From: Bigelowiella natans CCMP2755
Lineage: Eukaryota > Protista > Cercozoa
Length of the DNA: 64,000 nt
Assembly: GCA_000320545.1 (NCBI GenBank)
Contig: ADNK01002345.1
Coordinates: 11,173 to 75,172 of the forward strand
Direction: 5' to 3'
Below, piece by piece: positions 1 through 64,000 of this stretch. The notes below the pieces were generated by a model, which did not search any database, was not told where the DNA came from, and saw only the letters and a list, made by a program, of their open reading frames with translations. Position 1 is the stretch's first letter. Each line of letters starts with the position of its first letter. The translations under genes and the position numbers were made by a program.

Positions 1-285
1 AAACCCCCAACACTGTCTTTTTCTTTTGGTGAGGTAATGCTGACTGCGGGAGAGAAGGATTCGTGCAATTAGATCTAGATCTACGGAAGAGAGAAGATAT
101 AATCCTGGCGTCTTGGAAATATCGTGGAAATAGAGGGGTATCACCAAAGACGACATGAATATCTCGAGATATCCTGGATATCCTCCGTGCTCTAATGAAT
201 CTAAAGTCGCGGGAGGAGTCGAATTCGTGAGTCTTCCTGTTTAACGCAAGATTCTGATAGCTATCAAGAAAGGCTGAGAACAGAG

Positions 286-796
286 GACGGGGAAGGCTGG
301 CAATCCTACGCCTACTGCACCAACTACGATGTTCAAAGGGCCTCACAAGGGTTGCTACTTGTCTGGATATGCTGCTGTTGGCACATTCAAGTTTGACACA
401 TTCGAAAAAGCTAAGGAGGCAGCCTTTGCCAATGCAGCAGTAGTGGGGGGTATAACGAAGACTAGCAGGCACTACACGCTCAGAGCCGGTCGTGAGCTGC
501 GCCCATCGCCCAGTGGGGAGATCTCGTGGATCTTAGAGCACAAGAAGACGGGGAAGGCTGGCAATCCTACGCCTACTGCACCAACTACGATGTTCAAAGG
601 GCCTCACAAGGGTTGCTACTTGTCTGGATATGCTGCTGTTGGCACATTCAAGTTTGACACATTCGAAAAAGCTAAGGAGGCAGCCTTTGCCAATGCAGCA
701 GTAGTGGGGGGTATAACGAAGACTAGCAGGCACTACACGCTCAGAGCCGGTCGTGAGCTGCGCCCATCGCCCAGTGGGGAGATCTCGTGGATCTTA
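286..796 (+). repeat. Perfect direct duplication (286-535 = 547-796, period 261 bp = 87 codons)
   Basis: Two identical 250-bp copies read directly from the sequence. The reading frame is preserved. Confidence 0.95.
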
Positions 797-2506
797 AGCT
801 CGGTGACCACAGAGAAGGACAAGAACGATGCTAAGATCTTCGATGGAGTTCTCACCAAAGTCATCACCCAGAACATTAGGACAAAAACAAAAGAAAATTG
901 TGACGACGACGGCAAATTTGAAAAGCCAAATCTGCCAACCCTAACACATCAGAGCTCTGAAGAGCTTATGGCACGGTGGAGTGAAAAACCCAACGCGAAG
1001 AGTGTGCTCCCTGTGTACCGAACGGCCGCCGAAATGATATGCCTAAAGTGGGAATGGGTGACTCACACACGGACTCTCACAATTTTGGAGTTCTTGGGTG
1101 ATGAATTCGAGAAGGACAACACATTGAAAGCTGGTTTAATGAACATCAAATTTGCAGTTTCCACGTTGACTAAAGTAATTGCGAAAGCCTACAAAATGCA
1201 TCCAAGGGATGTGCCAGATCGACGATGCGTCACGACGGGCCGAGTTCTCCTAACTACTCTGACACAATTCTTTGCAAAGCTAGAATGGAGGCAGCCCTAC
1301 TTCCACATGGCAATGGGATATTGTTTACAGCTCGCCGACCCAGACTCTCTGGTGGCGAAACTGGGAGAAATCTGCGACAAAGCGTCAAAATGCAAGTCCG
1401 CACAACGACTGGGCTTCACGGCAGGGATTCAATTTTCCCACGAGCTGTTCATCAGCAGAGTAAAAAAAAATTCCAAATCAGATCAAATCGATGACGTAGA
1501 TAGGGAAAACAACGCTGACGGGAAGATGGAGCTGAAAGCAGCCAGAAGCATGTGCAGGCGCGCGTTCGAAGAGTACGTGGACCACCACAAGCACCAGGCG
1601 TATCGAAGTGCATTCCTCGAACCCGTAAAAGCGTACTACAAAGCAGTGGGCAACATGGTCATGCACAACGATGCTGCTGTACATGGCGTAAACTGGCACC
1701 TAAGTGGAGTCATGGCCGCGATTGGGATGCGGTTCCCCGTGGTCCCATTTCTCAGCGATAAGCACTTCACGGGATTCGCAACGCACTGGCACGCCAGAGG
1801 CGGGCGTGTGATGTGGGAGGAGTACAAAAAGCCCGTGAACTTCGGGCGGGCGTACGAAGGCGTTCCTGCGATTCGAAAGCTAGGACGTAAAGGAATGGGG
1901 AGGACTGAGGAAAATGGCATTCATGGACACGTTGGCTCTGCCCGGCAATTCGGACAGGGGATAGCTGCGAACTCGAGCCTAACGCGGGCGGAAAAATGGC
2001 GCTTGTACGTTGAGAGGCTGTGTTATTTCTTCTCTTGGGAGTTCTTCTGTCCGAAGGCCATCGCGGTGCTGATGCAGGAAGATGCAGAGTTTCGCGCGAT
2101 CGGGTTTCGGGAGGCTCTTAAAACAATATTTAAGTTTTACAAGGAGTCAAAAAAAGGCGCTATCGACGAAGAAACTCTGCTGGATTTCATCTACGATGAT
2201 ATTAAAGGGGACTATGATGGTGCTCGTGTGAATAATCTTCTGCATTTCGCTGGGATCACAAAAGGAGAAGTCCAGGTAAAGAAGCGAAACCACAAAAGTA
2301 GAAAACCCAGCGATAAGAAAGGCAAGAATGGAACTGCTAGTAAGAAGTTTCATGGCTCGCATGAACTTTTGACAGAAGTGAAGAAGCTTGTGAAGGAAGG
2401 ACATGCTCAGAGACACATATTTAAAACATGTCGGGCGCGAAAATTAGGAGACAATGGGGAGATATTCGCAGCCATCAGGTTCGCAATGGCCGCAGAGTGT
2501 AGCTAG
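329..2506 (+). CDS. Hypothetical 725-aa protein, intronless, with two identical ~69-aa N-terminal modules and a Lys-rich C-terminus
   Basis: Uninterrupted 2.2-kb ORF with an in-frame stop at 275-277 upstream of the ATG. No family recognised for the body of the protein. Confidence 0.7.
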   Translation: MFKGPHKGCYLSGYAAVGTFKFDTFEKAKEAAFANAAVVGGITKTSRHYTLRAGRELRPSPSGEISWILEHKKTGKAGNPTPTAPTTMFKGPHKGCYLSGYAAVGTFKFDTFEKAKEAAFANAAVVGGITKTSRHYTLRAGRELRPSPSGEISWILSSVTTEKDKNDAKIFDGVLTKVITQNIRTKTKENCDDDGKFEKPNLPTLTHQSSEELMARWSEKPNAKSVLPVYRTAAEMICLKWEWVTHTRTLTILEFLGDEFEKDNTLKAGLMNIKFAVSTLTKVIAKAYKMHPRDVPDRRCVTTGRVLLTTLTQFFAKLEWRQPYFHMAMGYCLQLADPDSLVAKLGEICDKASKCKSAQRLGFTAGIQFSHELFISRVKKNSKSDQIDDVDRENNADGKMELKAARSMCRRAFEEYVDHHKHQAYRSAFLEPVKAYYKAVGNMVMHNDAAVHGVNWHLSGVMAAIGMRFPVVPFLSDKHFTGFATHWHARGGRVMWEEYKKPVNFGRAYEGVPAIRKLGRKGMGRTEENGIHGHVGSARQFGQGIAANSSLTRAEKWRLYVERLCYFFSWEFFCPKAIAVLMQEDAEFRAIGFREALKTIFKFYKESKKGAIDEETLLDFIYDDIKGDYDGARVNNLLHFAGITKGEVQVKKRNHKSRKPSDKKGKNGTASKKFHGSHELLTEVKKLVKEGHAQRHIFKTCRARKLGDNGEIFAAIRFAMAAECS

Positions 2507-2639
2507 CAGTAGGATCAGCATCGAGCTAGTGCTTGAATCACTGTCCGACAAGCGAGTGAATTGTTTCAGAAATGTCTGCATTCCTAGATCAGACACCGGT
2601 AGTTCATTGTATCATGCTTGCATGTCATCATTCATGTTG

Positions 2640-3590
2640 ATTGGTCACTGTCAACAACGAACAAGTGAACGCACACCCGATGCGCAGCACACGTAAGCAA
2701 GCAGCATTCTTGCATCCTCGGATGCACACATATCCATCTGGACATCAGTGAAGGCAAAAAGCAGCAAGTGAACGCATGCCCGATGTGCAGCCACATGCAC
2801 AGCATGCGTCAACAAGGAGCATGCGCTGCGCGATGCCATCAATGCGCACCAGCGTGCACTAGCTAGCTAGCTGGCTAGCTGGCATGCTGCATGCCCAGCT
2901 AGCCAGTAGCGGCGTCCAATTGTGTGCGACAGCAACAATAACAACGTTCGCGCGTCGCACATCATCACATCGGTCGGCTGAGTTTTGGGGTGCTTTGCGT
3001 TGAGCAAATGCACCGGACACGCTAGCACGCTGATCGACCCGCATCCTTGCTAGCTTGGTTCAGTGATCGACTGGAAGACCAAGGAAAACTGAGGGCTCGT
3101 TTCGCATCCGCCGGCCACGAGCCCCAGCGAAGGACAATCGAACCCAGCGACATGCACTCCCCTCTCCAGAGCTAGAGAGCTCTCTGAGCTCTGCACGCAA
3201 CCCAAGCCAACAAGCTCGCGTGCATGAACGAATGAATGCTAGAATGTCCGTCTTGAAAATTTGTAAAGTACTCCGTTTGGCTTCGTTGTGAGCTCAGAAA
3301 GCTGTTCGAACTCCACCAAGCTCCCGGAGTCGAGGAATGCCACCTTGTGGAACCTGTTTTTGAGAAAAGTCAATGGGATCCGTGTCGACGATGCACGACG
3401 ACGGCGAGGACGAAGACAAGGACCTGTGGATGTGCTGGAGCCTGTGGCATGTCATGACAACGGTGGTCTTGAGGCTGAAGATCACATCGTGGACCTTCTC
3501 ATCCGTCTCCCGGTCGACATTTGCGGTGGCTCTAGCAAGCTAGACAGGGGCGCGCGCGGGGGAGAAGATGCGAGCAGTGAAAAACTCTAG
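2640..3590. other. TpA-depleted, CTAG-rich intergenic domain 1
   Basis: Most surviving TA lies in CTAG. (CTAG)n run at 2859-2880. Many CATG/TGCA. Confidence 0.8.
3243..3572 (-). pseudogene. Decayed genomic copy of the last two exons and intervening intron of the neighbouring ABCC gene
   Basis: Aligns to about 6545-6880 (ATANVD..TDEKVHDVIFSLKTTVVM.CHRLQHIHR, intron, next exon) with substitutions and indels. The intron is retained, so this is a DNA-level duplication. Confidence 0.9.
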
Positions 3591-3964
3591 ACCCGAACTA
3601 AATTTCACCTAAAGAAAAATGCTCAATTTCCATGCCAAAAAGAAGGAATTCCAGCTACTACTTTTTACAAAATTCCGAGTCTAACTCCTCATCACTGCCA
3701 CTGCCGTTTTTGGGCGAAATTTCGAAACCGAATCGCACGTTTGCCCGAGTTTGTGCCGGCACGGAACGTGCACATACGAGGAGAGTGTCTCATCGCCGAC
3801 GAGGTCACTCCGCAAGTGGCTTCTCAGGCTTCTCTCGCTGATGGAAGGACATAACACCGCTCCAAGGAGAGGAGGAGGAGCTCAATAGTTATATTTCTTC
3901 TCCTCCGCCTCCTCCTCCTCCTCCTCCTCCTCCTCCTCCTCCTCCTCCTCCTCCTCCTCATCCC

Positions 3965-5273
3965 ATGTACCTCCTGTGGAAACATGCTGCTGCGATTTTG
4001 CTCATCATATTTCTCTTGGTACATTTTAATTATTAAATTCATTCCCGTAGCCATTTCTCAATTGGTTATTATAAACACGTTTAGGTACACTTCGAGAGTG
4101 GTGGATTGTTTGGCCCTGGACGGGTGAACGAAAAAGATCTGACACGAGGCAGCACGAGCTCAAAGCACCTACCAAGCCCACCAGAGTTACCCACAGAAGC
4201 CGTGACAATCGCAAGAGAAGATGATGAATTGTCTATCATAGTCACAACTGCCGATGAAGATAGTCCAAAAGTAGCAGTGTGCACGGCTGCTCTGTATGGC
4301 AATCCGACTAATTATGAGTACCTTAATGAATGGATTCGTTATCAGAGATACTGGGGTTTCAGTATCTTCAGTTATTATCATCCCAATCGGACAAATCCCA
4401 GATTTGTAAAATGGATGAAAAAAAATATGGATGTTGTCGAGACGGTATAGTCTTCTAACATGTGGAATCTCTTTGATTCTTCCTCCGTTCAAAATATTTA
4501 CACTACTCTCCATTTGTAGGTCCCGTTCTGCGATCCAATTGAAACTTGCGCTCATCTGTCATCTATACATCTATGCCATAACAAAACACGTCAAAATTTC
4601 GATTGGGTGCGACCTATGTTTCACGTTTTAGAAAGCCGGTTGAGGAGTTGACTGAATTAATTAATGTTAGGTAATAATGCACGACATAGACGAAAGTTTG
4701 CACATACCTGGAGTGTATAATCGAGAACAGTTGTATCAATTCCTGGAGGCACATTCCAATGTCGCAGTGTTTACTTATGGCATTTACATATATCAGCCTG
4801 AAATATGTTTACCGCGGAGAAGCGACGCTGTGGGGCAAAAGATGCCCAACATTAAGGCTATGCCATTCCGTTACAGAAAGCGATATTGTTGTCGTAATCA
4901 AACGGGGGGGTTTAAGTTAGGACCAGGTAGGATGGCATCAAGATTTACTGGATATGATACCCAAGAGTGCCTGTTTGGATGTGGAAAGCGCAAGCTTTTA
5001 ATCCTGCCAAAGTTCATCGCATTGGGAGAGATACGTGCACACAATGTCATTCCACACGCAATTTTCGGAAATATGGTATATCACGATGCTCCTATTGACC
5101 TCATTAACTCCCACGAGTACCGGGGTATTCTGATCAGAACCCCTGATAAAATGTGCAGTCACATCACCGAGGAACTGATCGATCCAAAGCTGAAGGAACT
5201 TTACATCAAAGACCCATTTGATGTTGACACGCTTAAGACCCGTAGTTCCAAGCTCCAGGCGACGCCGACGTAG
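3965..5273 (+). CDS. Type II membrane glycosyltransferase, GT92/DUF23-like; exons 3965-4018, 4085-4444, 4520-4606, 4671-5273
   Basis: GT-AG splicing gives MYLLWKHAAAILLIIFLL|VHFESG...VAVCTAALYG...YLNEWIRYQRYWGF...FDW|VIMHDIDE, which has a signal anchor, an EWI.Y...G motif and a DxDE motif. Confidence 0.7.
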
Positions 5274-5329
5274 TAATGATCGTCCAAAATGTTTCCATGA
5301 AAATCATTTGATTTCAGCATACCTGGCTG

Positions 5330-6450
5330 GCTGGCCACGGCATGGGCATGCGGTGTCGTCGCAGCAAACGCCCGGAACTTTGACGCACATGCAAGCTCGG
5401 ACAATGACAGCTAGCAGAATGGCTGCGACAGCTTCGCATCACATTGGATATCAACAATGCGCAGGCTAGTAGGAGATGTCAATGTTCACCGTGCTTCTGA
5501 TTCAGCCACCGCACCATGAGAGTGAGTGAGCAAATCATTTTGAATGCAAACTCGGTGTCATCAGTCTAACAGTCAGCACGTAGAAACGCGACTTTTGGAG
5601 ATGCGTTGGCACCAACATTCCCTGAAACTTTCATGCAATGGTTTAAACGCCACAGTCATCACTAGAAACGAATGATGATTCACATCGATCTAGCGACATG
5701 CATCTAGAGAACGGGAATTCATGATGTCGCATCACGTCATTGTTGTTCATCAATTCATCGTTGTCGCCAACAACCTTCATTGCGAGCAAATGATCGAACG
5801 CACAGCCGATCTAGCGATGCAGTGCATGACAGCAAGCAGCATGCGCACACATCTAGACATGCGATGCATCGGTGTCACGAAAGGTAGCGCCCTTCACCAC
5901 AACTAGACTCATAGATCGCTGGTACACATCTAGATGACACGTGCGCTGGTTGCCGCACGCTAAGTCAAATAATTAACCTTGAAAGTACGTGTGCGTCGGG
6001 TAGCAGTGCACATGCTAGCATGGATTGAATCCACACACTACACACAACATGCACAGGACATGCTGTGTCAATTGCCAGATCATGGCTAGCAGGCTGACAG
6101 GTGTCACTCCATTCTAGCACAGCTTGCACATCACAACCACTGAGCAGTCATGCAGACGAAGACATGAAAAGCGCCTGTCACAGGAAAATCTCTCAGCACG
6201 ACTCACCTAGCTATCTAGCTGTAGATGCATCAGACACACGATTCGCTTGGGCGTGCGTGAAAATTAAGGTGAAAAACCTGAAACATTCGCAAATTAAAAC
6301 ATGCGTGGGCTGCACCGCCATGCATTCCTGGATGCACATGCATGACGCAACCATGTGAAAAAATTCGGACCCGAAAAACATGTTGGCACTGATGATTCTC
6401 AACTGTGAAACCATTGCATGCATCTTAGTAGACACACACCATCGCTCATG
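5330..6450. other. TpA-depleted, CTAG-rich intergenic domain 2 (partial depletion)
   Basis: TA mostly in CTAG or CTA/TAG half-sites, between two convergent genes. Confidence 0.7.
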
Positions 6451-6454
6451 CCGA

Positions 6455-9400
6455 TCACGCGGCAACAGAAGACCGAGAGCACTCCCGCGCTCCGAGGGAC
6501 ACTGCTTCCTCCTCCTCATCATCCTCCCTCTTCTTTCCCATTGGAATGTTCGCCCGTCTAAAAAATTCGGAAAGTACTCCGTTTGGCTTCTTTGTGAGCT
6601 CAGAAGGCCGTCCGAACTCCACCAAGCTCCCGGAGTCGAGGACTGCCACCTTGTCGAACCTGTTTTTGAGAAAAGTCAATCGGATGTTTGTGCGGTCATT
6701 CAGAGATCATGTCGACGACGACGGCGAGGACGAAGACAATGACCTGTGGATGTGCTGGAGCCTGTGGCATATCATGACAACGGTGGTCTTGAGGCTGAAG
6801 ATCACATCGTGGACCTTCTCATCCGTCTCCAGGTCGACATTTGCGGTGGCCTAGACAGGGGGCGCGCAGGAGAAGATGCAAGAGAATGATCAGAATGTGG
6901 AGGGGGGGATGGGGGATGTGCTGCGAACAGAAATGGAAAATAGGAGCAGCTGCGGTGAGAGATGTCAAGCTATGCGGTGGTGCAAACTGTGTAGAAAATC
7001 GACAAATTAGGGAAAAGCCCGGAGAACGACCTCATCACAGAGGAGCAAGCTGGTAGTGTCTTGAGTGATGAGCGCCCTTGCCAAAGCTATAAGCTGTCTC
7101 TCACCAGCAGAGAAGTTCCCTCCCCCGTCGACAACCAAAAAGTCCAACTGACCCGGCAGCCCTCGTACCAATTTCTCAATCCCGGCATCACGCAAACACC
7201 TCCAGATGAGCTACACAGAACGACGCCAAATCAAACAATTTGCAAGAAGGATATGCGATTAGCCTCACGACGGTGAGGCGGTTAATTCGGAGAATTTGTC
7301 GTTTTACCTCGTCAGATTCAGTCTCAGACAGGTTATTGCGAAGGGGGCCGGAAAGCAAAACTTTGTATTTCCATGGTCAAAATTAGAGAGAGAATTTTGG
7401 GCAAGGGAGAGGGGGAACAGGATATTGAGACGAATACACTGCACGGGCGTCTTTGCTTTCATAATCAGTCATCATCTATCGCCATGTTCCACCACCATGA
7501 AATCATCATCACCATCATCCTTATCATCATCCATATTTACTATGATCTAACTCCCCCACTCCCCCCCCCCCCTTTCTCCTCGTCGCTATGCCCATCCATC
7601 ATCAGTCCCACAGCACCTGCGTCTTGATCAACCACTTGCACCTGGGTCCGCAGACGCTCAATGTGCATGCGATTGATGTCGTTGCCTCCGAGGAGGATGC
7701 GCCCCGCCTGGTGGAACAGTAACAGCACCAAAAACAACAACAATAACAAAGAAACGATGGTGAGAGTACGGAGGATGACAACTGCAGTCTGCAACGCATG
7801 CAACGAGCTCAACGCAACAGTACTTCTCCAGCTCTGCTGATGCTGTGTCCTCCGCATGAGAGAGCAAAGGAAGTTACCGATATCGGGTAGAGGCGGGAGA
7901 TAGAGGAAAAGACGCTCGATTTTCCACAGCCGCTACGGCCACACAGAGCAACTTTCTCGCCCCGAGCGATGTGTAAGGAGAGGCCGTTCAGCACTAGATG
8001 GTGGGAAATGATAGCGCGACAAACAAAGAGGTCATTAAGCATCAGTGGAGAACACCCGAGGTGTTGATTTCTACGCACAAAAACGCATGTAGTTAGTTTT
8101 CTCACCCACGGCTACCAGCGCCACCATTGCCAACGCTACTAGCATCATCATTAATATCATCAGAACCTATTGCTACTACTACGGACGCTTCTTATATAAG
8201 TAACCGTGAGTTTTGTCGAGTCGATATCGGAGGTACACTTCATCAAAGGTGAGCGTGGCGCCCCCCTTCCACCCCCCTCCTCCTCCTCCTCCTCCTCCTC
8301 CTCCTCCTCTTGGTCTCCTCCCAACTCCAACGCTAGCTAGCTCTTTGGAGTCATCTTCACATTCGTCGTCCTCCTCGAGAAGGTTTTTCATCTCAAAGTC
8401 GTCGGCAGAGCACGCCCCCCTTCCGACGCGGGAGTGGATGATGACGGACGCCTGTCTCCTTCCCCCCTCCTCCTCCTTCTCCTCCTCCTCGAGAGGATGG
8501 TTTCCTCGCCGAACATATTCACCAACCCGCTCAACGGAAACAAAGTCGGTTTCAATGTCGGCCAGCTCGCAGAAGAAGTGCATGATCATTCGCTGGAGTT
8601 GGGATGAGTAGAGCAACACCTTTCATTGGGGAGAACACAACTCTCAGGCGCAGCAGTACTTGTCGTCATTGTCGTCATTGTCGTCGTCGTCGTCGTCGTC
8701 GTCGTAGTTGTTTTGCGCGTGCGTTTTTCAAGACGTCAGCACGATTGTTTGATGTCTTTGTTTTGTTACCAGTCCCATCTGCGCCGGAGTGAGGCGGCCA
8801 GAATCCACGAGCAGCACACACACGACGCCCGACGAGATGTAGAGAACCGCTGACGCTTGGCAGATCAGAACCTGTAATAGTGATGAATGATGATGAGGAG
8901 GAGGAGGAGGAGGATAAGGATGTTGTGCACGTCATATTTCTTATGATCCCATTGTAGAAGAGGCTACCTGCGCCCATTTAATCACAGCTTCGTTCGCATA
9001 ACGAGCCCTTGCCATGGCTTCGATGAGACTGAGCGACTTCCTGAGGAACATTCTGTCGGATCCAAAGCCCAAGATGCAGTCCTTTCCGTCAATGGAGTCC
9101 GAAAAGTGCGCGTAGCACGGCGAATGTGCAGACGATTCGATGCGTCTCGCGTCACGGGAGGCGATGCGAGCACGGCGGAAAATGATCTTGAGGAGCGGGA
9201 TCAGCACAACCAGCGCCAGAGCGGAGAACGGTGCGTATGCAAACACCAGCACTATCATCGACCTACACGAATAAACCGGCGAAGGCGTTGGTCAGCGCAT
9301 AATACACAAAGACCCGCCCACACATAAACACACATGTATCTATCAGAGAGAAAATAGAGGGAAAGGGGAGGTGGTTCTTCCACGTACAAGAGCGTGAACG

Positions 9401-11089
9401 TGTCGGTGAGAAGATGCTCCAATGTCTGCGGCACGAACGTGTCGATGGATTCCAGGTCTTGCAAGAAACGGTTCAGGATCTTTCCGGCCGGCGTCGTGTC
9501 GAAGAATGACAACGGGGCCGACAGCACACCCGCCAGCATCTTGTCGTGAATGGCCGAAGACGCCGAGAGTGCGCTGTACCTGATGGGAGGCGTAAGCAAC
9601 GGTCAGCCCAAGCGGCGAGTCCACTGATTTCATTTGATTTCATTTATCCTCTCTCAACCCCCCCCCCCCCCTCCCCCCGCGCCCACCCTCCGTTTTGTTC
9701 TTCACCAGCATGCACGTGAGGGTGATTGTACTCTATCACAACCATCCTCTCCCATACCCATCCCCTCACACGTACATATGCTAACATATATGCTAAAGTC
9801 CTTACGTGATTAGCGTCATGACGAGGCTCCGAGCCACGGCGCGCATCAGACCGATACCGATGTACACGTACAGCTCAAAGGTAGCATTGGCGCCTCCTCC
9901 CCTTCCATGATCGGAGTCGGCTACGTGCTGCGTCCACATGGAAAGCCACAAGTTTTGTAGTGCCTCCGTCCCCACGCCGAGCACGCAAACCACGAAGACA
10001 GCGAGGAGCATGCAGCGGGACCTGCATGGAGAGGGAGGGAGGAGGGAGGATGTGTCCACAGAAACAACATCACCACCACCGTCTCCACCATAGGTAGGCA
10101 GGAGCTTTCTTTGGATGCTGCTATTCTAGTGTTGCTTACCCGTGCGCGAACTCGCTGAGATAGGTTCTGAAATCCTCCATGGAGACTTTGCCCTGGGGAG
10201 AAGAGGGGGGCAGAGCCAGTCAGAGCAGGCTCAGATAGGGAGAAATGCGAAGCCAGGGAAGGAGGGGAGGAGGGGGGGGGGGGGTGCGAACGCATCCTCA
10301 ATCCTCAAACAAATGCAATTAAAGTTCCTAGCAGACCTCATTGCAATGGTCTTCGTCAATGCTCTTTTGTTGCTGGGACCTACCACTGAGGCTACCCATC
10401 AGCTGCTCAACCAGTTGATGCGTGATTTGCCTAGATCACAGCAGTGCAATGGCGCGCAGTAGCCGGTCAGGTCATCGCGAGGGGGGATTTTTACGTGGAG
10501 AGGGGATTGCGAAGTGAATCAATTAAAGATAAGAAACTACCTCCCGTTCTGATGAGCAAGTGACGTTCGAAAGGCGTCTAAGCACTCGCTCAAATGAACC
10601 CCCCCCGGACCCCGCAATACCACAGGGGTATCCGACGAAGAGGATTCCGGGATGGAGGGGGGTAGGGGGGAGCACGACATCGAAAAGTGGGTTCTCGATG
10701 GCGACGGCTTCTGCTGAGACTTTGACTCTTTGCTGTTGTTGTTGTTGTTGTTGCCATTGGTGCTTTTAGTAGTAGTAGCGGCAGGGTGTTTCAGGATCAC
10801 TCCCATAGCCTTCTCCTCCCCCTCCCTCCAAGCGGAGGATATCCTGGACGCCGTAGTAGCGCTGGATCGACGCACGACGTCTGCCACCGTTGCTGCCGCA
10901 TCACCACCTGGCTTGTTCAGGGATATTGTTATGCTGGTCTCTGGCATCGAAGCGTACTGAATCTGTTGTGATGATCGAAGGCATAATGAGGAAGGGGCAG
11001 GAACAGTAATCATGCACGATGAATATCTGTTTCTTTTCTCTCTATCTTTCTCTCTCCCCCCAACCCCTCCCTCTCCCCCCTCTCTCTAT

Positions 11090-11128
<39 letters not shown>

Positions 11129-12456
11129 TTGCTACTTGGTGGGTGGCCAAAACGACGGTTTTCCTCACACGCCCACGAGATGGCGACGACGATGCGAGCG
11201 GCTTGATGCAGTGCTCCCAGATGTGCCGCCCAGTGTTGGCGTCCACAGCCGACAACACGTCATCCTAAAAGGGGACAAGAGACAATCATTGATGGTAGCA
11301 CCACTACATCGTAGCAGCGCTAGATCGGAGATTTTCACGACCAAAACAAATGCCGAAATTGCATATTTGACGAAGTCTCAATAAGAAAAAAGGACGGGGG
11401 GGGGGGGGGGGGGGGGGGGAGGCGACGCATGCCACACCCACCAGAATATACACGTCCTTATCGGCGTAGACAGCCCTTGCTAGGGCCACGCGGGCTTTCT
11501 GCCCCCCACTGAGCTGTACCCCGGACTTTCCAACGCACGTGCTGTCGCCCAGGCGAAACGAGAGGATGTCCTTCTCCAAGCACGACATGAAGATCGCGCT
11601 CTTGTATCGTTTCTCATCCATCCGGGCTCCGAAGACGATGTTATCACGAATGGTGCCGCTGATAAGGAAGGGCTTCTGCCCGACGTAGGCGCGGCTTCCG
11701 CTAGTTGTGAGTTGCCCGGACAAGGGCTTCTGCGCGAGGCTGATCGCCTTGAGCAACCTACAGGACACATCCACACACACACACACACACACGATACAAC
11801 TACTGATCAACTGAGAAATATCTTGTGGTCCCGACATTCAAAAATACGTCTTTCCCATTGAGGAGGTCCGTGGACGCGGATTATTTAAAAAAAGAGTTTG
11901 CATGGTGAGTGTGTTTGCGTGTGTGTGTGTAAGTGTGTGTACATACGTTGACTTTCCAATACCAATCGGCCCGTGCACGATCGCCAGATCTCCCCGGTTT
12001 AGTGATAGATTGAGGTTAGCAAGCACAACCTTCTGCTTTCCCTCCGCAAGCTCATACCCAAGGTCAGCCCCCCCTGCCCTCACTGCCACTTCTCCCCGGA
12101 GACTACCGCCAGCGGAGCGGGGGGCAACGCCACTCATTTGCTTTGATTCTCTCTGCACGGTAGCCGATCCAGCGGCGCGGCTAATAGCGACACCGTCTTG
12201 ACCAACTGAGCTGTTTACCTTCGTAAAGAAATCGGCGAGACGCTTGCATGAGGGATTGATCGTTGCCCAAAGGTCGAATATCCATGGGAGCTCCTGTAGC
12301 GTCCACTGCAGCTGCGAAATCCAGCCAAGCGTGGCAAAGGCTACGGCGGGCGTCAGGCTCTTGCCTTCCACCAATGTGTAATACCTTTGGGAGGCGTAAT
12401 GGGGGCCAGGTAGGAAGGGAGAGGGGGGGGTGGTATTGGTTAGAGAGATATCATAA

Positions 12457-12487
<31 letters not shown>

Positions 12488-14091
12488 CTTATGTTAGTGT
12501 TCTTACGAGAAGATGGAGACGGGCACGGCTGCCGTACCTACACATCCCAAGAACTCGTTGCACGCCGAAAGGTAGCGCGCCTTCCCGAGGAGGCTAAGCT
12601 CCTCAGTCCTCTTCGTCGAGACCTTGCCCCTCCAGGCCGCGTGCGTCATCGAGAGCTTCACACGCTTGATGGTCTTGATGAGATCGGTCATCAGGCGGCT
12701 GCGTGCGTCCCTGCATTCCTGCACCCTGTTGTTGAGAGGCTCTATCCTCTTCCACACAACGACCATGAGGCCCGTTTGCACGACCATCACTACGGTGCCG
12801 ACGACCGCAGCCGTTCCGACCAGCCTGTAGACGAAGTAGATGGAGACAGGCAGCGATATCACGGCCCAGGAGCACTGCCCCATGAAGAATACGATCCACT
12901 CGACCTTGGCAAACTTATCGGCATCCGTCGCGACGAGGTTCGTGAGCTTTCCAACGTCGAAGTCCGGCTCGCACTTTGCAGGAAGATAGAGAGCGTTCTG
13001 GTAAAGTGCCTGCACCAAGGCGGAGCGTGCGTTGTTCATGGCGCGGACAGACGCGAAATAGCTGGTCTCGACCGTTGTCGTGCGCACGAGCATGCTCACA
13101 CCTAGTCCTGCAACGAAGAGGAGGTTGGTGCGGAGCGAGTTCTCGCCGTCCAAGAGGTATTGGAGGATGAGCGGGTCCACCATCATGCAGACCAGAAACA
13201 GCCAGCAATTCACAACGCACGACAAGCATAACCACGGCTGGATCGACCAGATTACCGTCACGAACAGAAACCTTCGTCGGTTTGGAAAAAGAAAAAATGA
13301 CCAATGCGATGCCGGGGGCGGGTGAGATTGAGATGATTGATCACATCCGAAACACATCACGGCATATGCGTATGCAGGCATGTACGTTTGCTTACCATCC
13401 TGAAATTTTTTTCCTTGTGGATAGGATTTGGCGTAGGCGCTCGTACAGTCTCTCCGGATGGTCCTGTGAAGGGAGTTTAGGGATATCCCCTTCAGTGAGA
13501 CGGCCATTTTTCTCAGCCCGTGAGAGGACTGGTGTCATCCACCAAAAGGTATACTGCGATATGTAACCTACATCGGAGTATTTATAAATGGGAGAACCAA
13601 CTGGCTTAAGAAAGGATTCACATGCCTGCTTTGTCCTGGTCTGCAACATTCTTCTTCTCTGACGCCATGGGTGCCTCAGAAGTTTTGAGTTCGCCTTTTC
13701 CTTCAATATCCTCAAGTAATTCTTCCTCAAGTTGGAGGTAATCATGGTACTGCGATGATTGTGCTGATCTACAGCAGTTGCAAAATAAACGCTGAGCAAA
13801 AGTGCAGCGTCTCCTGCCTCCCCCCCCTGGATCGAAAACTTCTTCGTAGCCGTTTAAGTTTTGACTACATCCAGGGTAAGTTGATAAATTGGGAGGAGGC
13901 TCTCCAACGGGGTCCTTATCGTTCGGAGAGTCAAAGTGCATAGGGTCATTCAATAGCTTCTTGTTGTGATCGAACAAGTACAGAACGGCTGTGTTAGAAT
14001 ACTCTCGCCTTTTGTGCTCCGAAGGTTATCCAAAATCTACAATTATTTTCATCCATTACATGCGCACATTCCAGAAACTCGCTTTATCCCC

Positions 14092-14154
<63 letters not shown>

Positions 14155-14334
14155 ACAGACATACACAAAGCACTCAGGCACACACGTACCCTTTCGGCGC
14201 GTTTTGGGTTTTGCTTGTGGAGCCGAGCTGCAGCCGGGTTGTGAGGCCTCGACCACACGCCCTTTCACCGTGAACACGGCCGTGAACCTGCGGAAACGTC
14301 GAAAAACGTCCTGCAATTCATGTGCAATGTCCAC
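6455..14334 (-). CDS. ABC transporter subfamily C (MRP-like), multi-exon; 5' end approximate (14.0-14.3 kb)
   Basis: N-terminal YTFWWMTP..L..D.P.L motif and TMD1 (GKLTNLVATDA). NBD1 has GPIGIGKS, LSGGQKARVALARAVY and DDVLSAVDA. TMD2 has FFDTTPAGKILNRF and VSVERV. NBD2 has GRSGCGKS, NFSAGERQLIALARA and DEATANVD. Stop at 6455. Confidence 0.93.
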
Positions 14335-17300
14335 GGAGAAGACACATCCCGGAGTGCTCTTGGTAAGGCTCGGGCGTTCCGCGAAGTTTCTTTCAATTCG
14401 GGGGCGCTTTTTGGGCTTGATCGCCCAAAAAGACGTTATGCTTCTAGAATCGTTTTTTTAGGCAGTTTTGGAAAAAAGCTACGAGAGTACTACGGTACGT
14501 AGTGCACCTTCGTCGCTTTGGGTCGTTTAGATCTGCGACTCGTTCTCGTCCATGTCGCAGCATGCACATTGGTTAGTGTTTTCGCGTGATATTGGTACCT
14601 GCTCCCGATATCTCCGGGTAACCTGAGAGTGAAAAAGGAGCAACTAGTGATCAATCAGCAGGAGGAACAGCTTCGTAATTCCACATACCCCCGGATAATT
14701 CTCCGATCGGAAAGTGGCCAGTATCTTCCAGGGTGCGTCGGGCCCCTAAATCTGCGTACTGGTTATTTTTCTAGATCTCTTTTCTTACCGAATTTTATCG
14801 GGAATCTTACTAAATTAGACATCTTCCGAAATCTGCTCGAACCATCGTTTTCCGACGAGCCCGGCATCGATCCATGTGGCGGGTGTCTTGGAGCAATCGT
14901 CCTTTTGCTCGTGGGGACGTAGTATGGGCGCTGCTCCTAATTTGCTTGATGCTAGCGTGGGCTACTTCCATCCTTTGGCTCCTCAGTAAGCTCGAATGCC
15001 TTTGCCTCCGCTTATGCCTTTCGCTATTGTCCTCGTCATGGATCGAACGAACATGCCTGACAAGTTGCTCATCTCGACAGCATCAATGAACGTCGACTCC
15101 AGCTTTGAGCCTATCGGTATGGAAAAAGTGTTCTTTTTTGTTTCAAGTGAGCAAAAACGAAATACATTCTGGTGATTCATCAACTGGTAGGGAGTCTTTC
15201 CGAGGAGCTACATGCATGCAAATCGGTGCATGGGATTGGAGAAGCGGCCGCGACAGTAGGCTCGAATCTGGTGAGCAACCGTGACCAACGTACCACAGAA
15301 AAGAATGCTGTGCTGTGTGTGCTGAGATAAGAATAAATCAGGCCCGAAAGTCAAAGATATGGGCAATACTGTACAAGCACATAGAGCTGCCAATCGGCGC
15401 GCTTGTGGCAATTATCCTGCTTTCATGCCTCTGGTCCTCCCATGTTGTCATCGATCTACGTTTGCACCGTCCTTCTCTGTTAATCGGAACAAAGGAATCC
15501 GCATTGGTTTCGATATCATTCTCAGATGTATGTATTTCTACACCTTGCATGATTCGGATTGCGTTGTTTGGTATCCTTGGTTCCATTCCCCGTATTGCAG
15601 GCTTGTGGCCCTCCAGTCATGTGGTTATATCGCGGTATGCAATCAACAGTATCTAACCTAAAAAGAGGGGATTCGACGTTTATCATCGCTTTCATCGTGT
15701 AAAAAAAAATAGGTGTGGATGACGATGCTTATCAAATCGGCAGCTCTCGTTGCATTGGGTGTGCGTTTCGAAGATTACGGTCAGTGTGCATGCGTCGGTG
15801 CGTACGCGTTACATTTTCGTAAAGTGAGTTGATTATTTTCCCATCAGGATTCACATCCGCGTCTCACTCGTGCTACATGATCGGTTTTGGATTGGCGCTT
15901 ATAACGGTATGAGCCGCTCTTGAAAAACACCGAAGCAACACACGCCTCCATCTTAAGGGAAACGTTAAACGTGATATAGTCGAAGCTAGCAGCCTAATCG
16001 TCGAGTGGAATCTCTGTGTAGGTGTGGCAATACAAGAGAATCAACCTAACAGCCCAGATCCTGCAGAAGGTAAACATACTATCTATTATATGATGTGTAG
16101 TGTCCAAGTGCACTCGGTTTTAGAAGGAAAAAACAAAAGTCTTAGAGAACTATGCGCCGAATTTACGTCTTAGTATAAACATCCTGTGTGCATGAGATAG
16201 ATAGGCACGCACACCACCCCCAACCAGGGACACAAGCAGCAGAATCACCATTATCACCGCCGCCTCTTCAGGTCGGGCAGAGTCTTCAAGAGACGGGGTG
16301 GCAAACATGGTAATAAGACCAACAACAACTGAATATGTGACTGTTGCTACGAAAGTAATATAAATTCAGATTCTACGGTCATCACTAACTTCCTTGTTCT
16401 TAACAGGGCTGCGGCGGCTATTCTGCAAGCGCTGTTCGCCCTTGTCTTCTTGGTAGGTATATATGATGATGTGATGACGACGGTGATGATGATGATGAAG
16501 GAGGAGGAGGAGGAAGGGGGGGAGGGGGCTGGTGGTAAGATTTATCCGCCCGCCTTCTTTGAGAAAGGCTTCCTGTCTCTTTCATCAGATTTTGTGTTCT
16601 TTCCCCTTTGAATTTTGGAGAAGTGTCAGGCTGTATTTTTGCAGAGTGGGTTGCATACACCGCTCTTCACGTTTGATAATGCAACAACATCATTGTTATC
16701 GCCAAACCACCAGATGTTCGCGTTTGCCAGCGTGAGCTCCTTCTTTGTCTGGGAACTCCGACGTAACAACACGGTAGCAAGTAGGAGCAGTAGTATTTCT
16801 ATTCTTCTTATTAGTAAGTAGTAGTAGCAGTAGTAGTAGTAGTGGTAGTAGCAGGGGAGGAGGAGGAGGAGAGGGATTTCGGAAAAGCAGAAATTTAAGA
16901 GAGAGAAAAGTTGTGTGGTAGTATTTATTGGACGAGTCTTTACTATACCTCGTCGTCAAAGCAAATAGCAACAGCAACAACAACAACAACAACACTAGCA
17001 GCAGCAGTAGTAGCAGCACCTATAAACCTACAGGGTCATTGCGTGCTAGAGAGATCGTCGATGGCGCAGAATATTCAAACGGTACGAGCATGTGGTGTGG
17101 GGAGGGGGGGGGGTGGGGCTGTGCGAATTGGAGCAACTCGTTTATTAGTTAGCTATTATGATTTTTAACATGAAAAGGGCTTCGGAAAGCCCTTGCTACT
17201 GCTTCTACTACTACTAGTAGTAGTACCACTAATACTACTCGCATGTGGGCATTTCCTTCTCATCCCTCCTCTATTTCCTCCTCCTCCTCCTCCTCCTCCT

Positions 17301-17778
17301 CCTACTCCCCGCCCTCCTCTTTATTCGGTTTGTTCCTCAGCTCTCGGCGCTGGCCTTCGCTTGGGCGAGCGCATTTCTGCGCTCCGGACGCCTCCTCGTG
17401 GTAGCATCGAGCACGGTATTATACGCTGCTACCCGATTGTTGTCTGTCGTTGTTTTAGCAGCAACATCGCCAGCATTGTGATGATAATCATGCTTGCTCC
17501 CAGAGGTGGCAGGCGTAAACAACCCCCCCCCCCCCCCCCCCTCCCTATTCCCCGCACACTCGATGCAAATAGATGAGGGGCGTCGTCGGCGGCTACGTTG
17601 TCGGCCAGGCGGTGAGCGACATGTTGTTCAGTGATGATGACGATGGTTAAGAAGCGCGTGGCGATTTGATGATGATGATGATGATGATGATTACGATAAT
17701 GATGAATGATGGCAATAATGATCATGACAGCGAAATAGTGGGAGGCAAAGAGCAGCACTCCTCAACGTTATTCTCTCT

Positions 17779-17843
<65 letters not shown>

Positions 17844-18022
17844 TTCTCCCAGGGGGAGAGCGTCGTTACGATGGGCGCGTACGTCTTCGCGCTGGTCTTG
17901 GGAATGGTGAGTATTGAGAATAGAAGCAGCAGCAGCAGCAGCTCTCCCGACTGTCGCAAATGGCAGCAGGAGGAATCGAGAATGGGGAGCAGTAAATAGG
18001 AGAAGCAGAAGTAGTACTAGTT

Positions 18023-18065
<43 letters not shown>

Positions 18066-19363
18066 CACTAGCAGTGTAAGGTTGCATATAGGAGTCGATG
18101 CTACTATACTGATGGCAAACCAACGATTCACGTAGTTGGCTTGGGAGTACGTTGATGGGGTCGAGGAGTTCCACACTCTTTCACAAGCAGCTCAAACGGT
18201 CATTCACCCATTAACCCATCCCCTCTCTTTGCGCACCGACCCCGTCTCCCCTCCCTCCTCCCCTTTTAATCCTCCTAATTTGTCCGAACGCGATCATCAT
18301 CATCATCATCATCACCACCACCACCACCATCATAATGATAATAGCGTAATACACCCCCAGATGACGGGCGAGGTGCTGTTTTATCTTCTCTTCATCGTCT
18401 ACATGCTGCTCACCTACTACCCTATTCTCTCGCTTATGGTAGTGTTAAGCAGTTGCAACAGTAGTAGCAGTAGTAGCAGTGTAGTAGTCATAATACTTGC
18501 GTGTTTATGGCGTCTCCCCGCCCTTGTCATTACGTCGTTATCGTCGCGCTGCTCACTAATGCCGAAATCGATCTTCCTTTCATGCGACTTGGTGTTCACC
18601 CACTTACCACTTCCTCCTCACCCCCCCCCCCTCCCCCTCCTCCTCCTCCTCCTCCTCCCTCCTATCAGTTAAGCGTGATCTTCTCGGACTTTCTCCCTGA
18701 GTTCATGACTCCCTTCCTCACGGGTTTGTTTGTCGCATGTGGGGCGCATCTCCTCTTCGGTTTCCTGGGGGAGGTCATCCTCGCCGCTCTTAACGCGATT
18801 TACTTCTGCTACTGCATCGATCTCGACGAGGCGCGAAGGTGAGAGCCAATAATCACCGCACCATCCACGTCGCCGGGAAGCAGAGGAGGCGAGAGCTTGT
18901 GTCCCTTGGATGATCATCTGGAGAGTAACAATAGCTGCGATTGGAGGTGCACTTCCCAGCGAGTTGCGTGGCTGATGGTTTTGTCTGTCTTTGTGTGTGT
19001 GTGTGTGTGTGTGTCTGTGTTTGCGTTGTGTTTTATTTAGGCGGCACACTCGGAGGAGGGGGGGCAAGGTAATTCCGAAAGATCGAGCGATTCGCAATCA
19101 TCCCAAGGCTTTTTTACCCACTTATATTCGGAACAGCACCGATGATTCTTGAAGAATAGGAGAAAGAAGGGGGAGAAGAACAAGAAGAAGAAGAAGAAGA
19201 AGAAGAAGAGGAAGAAAAGGAGCATTTGTTTCTCTTTGTGATGTTGTTTGCTGATTGTAGCCGATGCCATCATCTATTGATATCATTTTATGTGAATAAT
19301 GCCCTTCTCCGAACAGGAGAAAATTGCCCTCGGAGAGCTGTTTGAGCAGGTTATGGCAGCGAT

Positions 19364-19397
<34 letters not shown>

Positions 19398-19947
19398 ATG
19401 CAAATAGAATGGAGAGAGGGGGATGCGAAGCTGAAGAACTTTCTTCCTCGTAGTAGTATAGGGTTCGTATTCCAGCACATCGTCACTATCATCATCATCA
19501 TCATCATCATTATCATTATCATCATTTTCATCATTACCATCATCGTCGTCGTCGTCGTCGCTATCGCTATCGCTATTTGAAACAACAGCTCGAGGAAAAT
19601 GAAGGTTTCCCGCCGCGTCCATCAGCCCCCCCTCTAGCTACTAGCGGCCACTACGAGGGGGGGTATAGGGAAGAGGACGAGGAGGTGAATCTTACTCTTT
19701 CCGCACCAGATCCCCTCTACTTAACACAAATAAAAACTCATCATCATCATATCCGACTACACATCTGTCTCACAAATCGCCTCCCCTCCTCCTCATTCCC
19801 TAGAATAAATGGGTACCCCCGTCGAATTTGGCGAGAGGGGGACGAGGAACATCTTACGGTGGCGGGGGGGAGCAAGAAAGGAAGGTAGCAGAATGCGCCA
19901 ACCTCATCGTCGCTATTCATTATCATCATCACCACCATCATCGTTAC

Positions 19948-19979
<32 letters not shown>

Positions 19980-20100
19980 CTCACATCCACCAAGGCCACC
20001 CATCTCCGCCTTCTTACCAAGGACACCGTTCGCATAGAACATAAATTGTTCGCGCCTCCATCCCCTCCCCGGAGTCACTCTGGAAAGCTCATCGTGCTGC

Positions 20101-20131
<31 letters not shown>

Positions 20132-20322
20132 CCCTTTGGTAATTCTCGCGAGCTACATCTACCCATCACTGGGACTAAATGACTACTGCTCCACCTCGCG
20201 CTATAATAGGCTGCAACGGGCGGCCGCCCCTCCGCCCCCCCTCTCGACGATGACCTCCCAGCAGGTCGTGATAGGGAGATGTAATAGACAGGCTAGACAA
20301 GCCCATCAAATCTCACACGTCT

Positions 20323-20360
<38 letters not shown>

Positions 20361-21539
20361 AAGCAAGGAGGTATATACTGGCACGGAAATACCCTGAGCG
20401 CTGGTGCGCTGCCTGTTCATCGTCGTCGTCATCGTCATCGTTTTCGTCGTCGCGTTAACTGATATTAGATTGTCCACCATCATCCTCTTGCATTTGCTGC
20501 TGCTGCTGTTGCTGCGCGCGAATAGGGACGGTATTGGGCTCGGAACGGACACAGAAGAAGTACGACACCTTTGACTGAGAAAGGGGAACAAGAGGAGGGC
20601 CGAGAATTAGAAAGGATCAGCAGCCGATTTCTTCCTGAGCTGCTGGCGGCACCGTGCACCTTGTCGTATCTCGGTGATGTATTGCCACTGCAACTATCTA
20701 CAAAGATTATATCGTCGATCGCACCGCGCAGCGCAACCGCAACTAGCAGCGCAAGGTCGTCACGACAAGGTGTTGCCCTGGCGCACAGTGCATATATATA
20801 TATAATGTTTGCAAGTCTAAACACGTCAAATTATTTCAAGCCTGCTGTCAAATTCTCGCGTGCGGAGTTGAGAGCCTAACATACCAACAGATCGATGCGT
20901 CTCCTTCAACATTGTGCTGTTTGAGAGTTTCATTTAATCATGTCGTAGCTGCACAATGACACTGCTATTTCGTGTGAAGACGCATAGTACGTACGTATGT
21001 ATGAAGAGCCTCAGAGTCTATAATTTTCGTATTGGAATGCATGAAGCATCTATGGCGCTACTATGTACATAAGGGCCTCGGTCGCTGTCAATGACACGTA
21101 AAGGTTACCAGCGCACATGAATAGCAGTGTTCGCGCCCATATGCCACACCTCACGAAGCTTGCATAGATGTCACAATGATTCTGATAATAGAATTACGTG
21201 TCTATAATTCTGCGACTGCGCTCACTCCTCTCTCTTCTCTCTCTATCTCTACAAATGCATTCACACACACAAACACACACACGCTGTACACACACACATT
21301 TTCTTTATAACGTAGATGATTAAAATACTGTGAATTCATTATTGGACATCACAGTCCAATGAGCTTCTTCAAGCGATTAGCCTATCCTTGCTGTATACCG
21401 GCTTTCTCACTACTTGTCTTCCCGCTTCATAATCTGATCCAATAACTGGTCACCGAAATAAGCAGAACAGCGTGTTAATTGAATCATACAGAGAGAGAGC
21501 AAGGCTCCTGCAAAACACAAACTACACCACCGCCTACCT

Positions 21540-21575
<36 letters not shown>

Positions 21576-22071
21576 TCACGACGCCATTATAATTCGACGA
21601 AGTCGGGGTCTACCTTCCGGTGCTCTTTCGCATCCATCTTCATGAACATTTCAAACATAAAGTAGAAATCCTGCGTTGGAAGGAGAATGAGAGAGAAACA
21701 TGGACAGATAGACATGGAACTGGAGGGGGGGGGCTCGGGTTGAGGAAAGGCAGAGACGGAAAAAAGTAGGGAAAACACCATTTCCTATCGTCATTTTATT
21801 CTCGTCGTCATCTGTATTGTCGTATCCTCATCATCATCATCATCATCATTCTCAGCAGCGGCAGCATCCTCCCATCCCTCACACGACCTGGAGGCTAGAG
21901 AGTTTGGTATACTCCATGAGCGCTTTCTTCCAGCTCTTACGTTGCTTGATTAGCGGGCAAAACTCGGAGTAGAAATGGCGCACGCTCTTCCCAGATTGCC
22001 CAATCGCAAAGGCAACCTACCCAATTTCATGTTAACACAACATCATTACTATCATCACCACCATCGTCATT

Positions 22072-22105
<34 letters not shown>

Positions 22106-22295
22106 GTAGCAGCAGCAGCATGTTCAGTGGGCGATGATTTCGCACTAGTACTGCTAATGACTACTTCTCCTATTGTTTTTTTACCGCCCATGCTCCTGCA
22201 TCGTATGCCAACTCACGATAGCCGCCTTTAGCTTTGAAATCGGCCTGATACGTGCGTGCGTGCGTGTGTGTGTGTGTGTGTGTTTGTGAGTGTGA

Positions 22296-22337
<42 letters not shown>

Positions 22338-22557
22338 TATATGCTTATAAAATACATATTTATAATATACATTGTACAAACATATATATTATTCTTCAGT
22401 GCTATATGGCACAGTCTAATACTGAAACCAGCTCCTCGTTTGCACGTGTAGAAAACAAAGTTCCGATCATTAGTCTCATGATGTAGAAGCATCAGCAGCA
22501 CCTTTTCTATGTCCTCCATGTGTTCTATCGTTATTCTGGAAGGATGATGATGATGAG

Positions 22558-22588
<31 letters not shown>

Positions 22589-23072
22589 AACCGAAATAGG
22601 GAATGTAAATAAGAGAGAAAGGAAAAACAAGAAAGCGCACAGGGGCGGGGGAGGGGGGGGGGGGGAATAGTCAAGGCCCAGTTCCTCAATATGCTATCAG
22701 CAAGCACGAACATTCTCAATACGCTGATTCTCGCGGACGATAACGGCTTTGCTTGACTCACCCTTCATTTTGCTTGCGCCATCTCTGAGCTTCCTCCATG
22801 TGAAACCTAGATCACACCATCATCATCAACTTCATCAACAACAACAACATCTTCGTTATCATCATCGCCAACGCTGCTATCATTATGCGTCGTCATCTTC
22901 TATTGCTCCTCTATTGCAATCGCGACGAATCTACGCTCTGTCCCTCTCTTTCTCTTGCTCTCCGTCTATCTGCTTATCTCTCCCAATCAGTCTCAGATCC
23001 CTAGGCATCTCTAAGTGCATCCCCCAACAACATACCTTTTGTTACTATTATAATTACTACTACTACTACTAC

Positions 23073-23104
<32 letters not shown>

Positions 23105-24157
23105 CCATCATCATCGCCACTATCACAGTCACTACATCATCTGTTTCTCGAATGTCTCCAAGACGTTCCATTTGTTACAGCCCCCGAGGTAGAACGCCAG
23201 GAACTCAGCCGAGCCCTCCTCCAGCCACGTCGCTGATTCCTCCAGGTAGCACCCCTACCATGGGGGGGGGGGGGGGGGGGGGGGGTTTCATGGGGGGGTG
23301 ATGAGGGAGGCGACGATGATGCCGTAGCACGCAGCAGCAAAATGCTGGAGGTGGCAGCGTCCGGAGAGTCAAATGCTGTGTTTGTTTTCGGAGAGCAAGC
23401 CCCGCCACCAACTACATCTCTTCTGGTGATGGATGGGTTGATGATATATTGTCGCAGCGAGAAGATACCTGATATACATGGAAGTACTCGTGGATCCCCC
23501 GCGTGGACACGTAGTTGGGCGTCTGGAGCTTCTGCGAGAGTAGTGTGGGGGCAGTGAGATGGTGAGCCGTCGCAGCCCGATCTCTCCTGTTGACTCAGCG
23601 CTGCGCTCTCGTGCGATATGTGCATGTACGTGTGATTTACATGCAAAGAGGCGAGAAATGTTCCTGTCATCATCACCATCTCCACCTCCACTATCATAAA
23701 ACCATCCATTCATATTACACGATCGTTGAAGCCATGCACTGCGAACTTGTGCGTGTTGCAGAACACCATGCCTCTCCCTTCGTCCACAGCGCCGCTACAG
23801 AGAAGGGGCGGGGGGGGGGGGATGGGGGTTGATCCTTGAACAGCTCTGACGCTATTTTCAAATGTGTATTTCAGTCTCACCACACGTATGCGTCTCCCTG
23901 GTCACTTTCCGCCATTTTGATTATGTGCTCTGAGCAGCCATAATAATGATGATGATGAGGAATTCTCGTCGTTTTCGGTGTCATACATCCATCATCACAA
24001 CGCGTCTCACAACCCTTTTCGCCGCACATGGGCCGGAGGGCTTTCAAGTTGGCTTCCGTGTCCTCTGCAATTAATCATATGTCACGGTGGTGCGATGGTG
24101 TGGAACTATATTATTGTCTTTCCAGTCGCGCAGCAGCGAGCAGGCTAGACGTTGTTG

Positions 24158-24192
<35 letters not shown>

Positions 24193-25330
24193 CTGTCGTG
24201 TCATTGTGGTAGTTGTCATTTGCTGCGCACTTCCTCCGACGATGAAGATTGTCAACTCTCCGTAGCTCCCGAGGTATTTCCTTCAGAGAGAGGAGGAGGA
24301 GGAGGAGGAGGAGGAGGACCGATAAGGAATCATCATGGCGATTTATAGAACAAAGCTCGCCGCGCAAATTCTTCTACTTCAGTACGGAACTAATATCGTC
24401 GGGTCAAGTGTTAAATAGCAGCCCAAGCGACCGAACGACGCGACAACCTTGCAGTGTCTATTCCCGTCTTAATTAGCCTCCATTGCTCTCCTTTCTTATC
24501 ATATCCGGCGCTGATAGGTCAAAAGCAGAGTAGGAGCACCCCAACCACGCATCATCAACAGCTCTCTGTGATGCATGTTGGGGTTGCTGCAAAACCCCAC
24601 GAATTTCATTGTTAAATGATGTCACTCGTTCCGCCAAACCTTCTATGATACGTCGGCTCCCAACCAGGAGGCATCTTACGTGTCGGAGGGGGGGCCCCCC
24701 CATGGTCATCTAACGAGAAGCAAATGCACGAATAAATAAATACGTCACGCTGCTGCTCGCGGCGGCGCCAGTAGCGTTTCAGTGGTCTCATTCGGCAGGC
24801 ACAGAAGGACATGTGAGGACACGTAACGACCTCCCGACGAGTGAAAGCGCCCCTGCAAGAACAACGAGGCGAACTATCAGAGGAGCATAGGAGAAGGATG
24901 GGATGGTGGAGGGACTGACATAAAAGTGTGCCATGTCCTGGTGCGTGTCCATCGCAGCCCTGCTCATCTGCAAATATTGAATTGGTCGGTGAAGGGGTAG
25001 GTGTGCTAATCTAACGAGCGATGATCGCCTCGCCCCATCAACGATGATGGCTTTTTATGCACAAGGAAAAGAAGGAAGAAGACATCTACCCTCTCTGTAG
25101 AATCGAGAATTTTAGGCAGAAATTGATGGATCACATTGGGGTCCTTTATCTTCTTCCCCTCGGTCTGAGTTGGTGGTGTGTGATGGTGGTAGTGACGATG
25201 ATGATGGTAAAGATATATGACGGCTATGAGTAACGGAAAACACACGCCTGCTGTGGTGAAAATACTAACAGTAAAATATTGACACTCGCAGACGCACACG
25301 CAGACGCACACGCAGACGCACACGCACCTC
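7480..25330. repeat. Dense intronic microsatellites and homopolymers ((CAT)n, (TAG)n, (GT)n, (CT)n, (TA)n, (GGA)n, poly-C/G); also across 42.5-47.6 kb and 51.6-63.6 kb
   Basis: Directly visible, and almost all lie between the exons defined above. Confidence 0.9.
14552..19890 (+). CDS. Multi-pass membrane protein, probably choline transporter-like (CTL/SLC44); many small exons, both ends approximate
   Basis: Chain of hydrophobic GT-AG exons: IGALVAIILLSCLW, VWMTMLIKSAALVALG, AAAAILQALFALVFL, LAFAWASAFLRSGRLLVVA, ESVVTMGAYVFALVLG, VLFYLLFIVYMLL, GEVILAALNAIYFCYCIDLDE. The last resembles the CTL C-terminal 'I..C...D' motif. Confidence 0.55.
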
Positions 25331-25969
25331 CAGCATAGCTCTGAGGCGATATAGGTCTTGCTCGATTTTAATGACTTCCGAGAGAATGCTCTTCGCGATT
25401 GCATTCTGGCTCTTTCGCATCGCCGAAGGTAATAATGTTTCTGATATGATAGATCAATAATCACTATCATGTAAACTCTCCTATACATCGCTTCGCGTGC
25501 CCAAATGTCAATGCAATTCACTACAGGCAGCGTAAGCCGCCGTGAGAACTCTCCGCTAATCTCTACGATTTCGGTGTTCAATTCGAAAACAATTATGGCA
25601 GCCGTTCGCCTGGGCATTCCTATACACGTGCGGACCAAATGCACGGAGGAGGAGCACGAGGCCGGTGGTGGCGGGGGTGGTAGCGGGACGGCTGCGAAGA
25701 CGACGACTCCGCCTCCTTCCCTGATGTCGGCACTGTTTCTAAATGTCTATCAGCAGGGATGAACGCAGTACTCATTACGATGTTCTCCCGATATTTTCGT
25801 GCCTAAAATACATTTCCTCCGCTGTCCATTCCGTTTGTTCTGCGTTACGCTGTCGCATCCCGCGAACGCAGGGCCTTCGACAGAACGAGCGCGGTATTCC
25901 GATGTTTGGCGTGATGGGGGTTTCTGTGATTGTGCAAGTGGAGTGTTGATTTTTAGACTGCGACATCAA
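21410..25969 (-). CDS. Gluzincin-type zinc metallopeptidase-like protein, multi-exon; start approximate
   Basis: Splicing joins GIHEYFHVYQ (HEYFHVYQ at 23469-23492) to GCYLEESATWLEEGSAEFLA (WLEEGSAEF at 23201-23227), giving HExxH plus a downstream EG.AE. Later exons read LAYDAGAW, FYSEF..., DFYFMFEMF, LLDQIMKREDK*. Confidence 0.7.
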
Positions 25970-26457
25970 TGATGTTCATGTCGTAGGCTGATATTCTTCG
26001 GTGTTTTCTCGAGTTCGCAGTGCAATTTATTTTGTAGGAGCACCTCCAGATACCCACTGACGGAAGAAAGCCGGGAAAGGAAGAGGTCCGGATGGAGATC
26101 GGAACGGCTTGCGCATTCTTTTTGATTGTAGTGCTATGTGCCTGTCTGTGCGGATATGTGTAAATTCGATGAGTTGTGCGAATTGCACGTGCATGGTCGT
26201 GATCGTGATCGCGATCGCGTGCGCCGGTGAATGGAAGCGTGACGACGTACTTGCTGTTGAAGAAGCAAAATACTTTTGACTAAAACCTAATAATACGTTC
26301 TATGTGCGAGATAGCTCTAATGTACTCGCGATATTAATCTTCCCAGAAAATATTCCAAAGATGATTAGCTCCACTAAAGCATTTCTTCGTATGGTTTACA
26401 TTCCAATTCTACTGATGGCGTCTGTCAAGGTATATATTGTTGCATAATTACGATTGG

Positions 26458-27080
26458 TTTCAATACCAAACCATAATTTCCCCAACCTATGAGTCCTGGC
26501 TTTTTAAGACTCATTATACTTCAACAATTTCCAGCTGCTTTCCCCCGAAATTTATTTCGAAATGGTGGGTTTGGTTGACGCCCTCAAAACAGATGTGACG
26601 TTGCCGCTGGTAAGCATCTGGACTTTTAACATGCTCCCATCTCGTCGGCACGTATTGAATAATAGATTTTATTAATGACATAGGTACAGCTACTAAATTG
26701 GTGGGAAGGCATGACCCACTTTTGCTTCGCAATGATGTGCATAGCTGCAGCACAAGGGCCACTGGGCACTCAAAGAAAAGCAATTCAGTATGAGATTTTT
26801 CAAGCACTTTTCGTTTCCTAGCCCTCTCTCACGTACTTATATTTTATATTAGTGATATACATTTCTCTAATATGCGCTCGTTGTCAAAATCACTTTCGAA
26901 GATCAGGTTTCGACTCATCCAAATATTCTTCACTGCAACCATACAGATATGGAGTCATGCCATATTCAATGATGATGGGATATGGAGGATACAAGATTGG
27001 CCCATTCGTAAGGGTAAGGAAAACAGCAAACAATAGTATTATTGAAATTGTGGTATGCAAACTAAAGGAGTTTTAGGAAG
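26458..27080 (-). CDS. Possible small hypothetical gene (exon 26514-26820 plus flanking exons)
   Basis: Non-repetitive 97-aa ORF bounded by plausible AG/GT sites, with a short last exon VGEIMVWY*. No family recognised. Confidence 0.3.
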
Positions 27081-27609
27081 ATGCTAACGTTTAAATTGCT
27101 GAGCGATATTATTGATCTAAAGAAACAAAATTATGGACAGGACACCGCTACCAAGTATGCATTGTGGGGACTGGCATCTGTGTATTTTTTTGCTTCAATT
27201 CTTGTTCTCTATGGGCCATTCAAACCAAATAATCCAAAGGACGTTTCAAAGAAACAATGATTGGCTATGCTCACGAGAACAATGCAAAATGCAACATGTA
27301 CGACACAGTCACTTTTTCACACAATGAGCTCAGAACGCCTCGATCCTCTCAGGAGTAATCATTTGAGCTCCATGCCGTTCACATGCCATGTTGTGAGCGA
27401 ATGATTTTGTCGTACTGCAAAAGAATCGCACTCATCTAGACAGCATTGTGTTGATTGTGCGCGCACGGTTTCATGATTGCAACGATGTGCTTTTATTCAA
27501 TTTTGTGTTGTTGGACAAAAGCAAATCAACACTTTGTCCACACTGTGTACTTTGCAGTTCATGGACGCACAGCAGCACATGCATCATGCTAGCGTGATGC
27601 GCAGCTAAA

Positions 27610-28370
27610 CAGAACGCGCGTGCTAGCGTGGCACGCATGTCTAGATGTCTAGATGTGCTCATCGAACCACACGTCTAGACGTGCCTAGCGGGCTGTGTGC
27701 ACTGACTGACGTGGAGCAGATCTGATGCAGAGACGTGGTTTTCTGTCACCATTTTTGCATTTGAAAGCTGCCGTCATCAATGAATGCTGACACTAGCCGT
27801 CTAGCTGTGCTGTGCGTGTGCCTGCTGGCTAGCTCTGCTAGGCAGCTAGAGCTGCGGGTTTGCGTGTTCGATTTGTTCTTGATGCATTGAGAACAATCAA
27901 AGGAGCACTCGTCGGAGTTTGACACGTCCAACGGCATTTCCACGGGTGTTCCCATCGCAGGGTTCACCGTGCTCGATCGTTGATTGATCATTGATGATCA
28001 TTGTTGGTTCGTGTTCGTTTCGACGCTCCGGAAGGAAGTGCGCACTTGAGACTTGCAGTGCTAGCCAGCAAGCTGGAGATGCCTGGAATGTCAAACGCAC
28101 AGAGGACGTGCCCTCCAAACTTCAAATTGGGGGACGAACACGCTGGCCTTGACGAACACACACCGAAATCTAGCCACACGGACACAGCCACTGAACGAAC
28201 AAGTGAATGAAGCTGCAGTTCCACAGGAGTGATTGAAAAGATCACAGGTCACGCTGACTCATGAATGAATGAATGAATGAAGCAATTCCACTTCAAGCAG
28301 CTGAGAGGATCATGGGTCACGCTGACTGTGTGTGATCTCCCCCGTCCACACCGGGACGCTGACGCTCATG
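27610..28370. other. TpA-depleted intergenic domain 3
   Basis: Hand count: 12 TA in 760 bp, all 12 inside CTAG. Confidence 0.9.
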
Positions 28371-28479
28371 ATATTCAATGCCGGGCAATCCCGCAGAATT
28401 CCCCGATATTTACAGCTGAAGCTTTTAACCGAGATGGCTAAAGATCAGGGGAATTTAGCTTAGCAGATGTTTTTCTAAC

Positions 28480-29669
28480 TTGTCGCAACTGGCGAAAGGC
28501 CATAAATTTCGGACGATTAATCGTGCAATGGAGGCTGCCGCAAGTGCGCGCGCTAACTCCCACCCCACATCATCCTCAAATGATGAAACGGGGAAGGCAA
28601 CCTCGACGTCCTCACAGTCCGCTTCCATCAACGCCCAACCTTCATCCTCGATAGAATCTAGGCTCAAGGCATTAGATGGTGAGAAAAAGTTTAGAAGGGG
28701 GAGATTTTGCCTATCCAGTGTGCTCATCTCATTTTTCGATGCGGGGCATTTTGGCGGAATGCATTTAATATCGAAGAAATTTTAACGCTAGCAAAAAATG
28801 ATTTGAGTTAGGAATGTACAGTTTTTCCCAATAACCCTTAAAAATCCCTCTCACAACTTCATTCAATGATGAATTATCTGACGACGTTCGCCTGCCATTG
28901 CGATATTTAGCATTCGTATCGAATCCAAGTTCGTCCCAAAACGCGACCATTCCGGCAGAACTGAATGACATAATCAACGACATCGCAAATATTGGGAGTT
29001 CGCGGTGAGACAGGCATTTTAACTTTTTATCCATTCGGTGAATAAACTCGCTATTTCTTCCATAGATATCCCTGGAATAATCTGAAAGTATTGCTCAAAA
29101 GCAAGTTAGAAGAGGTGCTGGAGTTGTATAGAAAAGAAAAGTCCAAAACGACAAAAATAGACGGGGAAGACTTTGAAACTCGACATGATCGGGCCCTGAA
29201 GTATATATCGGATTTTAAGAGGTATCCGAAAGTACGTCATTTGGTTGCCTTCTGTGATTACAACCAACGTTATTTGCAGGCCGCCTTTTACGTTACAGAG
29301 GATGTGTGAGCTTCTCAAAGAACCGAAGCGATATTACAGTAATATCGAGAAATTTTTCCTAGCATTTTCAAAGGTGGGATTCTTTATTGATTACCCATTG
29401 ATTGCTGTAATTTGAGTGAGTATACATATTTGTAGATGGTTTGTGGCATTACGTATCCGGCAGAGGACTATGATGGAGAAAGGGGCGGATCAAAAAATGA
29501 AATGAAGATAGAAAAAACGAAGGAAGATACAATAGAAAGCCAAAAAGAAAAGGAGGATGTGGCGGTTAGCTCACCTTCGGAAAAGAAACCAAATCAAGAA
29601 GAGGAGCTATCAACTGAAACAACAATGGCAACAGAACAGGAACCCAAGCAAAATGAAGCCAAAAGATGA
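28480..29669 (+). CDS. PPP4R2: Protein phosphatase 4 regulatory subunit 2; start approximate
   Basis: Spliced exons give YPWNNLKVLLKSKLEEV and RPPFTLQRMCELLKEPKRYYSNIEKFFLAFSK (the PPFT.QR.CELL signature), followed by an acidic tail. Confidence 0.85.
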
Positions 29670-30002
29670 CTTCAATGATGTGGGATTTCAACAAACGAAA
29701 TCGAGGCCTACTGCTGGGACGCTTATTTAAAAAAGCCTTTTCGAGTCCTAAAGCGAATAGCATCCACAATTCTATAGATCAACCTGTAACCATGTGCACA
29801 TGGTTGGCATTGCCGTCGAATGAAATAAACTAAATTCCAATAAAGTACATTAAAAAATTGATATTCTGCTGTGATGACAGTTACTAATTCATAGAAATTT
29901 ATAGAGTGTATGAACAGTATTCGCGTGGCATCGCGCATGTTGTCTACGACGAATCATGCAGACTATCTCTATCTACACGCAAATTTATCAGAAAAGAACC
30001 AA

Positions 30003-30294
30003 GCGATTAAATAGATGAGACGGATGTAATGAAATGTTTAAATTGTATCAATGGTCATCCTAATGTAGCTATGCAATGCAGCGGCTACAGCGCTTAAATT
30101 GTATCTATTTGTTTCCTTGGTCACATGGCGCATGCATGAAAATGCATCCTGTTTTGGTCTAGCATGGCACGCTTTGCGCGCAGCTTCTCGACTAGTTTTC
30201 TCTGCGATTAAATAGATATATATGAGACGGATGTAATGAAATGTTTAAATTGTATCAATGGTCATCCTAATGTAGCTATGCAATGCAGCGGCTA
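30003..30294 (+). repeat. Direct repeat of ~85 bp (30003-30088 and 30204-30294)
   Basis: GCGATTAAATAGAT..GAGACGGATGTAATGAAATGTTTAAATTGTATCAATGGTCATCCTAATGTAGCTATGCAATGCAGCGGCTA occurs twice. Confidence 0.9.
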
Positions 30295-30882
30295 AATAGA
30301 TATATAGTTACAGCATTTGGCCTGTCCTGTGCATGAGATATTGATATACATGCACTATATGACCGAGCTGCCGTGCAGCTACATAATGATTTCGCTGTGT
30401 GTACGACATGATATGCACAACGTAAGACGGATGTAATGATATCAGTGATTAAATCTTTGCTATGCACAACGTAGACGAAGTGTTCTTTTACATGTGACGA
30501 GCGCTGATCGATGATAGACTTTATTAGTTTACATGTTGTCTATGGCATGAACGGGATATTTAATTATACCCATGCATGCACAGCACGAATTATGCGACGA
30601 TGCGCCACATAGATGCCTAATTAAGCTGCTTATAAGCATAAAGCGCCAGTTTTTCAAGTACTCGGTAAACTTACTTACCTAAAGCTACTAGCTGTTCGCT
30701 AGATAGATAGCAGAGGAGGTGAGTGCCTCTTCATAAAACATCTTTCTCACTTATAAACTCATGAATGATAGTAATTCATTCTCACCTATTCTGACAGTGT
30801 TTCAAGTGCATTACTAACGGGTTTACGAGCGCGAGGTCATGGCGCTCCACAAATCGAACATTTACGAAAGCTTATCATTCAA

Positions 30883-30965
<83 letters not shown>

Positions 30966-31064
30966 CATATGTATATATTATTTATATATCAAACATGTAC
31001 TGCTTGATAATTCTCAACACCTGAGCTATGATGATGTTTACTTTTTGATAAAATGTAGATAATG

Positions 31065-31606
31065 TTATCCCCCGGATTTGAATAAAAGCAGTGCCGACGG
31101 CCCATGACAGAAATATGCAAAGCTTTTCGTTTCATGTGTCACCTTTGCAACGTAATTTCTGCCTACGATACAGTGCCAGTTTGGTCTGGAAAGGATATAT
31201 CGGAATTAAAACATGCAAGTAGAATTGGTTTCTTAGATGTGCTACCCGTATCTATTATCGAACTCTGTCTTCACGAAGTTTGCTACTTCCTGATTAAATA
31301 CAAAAATGAGGCTAATAGATCATTCTTAAACACGTGAAGACGATACCGTCTGACTGCTAGGATATTTGTTGAAAGCCGCAGTGGCTATGCGAATTGCCTG
31401 TGTAAATGCACAAAACGCCAATGGATAAGATGAGTGCACTAGTTGGAAAATAGCAATATGACACACTTCTCTGCATCAATATCATGTATTAATTAGTTGT
31501 TAGAAACGGATTTGTATCTATTCAGGGCCATATTGATGTGTACACGCACCACTTCGAGCATCTTCTTCTCCATATCCGTCGACTTCACCTCTGTGTTGGC
31601 GGACAT
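31065..31606 (-). CDS. Dynein light chain LC8-family protein (4 exons; absent from the ORF track)
   Basis: Spliced: [19 protein letters not shown]|[17 protein letters not shown]|[15 protein letters not shown]|[39 protein letters not shown]. Confidence 0.9.
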
Positions 31607-32318
31607 CTTTTCTACTTCCTTACTTTACTCTGCACAACGAAAAGGTATATCATGCGAATGATGAGGGCGTACTCTGTCGTATTCATCTATACTGCAGGGA
31701 AGTTTAGTACTCAAGTAACCAGATTGACAATGCACGAGGAAGACCTTGGGGCGGTGGGGGAAACTGTCGTTTCAGGAAAGGTGACAAATCCTCGGGAATT
31801 TGGTATAAATTCAAAAGCGAAATGTGGCGTCCAGACCGGAAAACCCATCCGATTTTGCTGGATAAAATCGGTATACCACGCTTCCTCAGGGTTTAAATAC
31901 AATGCATTTGTCATTATTCATATGTCAAGAATATCACGCAGAGATCCTTACATCTCGGCCGTTGGTGATATCTTATCTTGATAAAGAGACATATTAAAAT
32001 TCTTGTCGTTATCAAATATAGAATGAAATTCCTGATAAAGATTACTATGTATAAATCTGAAACAACTGAAAAATAAAGACACTAGAAATTCGTAAAATCG
32101 ATCAATGTAGTTATGTCGTTATTTCACAAAGAAAAGAATTTTAGACTTATATGTCAACGAAATTATTGAAATAATCTGAGCGTTTGATCGTAGAAACTGA
32201 CTGCCCGTTGCCCTTCCCTTGCATTTTCTCCGCTTCGAAACAATCGCAAAATTTATCTCCCTCGCTCTCTGAGGATAATTTTACCAGGATACCGATCAAG
32301 ATAGAAACTAGATAGACA

Positions 32319-33069
32319 ATGCCATCTAAGAATAAAAAGAAGGATAAAAAAGACTACACAGCAACAGTGACAGACATGCCAACCGAGATCCAGGTACATA
32401 AATCTTAGACCTCTGAGATTCAACGGAAAAGAAACATCTCTGAAGAATATTTTTGTGGTTTTTCCATGAACAGGACTTCGCTTTAGAGACTGCACTCAAG
32501 GCTTTAGAAGATAAAAAATCTGAGAATGAGGTGTGCCAGTTTTGTAGTAATTTTTATAACAAATACAGAGATGTGAAAGAGAATGAAGAACTTGTGCGAT
32601 AAGTTTTATTTTACACAGTACCCAATCATCTTTTGAATGAATTAGCCATCTTTTAGAAGTTCGACCCTTTTCTAAGTTGACCAGCGATAAAATGATAAGG
32701 ACTTCACAGCTAATAAAACACTTCCCATCGGCATAGCCTTTGCATATCTCATCATATTTCCTGTCGAATAATGGCGAAACGAATCCCGCAAAAAAGAACT
32801 GACCTTCCTGTGAACTTCAATCAGACGGTGGCTCTGGTAAAGGAGGCTTTCGATCGCAAATATGGCCCCACATGGCATTGTATAATTGGGCGAAACTTCG
32901 GATCCAAGGTACAATAAATAACCGCTGAGTCACACAATAATTTACTTTACCAATGTAAATATTAAATTAGTGAGATTGGTTTTGCATTACTTAGGTTACG
33001 CACGAATCGAAAACGTTCTTGTATGTAAAATTGAACCAACAGCTAAAGATGCTTGTATTCAAATCGTAA
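32319..33069 (+). CDS. Dynein light chain LC8-family protein (4 exons; absent from the ORF track)
   Basis: Spliced: [25 protein letters not shown]|[19 protein letters not shown]|[28 protein letters not shown]|[24 protein letters not shown]. Confidence 0.9.
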
Positions 33070-33456
33070 CTGCTAGTGCTGGAAGATATGTATAAGGGGT
33101 AAAGCTTGTGTATATCCGCTAGCATGTACAGCTGATTACATGTAGACCCTTAGATTATTAAGAAATCTTATTATGTATTGTTCCTCAAGTAATTGAATTC
33201 GAAAGTACTTACAGTAAATGTACAATGTTTCGTTTAAATTTTAAGTAGTTGGTGGGCTGCTATCAGGTGTATGCACTTTGCATGTCTAGCAAGATGTACT
33301 TGTCGCGAACAGAATGTCACGCTCAGCTCTACATCTCTTGTAGGGGCATGTTGTATGTCCATCGTCGTCGCGCTGACTGTCAACTGTCACAACTGCTGCG
33401 TTCAATTTTGATTCGTTACTGTAATGTCGTACTTCTGTTAGTCTCCGCTACATGGT

Positions 33457-33753
33457 GTGTTTCATGCAATCAAATGCATGTTCTACTAGATGTTGTTTCG
33501 GTCTTGACTCATGAGTTGAATGTCGCGCATTTCGCGCAGCAGCAGTGTGTGTTTCCTTCTCATCGCGAGTCAATCTTTTCGTTTCGTCGTCGCGCATATC
33601 ACTGCATGTGATGTGTTTCATGCAATTAAATGCGCATGCTGTTTCGGTCTAGCTGCAATGTATGTCGCGCATTGTTTCGCGCAGCAGTTCGTGTTTTCTT
33701 CCACATGCAGCTGTCTTGTCAGATGTCAGTCTTTTCGTTTCGTCGTCGCGCAT
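33457..33753 (+). repeat. Diverged tandem duplication (~150-bp units)
   Basis: GTGTTTCATGCAAT.AAATGC...TGTTTCGGTCT...TGTCGCGCATT...TCTTTTCGTTTCGTCGTCGCGCAT is present twice. Confidence 0.8.
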
Positions 33754-33759
33754 CATTAT

Positions 33760-34480
33760 GCTAGCATGCTGGCATGCATGCTAGCATGGCAGTGAGCTGG
33801 TTCCTCAAGCGACGTTGATGTGTCATCACATGTGCACATGCATGGCGTGCAAATGGGCAAGAAAGCACAACACCACACGTGCATCAGCAGCTAGTGCTAG
33901 AGTGGGTGCATTGCGTTTGTGCATTTTGCGCGGCTCAGGCGGCGCCAGCAGCGATGATGCACAAAATGCTACGTCATGACCTGCTGAATTCATTTGCGAC
34001 CATGACTTTTGCTGATGCATGTCTGTGATGACTTGCACCATCCACGCGTGGCACCATGTGCTAGCTTGCTAGCTTGGGGTGGGTCCCACTTTTGCACACC
34101 ATCGTTTTGCCACGACTGCAGGACCACATGTGCTGCATGCGATCTAGCGATGATGGACATTGTTGCGATGCAACATGATCTAGTGATGTGCACACTTGGA
34201 CATGATGTCACTGCATGCACTACGTGTGACATCACTGTGTCCATCACTGCGTGCGCTAGTGCGTGCTGCGCACAAGCTACAAGGCACGGCGTGCGCGCGG
34301 ATCGGACAACTAGACAACCAGGACAAGCAGCACATTTGGACATGCCAAGTGGATCCCATGCAACAATGATGCACAACAAGACACATGTCCAGTTAGGCAA
34401 TGCCAGTTTGATTGCATTGCTACATGCAGGACACAGCTAGACAGCTAGATGGACAATCACAGCATGACTAAGCTCAGTAG
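33760..34480. other. TpA-depleted intergenic domain 4
   Basis: TA only in CTAG or half-sites (CTAC, CTAA, TTAG, GTAG). Confidence 0.85.
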
Positions 34481-35559
34481 ATGAAAAATCTGCTATTTCA
34501 AGGGAAGTTCGGCTCAATTTTCCAGGATTCTTCTTCTTCTTTTTCTCTCTCTTTTGTCCTAAAATTTTGGGGCACGTTTAGCAAGATCCTCATGCGTTGT
34601 AGATCACAGAGTCAGAAAGTCAGAAAAAAACATTGTCCATTGACCATCCAGTTGTTCTGTGCCTAGGCGCTAATCTAGCTAATGTTACTTTCTGAAGATG
34701 AGCGAAAGAGATCAATTCAGTGTTCAATGCATGAAATCAGTTAACTGTAGCATCTGGATCAAGCATCACTAAGATGTAAGAATAGACATTGCTACGGATG
34801 CGATAGGGGAGGGAAACTCTTCATTCTTTTCATTTGCCCTGCTCGAGTTTTCCCCTGCGAATAGCTCAAACTTTGAATTTTGATTGGTCCGTTCATCTTC
34901 CAGCTCCCAAACTATGCAACTACCCGGGGTTTGCCACGGGGGCTTGGAGGATGAAACATGAACTTTCGTTTGCGCCGCGGCACTTCATTTTTTGCCAATC
35001 ATCCCTGTCAGCGGTTTCCTGGAGCGAAGATACCTTTGACTCAATAATTTGAACACCAACATTGTTTAGTTGGTGCCTGATTGATTCACATGATGCCCGG
35101 ACTTGCAAAAAAATAGTAACACCTTGTTTCGCAGAACGAGCGGGACAAAAAATCTTGTAGTCACCGGGGGATTCTGCAGAGATATCGTCAGCCGAGAAGA
35201 AAACAGAGGAAAATCATGGGGGTTTTGCGAGGCTGTACAAGGCGAGAGCCACACGACATTTCCTGCCTCTGTTTTACCACTTGCTGGGACAGGTCAGATC
35301 AAACCGCGCCAAGGTTGCGTCGAGACCCCCGATATTCGGGACAGCTCTCAAGATGTCTCATGCTGTAATATCACTGCGACAAGGAAATTGTAAGCGGAGA
35401 AGTTCAAAAGGGAGGAAGCCTCTGAGATTGTTGGTCTGGGTTTCAGAAAAAGATCTGCTCTGTTTCCAACAAGAACTGAGACCATTACATCACCCCCTCC
35501 AAAACGAAGACGGGCAGACACACATACACCGCAATCGTCACCTGTAATAAACAAGAAAA

Positions 35560-36999
35560 ATGTCGAAAGCGGACGACAAGGTCGATTGTTCAAAAGTTGA
35601 CATAAGTTGACATATGCCCTTTCTGTAATGACAATTAGAAAATGTGTCTCGTCGACTTTAATTTATCAAAATGGATTCATTAGACGCGTCATTTAGATTC
35701 AAGTCATCATGCTGCTCTCATAGACAAGCCAAGCGGGGATTTCACATAGATAATCATTATTTTTTCAAATAACAGAAAACGGTCAAGTCAGACATTCATA
35801 AGCTCACTGAGCAGCTGCACAAGCTCAGAGCAGTAGACACGTATGATGAAGCAGATCAACCTCTTGGGATAGAAGCTAAGGCTTCAGGAATTTCAGGCCC
35901 ATCCTCGTGCGTTTTAAAACAGAGGTTGGAATATAATAAGAAATGTATGGCATAATATTAATACGATTCACGTACAACGATTATTTCTATGAAGATTGAC
36001 ACGAGTAACGTAAACGATTTTTCTATTCTTAAGACGCGTCCTCCGTGGACACTTCGGAAAAATCTATGCAATGCATTGGGCACAGGGCCGAAACCACAAT
36101 CTAGTATCTGCATCTCAAGATGGAAAGTTGATCATTTGGAATGCCTTCACCACGAATAAGATCCATGCGATTCCACTACGATCCTCTTGGGTTATGACAT
36201 GCGCCTATTCCCCGTCCTCTAGATACGTTGCTTGTGGAGGTTTAGATAATTTGTGCTCTATTTTCGCGGTTCCCGAGACGGGAAAGGAAGGACCAAAGAA
36301 TAAGGTGAACATTTTTATTCTTTTGTGGATCTAAAAAATTAATCTAATCCATTTTTTTCTCATGATTGGTAGGTATACTGCGAGCTTGCTCAACATGAAG
36401 GATATCTTTCATGTTGCCGCTTCATAGATGACAAGAGAATTATCACATCATCCGGGGATTCTTCGTGCATTTTGTGGAACGTAGAACAGCGTAGTCCTGA
36501 GTTACAATTCAATGATCACACAGGAGACGTGATGAGTGTCTCAATAATGAAGGACACCCACCTCTTCGTTTCAGGATCTTGTGATTCAATGTCAAAACTG
36601 TGGGATTATCGTGAAAAAAAAGCATGTGTCATGACTTTCCCAGGACATGAATCTGACATCAATTCAGTAGATTTCTTTCCGGATGGTAACGCATTTGCTA
36701 CTGCTTCGGACGATTCCACTTGTCGCCTTTTTGACATAAGGGCTTATAGACAGGTGCAGCGGTATGCTAATGAAAAAATTCTATGCGGAATTACATCGGT
36801 CGCTTTCTCGAGATCTGGGAAGCATTTGTTTGCAGGATACGATGACTACAACTGCTACGTATGGGATACAATAACTGGAGTCAATACTCAACAACTTGCT
36901 GGTCACGAAAATCGTGTCAGTTGTTTAGGTGTACATCCACAAGGACAAGCATTGTGCACAGGCAGTTGGGACACGTTGTTGAGGGTGTGGTCAGTATAG
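35560..36999 (+). CDS. GNB: Heterotrimeric G-protein beta subunit (4 exons)
   Basis: Exons give MSKADDK|KTVKSD...|[15 protein letters not shown]...[34 protein letters not shown]...[14 protein letters not shown]...[12 protein letters not shown]...[11 protein letters not shown]. Confidence 0.97.
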
Positions 37000-37198
37000 T
37001 ACATCCCTACACTTGTAGATCTTAATTACACGATCAAGATCAATAATGTTCAGCACGTAATGACATAGACGAATTTGTAGCATAACATGATCTAGACATT
37101 CTCTTGCATGCCAAAAGGGTGCAACAGACAAAGAGAGACAATGGCAGACAAAACGATGCAGATGATGAATTGCACACACACACATGCACACACACATG

Positions 37199-37230
<32 letters not shown>

Positions 37231-37289
37231 CTAGACAAGCTAAATGTAGCTACAATGGGCTTTCTATTCGAGTTTGTCCTTTTGTTTGC

Positions 37290-38805
37290 GCTGTTGAGTG
37301 TCATGGAATGCCGCGACTGAAATTTCATGCGAGATGCAAAGCTAGAAAGAGTGATCTCAACTTGTGGGATTGCTGGAGCCTGCGCTTCACGCTAGCGCTG
37401 CACACAAGCATGCTAGCATCGGATGTGACTGTGACCACTCTAGCACTGCTAGCTAGCTAGACTGCGCTCAAATGGCAAACACCGCATGCTAGCATGGAAA
37501 GCGTTTGATTGGCAATCTAGCAATGCCTAGATGCTAGAATGCGCGATGTGTCAAGCTAGCTAGCTAGCAAGCTGCAAATTGTTGATGATCAACCATGCTA
37601 GCATGCCAGCTAACTAGTCAGCATGTGCTGGCTAGCTGGCAAGAAATGTTCAATTGGAACAAAACACGTCGTGCTGGCTAGCTCTCAGAGCTCACCCAGC
37701 TAGCCAGGCTAGCAGGGCTCAGAGCTGGCGTGCTAGCCACTAGCTAGCTAGCTAGCGTGATTGCGCACTTTGCAATTCCAAATCAGCTTGTTCAATTGGA
37801 ACAAAGCTGTTCAATCAGAAAACATTGCAACACGTTCTAGCGTTGCGATCTCGCAGAGTTTTGTTTTGTTCGCTACCAGGCTTGCCAGCTTGTTCGCATC
37901 GATCAGAAATGAACGTTCAATTGGAAAGGCGTGCCAGAGCTAGCAGAGTGCTGGAATGTCCAGAAGCGTGTCACACTGGCAGCACGTCTAGCTAGCTAGA
38001 GGCGTTGTAGCGTGTCATGACTGGATGATGAAGATGTAGCGTTGCGGTGCAAGTCTGGAAGTGGCGGCTGGACAAGGGCCACAGAGCCAGATTGGTTGCG
38101 CTAGCCATGTCAGGCAAAGGGCCAGCGAGGGTGTGCGAGGAGGTTCGAGTTCTTGAGAGGTTTGACAGTCCAGCAGTTGAGAGGATGCGCATCATGTTCA
38201 ACCACCGAGTTCACACTGAAAGCCAACCAAATGCTGCCAGTGCTGCTGGTCATGTGAGCATGTGACAAGCATGTTCTTCCTTCGTTGCTTCTTCGATGCA
38301 TTTCCAAAGAAAGTGTGACAAGACACTTGCAGTGTGCGAAGTGCAGTGCCTCGAACTGGCTTCAGTGAGGACTGAAAACTGTCTAGCTGTGCCTCGAACT
38401 GACTTTGGTGGGCCAGTGAGAACCAACTAGTGAAACAAAAAGGAATCAAGAATGGCACGTCCATTCCCAGTTTCATTGTCTTTTGTGCCTGATCTTTGCC
38501 AACTTCAGGACCATGCCAGCATGACTTCTCTGTGCTTTTTGAAAATCCACGTTTCTGAAAACGTTGCAAGACGTTTGCAGATCACGAACATGCACGAAAC
38601 GCAGTGCCTCGAACTAGCTCCAGTGAGCAAAAGCGGTGGTTTCAGCTCACGAGCAAAAACCTCGAACAATCTCGATGCCGCACGGTCGGTTTCCAAGATC
38701 TTTTGCGAGGGAAAATCTGGCAAAAGATCCATTTTGTCCCCTCGACAATCAAAGCACTCGAGATTTCCACTTGAATTGAGAGACAACATGAGTGTCCTGT
38801 GGTCA
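37290..38805. other. TpA-depleted, CTAG-rich intergenic domain 5
   Basis: Hand count: about 34 of 38 TA are in CTAG. The other four are CTAA, CTAC, GTAG and GTAG. Confidence 0.9.
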
Positions 38806-38893
38806 GTATCAAGAGCATTCATGAACTACGACAAAAGAGCCCTGCGAGCAGTGTCAAACCCATCATTCGTCTCGGCGTCTCGGCTATCTAAAG

Positions 38894-40030
38894 ATGGGGT
38901 GCGGACCAAGCCGTACCCAGATCAAAGCGAAAGATGATGCTGCAAGTTTGGTGGTGCTTTACGCATATCTCGACCGAATTGGAATCAGCTTTTCGAAAGC
39001 ACAGGCTTTAGTCGAGAAAGTAACGCCGCCAAATCTCGAGGACCTCACACTGCTCCTGCAGAAGCACATCACATCTGTCCCTTTTGAGAACCTGGGCCAG
39101 CACGAACACTCTGCCTCTGAGGAGCTCAAAGGGAAGGTAGAATTTCCTGCGTGTGCAGCACGGAATCCGTCACTTCACGTTCACGAGTCTCTCAAGAAGA
39201 TTGTATTCGATCGGCGTGGGGGATTCTGCTGGGAAATCAACTTCGCCTTCGCGTGGCTCTTGCGAAGACTGGGATATTCTGTGCGACTTGGGAACTCAAA
39301 CGTAATTAAACCTCAGGGAGAACCTGTACCTGGGCATCTATGCATCTTTGTTGATGGACTCAGTCGATCCCCTGTACTCGTAGACCCGGGGTTTGGGGAT
39401 GCACCGAGAATTCCGATTCCAGTGGTGTACGGAGCCAGAATGAAAGATACCATGATAGGAGACGAGTATTCTGTCATCGCAAATGATGCTTCCAACTACT
39501 CTCAAAGCAAGTCCCAGGGAGAACGCTTTGACAGTGTCCTGACACGCTCACGGTTCCGGGGCCTTGCAAATTCTCCTATGGTGGACTTAGTCGGGATGGA
39601 CAAGCATCCATCCATTCCAGCGCAGATGTCGACTCCCGAGGCTGTATATCTCTTCAATTCGAGAGATGAATGTAAAATGGATTGTGAAGAGTTTCGATTC
39701 GGGCTGGCATCTGTACTCACAAAATCAGAGCAGAACTTCTTCTCACAAAAACGATTCTGTTTTCTAGCGACAAAGGAAGGATACGTATTTCAAGGCAAGG
39801 TGTACATAAGCAACTGTTAGTATAGAGCAATAATTTCAATATTTCCATTTTTCTAGTGAACCTATACGTATCTATACATGTAAATGTTGTCGCGCTTTTG
39901 ATATTACACGCATACGTGTCAGAATTATTTCAAGATTGTCAACCACGGGATCGAAAAGCATCGTGAGGAACTAAAAGACGAAGCTGCATATCGAAGATCG
40001 TTGATGAAAAATTTTGGAGTTAAATTGTAG
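38894..40030 (+). CDS. NAT: Arylamine N-acetyltransferase family protein; exons 38894-39799 and 39923-40030
   Basis: Motifs YLDRIG, VPFENL, RRGGFCWEIN (catalytic Cys), GH, LVDPGFG. The second exon ends ...MKNFGVKL*. Confidence 0.9.
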
Positions 40031-40031
40031 C

Positions 40032-40073
40032 TAAACGTTAAATGTCCTTGTAAACGTTAAATGTCCTTGTAAA
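40032..40073 (+). repeat. Perfect 19-bp tandem duplication just after the NAT stop codon
   Basis: TAAACGTTAAATGTCCTTG x2. Confidence 0.9.
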
Positions 40074-40299
40074 TTCTACCATCAACTTTACAGTAAAATT
40101 GTAGATGCTGCCGCAGAATGACGAAGGTGTTGCGTTAGTCACTTTAAAGATAGTATTGACTCCGCGTGATGAAGACAACAAAACTGTCACAGTAATTTTA
40201 AATAAATGACAACTTGCATGATGTAGAGAACGCTGACATGGATCGCTGTGACTCCTGGTGACCGCAGACACAACATCTCTCAATGTGTGCCATAGAATG

Positions 40300-41331
40300 T
40301 CATGCGATCGATGGCACCTGCGGTCTGTGCGATGGATCGAGCGCACCGCCATGTTGACCAGCGACATGGGTGTGTGGTGTGTCATTCGACACTCAATGCA
40401 CAGCGTTCCTCTTGAGGAAAACAAAAAATCACTCATTCTGGAACGATGATGAGCAAACGGAGTTCGAAATGAGATCGTTAGTGCAGCGACAAAGTTGGTT
40501 AGCACGCACAGAAGCTAGGCCGCCGAGGGAGCAACACTAGAGCTAGACGCACGTGTTGTTGAGCCCACGTTGCACACCTTGTGTTTTTCACACGCACCTG
40601 ATCGAATGCATGCTGTTTCATGCTGCTGCACGTGTGGGATGCGCGATGGCAAGCAGTGCTCGAACAATGATGAACTAGTCAGCAGACATGCACTCTAGTC
40701 GAATACGCACCTCCCCAGCTTGGTTCATCATCATTTTGACACACTCATTTTCGCAGATGCTCCCCGCTGCACACCAGCACAGTCTGAGAGATCAATGTTC
40801 ATCTTGGGTGGCACACGTTTCGCATGGCCATGCTGGCATGGAACGGGTGAACAGATGGGTGCACTCAAGAACGGCATTCTTGAGTGGAGAGTGGCTTCAG
40901 AGCGGGAAAGATCCGATCACTGTGTTCGAGGCAGCGGCCGTGTGAGTGTGAAACGGAGATGACACCTTCACAATTGTTGCTTTGAAACAGTCGCGGCAAA
41001 CATTCATGGACACTGCATGGCATTGTGCATTCAAGCATGTGAGTTGTTGTTGCTTGCATTCGCCATTTTGGCAAGTTGCCACATCGTCGTCCATCATCGT
41101 GATGAACGAGCAACCTTCTCACACGTTGAAGTGCACGTTGAAGTCAATGTCATCAACGAGGCTGAATGCACATGGAAACACATGGGAAAAAATGACATGA
41201 CAAACTTGAGAGATGTGTGAGATCGACACAATGAAGTGATGAAACTCTTTCAATTGTCATCTCTCCAAGCACGTGCTTCTTCGAGCATTCCTCTGGCCCA
41301 AACGGGCCCGGTCAGCCTTTTCTCCATCACG
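40300..41331. other. TpA-depleted intergenic domain 6
   Basis: No TA found between 40706 and 41331 (~625 bp). Upstream TA is mostly CTAG/TTAG. Confidence 0.9.
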
Positions 41332-42079
41332 TACCGAATTTTTGTTCAATCATTCCATCAGTTCAATTTTTCGCGCTCAAGTTCGAAGTGTGCCACATGA
41401 AACGAGGCACGCGTCTGCAAGAGATCTAGTCTTGAACACTCAGCAGCTGCAAAGATTTTCATTCTTGCGAAAAGCTGTCAAGTAACGTAGTCTTCCAAGA
41501 CCAAGTTTCAGCGTCAACACAGGGGGTTTTCAGGGTTCGGCGAAGATCGGTTGCTCCTAAGATTCACGCTCGACATGGAAACATTAGATGTAAGAGTAGC
41601 AGAATATCTATGCCTGCGTATTGCTCCAACAACCAAAAAAATGCAAATTGCCCTTGACATTTTGATAAAATTCATCTAAATTTGTGCTTCATTATGTATG
41701 AACTCTGGCATTGAATTGATGCTTGGTCTTGCATGATCTTACATTACTCTTACACACGATTCAAGACAAAATCGTCCAAGACGAAGTCACGCATCAGGAA
41801 GTGGACGATGAAGGCGAGCATCGGGGACTTTCGTCAACCGTCATACGTTTAAACCTGCTTTCGTGGAGAACAAACGGCGTTTTGGAAGTCCTGCTTCGAC
41901 CAAGATTCTCTTCACAGGCTCTCACTTTTCAAACTGCGCAAAATCCGTCCGCCCTCCTTCTTTCGCAAGGTGGAGGAACCCGCTGCGCACCCCACATTTT
42001 GTGTCTTCCCAGTGATCTCCAATTGTTGTCGTATGCTTCACTGATGGATTTCCTTAAAATATGGTTTTAGAAGAATAAT

Positions 42080-42520
42080 ATGCTCGCTTCCGTCATGATC
42101 ACCGTGTTTTTCTGGCTTCTACCTGCATCTGCTGTCAAGTATGGCGACGAGGCATTCCAGTCAGCGCAGGAAGGAAATTTCTACGCCTTCTGCAGTGAGT
42201 ATCCTTTCAATTTGGAGTAGGGACTGAAGCTAAAGATTTCCTAGGATTTCGCGTCTTTGTCGTCATCATGCAGTCGTCATTCTCAACGCTTTTTTTGCTA
42301 CTACCGTTTCTAGATGGAAATTCAACAGATGGAATCCAGCCCTCAATTGATGTTGTTGATCCCGTGACTGGCACCGTCCTCAAGTCAATTTCAGCCCCCA
42401 GCGCTACCGTTTGGGCAGAGTAAGAACGATCCCCTTTCTCTACACTTGCCGATTGTCGAAATGCATGCAACGCATGAAAAAGAACAAATCTCCTCAAAGT
42501 ACTTGCAAATTTGATTATCA

Positions 42521-42575
<55 letters not shown>

Positions 42576-43462
42576 TGTGTGTATCTGGTCGATCTTTTAA
42601 AAAAGTCCGGTTTATATGGAAACTTGCGACGGTTCCAACCGCCGATTTGTCCTTGCCAACGATCGCGGCGGGAATGTCGTAGTCATCGACGCAGATTCAC
42701 AGGAGGTAGTACATCGGAGAACCGAGTATCTTATGCGAGATATTATTGAGAATGTCACAGTGAATTGTTCTCGCAGATCAACACTGTCGTTCCCATGAGC
42801 GCGGCTCCTGTGCATGGGTACTGATCTCTGTTGAATAAAATATATCTCTCGCCGCGAGAATCATTAATTAGTATGGTCTTTCTTAAGTCACCACAGCCTC
42901 TCCTTCAGTTCTGATATTCTTTTCCCTGCCTTTCTTCCTCCTCTTCCATTTCGTGTAGGTATGGGGTGCCGATGACTGAAGAATTCTGGAGCCACTCTGA
43001 TGGCGATGGAGTCTTCGACGTGCTGGATTTGGAGACACTCGATCAACTCAAACACCAGGACATTATCGTGAGTGACGGCATGGTTGATTCTTGGGAAAGT
43101 CATTGTAATCATCATCGTCGTCGTCGTCGTCTTCATTGTATCTGAAGGCACACGTTGCAATCCCGGGGCATGGAAAGTTGCTTTGGGACGAAGATTTCTA
43201 CCCAAGAGCCTTTGTGACTAACGTCCGAGAGGTGTGCGGTGAGAGTAAGCGGATTGTTGGAGTCTTCCTCCTCTCCTTCTTAGAGCATCTGTTGTGGAAA
43301 ATTGCTCTCGTTTTTGTCGTCGTGACTATCGTCTCCTATATTTGAAGACACTCCGAAGTATTGGCCATTTTTTCATCTACATGTATTGTTTTCGATGATC
43401 AGCCTTTCGTCTTCGAGATCGACCTCATTACCCACCAGGTAGAGGAGACGCCTATGCGCATG

Positions 43463-43517
<55 letters not shown>

Positions 43518-43641
43518 TGTGTTTACTTACTTCGTCAGTAAACTTCTTTCCACCTTTTAGATGGTGAGACGCTGGAATTTTACGGAGTACGGGACTTCTC
43601 ATCCTTTCTATTGTCCAGGTGTATCTACTAGCTGTATATGT

Positions 43642-43684
<43 letters not shown>

Positions 43685-43815
43685 CATAATGTATGTCTTC
43701 GATATAGTCTTGATTGAATAAGCGACCATCAAAATACATGATGCTATTCTTTTTAAGTCATCATGTTTTGACCTCCTTCTTCCACTATTTTCCCTCAAGA
43801 TGCTCCTAGCACGTT

Positions 43816-43862
<47 letters not shown>

Positions 43863-46800
43863 TGTTTCTTCCTCATGACGAATGCATATGTTTGTGGCTC
43901 AAGGGACTCATGGCATCTCATATTCTCGGGTGCTACCTCACACAACTAAGATATTAACTCCAAAAGGAATAGAAGATTTGCTGTCCCACAGAGCCACCCT
44001 TCTATCACTGAGATGTGATGATCATATACTTTTTTGCGACTAAGGCCTCTTGCTGTTCTTGTCCTTCTCTTCCTCCTCATTCCGCACAGGTCAACCGACA
44101 CATCTATGCCACGTGCTCCAGCGTTGGACTTGTCGAAATTGACATTGTTAATTTCGGGGTAGTAAGTAAGATGATGATGATAGCAGCAGTACATGATAGG
44201 AGGGAGACAAGCACGAGGACGAATAAGTAGCGGCGATGTTGTATTTTATGCTATGCGGCTGGCATTGTCTGGTCACAGAACGAGAACATTTCGATGAAAC
44301 ATCGAATCGAACCCTTCCCCCCCCCCCTCACTCCATATCTGAAATGTGTTGTAGGTTGTCGCAAAGCACGGGTTCGCAACGGGTGGGCAGGTAGTTGCGA
44401 TGAACAAGAATGGTGACGATGATGACGATGACGATGACGCAAATTCCGACACAGAAAAGAAATGAAACCTCACAGCATTATGCAATGGCATGCTCTTCAC
44501 ACGCATACGTTCCCTATTCAAATTTACATTGACATGACGTCCAGCACCCCCAACTCTAGACATACGAAACACGAGATGAGAAATACATTGTGGTGATCGA
44601 TAAAGGTATAGTTAGAACGGCATCTACAGCAACAACAGCAGCAAAAGTGGTGGTGGTAGTGGTGGTGAAAGAGGAGAAAGAAGTGAAAACAGTCGATGTT
44701 AACATAAATAATTGTTACAGAGCCGTTTCTGCCACCATCTCTCTCAGTCCCCCCCCCTCTCTCTATATTCTCCTCCTCCATATCTGAGACTAAGCGTTGA
44801 AATGTCAGAAAGCATCGACGAATATTCTATTGTAGCAACGATGAGAGAGTAACACTACTACCCCTCCCATCCGTCCTCTCCCCTTTCTTCACGTGTGCGG
44901 CTCATCCCCATTCTTTTCAGCTGGAAACGCCGTACATGTACTCAAACCGGGGGCCAATGGCCAAGCTTCCTCCATGGTCATCACCGTCTCTCATGTTTCT
45001 CTGTTTTGTTCTCCACAGGCGCAGCGACGAGAGAACAGTCGCAGAATAGCCATAGCCATCAAACACCACCGCCCTCATAAGCAGCATCCATCATGATCGA
45101 ACGTCAGCTTCAGAACAACCTCATCGTTCATCTCGTCGTTTGTGTCTTCCGTGTCATCGTTCCCAGGTGTTTCCGAGCGTCAATGCGACTTTCCCAGGGT
45201 CGTCAGCAGGTGAATCGATGAGCATCTCGGCCAAAGGCGCTCTATGATCTTTGCAGGAGCCGCCACCTCTAATCCGCCATTGTGTGGCTAGTAATTATGG
45301 TGTTGCCCTCTCCTCTCGATCGTCCCCCGATCGGCCCCCTCCCCCCCCTCCTTTCCCTACACTAGCATCTTTTTGTTTGGTTTACATAATGCACTCACCA
45401 CGCAAATCGCCGCCGCCGCCGCCGCCGCTACTGCTGCTTCTTTCATGTGTGAGCAGGGAGTCCTGACAAAGTGGCGTTTCACCCAGTAATAATTACAATA
45501 GTATGAAAACGATAACAAAGCAAAGACAAGAACAAAACAACAGCCAAGGCGTTTCCCCCGAAGAAAACATAAAACAATGCTTTCATATTCCAGAGAGACT
45601 ATCACTAGTGTTCCGACCCCTTAATGCCTTGCTCTGCTGAATCCCAATTTTCCCGGAAAGAGCTCTCACTAACTGCATCTCATCCCGTCACTCCCGTCAC
45701 TGGTATCACAGTTGCAGGCGACGACGACCAGCAGCGGAGGCTATCGAATGTTCTTCTCGCTGACGCAGCCGCAGCCGCCTTCTATTGTGCAGGTCGTGGG
45801 ATTTTGCGAGAGTTCTTCTTCTGTGTGCGCGACAGTTACTCGCACGCATTGCTACTATTACCGTTTCTGCTACCGCTACTTCTACTCCGCTGTAGTATGT
45901 TATAGCAGTGGCAGAAACGGTTGGAAGACGATGACAACGCCGCTGCTTTTTGAACGTGCGCGAATCTCTTCTTTGCACTCATGAACTGCGACTCACGCAT
46001 CCTGCCCCGGACACGGGCATGCAGCATACAATCCCTATAGTTTGTTGCGGTCACTCACACCCATGACGAGCATTCTCCTCATATACTCCTCCTACTCCCC
46101 CACGACACCGACTCGCCATCATACACATGGTCTATCAGTCGGGGATGGGATGGATCGACACCACGACTCTCGAGGCCGAGCCAACTGTCACGCACAACCT
46201 GCGCTTCATCCAGGTAATCACACCTGCAAATAGTTACCATGTTCTCCTCCTCCTCCTCCTCCTCCTCCTCCTCCTCCTCCTGTTGCTGTTGCTGCTGCTG
46301 CTGCTGCTACTGCTGCTCGTGAGTTGATGTGCGCGAATAATAGATGTATATTCCGACAGGCCGGATCTATCATCGGGAGGCACAGACAAATCCATGCCGG
46401 AGGTTGGTTTCCTATTCTATTACGACTACTGACAACACGAAGGATGGCGGGAATGATGCGTTCTGCTGCCGCATGCTTCCGTTGCGGCTTCTAAACCTCG
46501 TCGTCTTTTTTTGTTTGTTTTAAATCGTACATTCTCATCTGTTTGGCTTGCTTTGAACAAACTCTAACTAGGTGCATACGTTGCAACCCCAATGCACGCG
46601 CCGTTCTCTGGTGTCGCCATTGTCGAAGCTGAGGGAGGTTGCTGGCCATGTCATCACGAGAGCTAATTCACATAATATAGCACCTTTAATGGTTTTGCTG
46701 AGTACTAGTGGTGACAGCATAGAGAAAATGGGGGCGAGATGTCGGATGATGACGTTATCCCCCCTCCTTTATTCGCAGGGGCTGGAGGCGTGCCAATCCT

Positions 46801-47504
46801 ACGATGGACGGTCTCGACGAATCTTTCCCCCCGTGCGTACGTTAGAAGGGTGTGCTGTGGATATGCATGTATACGCACACGACATATGTATGTATGTGAT
46901 CTATGCTCCTCACCACGACCTCAGGTTGGTGCTGCTTTCGACTCAATAGTAGCCTAGTTGATCAACATACTCTTTCTTCTTCTTCTCCTCCTCCTCCCCT
47001 CCTCCTTCTCCTCCTCCCCCCCTCCACGACTCTCAGAGCGAGTCATCTGGGTTCCCAATGCCTACACCAGCAACGAATGCCCCGCCAAGGACGAGAAGGA
47101 CGATAGTGGTGGTGAGGATGATGACCTTGCCCTTTCTTCTGCTGCATCATCGTGGAATGAATGCCTTGTATGTGAGTCTGTGAGAGAGAGAGAGAAAGTG
47201 TGTGCACTTAACTACGAAAGTGAACGGAACATGGCGTTCAAACCGAGTGGCTCGATGCAATTCTAACTAACGTGTAGATGCACAGCACGCACTCACACGC
47301 TCTCCACTGATGTCGCTTCCCTCCATCACGGCTGCTACTGCTGTCACTGGTGTTGTTGTTGTTGTTGTTACTACTTTTCCTACTGCCACTGCTGCTGCCT
47401 GCCTTTGTACCTATCGGGCTCTCGTTCAGGGCTCTCAACCGGAGCGACAATTGGTAGTAGCAGTAGCAGCAGCAGTATTAGTTGTAGTAGTAGTAGTAAA
47501 AGTA

Positions 47505-47536
<32 letters not shown>

Positions 47537-47844
47537 TAAGTAGTGGTAGTAGCTTGAGTAGTAGATAATAATTGTAGTAGTAGTAGTAGTAGTAGTAGTA
47601 ATAATAATAGTTCAAGTCTCAAACAGGGGCATAGCAGAAGCCTGTATGTTCATTGGACATGCACACGTGTACGTAGTGTGTACTTGGTGTGTGGGGGTGG
47701 ATGGGGATTAAGTATGCAGGAATGAGTTCCTTATGACGTGTTCATAACTGCTGCGATCGCCCTGATTGGTGTCATCCTGTCTCAGGCATCTCAGTCGCTG
47801 TAATCGTCAACGTTGGGGCTCTGCTTGCGTTAATGGTGCTCTAA
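42080..47844 (+). CDS. Secreted or surface-anchored beta-propeller protein (YVTN/YncE-like), about 20 small exons
   Basis: Signal peptide MLASVMITVFFWLLPASA. Blade-like exons IDVVDPVTGTVLKSI, NVVVIDADSQE, APVHGYG..EEFWSHSDGDG, PGHGKLLWD, GTHGISYSRVNRHIYATC. Hydrophobic C-terminus ISVAVIVNVGALLALMVL*. Confidence 0.65.
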
Positions 47845-48825
47845 CGAACGTTGGACGCGATGCCATGATTGCCTTTTTTCACCCACCTCGACACGTCAGA
47901 GGAACACGTTTAACTCACCATGAGTAGATCAACAGCGGTCGGGAGAGAAAGCATTGAACTGCATTTCCCCACTGCATGTTCCTTGCAAACAATGATTCTT
48001 AGCATTCCCCTCCCTTATCGTCCCCGCCTTTTCCTTGCTCCTCCTCCTCCTCCTCCTCCTCACCGCAGATGTACTGCTGCTGCAAGAAACCTGTCGGTGG
48101 GAAGAAGGGTACGACTCCTGCCTTTTTTTGGGCCGTTCTTTTGCAGCAGTACTGACTCATGTGCTGTGAGTTGCGTGTGCGCGAGAGTGTTCAAGTATCA
48201 TCATCTATCATCACGACTACTACTGTACTCATCATCACGACTAACACTGTACTCATCATCACTCTGCGTTTGCGTAGTAGAGGAAGTCAAGGAAAGCAGC
48301 GTCGTTTCTGAGGTAGTAGTCATCCTAAAGGTTAGAAAAAGGTGCTCTTTCGTCACGATAGCAGGGTGGGGACGCCGTAGCAGAGCTGTAAAAGACGACC
48401 ATGGCGAGAGTAGAAATCTTTGAAGGAAAATGTTGCAACGGGTCTTTGCCCTGATGAGCGCAAAGACGAGGCTGATGAGAGATGTCAGAGTCCGCTCGTT
48501 TGTAACTATTCCTTTTTTTTTTGAATGATGCCCAGAACTCCAAGGCCGAGAAGTCCGTTCAGTCTGTGGTGTGAAGCGAGAAATCCCAGAGCTGGAAGAC
48601 GGGTAGTATGCCGTGTGTTTGTCCTTGGAACGACTAAGAAGTGCTTGGCGTTGTGGATGAGATGCTGATGACTTTTGGGGGCTTCCACGCGTCTTGACTA
48701 TGGCACAGCGAGTGTTGTTGATCCAGCACCTCTATATATTAAACTAGGCTCAGATACTGCTTGATAAAGACAGAGAGCCTTTTCAGTGCTTGCATGTATT
48801 GCCGTATATACATATAGATATGTAC

Positions 48826-48864
<39 letters not shown>

Positions 48865-49618
48865 GTACATGTATTATATGAATTTATGCAACGTGCATTT
48901 TGTAGACATGTGCATATGCAGTCATTATGTGTGAGTGTGTGTTTGTGTGTGGTGTGTGCGTTTGGCGTACGACGATGAGCGATGTACGTGTGCTTTGGCG
49001 TGCAACGCATGACGAGCTTGATGACTTTGATGATGAGTAGTGCAACAATGCACATGACGTAGCGTGTATTCCTGACTACATGGCAATAGCCAGCATGCAA
49101 CTCTAGACATAGTTGGCGACTGTTGCATCTAGCTAGGCTCATATGCAGCAACACTATCCAGATACCATGCACGTATACATGTGTTAGCATGCATGTGTGA
49201 CACGATTATTGATCGAGGACTACTGTGTAGACTACACATGCACAAGTGTACCTATGTGTGCATGTAGTCATGCTAGCATGCATGCTATCTAGCTATGTAG
49301 CGCATGAGCGACTAAGCACACACATAGATGCTGCACGTTCTATTCATGACAATCTCGAACCTGCGCTGCACTGGCGTAGGCAGAGCGAAAGCTGGCGCGC
49401 CTATCAATCTCTCATGGGCTCTGCTACACGCACATGCAAGGCACTCGATCACAGCGCACGTAGTCATGTGTAATGCTCCATACAATGACGACCACGCCGA
49501 CGACGCGCGAAAATTGTTCTTTACAGTGATCTTTAGCATGACAAACGATTCAAGACAAATATATCATTTACATCTTATGCATTGATAGACGTCACAGCCA
49601 CCAAAATGACGTTCATCA

Positions 49619-50719
49619 TCACAGTTCGGCATCTTTGCCAGTCAGGATCTTGAAGATCTCCTTGTACTTCTCCATTGCCTTTTCGCAAACCTCCTTGGGA
49701 AGGGGAACCCCCACCCCCGTCGCGGTCGAAGTTGATGGAGATGAGGTAGTCACGGACGTACTGCTTGTCGAGTGAGTCTTGCTGCTGCCCGACAACGTAT
49801 TTCTTCTTATCCCAGTACCGGGAGCTATCAGGCGTAAGCACCTCGTCGCCAACTATGAGTAGACCCTCGAGCAGGCCCATCTCAAACTTCGTGTCAGCGA
49901 TGATTATTCCCTTCGACTCCGCGTACTTCACAGCTTCGCCGAAAAGCTTCAGGGCGGTCTCTTTGAGGTCTTTGAAGTTGAATCCCTGTTTTTTCAAGAT
50001 CCCTGCGGCCTGCTCCTCGGTGATGTTCTCATCGTGATCTCCGAACGCCGCCTTTGTGGCAGGGGTGAATATAACAGAAGGAAGCTTTTGGCAGTTTCGG
50101 AGGCCCTCGGGGAGCTTGTGGCCGCATACAGCGCCGCTCTTCTGATAATCTTTGAAACCAGAGCCAGTAAGGTATGCGCGACAGACAGCCTCGACGGGAA
50201 TCATCTTAAGCTTCTTTACGAGCATACATCGGCCCTTAAGTACCTCCTTGTGCTTCTGCACTTCCTTCGGCATCTTATCGATGTCGCAGGTGATCATATG
50301 GTTTTTGACACCGCATTTTTCCTCCAGGTAGTTGAACCAGAACTCGGAGAGCTGGTTGAGGATCTTGCCCTTACCTGGGACTGGGGTAGTCATGACGCGG
50401 TCGAAGGAAGAGATGCGGTCGGACACAACGAAAAGAGACGTCTTCTCATCAACTTCATACACATCCCTTACTTTCCCCTTGTAGACCTAAGAAATTTTCC
50501 CGGGTTAGATTCATTGACTTTGCAGCGAGGTGGTGTGTATTTCAGAGGGAGACATTATGTGGTGTGTGTGTGTGTGTGTTTGTGTTTGTGTCTGTGTTGT
50601 GTGTTTGGGACGGCGATAGTGTTCAGCCACATAGCACGCAGCACCTTTTTGAGGCCTTCGAGGTTGGTGTCGAGCACTCCCTTTGCAAAATATTCTGTGT
50701 TTTCTTTTGCCTCGGCCAT
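49619..50719 (-). CDS. ADE1: SAICAR synthetase (phosphoribosylaminoimidazole-succinocarboxamide synthase); one intron; apparent frameshift near 49720
   Basis: MAEAKENTEYFAKGVLDTNLEGLKK|VYKGKVRDVY...SDRISSFD...GKGKILNQLS.FWF...FTPATKA...HDENI...IIADTKFEMG...DEVLTPDSSRYW...DKQYVRDYL. The C-terminus PLPKEV..KY.EIF..LTG is in another frame. Confidence 0.95.
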
Positions 50720-51149
50720 GATTCAAGCTTTGGATTCTGGGGTGGATTGGTGTTCTCCTTTTGTGAGATACTTTTAAATTATTATTTCCGAAGCTCTCAG
50801 TCTTGAATATTGCAATAAACTCCTCCTTTAATTACTAAAAGCAGGATATTTTATGAATTTGATCCTGCTCTCAGGAGAAATGTAGCACTTATCGCGGTAT
50901 GTCAGCCTTCCCGAAAGGGAATTGAAATCTGAACTACCGCATGCCATCTGTTATGAGATGCGACATGCAAAATCAGCATTTTCTTTTCAAAATCGGGTGG
51001 CATTTTGTACTCCCCTCGTCCGACTACTGTCCAACCCCCTCCTGCATCGGTGGATTTTCGTGGGAAAACTCCGTCGTGACGGATTCTGGGAGATTTCGCC
51101 CAAAAAACGCCCTTTCTCCTCGGTGGAAAAGTCAGTACATGTACACGAG

Positions 51150-52362
51150 GCATGGAAATACTCCGGACAACGTTGTTGTTTATTGTTCTGCAATAAAGAC
51201 GATATCCGCGATGTTTGCTCGATATTCTGTGTGCTAGACCTGCGGGTCGTCCGGAGGGCCGCCGAGTGTTGCCAGAAGCCGATGAACCAATTCTTGGCGA
51301 TTTCTTTGCGATTCCTACCCGATGTTTCAAGGGTATTATATAGTCCAAATTGTGCACCAATATTAATATCCTTTTGAGATATTTCCCGCATATAATTTTG
51401 CCTGTTCGAGGGGGAAGTATTAGTCAACGGCTCGGAAGGGCTACGAGTACTCCGACTCCCAGGGATGGAGGCCCTGCATGCCTTGATGGTGGAGGCTGAT
51501 GGGGATGATCGTCTGGGCAACGGGTAGATAATACTGCATTCCTCTGCTCACATAGTTCGTCTCTTTAAAATGTGCTTATCTTACTTCTCTCGCCACGAGA
51601 AACAAGACACTAACGCACAAGCTGTGTTGTTGACCATCACTGCTGCTGCTGCTGCTGCTGCTGCTACACGTTTTAGCACCAAAGCGATCGTCTTCGACAT
51701 CAATCTTCTCCAGCGCCTGCTTGCTCGAAACCGCAATCAGCATCGAGGAGCAGTGTACTATCGGAGGCTCCAGAGGGTGCTGTTCTACTATTGAGGATAC
51801 GTGCCACTGCTTTTCACGAAAACGCGCAGCTGATTCCCACTTCCCTCGAGTAGGTTCACAAGGTTCTGGAGCAGCTGCGAAAGGACACAGTACTTTGTTT
51901 CAAAGAAGACAAGTCATTAGAGAATTCGGAGGGGGAGGGCTATGTGTCCACCCTCTGTGAAATGGGTTCTATGGTTAGCGAGGTAAAATGCAGACAAATA
52001 TCGAGGGGGGGCGGGGTAGGGACTAGATGAGTGCAGGAGGCTTTATATCGTGCCACCCAGTCCAATATTCACTGTTGTTATCTCGAATCACATAGGCGGT
52101 GAAGCAAATAAAGAATTCAAGCTCCTTGGTAAGATTCGAAACTTCCTCTCTGATGTATTCCCCACTCCCCTCCCCCCCCCGTCGTTTCTAGCTCTCCATG
52201 CGCGCGCGCGTGCTTGTGAGTGTGTGTGTGTGTGTCGTAACTGTCACTTTACAAAGGTAATCAGTCTTCTGGCCAACACATTCTTCATGGCTTTCGCGCT
52301 GACTATCTTCAGGTCTAATGAGGCGAAACACACGCAAACACATGCGGAAACATACGCACACA

Positions 52363-52404
<42 letters not shown>

Positions 52405-54691
52405 ATGTATATATGTATATGTATGTGTATATTATATAAAGAGAGAGTAACAGGTTTGAACCCAAAACCTTAATGCCGCTCTCCACCCAACTTCCATGTT
52501 GTTCTGGTGCGCAGCCTCCTCGCCAACATCCACGAAGCCCTCGTTCCAGTGCTAAAACTGCTTTCGAAGGAGTTCCTCAACCTCTCGCCCCACCAAATCC
52601 CGGAGAAATACCGGGATGAGAACCCGGAATGGCTGCTGAGAAGATCATCGATGTCGCACAACGTAAGGGAGCAAAGCTACAATCGACTCAAAGCAGCATG
52701 CATCCGAAAAGCTTCAAAACCAGAAACGCATGCATAATCCCCCCCCCACCCCACCCCCCCTTGCTGCTATTGCTGTGCGTTCATCGACCGATAGATTTAT
52801 CTGTACTGTCTTATGCTTCCATCGTCACTCTCTGATATTTCTTGGTATTTTTTCCCGCGCAACACCAGGATAGGGCAAAGCTCCCGGGCACTTCGGCAGC
52901 AGCTTCCTCACCAGCCATTGGAACCTCTTCGGCGTCGACAATCGCGGCAGTAACGACGAGTGAAGAAGCACGACAATATCAAAAGCAGCAGCAGCCCTTT
53001 GCCCTCCTTGCATTACCGGACTCAGAATCGGATCACAGCGACGACGATGATGATGGTAAAGATGATGGAGTCGAGGGAAAGGAAAATTCTAGTGTCCACA
53101 AGGAGGAGAATAACGATACGGCTATGATGATGAAGAAGAAAGGGACAGGAAGAAGTCAGATTGATCAGCCTGGCAATGCTGCGGCGACAGAAGAGGTTTG
53201 ATGAGCATTATGCTTAATTAATCCAAGGGTGTTGTTCGGCGACTGGTACTGCTGCTACTCTGGTGGTGGTGATGATGATGGTGATGACGATGTGATGACG
53301 ATCGGTGATATTGTGATTGATGACAACAATGATGATGTGCCATTTTTCCTTTGCTGCTGACGACTCCTCTCGCAAGTGGCGAGGGGCCATAGCGTTATAC
53401 TTGACACAAACGATTGTGATCTCAGGACGGTGGTGCTGACGGCGATGATGACGACGACGGCTTTATCCCGCTCACTCTTCCGCCGTCCCCTCCTGCCCGC
53501 TGTAGGGTTACTACCGGAAATCCCCGGCTGCCAAAGAAAGCAAAACGAGGAAGGGACGAGGAGAGGAGCAAGAACGAGGAGCGTGAGGCGAAAACAGTCA
53601 TTCTTAAGGACTTTTCCGGGCCATCGAGGCCGCAGGAATTCGATGTCGCTGGCGATTCAGATGACGACGAGGACGCGGAGGGGGGGAGGGGGGGGGTTGA
53701 TTTCGTCGATGACACCAAGAATCGAGTCGTGGGCTCCATTAGTGAAAGAGGAAGTACCGCTCGAGGTGAGAAGCAGACATCAACAGCGGAGAAGCAAAAG
53801 CACCAGCAACAAGCAACTACAGGGACTTTGAAAATGGAAGGGGGCAAGGACCGCCGCGGCTCCTCCCAGAATAACACGGGAAGAAGCGACACTAGGATCG
53901 ATAACGATGCGGAGAGGATACGCAGAAGTAGTAGTAAGAGTAGTAGTGGTGGTGGTGGAGGTACCGGTAAGAAGCGCAAGCAGCCTCCGCCCTCAGGCAA
54001 CGGTGTATCCCACAAGACCGACGGGAAGAAGAAAAAGTACAGCACGATGACGACGGCGGCAATGGAGAAGCAGAAGAAGAACAAGAAGAAGGTGAGGATG
54101 GAAAAGAGGCAGAGTGTGGTCACAACCCTCCCTACCTCTGCAACTCGCCTCCCCCCTTCCCGTCAAGAGGGGATCCTCCCCGTGATGAAGGCGTCATCGT
54201 TATGCACGACGACCACGACGACCGGGGAACCAACTGTACCTGGGAAGATAGAGGGTACTCCTCAGGATGATGATACTGCAAGTGGCAGGACAAAGAAGAG
54301 GAAGAACAAGAAGAAGAAGAAGAGGAAAAGCGCGGCAGCCTCCGCAGCCTCGCCTCCTCCATTATCACACGAGAAGATCAAGGCAGCATTAGGCGGACCG
54401 AATCTGAAGATTAAGAAGAGGAAGACGAAGAAGAAGAAGATGACGAATATAGGGTATGGCGGCTGTAGCACTGGGAACACTAACACTGAGATGGGTACAA
54501 GCAGCCGTGATAAGACGCCAGAAACGGAGATCGAGAAAGATATGATGGCTAAAGGGAGGAAGAAGATGAAGAAGAAGCACCATAAGAAGAAAAAGAAGAG
54601 TGGTGCCAACAAAATGAAAAGTAGCGGCAAGGCCTCGTCATCTGCAACCACGGAGATCGATGACATCTTTAGCCTTTTTGGGAACGAGTAA
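51150..54691 (+). CDS. Probable RNase MRP subunit Rmp1/NEPRO-like protein with a long Lys-rich nucleolar-type tail; start approximate
   Basis: Exon LLQRLLARNRNQHRGAVYYRRLQR resembles the Rmp1 'RNKNQHR' motif, followed by LLANTFFMAFALTIF. The C-terminal exon is Lys-rich and ends EIDDIFSLFGNE*. Confidence 0.55.
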
Positions 54692-55277
54692 TGATACGAA
54701 GTAAACCGACATGATAACTGTGTGGTTATTGGCCATGCGTCAGTCCGCGTACCTCGCTCTGGCAGCTCACATGCAGTGTAATATAGATGATGAGTCCTTA
54801 GTTAGCTTGTCAGCAAGTGCGCTGCAGCGCTATACTGCCATGCTTATTGATGCTGCAATACTGCTATACGACAAAGCACCATTATCCATAGCTAGTCGCA
54901 TGCACGCATGCATGTGTGATGTAGGTTATTACGAAGGCAAGCGCCGCTTTACCATGGCTACATTAGGATGAATATTGAAAAGATGTAATTATTTCATTAC
55001 ATCCGCATAGCAGAACAAGTAAATTTAAGAGTATGTCTAGATTGCCATACGCTACGTACGCTGGCACGCGCATCTGCATGCTTCGAAGCAAGAATCATCA
55101 CGTAACTTGCAATGCGGTACATAGCTATTTTGCCAACGCAACGCAGAAAAGCGAAGGAGGTAACTTCCATATCTGATGATACTCGGAGAACCTGCTAATT
55201 TTGAGAGGTGATGCATTATAGCATGCTCTTGCGAATACTTGCCATGGCATCCTAGCCACTTAAAACCCAGCTAGCTA

Positions 55278-56798
55278 CTACCGTTTCTTGGGCGACTTGG
55301 CGCTGCGCCTTTTCTTCACGGACTTGGTGGCCTTGCCGAGCTCCACCTCCTTCACGCGCGCGGCAAACTTGAGCGAGTTGGTGGACTCGGCGTAGTCGCT
55401 GATGGAGGGGGAGATCTGCACGAACATCAGCGTCTTGGAGTTCTTCGCGAGGGAGTCCTGCAGGATGCGCGTCAGGACCGAGTCACGGTAAGGGACGTGG
55501 TCCTTCTTATTCGCGCGCGCGGCGATGCAGTTTCCAAGCGCGGAGAGCGACTTGTTGATCTCCTGAGCCTCCACCTTGGACTGCCCCGTGGCCCCCGAGC
55601 GTGAGAGCCGCTCGGATCCTGCTAAGTCGATGAGGTGCAGTTTGCCGAAGCTGCTGTTGCGCGACATCGTGTCCTGCCCCTCGCAGTATATCGTGAGGAT
55701 CAGGTGGCTCCGCGACGAGTCCTTGTTCATCTTCGTCTCTCCGACCGATCGGTTCTTCACTCTGTAAGGGGGGGGAGGGCGAGGTGGAGGAGAAGGGTTG
55801 CAAAAACCAAAGGTGAGTTTCGAAACAGTCGGATTTGTGCTACGTGCTCCACTGTGCTTTCTTTCAATCGACTAATGTTTCTGCGGATTAGACCACTTCG
55901 AGGCGCTATTTACTCACCCCAGCGCCATCGCCTTGCGCACGTCTTCTATTGTGTCGATATTCCGTATCGTGAGCCCTGGCACCTCGATGTTGCCGTTGCG
56001 GTTCTCGCGCGGGACGAGCTTCTTATCGAGGTCCTGCTTGGAGGAGATTAGGTCCTGGATCTTATCGTTGTAGATCTCCAGCAGCGAGAGGCGCACGTCG
56101 AATTTCACGTTCGCGCGCTCCTTGCAGACGTCGAAGAGGTGCTGGATGGCGCGGTAGTAGATCCCCGGGTTCTCCTTATTCCCCTGCATCGTGTAGGTCT
56201 TCCCCGAGCCCGTCTGGCCGTAGGCGAAGATGCACACGTTGTACCCGTCCACGACCGAGGTGACCAGCCCCGAGACCTCCTTGAAGACCTTGTCCTGCGT
56301 GGAGTCCAGTCGGAAGATCTGCTCAAACTCGTAGCTGACGGCCTGGCCCTCCTCGTTGCGGACCACCATCGACATGTCGTCCGCGTCCTTGGGAAACTTC
56401 ACGCAGACCTCCGAGCCCTTGTCGCGGTAGATGAGCGGCCGCACACGGCAGTACACCCGAATGTTGCCTTTGAGCTCTTGGAGCTGGTTAAAGTACTTCC
56501 GCCGGAGCTTCACCTCGCGCTTGTAGTTCTTCAGCATCTGGGCGGTGGCGCCGCTCGCGGCCTTCTCCCGTGCCTTGAGCGCCTTCAAGATTGCAGGCTT
56601 AAGATCGAGCGCAGCCGAGGGGAACTGGGAGACCTGGTGGAGATGGGTTGGAGCACGTTTTAGCCTTTCTTTCGCCTGATTTCTATGAGAATAGTCTTCT
56701 CGCAAGTGGAGAAGCGAACTCCCCCGTGATCTTTCCCGTCCTGTTTTATTCTCTCCCTTTCTCTTCTTCTTCATCCTCGCTCTCTCTCCCCCCCCCCC

Positions 56799-56855
<57 letters not shown>

Positions 56856-57313
56856 CCATCCTCTTTCTTTGTCTCTCCCGCCCCCCCCTTTCGCTCTCTC
56901 CCAACACACGCAAGTAACCAAACCATGTTCTTGAGGCCGTCGAGGGAGGATTTCAACGAGGAGCAACCAGCCTGTCGCCGCATTGTGAGGAAAGGTGGGG
57001 ATATTGGGGGGGGGGACGGAAGCAGAATGTCAGAAGAAATGGTGTAATTACAGGAAGTACTCTTTCCCTCTACATACAGCAGCATTCAATAGGAGATTAT
57101 TCACGCGCCGTTTCACAAACTCCTACTCCCGGTGCTATGAACCCCTCTGGTTGCTAGCTCCCACCCCCCCCTTGGCTTTGCTCAGCAGGTGTTTTCGCTT
57201 TTCCGAAGATTTCGGGAAAGGGCCCGCAAACTGCACGACCGCTTTGGGGTCGATCCGGGTTTGGACCCCCGTTTTGGCCCCCTTCTTGGTGGCTTGCTTA
57301 AACTAAGAGGGGG

Positions 57314-57345
<32 letters not shown>

Positions 57346-58195
57346 TGGGAGAATAAGCACAAAACCATAACAACAATGCAGCAAGTATCAATGATTTCTC
57401 TCTCACTCACTCACTCTATTTCCCCCTCGCTCGCTCGCTCGCCAGGTTGTGTCCTCGAGTGCGTTCATACAACGACAACAACATCAACAACTACTAGTAC
57501 TCCTCCCACCCTCTTTCGCAGCTGTTCGTCGCGCTTCTTCAGGGCACTTATCGTTTCGGCAGCCTGTGAAATATAAGCAGAGGATGTTTGCCGGAGAAGA
57601 AAGGGGGGTGGGGGGGGGGGGGTGTATCTGCATCAGTAATATCACAGTAAAACACCAAAGTCTGAGATCAACCCACCCCTCTATTCTTCTTCTCCTTCTT
57701 CTCCTTCACCTCCTCTTCCTTTCACATGCACACTACACCCGCTAGTCCCCCCCTCCCCCTCAACCCCCCTTCCTCCGACCTGCTGTGGAGGTATCGGATG
57801 TTGCTGTAACGTTGAGTGCGGACGACATCGTCGAGACCATTGGTGATTCTGGCGTGCCTGTGTGTGCGAATGTAAGGATGGAACACGGTTACTGCCGTCG
57901 CCATTGTCGTTTTCATCGTCCTCGTTGCGGTGATATTGATAATGATGATGATAATGATAATGATAATGATGATGATGATGATGATGACAATGTCTTTTGC
58001 AAATTCTACGCACTCTGAGCCGCTGCAGCGGCGGAGGAGATTGCCTCCTTGTGCTTTTTCTTGAGCTTCTTGTACTTCTCCACGAGCATGTCCCTCTCGT
58101 CGATCCGCTTCTTCAGCTCCGCCTTGGTGCCATCCAGCTACACGCAACGACGGTGTGGTGATGCATTGTAATCAGAAAAACACATTCTTGGTCAG

Positions 58196-58227
<32 letters not shown>

Positions 58228-59198
58228 GTCGTCGTCGTCGTCAGCAACATCACCATAATGACTTCCACCATCGTTATCGTTAGATTCTGTTGCGACTTAC
58301 GTGTGACTTCGCGTCCGCGTATTTCCGCTCGAGCTCCTTCGCCTTGAGGATGTACCTGTTGCGACACATTCGTTGTCTTAGCACGCAAACGCCGGAGGAT
58401 GAGGAAGGAGCACAAACAACAACTCCCCAGACGTACTTGTTAACTTGCGCGAGCTTTTTGGTGATCTCCTTCATCTTCTCCTTATTACCATCAGCTTCCA
58501 GAACCTGAAAAGAGAAGAAGAAGAAGAAGAAGAAGAAGAAGAAGAAGAAAAGTCATCAACCAACAGACACCAGAAGTAATTAGCAGCGCTGTTGAATTTC
58601 GAGGGAAAGGACGCATCAGCAGATAACTAGACGATATGCTCTCGTGCTATGCATCATTATCCATCGATTTCGCACAGATACCTGGATCCTTGCGTGCAGG
58701 TGCTCGGTGACCTTTAGAAACACCGAAACAACAATGTCATCGTTACCCAGGCTTGTTGTGTATTATGGTCCCTCCTCTGCTGTGCTCTCCTTTTCTTCTT
58801 CTCTTCACCCCCTTGCTTCTCTCTCGCCACCGCCCCCCGCGCGCGCTCTCTCTTCTTCTTCTTACCTCGTCATTTTCCTTGAGCGATACCTCGTAGTCAT
58901 TGATCTTGGTGCGTAACTCCTTGTTGCTTTTCTGCATCTACCCATACCAAGACATGTTTGCGCTCAACGTGTAGCTAGCAGAGGGTCAGGTACGTTCAAG
59001 TGAGAATAGCGGGTTGGGGAAGGGGGGAGGGGGGGATGCGATACCTGTTTATCCTTCGCCTTTGCTGCGCGTTTTGCCATCTCCTTGACCTGCCGTAGGA
59101 AACCGTATAACGTGTGACGTCACCACGAATACGCATACAAACAGACAAACACACAGATAATTCATTATATCTGTACACACACACACACACACACACAC

Positions 59199-59236
<38 letters not shown>

Positions 59237-59751
59237 TGTGTGTGTGTGTGTGTGTGTGTGTGTATAGCCATAACTTACCTCACGTAGCCGACGTTGGGTG
59301 TCCTCTAGTTGCTGCTTGAGTTTCTGGAAATCGTGAGAGTACACAACGTTAACGCACACGACGTACGCACACATTTAGAAGCATAAACCACGATTAATAA
59401 TCGTATGTGTGTTTGAATAGCCTAGCCTCTGTAAGTCCTTCTTCAAACACCCCTCCTCCCCACCCACCATCACCTCCCCCCTCGCCCTGTTTTTACTAAT
59501 ACCGCGTTCTCCTTACGGTACTTGTCTGCAGCGAGCGATCCCCTTGAGAAGAACAAGCAGCAACATCGAGGACAAAGGAAAGAAGGAGGAGGAGGAGGAG
59601 GAGGAGGAGAGAGGAAGGAGAGAGAATGCGAGCGGCATTAGTTTATGCGGAGCAATGAGGAGGGAAATGCAGACATCTGAGAGTCGGTGATGGGCAAGGA
59701 CAGCGTATTTCTCTTTCAGTAGCAGAAATTTAGCACACACTCACACACACA

Positions 59752-59799
<48 letters not shown>

Positions 59800-60103
59800 T
59801 ACAACGCATGCTTTTCATATGATTCACCCGCCACGTTTGGCATTTTCTATAAGATCCTCGTCATCTCCCGAGAGTTGTTCGTCTGCCGAATCCACAATGT
59901 CTTCATCGCCTTTTGAAACAAAAGGGAGAGGGGTGAGGAGCTCAGTTGGAACACGAAAAGGACGGTGCCGATCAGATGATCACTGCCAAAGCTATGTATA
60001 ATACATAATCATGTACATTTATGTACATGTGTATGTGTGCAGGTTTGTATTCGAATGAAAGGTAAGGTCAGGGAGAATCATGATGTATCTGTCTTAAAGC
60101 ACA

Positions 60104-60134
<31 letters not shown>

Positions 60135-60365
60135 GCAAAAACACCTAATCCGAGCTCGTCGTTGAGCTTTGACTTATCCTCGGCCTAATAGTTCGAAGAG
60201 AATAGAATGCGTGACTTTCTGTACTACTATGTATCTCCTTGGGGAGAGGAGGTTGAGGAGAGAGGGAGGAGGGGGAAATGAAAAACACTTCCTAGCAATA
60301 TGATGGAGACCTTCATCGACTGTTCGGCTACTTGCGGATTATATTCCGCAGGGCGGTTCCACTGT
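55278..60365 (-). CDS. Kinesin-14 (C-terminal motor, KIFC3-like) with N-terminal coiled-coil exons; 5' end may extend to ~61.1 kb
   Basis: Motifs FNQLQELKGNIRVYCRVRP, VDGYNVCIFAYGQTGSGKTYTM, SSRSH, LIDLAGSER, HVPYRDS.LT..LQDSL, KTLMFVQISP. Confidence 0.95.
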
Positions 60366-61387
60366 GAGGAGGAGGAAGGGGATGTGGAAAAGATGTAATT
60401 CATCAGACGATGGTTATCATTAAGATCGAGTAATCTTTGACGTACGTGCGTCAATACGATTAACAGCCAGCAAACAGCGCGCGCCTATCTGCTGTTCATT
60501 TTTTAGAATGCAACCATTAAACCCCTCTTACCCCCTTTCGCACCTGCTGTGACATCGCCAAATGGACAAAAAGGCCTCTTCTCTTTGACAGAACTGTCAG
60601 GGGGAATAGAAAACCAAGATGGGGATTCAGGATTGCGCGAGAGGGGGGAACGAACACGAGTCACCGCGTGCTTTACCTTAACTCTGACTCAAACACAGCA
60701 CGCACCCCGCCGTTGCTGTAATCCCGGGCGGCGATGTGAACAGCACCGAAGTGATGGAAAAGAAGGGGTGGGTGGTGGGCAGGGAGGGGTCGACCGCTTT
60801 CCGACTCTGGCCGTATCCTGCTGTCAAGTAGCTACACTCTTCGCGAGTTGGGGGAGAGACCCGTTACTGGACGGAAAGGAAGAAATACGAAGACTTGCGA
60901 CATCAAAATTGGCATGTCGCAGTAAGAAAACCACTACGTTTTGCGTCTACGATGGCCCACTTCACCGCTGTCAAGGCACGTTGCCAAGCGGGAAAACGGG
61001 TAGGACCCTGCGATTCCAGACTGCGACAACAGCAGGACGCCCTATCCGGCTCGTAACAGCCCTCTGCCTTCTCGTCCCGATATATCCTGTGAGATTTCGG
61101 TCCAAAATTCATGCCGGAACTACCTTCCAGCGGTATCTACGGGTCGCTACGGGTCGTAGTGTGTGGAGTATTTTGAGAGCCGCGGACTGTCGTAGTCAAA
61201 ATAGACCAAAACATGTAGATATTATTGGTATATTATCTGAAAAAGACGTCACTGTTCGTGAGCCATTCTGCTCGGAAGCGAAGCCCTCGATCAAGAGCAG
61301 AGCTGCCAGCACGCGAAACCCAGGCTGGCCTCCTCCCCCCCCCACACCCGGCAGCAAGTAGGAGCTTGCATAAAGGGGGGCGGGATA

Positions 61388-62505
61388 ATGGCCAACGATG
61401 ATCTTTACGAAGTTGAAATGTCGACGTGGTTTCTGCGCCCGTCACTCGCTTTCACGTTCCTTGTCATCACCTCCCTTGTGATCCTCTACGACGAGTCGTT
61501 CTGGCATGAGCTTCGGGGGCGCACAGAGGCCAAGGAATTTGGCTTGACTCTAGAGATCGACCCGAACATAACGAAAACTGGTAGATTTGAGCTTTCTTCT
61601 CTGCCCCCGCTGCCCCTCCATGATCATCATCATCACCGTCATCTTCAGCCTCGCGCTGCCGCTTTTCCATCCCCCCCACCGCACGATCAGCGCACTCACT
61701 CTCTATGTGTTCATGGTTCGCAGTTCGCAACAACGAGCAGGGGGTGGCGAGAAGGAGGGCATCTGGAACAGATGTCGTTGAGATGGAATACCAGGCAGAT
61801 GATTGTGCTAACGGCCACCGCTTGACCTCCGACCCCAACCTGGTGCGCCTGCTTTCAAGCAAGATTGTTCTTACCGCACGCACGACACGCATACTCATAC
61901 ACATCCAAGTGTATCTTCCACAAACATAGCCTCCTAGCTGACGTGGCGTTGGGATATGTAGCCCGTCCGTGTCTCACGTGCGCGCGTATGTGCCTGCGTC
62001 TCTACACGCATACGCTCCCGTTGCATATTTGAGCCTCCTTCCCCACCCCTAAGGTCCACATGTGCGAGGGGTTACGACAGTTCGCTTTCAAGAAGATCGG
62101 AGAGGAGTATCTGATATACGACAAAGATGACAAGCGCTCTCGGAATCTGTGTGTGAGAACGATGAAAATTTGGGACATGACGACACACAAAAAACAAACT
62201 AACACACACACGCACAAGCACAAAGATAGAAACACACGTGCTCCTTACGAAATCACTACTTGCTACGCAGCACGAATATAACAAACGACGTTGCAGGTAT
62301 AAAAAGGATGAGGCTGTAAACTTGCACGATGGTAATAATCCTCCCTGCACATGATAGATTGTGATGATGAAGACGAAGTAAAAACATATTTGTATGGGCC
62401 ACTGGCGGCGACGGAACGTCACGCGCCCAGGACGATTTCCCACATCTCTCCCTATCTAAATATCTCTCCTCAAACTAAATAGTTCTCTCTCCCTTTCTCT
62501 CCCTT

Positions 62506-62572
<67 letters not shown>

Positions 62573-62690
62573 TATATGTGTGTGTGCGAGCGATATATGT
62601 TGATATATACTACGCACAGGGGATTACAACCGAACCAGTAATACATGCGGGGTATGTGACATAATATAACACATAATAATGATGTTATTA

Positions 62691-62725
<35 letters not shown>

Positions 62726-63147
62726 TGAAGACACTGCTCCTCTATCTCTCAGTCTCATTCCGCTTGGCCCTCCCCGTTGCCTCCCCCCGCCCCTCGATCG
62801 ATTTGAGCGCGCGCACTACGTCGATGATTGATTCTCTGCTCTCATCACACAACCTATAATTAGGGAATCTCCCTGGATTATGGAAGCTGCGTGCACTTTC
62901 GAAACGGCACCTATAAATCCATCGAGCGGCCGCGAGTGCAAAGTAGTGTTATCAGAAGTAATAGTAGTAGCAGTAGTAACAGTAGCAGCGGGGAAACACC
63001 TCCTGTTGAAGGTCGTCGTCCCTTGTGCTCTAGCACCGCACAGATCTTCCAGAAAGGTAAAAACAGGGGTCAGGGGGGGGGGGGGGGGAGAACTAACGTC
63101 GGAGATGCTTGACGACGATTCGTGCAGCAGCGGATGATACCCCTTAA

Positions 63148-63179
<32 letters not shown>

Positions 63180-64000
63180 TTTACAACTTGTGTCGATTCG
63201 TCATTATCATCATCATCATCATCATCATTATCATCATCGTCATCATCATCATCATCATCATCATCATCGTAGGATTCAAGTTTCAGAAGACCGGATACGC
63301 GAACCCGAAATCGGTTGTCTCCTTCTTTGTGCTGCTGCTGCTGCTGATGATGATGATGATGTGTGTGTGTGTGCGTGTGTGTGTGTGTGTATTTATTGGG
63401 AGTAGCACTGAAGAAAGACAACAAATAGAGCGTGCGAAGAGATTCTTCTTCCTCTGACTAAAATCTCTGCTGCGGAATTGTTTCCTTCCCTCTCCCTCCT
63501 TCTCTCCCCTCCCCCCCCACCCCCTCCCCCCTAGGCGTTTGCCCCGGCGAATTGCAGCCTCATTCCGGATAGACAGGGGCTCATAAGTACGGTGCATATG
63601 ATACGCGCGCGCGCATGTTGGTGCGACTAGCAGCCAACTCGTCATTATTTTCCCCTTCTTCAAAAGTGTCAAGCTAGGAAAAGTCACTGATGAAAAGAGA
63701 CAGGTAGGATAGGAAATGTATGGTCAAGTGTAGTATCTACATTGTGCGATGTTTTCCCTAAAACGAAGGACATTTTCTGGAAGGTTGAAAAATATTTTTT
63801 TCTTCTTTTCTTCTTAGGTCCTAGTCGAACAAACTGCGAAATTTGAAGAAAGCTTGAAAGAATCGATCGCCAACCTCAAAGGCGATATTGGCCCTAGCTA
63901 TTCCCATCTTGACAATATACACAGTCGCCAAACGGGGTACAGGCAGCCGCAAATCAGAAGCAGCTGTAAAAAGCTGCTCGAAAGTACTCACCACCTGGAT
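61388..64000 (+). CDS. Hypothetical type II membrane protein, multi-exon, runs off the end of the window
   Basis: ATG exon with a TM segment (LAFTFLVITSLVILY), followed by a series of GT-AG-bounded non-repetitive exons up to the window edge. Confidence 0.5.

Follow-up and report, generated by a model that had tools for sequence, protein, structure and literature searches.

[quoted passage not shown] Its SAICAR synthetase is 100% identical to a JGI protein, and the nearest named relatives come from Chlorarachnion, Amorphochlora, Norrisiella and Lotharella. Between genes, several domains have almost no TA dinucleotides other than those within the word CTAG, and are called TA-purged below. The features are listed here in order (strand given for genes).

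2695–3609: TA-purged domain, about 190 bp past the stop codon of a 725-aa ORF (329–2506, + strand)
5582–6211: TA-poor, CTAG-rich domain, less pure (10 non-CTAG TA and 11 CTAG per 630 bp)
27549–28406: TA-purged domain (2 non-CTAG TA and 13 CTAG)
33662–34277: TA-purged domain (3 non-CTAG TA and 9 CTAG)
36032–37117, + strand: 3′ part of a G-protein beta (WD40) host gene (Pfam WD40_Gbeta, E=9e-87 on 36373–36996)
37173–37227: (CA)n microsatellite between transcript end and domain start (TRF, period 2, 27.5 copies)
37252–38826: TA-purged spacer between the G-protein beta and N-acetyltransferase genes (6 non-CTAG TA and 34 CTAG per 1575 bp)
37449–37460: (CTAG)3 array with ACTG on either side (scar-flank analysis)
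37556–37567, 37740–37755 and 37988–37999: arrays similar to the preceding one (scar-flank analysis)
38297–38640: copy of a dispersed unclassified repeat, with matches in TA-purged domains across the genome
38383–38390: 8-bp insertion scar (CTAG plus duplicated CTGT) in the repeat copy, from comparison with 11 other copies
38894–40209, + strand: N-acetyltransferase (NAT) host gene between two purged domains (Pfam Acetyltransf_2, E=1e-21)
40225–41482: second TA-purged spacer, including the 628-bp TA-free run 40705–41331, beginning 16–49 bp beyond the NAT transcript end

The G-protein beta gene shows a GT..AG intron (36303–36370) in an RNA contig, and its transcript contigs from two runs stop at 37116/37117. 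The RNA contigs of the NAT gene cover 38906–39797 and 39921–40176/40209, on either side of a GT..AG intron at 39798–39920. Two rounds of Pfam searches on 20 ORFs of the window named the G-protein beta gene only, Rfam gave no match on 37000–41600, and a search for contigs encoding the 725-aa ORF returned none on record. For gene calling across the window, a codon-usage scan and 5′ splice-site counts were both too weak. Assembly contigs break at the (CA)n microsatellite. One DNA run, taken as contigs, differs from the window at two positions, neither of them TA (41535 and 41620).

The depletion of TA is extreme. A recount reproduces the figures of the initial annotation: 34 of the 38 TA at 37290–38805, where base composition predicts 96, lie in CTAG, as do all 12 at 27610–28370, and 40706–41331 contains none (expected 40). 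For three further intervals that it had placed at 2.6–3.6, 5.3–6.4 and 33.8–34.5 kb, purer cores were located inside or near them, at 2695–3609, 5582–6211 and 33662–34277, respectively. The interval at 48.9–49.5 kb, offered as a weak example, shows no depletion (TA o/e 1.03) and merely 5 CTAG. While the mean gap between non-CTAG TAs in the whole window is 22.7 bp (~23 bp), the longest runs lacking them are 38038–38806 (770 bp), 27607–28371 (766 bp) and 40705–41331 (628 bp). Simple Poisson probabilities are 1.5e-13 for 626 bp without TA, 8e-24 for no more than 4 non-CTAG TA across 1516 bp, and 4e-24 for 34 CTAG given the rate outside. At the domain edges, TA density steps from ~4 to <0.8 per 100 bp over 50–100 bp, and the intact (TA)n runs, described earlier as kept next door, are indeed placed outside the domains by TRF. 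Genome-wide (91.4 Mb), the analysis drew on pattern counts and on two sets of 29 kb each, one of unselected DNA and one surrounding repeat copies. Every other readable contig carries similar purged domains of 0.6–2.7 kb each, and in 93 kb of unselected sequence the purged fraction is ~10%.

Across 23 kb of domains, TA has an o/e of 0.18, or 0.06 once CTAG is masked, and CA/TG one of 1.6; CpG o/e is 0.78–0.83 (~0.8) compared with 0.86–0.91 outside, so that TG/CA is abundant and CpG still common, as first described. A forward simulation in which all TA of the neighbouring AT-rich DNA were converted gave 1.74/1.78 for CA/TG (observed 1.65/1.66) and 0.74/0.77 for CC/GG (observed 0.74/0.69), with matching rises in CATG, TGCA and GCAT. 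Conversion of TA to TG/CA reproduces the whole composition of the domains: CA/TG in excess, CC/GG in deficit, and CATG, TGCA and CACA abundant. Depletion of CC/GG had been considered as a second mutational signature and was dropped, being a by-product of TA conversion in the simulation. Strand-specific (R-loop or template-strand) editing is not supported either, since CA and TG are symmetric in five of the six domains (137 vs. 154 in 37252–38826).

The domains are also silent. RNA depth is 0–8 in 37252–38826 and 40225–41482, the dispersed repeat excepted, compared with 45–67 in the flanking genes (RNA contigs, two studies), and raw RNA reads outside the repeat number 0 in the two domains. Transcript contigs that stop at 37117 and 40176–40209 are followed by domains beginning at 37252 and 40225, respectively; on its other side, the first domain reaches 38826, ahead of a transcript contig that begins at 38906. 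The purged domains fill the RNA-silent gap from ~20–150 bp past one transcript end to the start of the next transcript. They are ordinary spacers between host genes (here the G-protein beta and N-acetyltransferase genes) and mostly single-copy. For example, 40225–41482 is single-copy in the genome except for its last ~97 bp, and 27549–28406 is mostly unique, with short weak matches to one 150-bp part only.

The direction of change can be read from the dispersed repeat, which makes up ~340 of the 1575 bp of the first spacer (38297–38640). It has at least 68–74 matches in the genome, its word depth in DNA reaches 16805 where the baseline is ~89 (~190-fold), and RNA reads come from its opposite strand. 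Sites at which CA, TG and TA are mixed among copies point to ancestral TA, and at 7 sites the family consensus still has the TA that has turned to CA or TG in individual copies. Among 17 copies, transitions were found at 37 of 148 TA bases and at 62 of 1352 other A/T bases (odds ratio 6.9, p=1e-14), whereas transversions are equal, 0.034 per base at TA and 0.033 elsewhere. CpG transitions number 1 of 88, and transitions at the C of CA (or the G of TG) amount to 0.035 per base, not above other C/G.

The initial annotation had proposed a regional process turning TpA into TpG/CpA and had expected a TA to TG/CA excess in polarised repeat substitutions; this excess is what the repeat family displays, and the scar counts given below show it too. 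Its exclusion of fungal RIP and 5mC decay also stands, as C to T changes are not elevated, CpG transitions are rare and TA is depleted. The process, however, is not undescribed as had been supposed: Mettrop et al. (2026, bioRxiv 10.64898/2026.01.13.699255) measured it in 15 mutation-accumulation lines of the same species. They reported a regional hypermutation confined to TpA, which changes to TpG/CpA; in two integrated viral regions the de novo rate was ~6e-7 per site per generation, and every event was a transition at TpA. These regions, one a 186-kb giant-virus insert and the other a virophage insert of 25 kb, still contain 3.3–9.2% TpA; TpA-low windows are high in CpA+TpG, and the main target is transcriptionally silent. 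The process was described as defence-like and possibly of ADAT2 type, an ADAT2 homologue (ADAT2-like adenosine deaminase) being proposed. CTAG, insertion scars and gene-end boundaries are absent from the text of the preprint.

It is very probable that the purged domains are RNA-silent inter-gene spacers in which this TpA-specific hypermutation has run almost to completion, with CTAG superimposed separately. A to G changes on either strand of TpA would yield TpG or CpA, near saturation in the spacers.

Then, what marks a spacer as a target? We suggest, tentatively and with less than even confidence, that the default substrate of the mutator may be any RNA-silent DNA, and not foreign DNA as such. 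It would edit as far as the poly(A) sites and the starts of transcription, would have purged about a tenth of the genome in sub-3-kb spacers too fine for the published 1-kb-window scan and, together with the CTAG-leaving element, would set essentially all long intergenic sequence, while transcription or its chromatin would shield genes and introns. Long intergenic DNA would then be stripped of TAA/TAG stops, of TATA-like words and of TA target sites. The other candidate, which is how the preprint reads its targets, is targeting by origin: the spacers would be remains of old transposons or viruses, hypermutated as foreign DNA on arrival, and would coincide with transcript ends only because insertions survive between genes. 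We consider it rather unlikely, although several observations favour it: in the interval lie a dispersed repeat of greatly raised word depth, with antisense RNA, and dozens of transposon-type scars, and transposase and reverse-transcriptase domains are enriched in TpA-poor coding sequences (Mettrop et al., 2026). Furthermore, at least one gene-end spacer is unpurged: at ~48.75–49.5 kb, downstream of SAICAR synthetase, TA is normal and a (TA)28 run intact, and consequently RNA silence alone may be insufficient (though this spacer may be transcribed). Against targeting by origin, the domains begin 20–150 bp from transcript ends and stop just ahead of the next transcript, and the purged share of the unselected sequence is large. 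The single-copy spacer 40225–41482 contains no recognisable repeat, which is a weak test, since saturated mutation would erase homology and so hide a foreign origin. A fragment of host origin in the domain 2695–3609 is TA-poor as well, namely 3248–3574, a diverged copy (85% identity) of part of the ABC-transporter gene at 6554–6882, but the sample is very small, with 3 informative non-CTAG TA sites only (2 lost, 1 gained). It should be noted that the purged spacers are too small for the 3-kb cluster scan of the preprint; under its cut-offs, 1 of 64 fixed 1-kb windows passes here and clusters of at least three are lacking.

The surviving TA require an explanation of their own. CTAG density is 14–22 per kb in the domains of the window vs. 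2.0–2.3 outside, a 7–11 times enrichment, which argues that CTAG was gained and not retained. Identical 4-bp flanks surround 81 of 399 CTAG (20%), compared with ~1% for control tetramers; the signal is confined to flank length 4, with none at 2, 3, 5 or 6, and belongs to 36 of 85 CTAG (42%) inside domains vs. 4 of 116 outside (p=4e-12). The commonest duplicated 4-mer is CTAG itself. Such flanks point to an 8-bp insertion composed of CTAG and a second copy of the 4 bp next to it. One insertion could be polarised: at 38383–38390 this repeat copy reads CTGT-CTAG-CTGT, where 11 other copies have CTGT once. Arrays such as (CTAG)3 at 37449–37460 are interpreted as one scar placed within another, older one. 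Most simply, the scar would be the excision footprint of a putative cut-and-paste element, a stereotyped insertion that would keep re-introducing TA, and the scar CTAGs would then pass to CTGG/CCAG via the same TpA process.

The fate of these words could be followed by pattern counts. Genome-wide, the scar CATG-CTAG-CATG occurs 3828 times intact, 1013 times with CTGG/CCAG and 127 times with TTAG/CTAA, so these scars have decayed to CTGG/CCAG 8 times as often as by C to T; variants with T to A or T to G number 224 and those with C to A or C to G 118, reversed-pattern controls giving 3–18. Repeat copies likewise have CTAG changed to CCAG or CTGG, and in CTAG-poor purged domains, which lack fresh scars, 3 CTAG remain where 12.1 are expected (~4-fold depletion). 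In the repeat family, TA is kept at 23 of 37 CTAG sites vs. 11 of 37 CTAA/CTAC sites; by pattern in 14 copies only, CTAA keeps TA in 7 and CTAG in 10, which is the expected direction and not significant. CTAG may decay 2–3 times more slowly than other TA contexts and is at most the slowest one. The CTAG words appear to be young 8-letter insertions, most copies of which would be recent, decaying like other TA.

Could CTAG instead be truly immune, the mutator being blocked by C/G flanks and CTAG being the remnant of the original sequence? Nearly all surviving TA do lie in CTAG, and the repeat family keeps more TA there. Moreover, none of the 71 background (“rest of genome”) mutations of Mettrop et al. 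(2026) is in CTAG context, and by our tally of their Table S2, which has 231 hypermutations, the 3′-G class (TAG + CTA) comprises just 20 of 206 events, without normalisation for opportunity. Within this class, TAG (3) and CTA (17) are asymmetric (p=0.003), probably for coding reasons. Immunity is nevertheless very unlikely in view of the density in domains, the exact 4-bp duplications and the polarised insertion, the predominance of CTGG/CCAG among decayed scars and the depletion where fresh scars are lacking; an absolute rule is already contradicted by the repeat copies with CCAG or CTGG. The earlier statement that the process spares CTAG is not supported: CTAG is enriched by 8-bp insertions and decays nonetheless.

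Selection in place of mutation, with TA signals (TATA-like words, poly(A) signals, transposon TA targets) being harmful in spacers, is very improbable indeed. The domains do adjoin gene ends and promoters, and the population size of the alga is probably very large. However, transitions alone are raised at TA while TA-destroying transversions are not, mutation-accumulation lines, where selection is minimal, produce the identical TA-specific, transition-only change de novo, and selection acting on every TA over 600–2700 bp is implausible. A single repeat family, intrinsically TA-poor, as the source of all the domains can practically be dismissed: ~340 bp of the interval do come from a dispersed family occurring in many purged domains, but the six domains of the window show no mutual similarity, two are essentially unique in the genome and the family consensus has TA sites that copies lost. 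Both outcomes that the initial annotation had named as able to overturn its proposal, one shared repeat family and polarised substitutions free of TA to TG/CA bias, thus fail to appear, in favour of the proposed regional conversion.

Under equilibrium assumptions, and with the consensus of related, non-independent copies taken as ancestral, the long-term average rate in the spacers would be ~3e-9 to 1e-8 per TA base, ~20–70 times the background A:T to G:C rate, which would be enough to keep TA near zero despite its re-creation from CA/TG. The viral-region rate is excluded for the spacers at present, since ~3300 CTAG hits would be expected in the experiment (extrapolated from 93 kb) and none was seen.

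An A-to-G editing of nuclear DNA that is heritable and specific for one dinucleotide is remarkable, yet already reported for B. natans. What is added here is its end-state in ordinary spacers between housekeeping genes, whose edges coincide with transcript ends and so bear on the question of foreign DNA vs. silent DNA as the target. The apparent sparing of CTAG, otherwise to be mistaken for enzyme specificity, is corrected. In addition, with TAA and most TAG stops gone, TA-purged DNA shows long spurious ORFs on both strands (e.g., 33993–34436 and 34006–34437), and the number of unannotated “TpA-poor genes” may be overestimated for this reason.

Several known systems resemble parts of this pattern. 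Fungal RIP likewise acts regionally on non-genic or invading DNA, as a hypermutation by context-specific transitions that leaves a dinucleotide signature, but it turns the CpA of duplicated DNA into TpA and TA content goes up, whereas here TA is lost without an increase of C to T, and the change reaches single-copy DNA. In 5mC decay at CpG, a self-complementary dinucleotide is also lost by transition on either strand with enrichment of TG/CA; there CpG is lost, whereas here TpA is lost and CpG kept. A-to-I editing by ADAR/ADAT enzymes shares the A to G change and the preference, known from ADARs, for a 5′ T (U) beside the edited A; the substrate here is genomic DNA, the outcome is heritable, and the enzyme is a candidate only. 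The CTAG scars recall cut-and-paste excision footprints, such as those of Tc1/mariner elements (a target duplication plus a few terminal bases), in that a 4-bp duplication brackets a constant CTAG and insertion recurs in non-genic DNA, also into older scars; they are unusually uniform and abundant, with 3828 for the flank CATG alone, and their donor is putative. Closest are the domains of Mettrop et al. (2026), which agree in species, in the restriction to TpA to TpG/CpA, in strand symmetry and transitions only, in low TpA with high CpA+TpG, and in transcriptionally silent DNA. Their targets are viral, while those described here are spacers of 0.6–1.6 kb between host genes, which are already saturated and for the most part single-copy, with transcript ends as their limits.

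The initial annotation had described intergenic intervals in which TA occurs almost exclusively within CTAG, and its counts for three of them were reproduced exactly by a recount of the window: 38 TA dinucleotides in 37290-38805, 34 of which are within CTAG, 12 in 27610-28370, all within CTAG, and none across 40706-41331. The mean spacing of non-CTAG TA in the whole window is 22.7 bp, while the longest stretches without it extend for 770, 766 and 628 bp; the chance of such depletion, based on a simple Poisson model, is 1e-13 to 1e-23. Segmentation of the window by TA density yielded six main purged domains:

2695-3609, purged domain
5582-6211, purged domain
27549-28406, purged domain
33662-34277, purged domain
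37252-38826, purged domain
40225-41482, purged domain

CTAG holds 85 of the 117 TA inside these domains, and each other NTAN tetramer occurs no more than five times there. The interval at 48.9-49.5 kb, which had been thought to share the pattern weakly, is without depletion (TA observed/expected 1.03). Purged domains make up 10% of 93 kb of unselected sequence. Only one of 64 fixed 1-kb windows meets the cut-offs of the scan by Mettrop et al. (2026, bioRxiv 10.64898/2026.01.13.699255), and no cluster of three such windows is present among the 64; consequently, this class of spacer domains lies below the resolution of the published scan. At 33993-34436 (-) and 34006-34437 (+), and likewise at 28458-28781, the two strands hold coincident ORFs of 108-148 aa, because TA-purged DNA is devoid of TAA and of most TAG stops. 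Gene predictors may call such ORFs, which could explain part of the 324 unannotated "low-TpA CDS" of the preprint.

The domains do not belong to one repeat family: a domain-versus-domain comparison found no similarity among those in the window, 40225-41482 is single-copy in the genome, and 27549-28406 is nearly so. One dispersed unclassified repeat was located as follows:

38297-38640, copy in the window
4117-4189 of L001, a sequence outside the window
near 1500 of L005-L013, further sequences outside the window

Built around a core of about 75 bp and also present in a longer form of about 235 bp, this repeat carries reiterated motifs of the type GTGCCTCGAACT..CAGTGAG, occurs in every retrieved purged domain as well as in one randomly chosen contig, reaches a DNA word depth of about 190 times the baseline, and has no match in Rfam. 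Elsewhere in the window, a 261-bp unit is present twice at 99% identity (282-796) within an intronless 725-aa ORF (329-2506) without a Pfam match. Part of an ABC-transporter gene (6554-6882) has an 85%-identical copy at 3248-3574, within a purged domain, and this copy carries an additional 9-bp insertion with CTAG relative to its parent.

The proposed conversion of TpA to TpG or CpA, including its direction, is borne out by three lines of evidence. The first is the polarised spectrum of genome counts for single-base variants of CATG-CTAG-CATG, which itself occurs 3828 times genome-wide, compared with 7 for the reversed control. TA->TG/CA variants number 1013, against 127 with C->T or G->A in the outer positions, 224 for T->A or T->G, 118 for C->A or C->G, and 3-18 for controls. 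The second is an alignment of 17 copies of the dispersed repeat, whose consensus keeps seven TA sites. Transitions were found at 37 of 148 TA bases and at 62 of 1352 other A/T bases (OR 6.9, p=1e-14), whereas transversions were equal in the two classes and CpG transitions amounted to 1/88. Several sites mix CA, TG and TA among copies, for which an ancestral TA is the sole explanation. The third is a forward simulation, in which all TA of neighbouring AT-rich DNA were changed randomly to CA or TG. The simulated CA/TG values of 1.74/1.78 are close to the observed 1.65/1.66, and the increases in AA/TT, CATG, TGCA, CACA and GCAT match observation, with CpG and GpC somewhat lower than in real domains. 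A second process behind the CC/GG deficit was considered and rejected, since the simulation reproduces it (0.74/0.77 versus 0.74/0.69 observed) as a by-product of TA conversion. Within domains CA and TG are symmetric, in agreement with the strand-symmetric experimental spectrum, which argues against a mechanism limited to the template strand.

CTAG had been regarded as spared by this process; instead, it is enriched through insertion and subsequently decays to CTGG or CCAG. These words are not left over from the original sequence. In the window's domains there are 14-22 CTAG per kb, compared with 2.0-2.3 per kb outside. In all sequence examined, identical 4-bp flanks occur at 81 of 399 CTAG compared with about 1% for other tetramers, a signal limited to flank length 4; the proportions are 36/85 in the window's domains and 4/116 outside. 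Within 37290-38805, 16 of 34 CTAG have exact 4-bp flanks, and most of the remainder sit in arrays of the type (CTAG)3-4. Insertion of a scar, CTAG plus a duplicate of the adjacent 4 bp, into an older one accounts for these arrays. Of the dispersed repeat, 11 further copies lack the scar CTGT-CTAG-CTGT seen at 38383-38390, which is thereby polarised as an insertion. The simplest source of the scars would be the excision footprint of a putative cut-and-paste element. That CTAG decays after insertion is shown by the 1013 CTGG/CCAG variants of the CATG-flanked scar; CTGG and CCAG have identical flanks in 4-5% of cases, and in the three purged domains that lack fresh scars CTAG lies 4-fold under baseline (3 versus 12.1 expected) and other TA 33-fold. 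Several observations hint that CTAG may be the slowest TA context. TA is kept at 23/37 CTAG sites versus 11/37 CTAA/CTAC sites among the non-independent copies of the repeat family, and at 10/14 versus 7/14 for a CTAG and a CTAA site in a genome-wide pattern count. A raw hand tally, not normalised, gives a 3' G in 20 of 206 Table S2 events (Mettrop et al., 2026).

The region 36000-41999 was overlaid with raw RNA reads and with the RNA contigs of two studies; the first domain there follows this gene:

upstream of 37252-38826, + strand, G-protein beta subunit gene, RNA contigs stopping at 37116/37117

The transcript end is followed by a (CA)n run and then by the purged domain from 37252, which stops at 38826. 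For the N-acetyltransferase gene, transcript contigs begin at 38906 and the transcript end lies at 40176-40209; the second domain begins at 40225. RNA depth is 0-8 inside domains and 45-67 in genes, except over the dispersed repeat, where it reflects the many copies; RNA reads from this repeat are antisense to the neighbouring genes. On the mean of 17 domains, TA density falls from about 4 to <0.8 per 100 bp across 50-100 bp, an average that is partly circular because TA density defined the domains. A 2025 DNA run shows two non-TA differences from the reference, at 41535 and 41620 (G>C, A>C), just past the second domain. A counter-example is the spacer 48750-49530 past the SAICAR synthetase transcript, whose 3' end is near 49534: its TA content is normal, with 5 CTAG and an intact (TA)28 at 48805-48861, and any targeting rule must account for it. 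The SAICAR synthetase matches a JGI protein at 100% identity and proteins of Chlorarachnion, Amorphochlora and Norrisiella at 76-81%, which identifies the genome as that of Bigelowiella natans. Marine metatranscriptome transcripts of this gene (L014-L018) are 99.4% identical to 49534-50782, so close relatives of the sequenced strain occur in natural samples and could serve polymorphism tests.

The process had been called undescribed, but it is both real and already published, as the mutation-accumulation results of Mettrop et al. (2026) demonstrate. In 15 lines of B. natans, two integrated viral regions took 231 of 302 single-nucleotide mutations, all A->G or T->C with one exception and placed by the authors on TpA; in Table S2, 4 of 211 events in the larger viral region have ATG or ATT as the surrounding triplet. 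The viral-region rate is about 6e-7 per site per generation versus 3.5e-10 elsewhere, hypermutation is confined to some lines, and an ADAT2-like deaminase acting in defence against foreign DNA was proposed (Mettrop et al., 2026). Seven of nine de novo insertions of at least 3 bp in Table S2 terminate in ACA (e.g. TGACA, CCAACA, TACACA, GCATTACA), and none of the nine is a CTAG+4 scar. The viral-region rate equates to about 5.7e-6 per TA base, at which the approximately 93,000 CTAG in purged domains would have received about 3300 experimental hits; CTAG mutations account for 0 of 71 background mutations in Table S2. When the scar spectrum is scaled to the GC->AT rate of the preprint, we infer a CTAG loss rate of about 3e-9 per TA base, and the balance of creation and loss suggests a value between roughly 6e-9 and 2e-8 at other TA. 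With either estimate only one or two experimental events would be expected, consistent with observation. Therefore, the spacers resemble a saturated end product, reached at a low average rate or in rare bursts, and not regions now hypermutating. The preprint text mentions neither CTAG nor intergenic spacers of the host nor boundaries at gene ends (Mettrop et al., 2026). What is new here, relative to the published system, is the host-spacer setting of TA purging, the domain boundaries at transcript ends, and a quantitative account of CTAG gain and loss.
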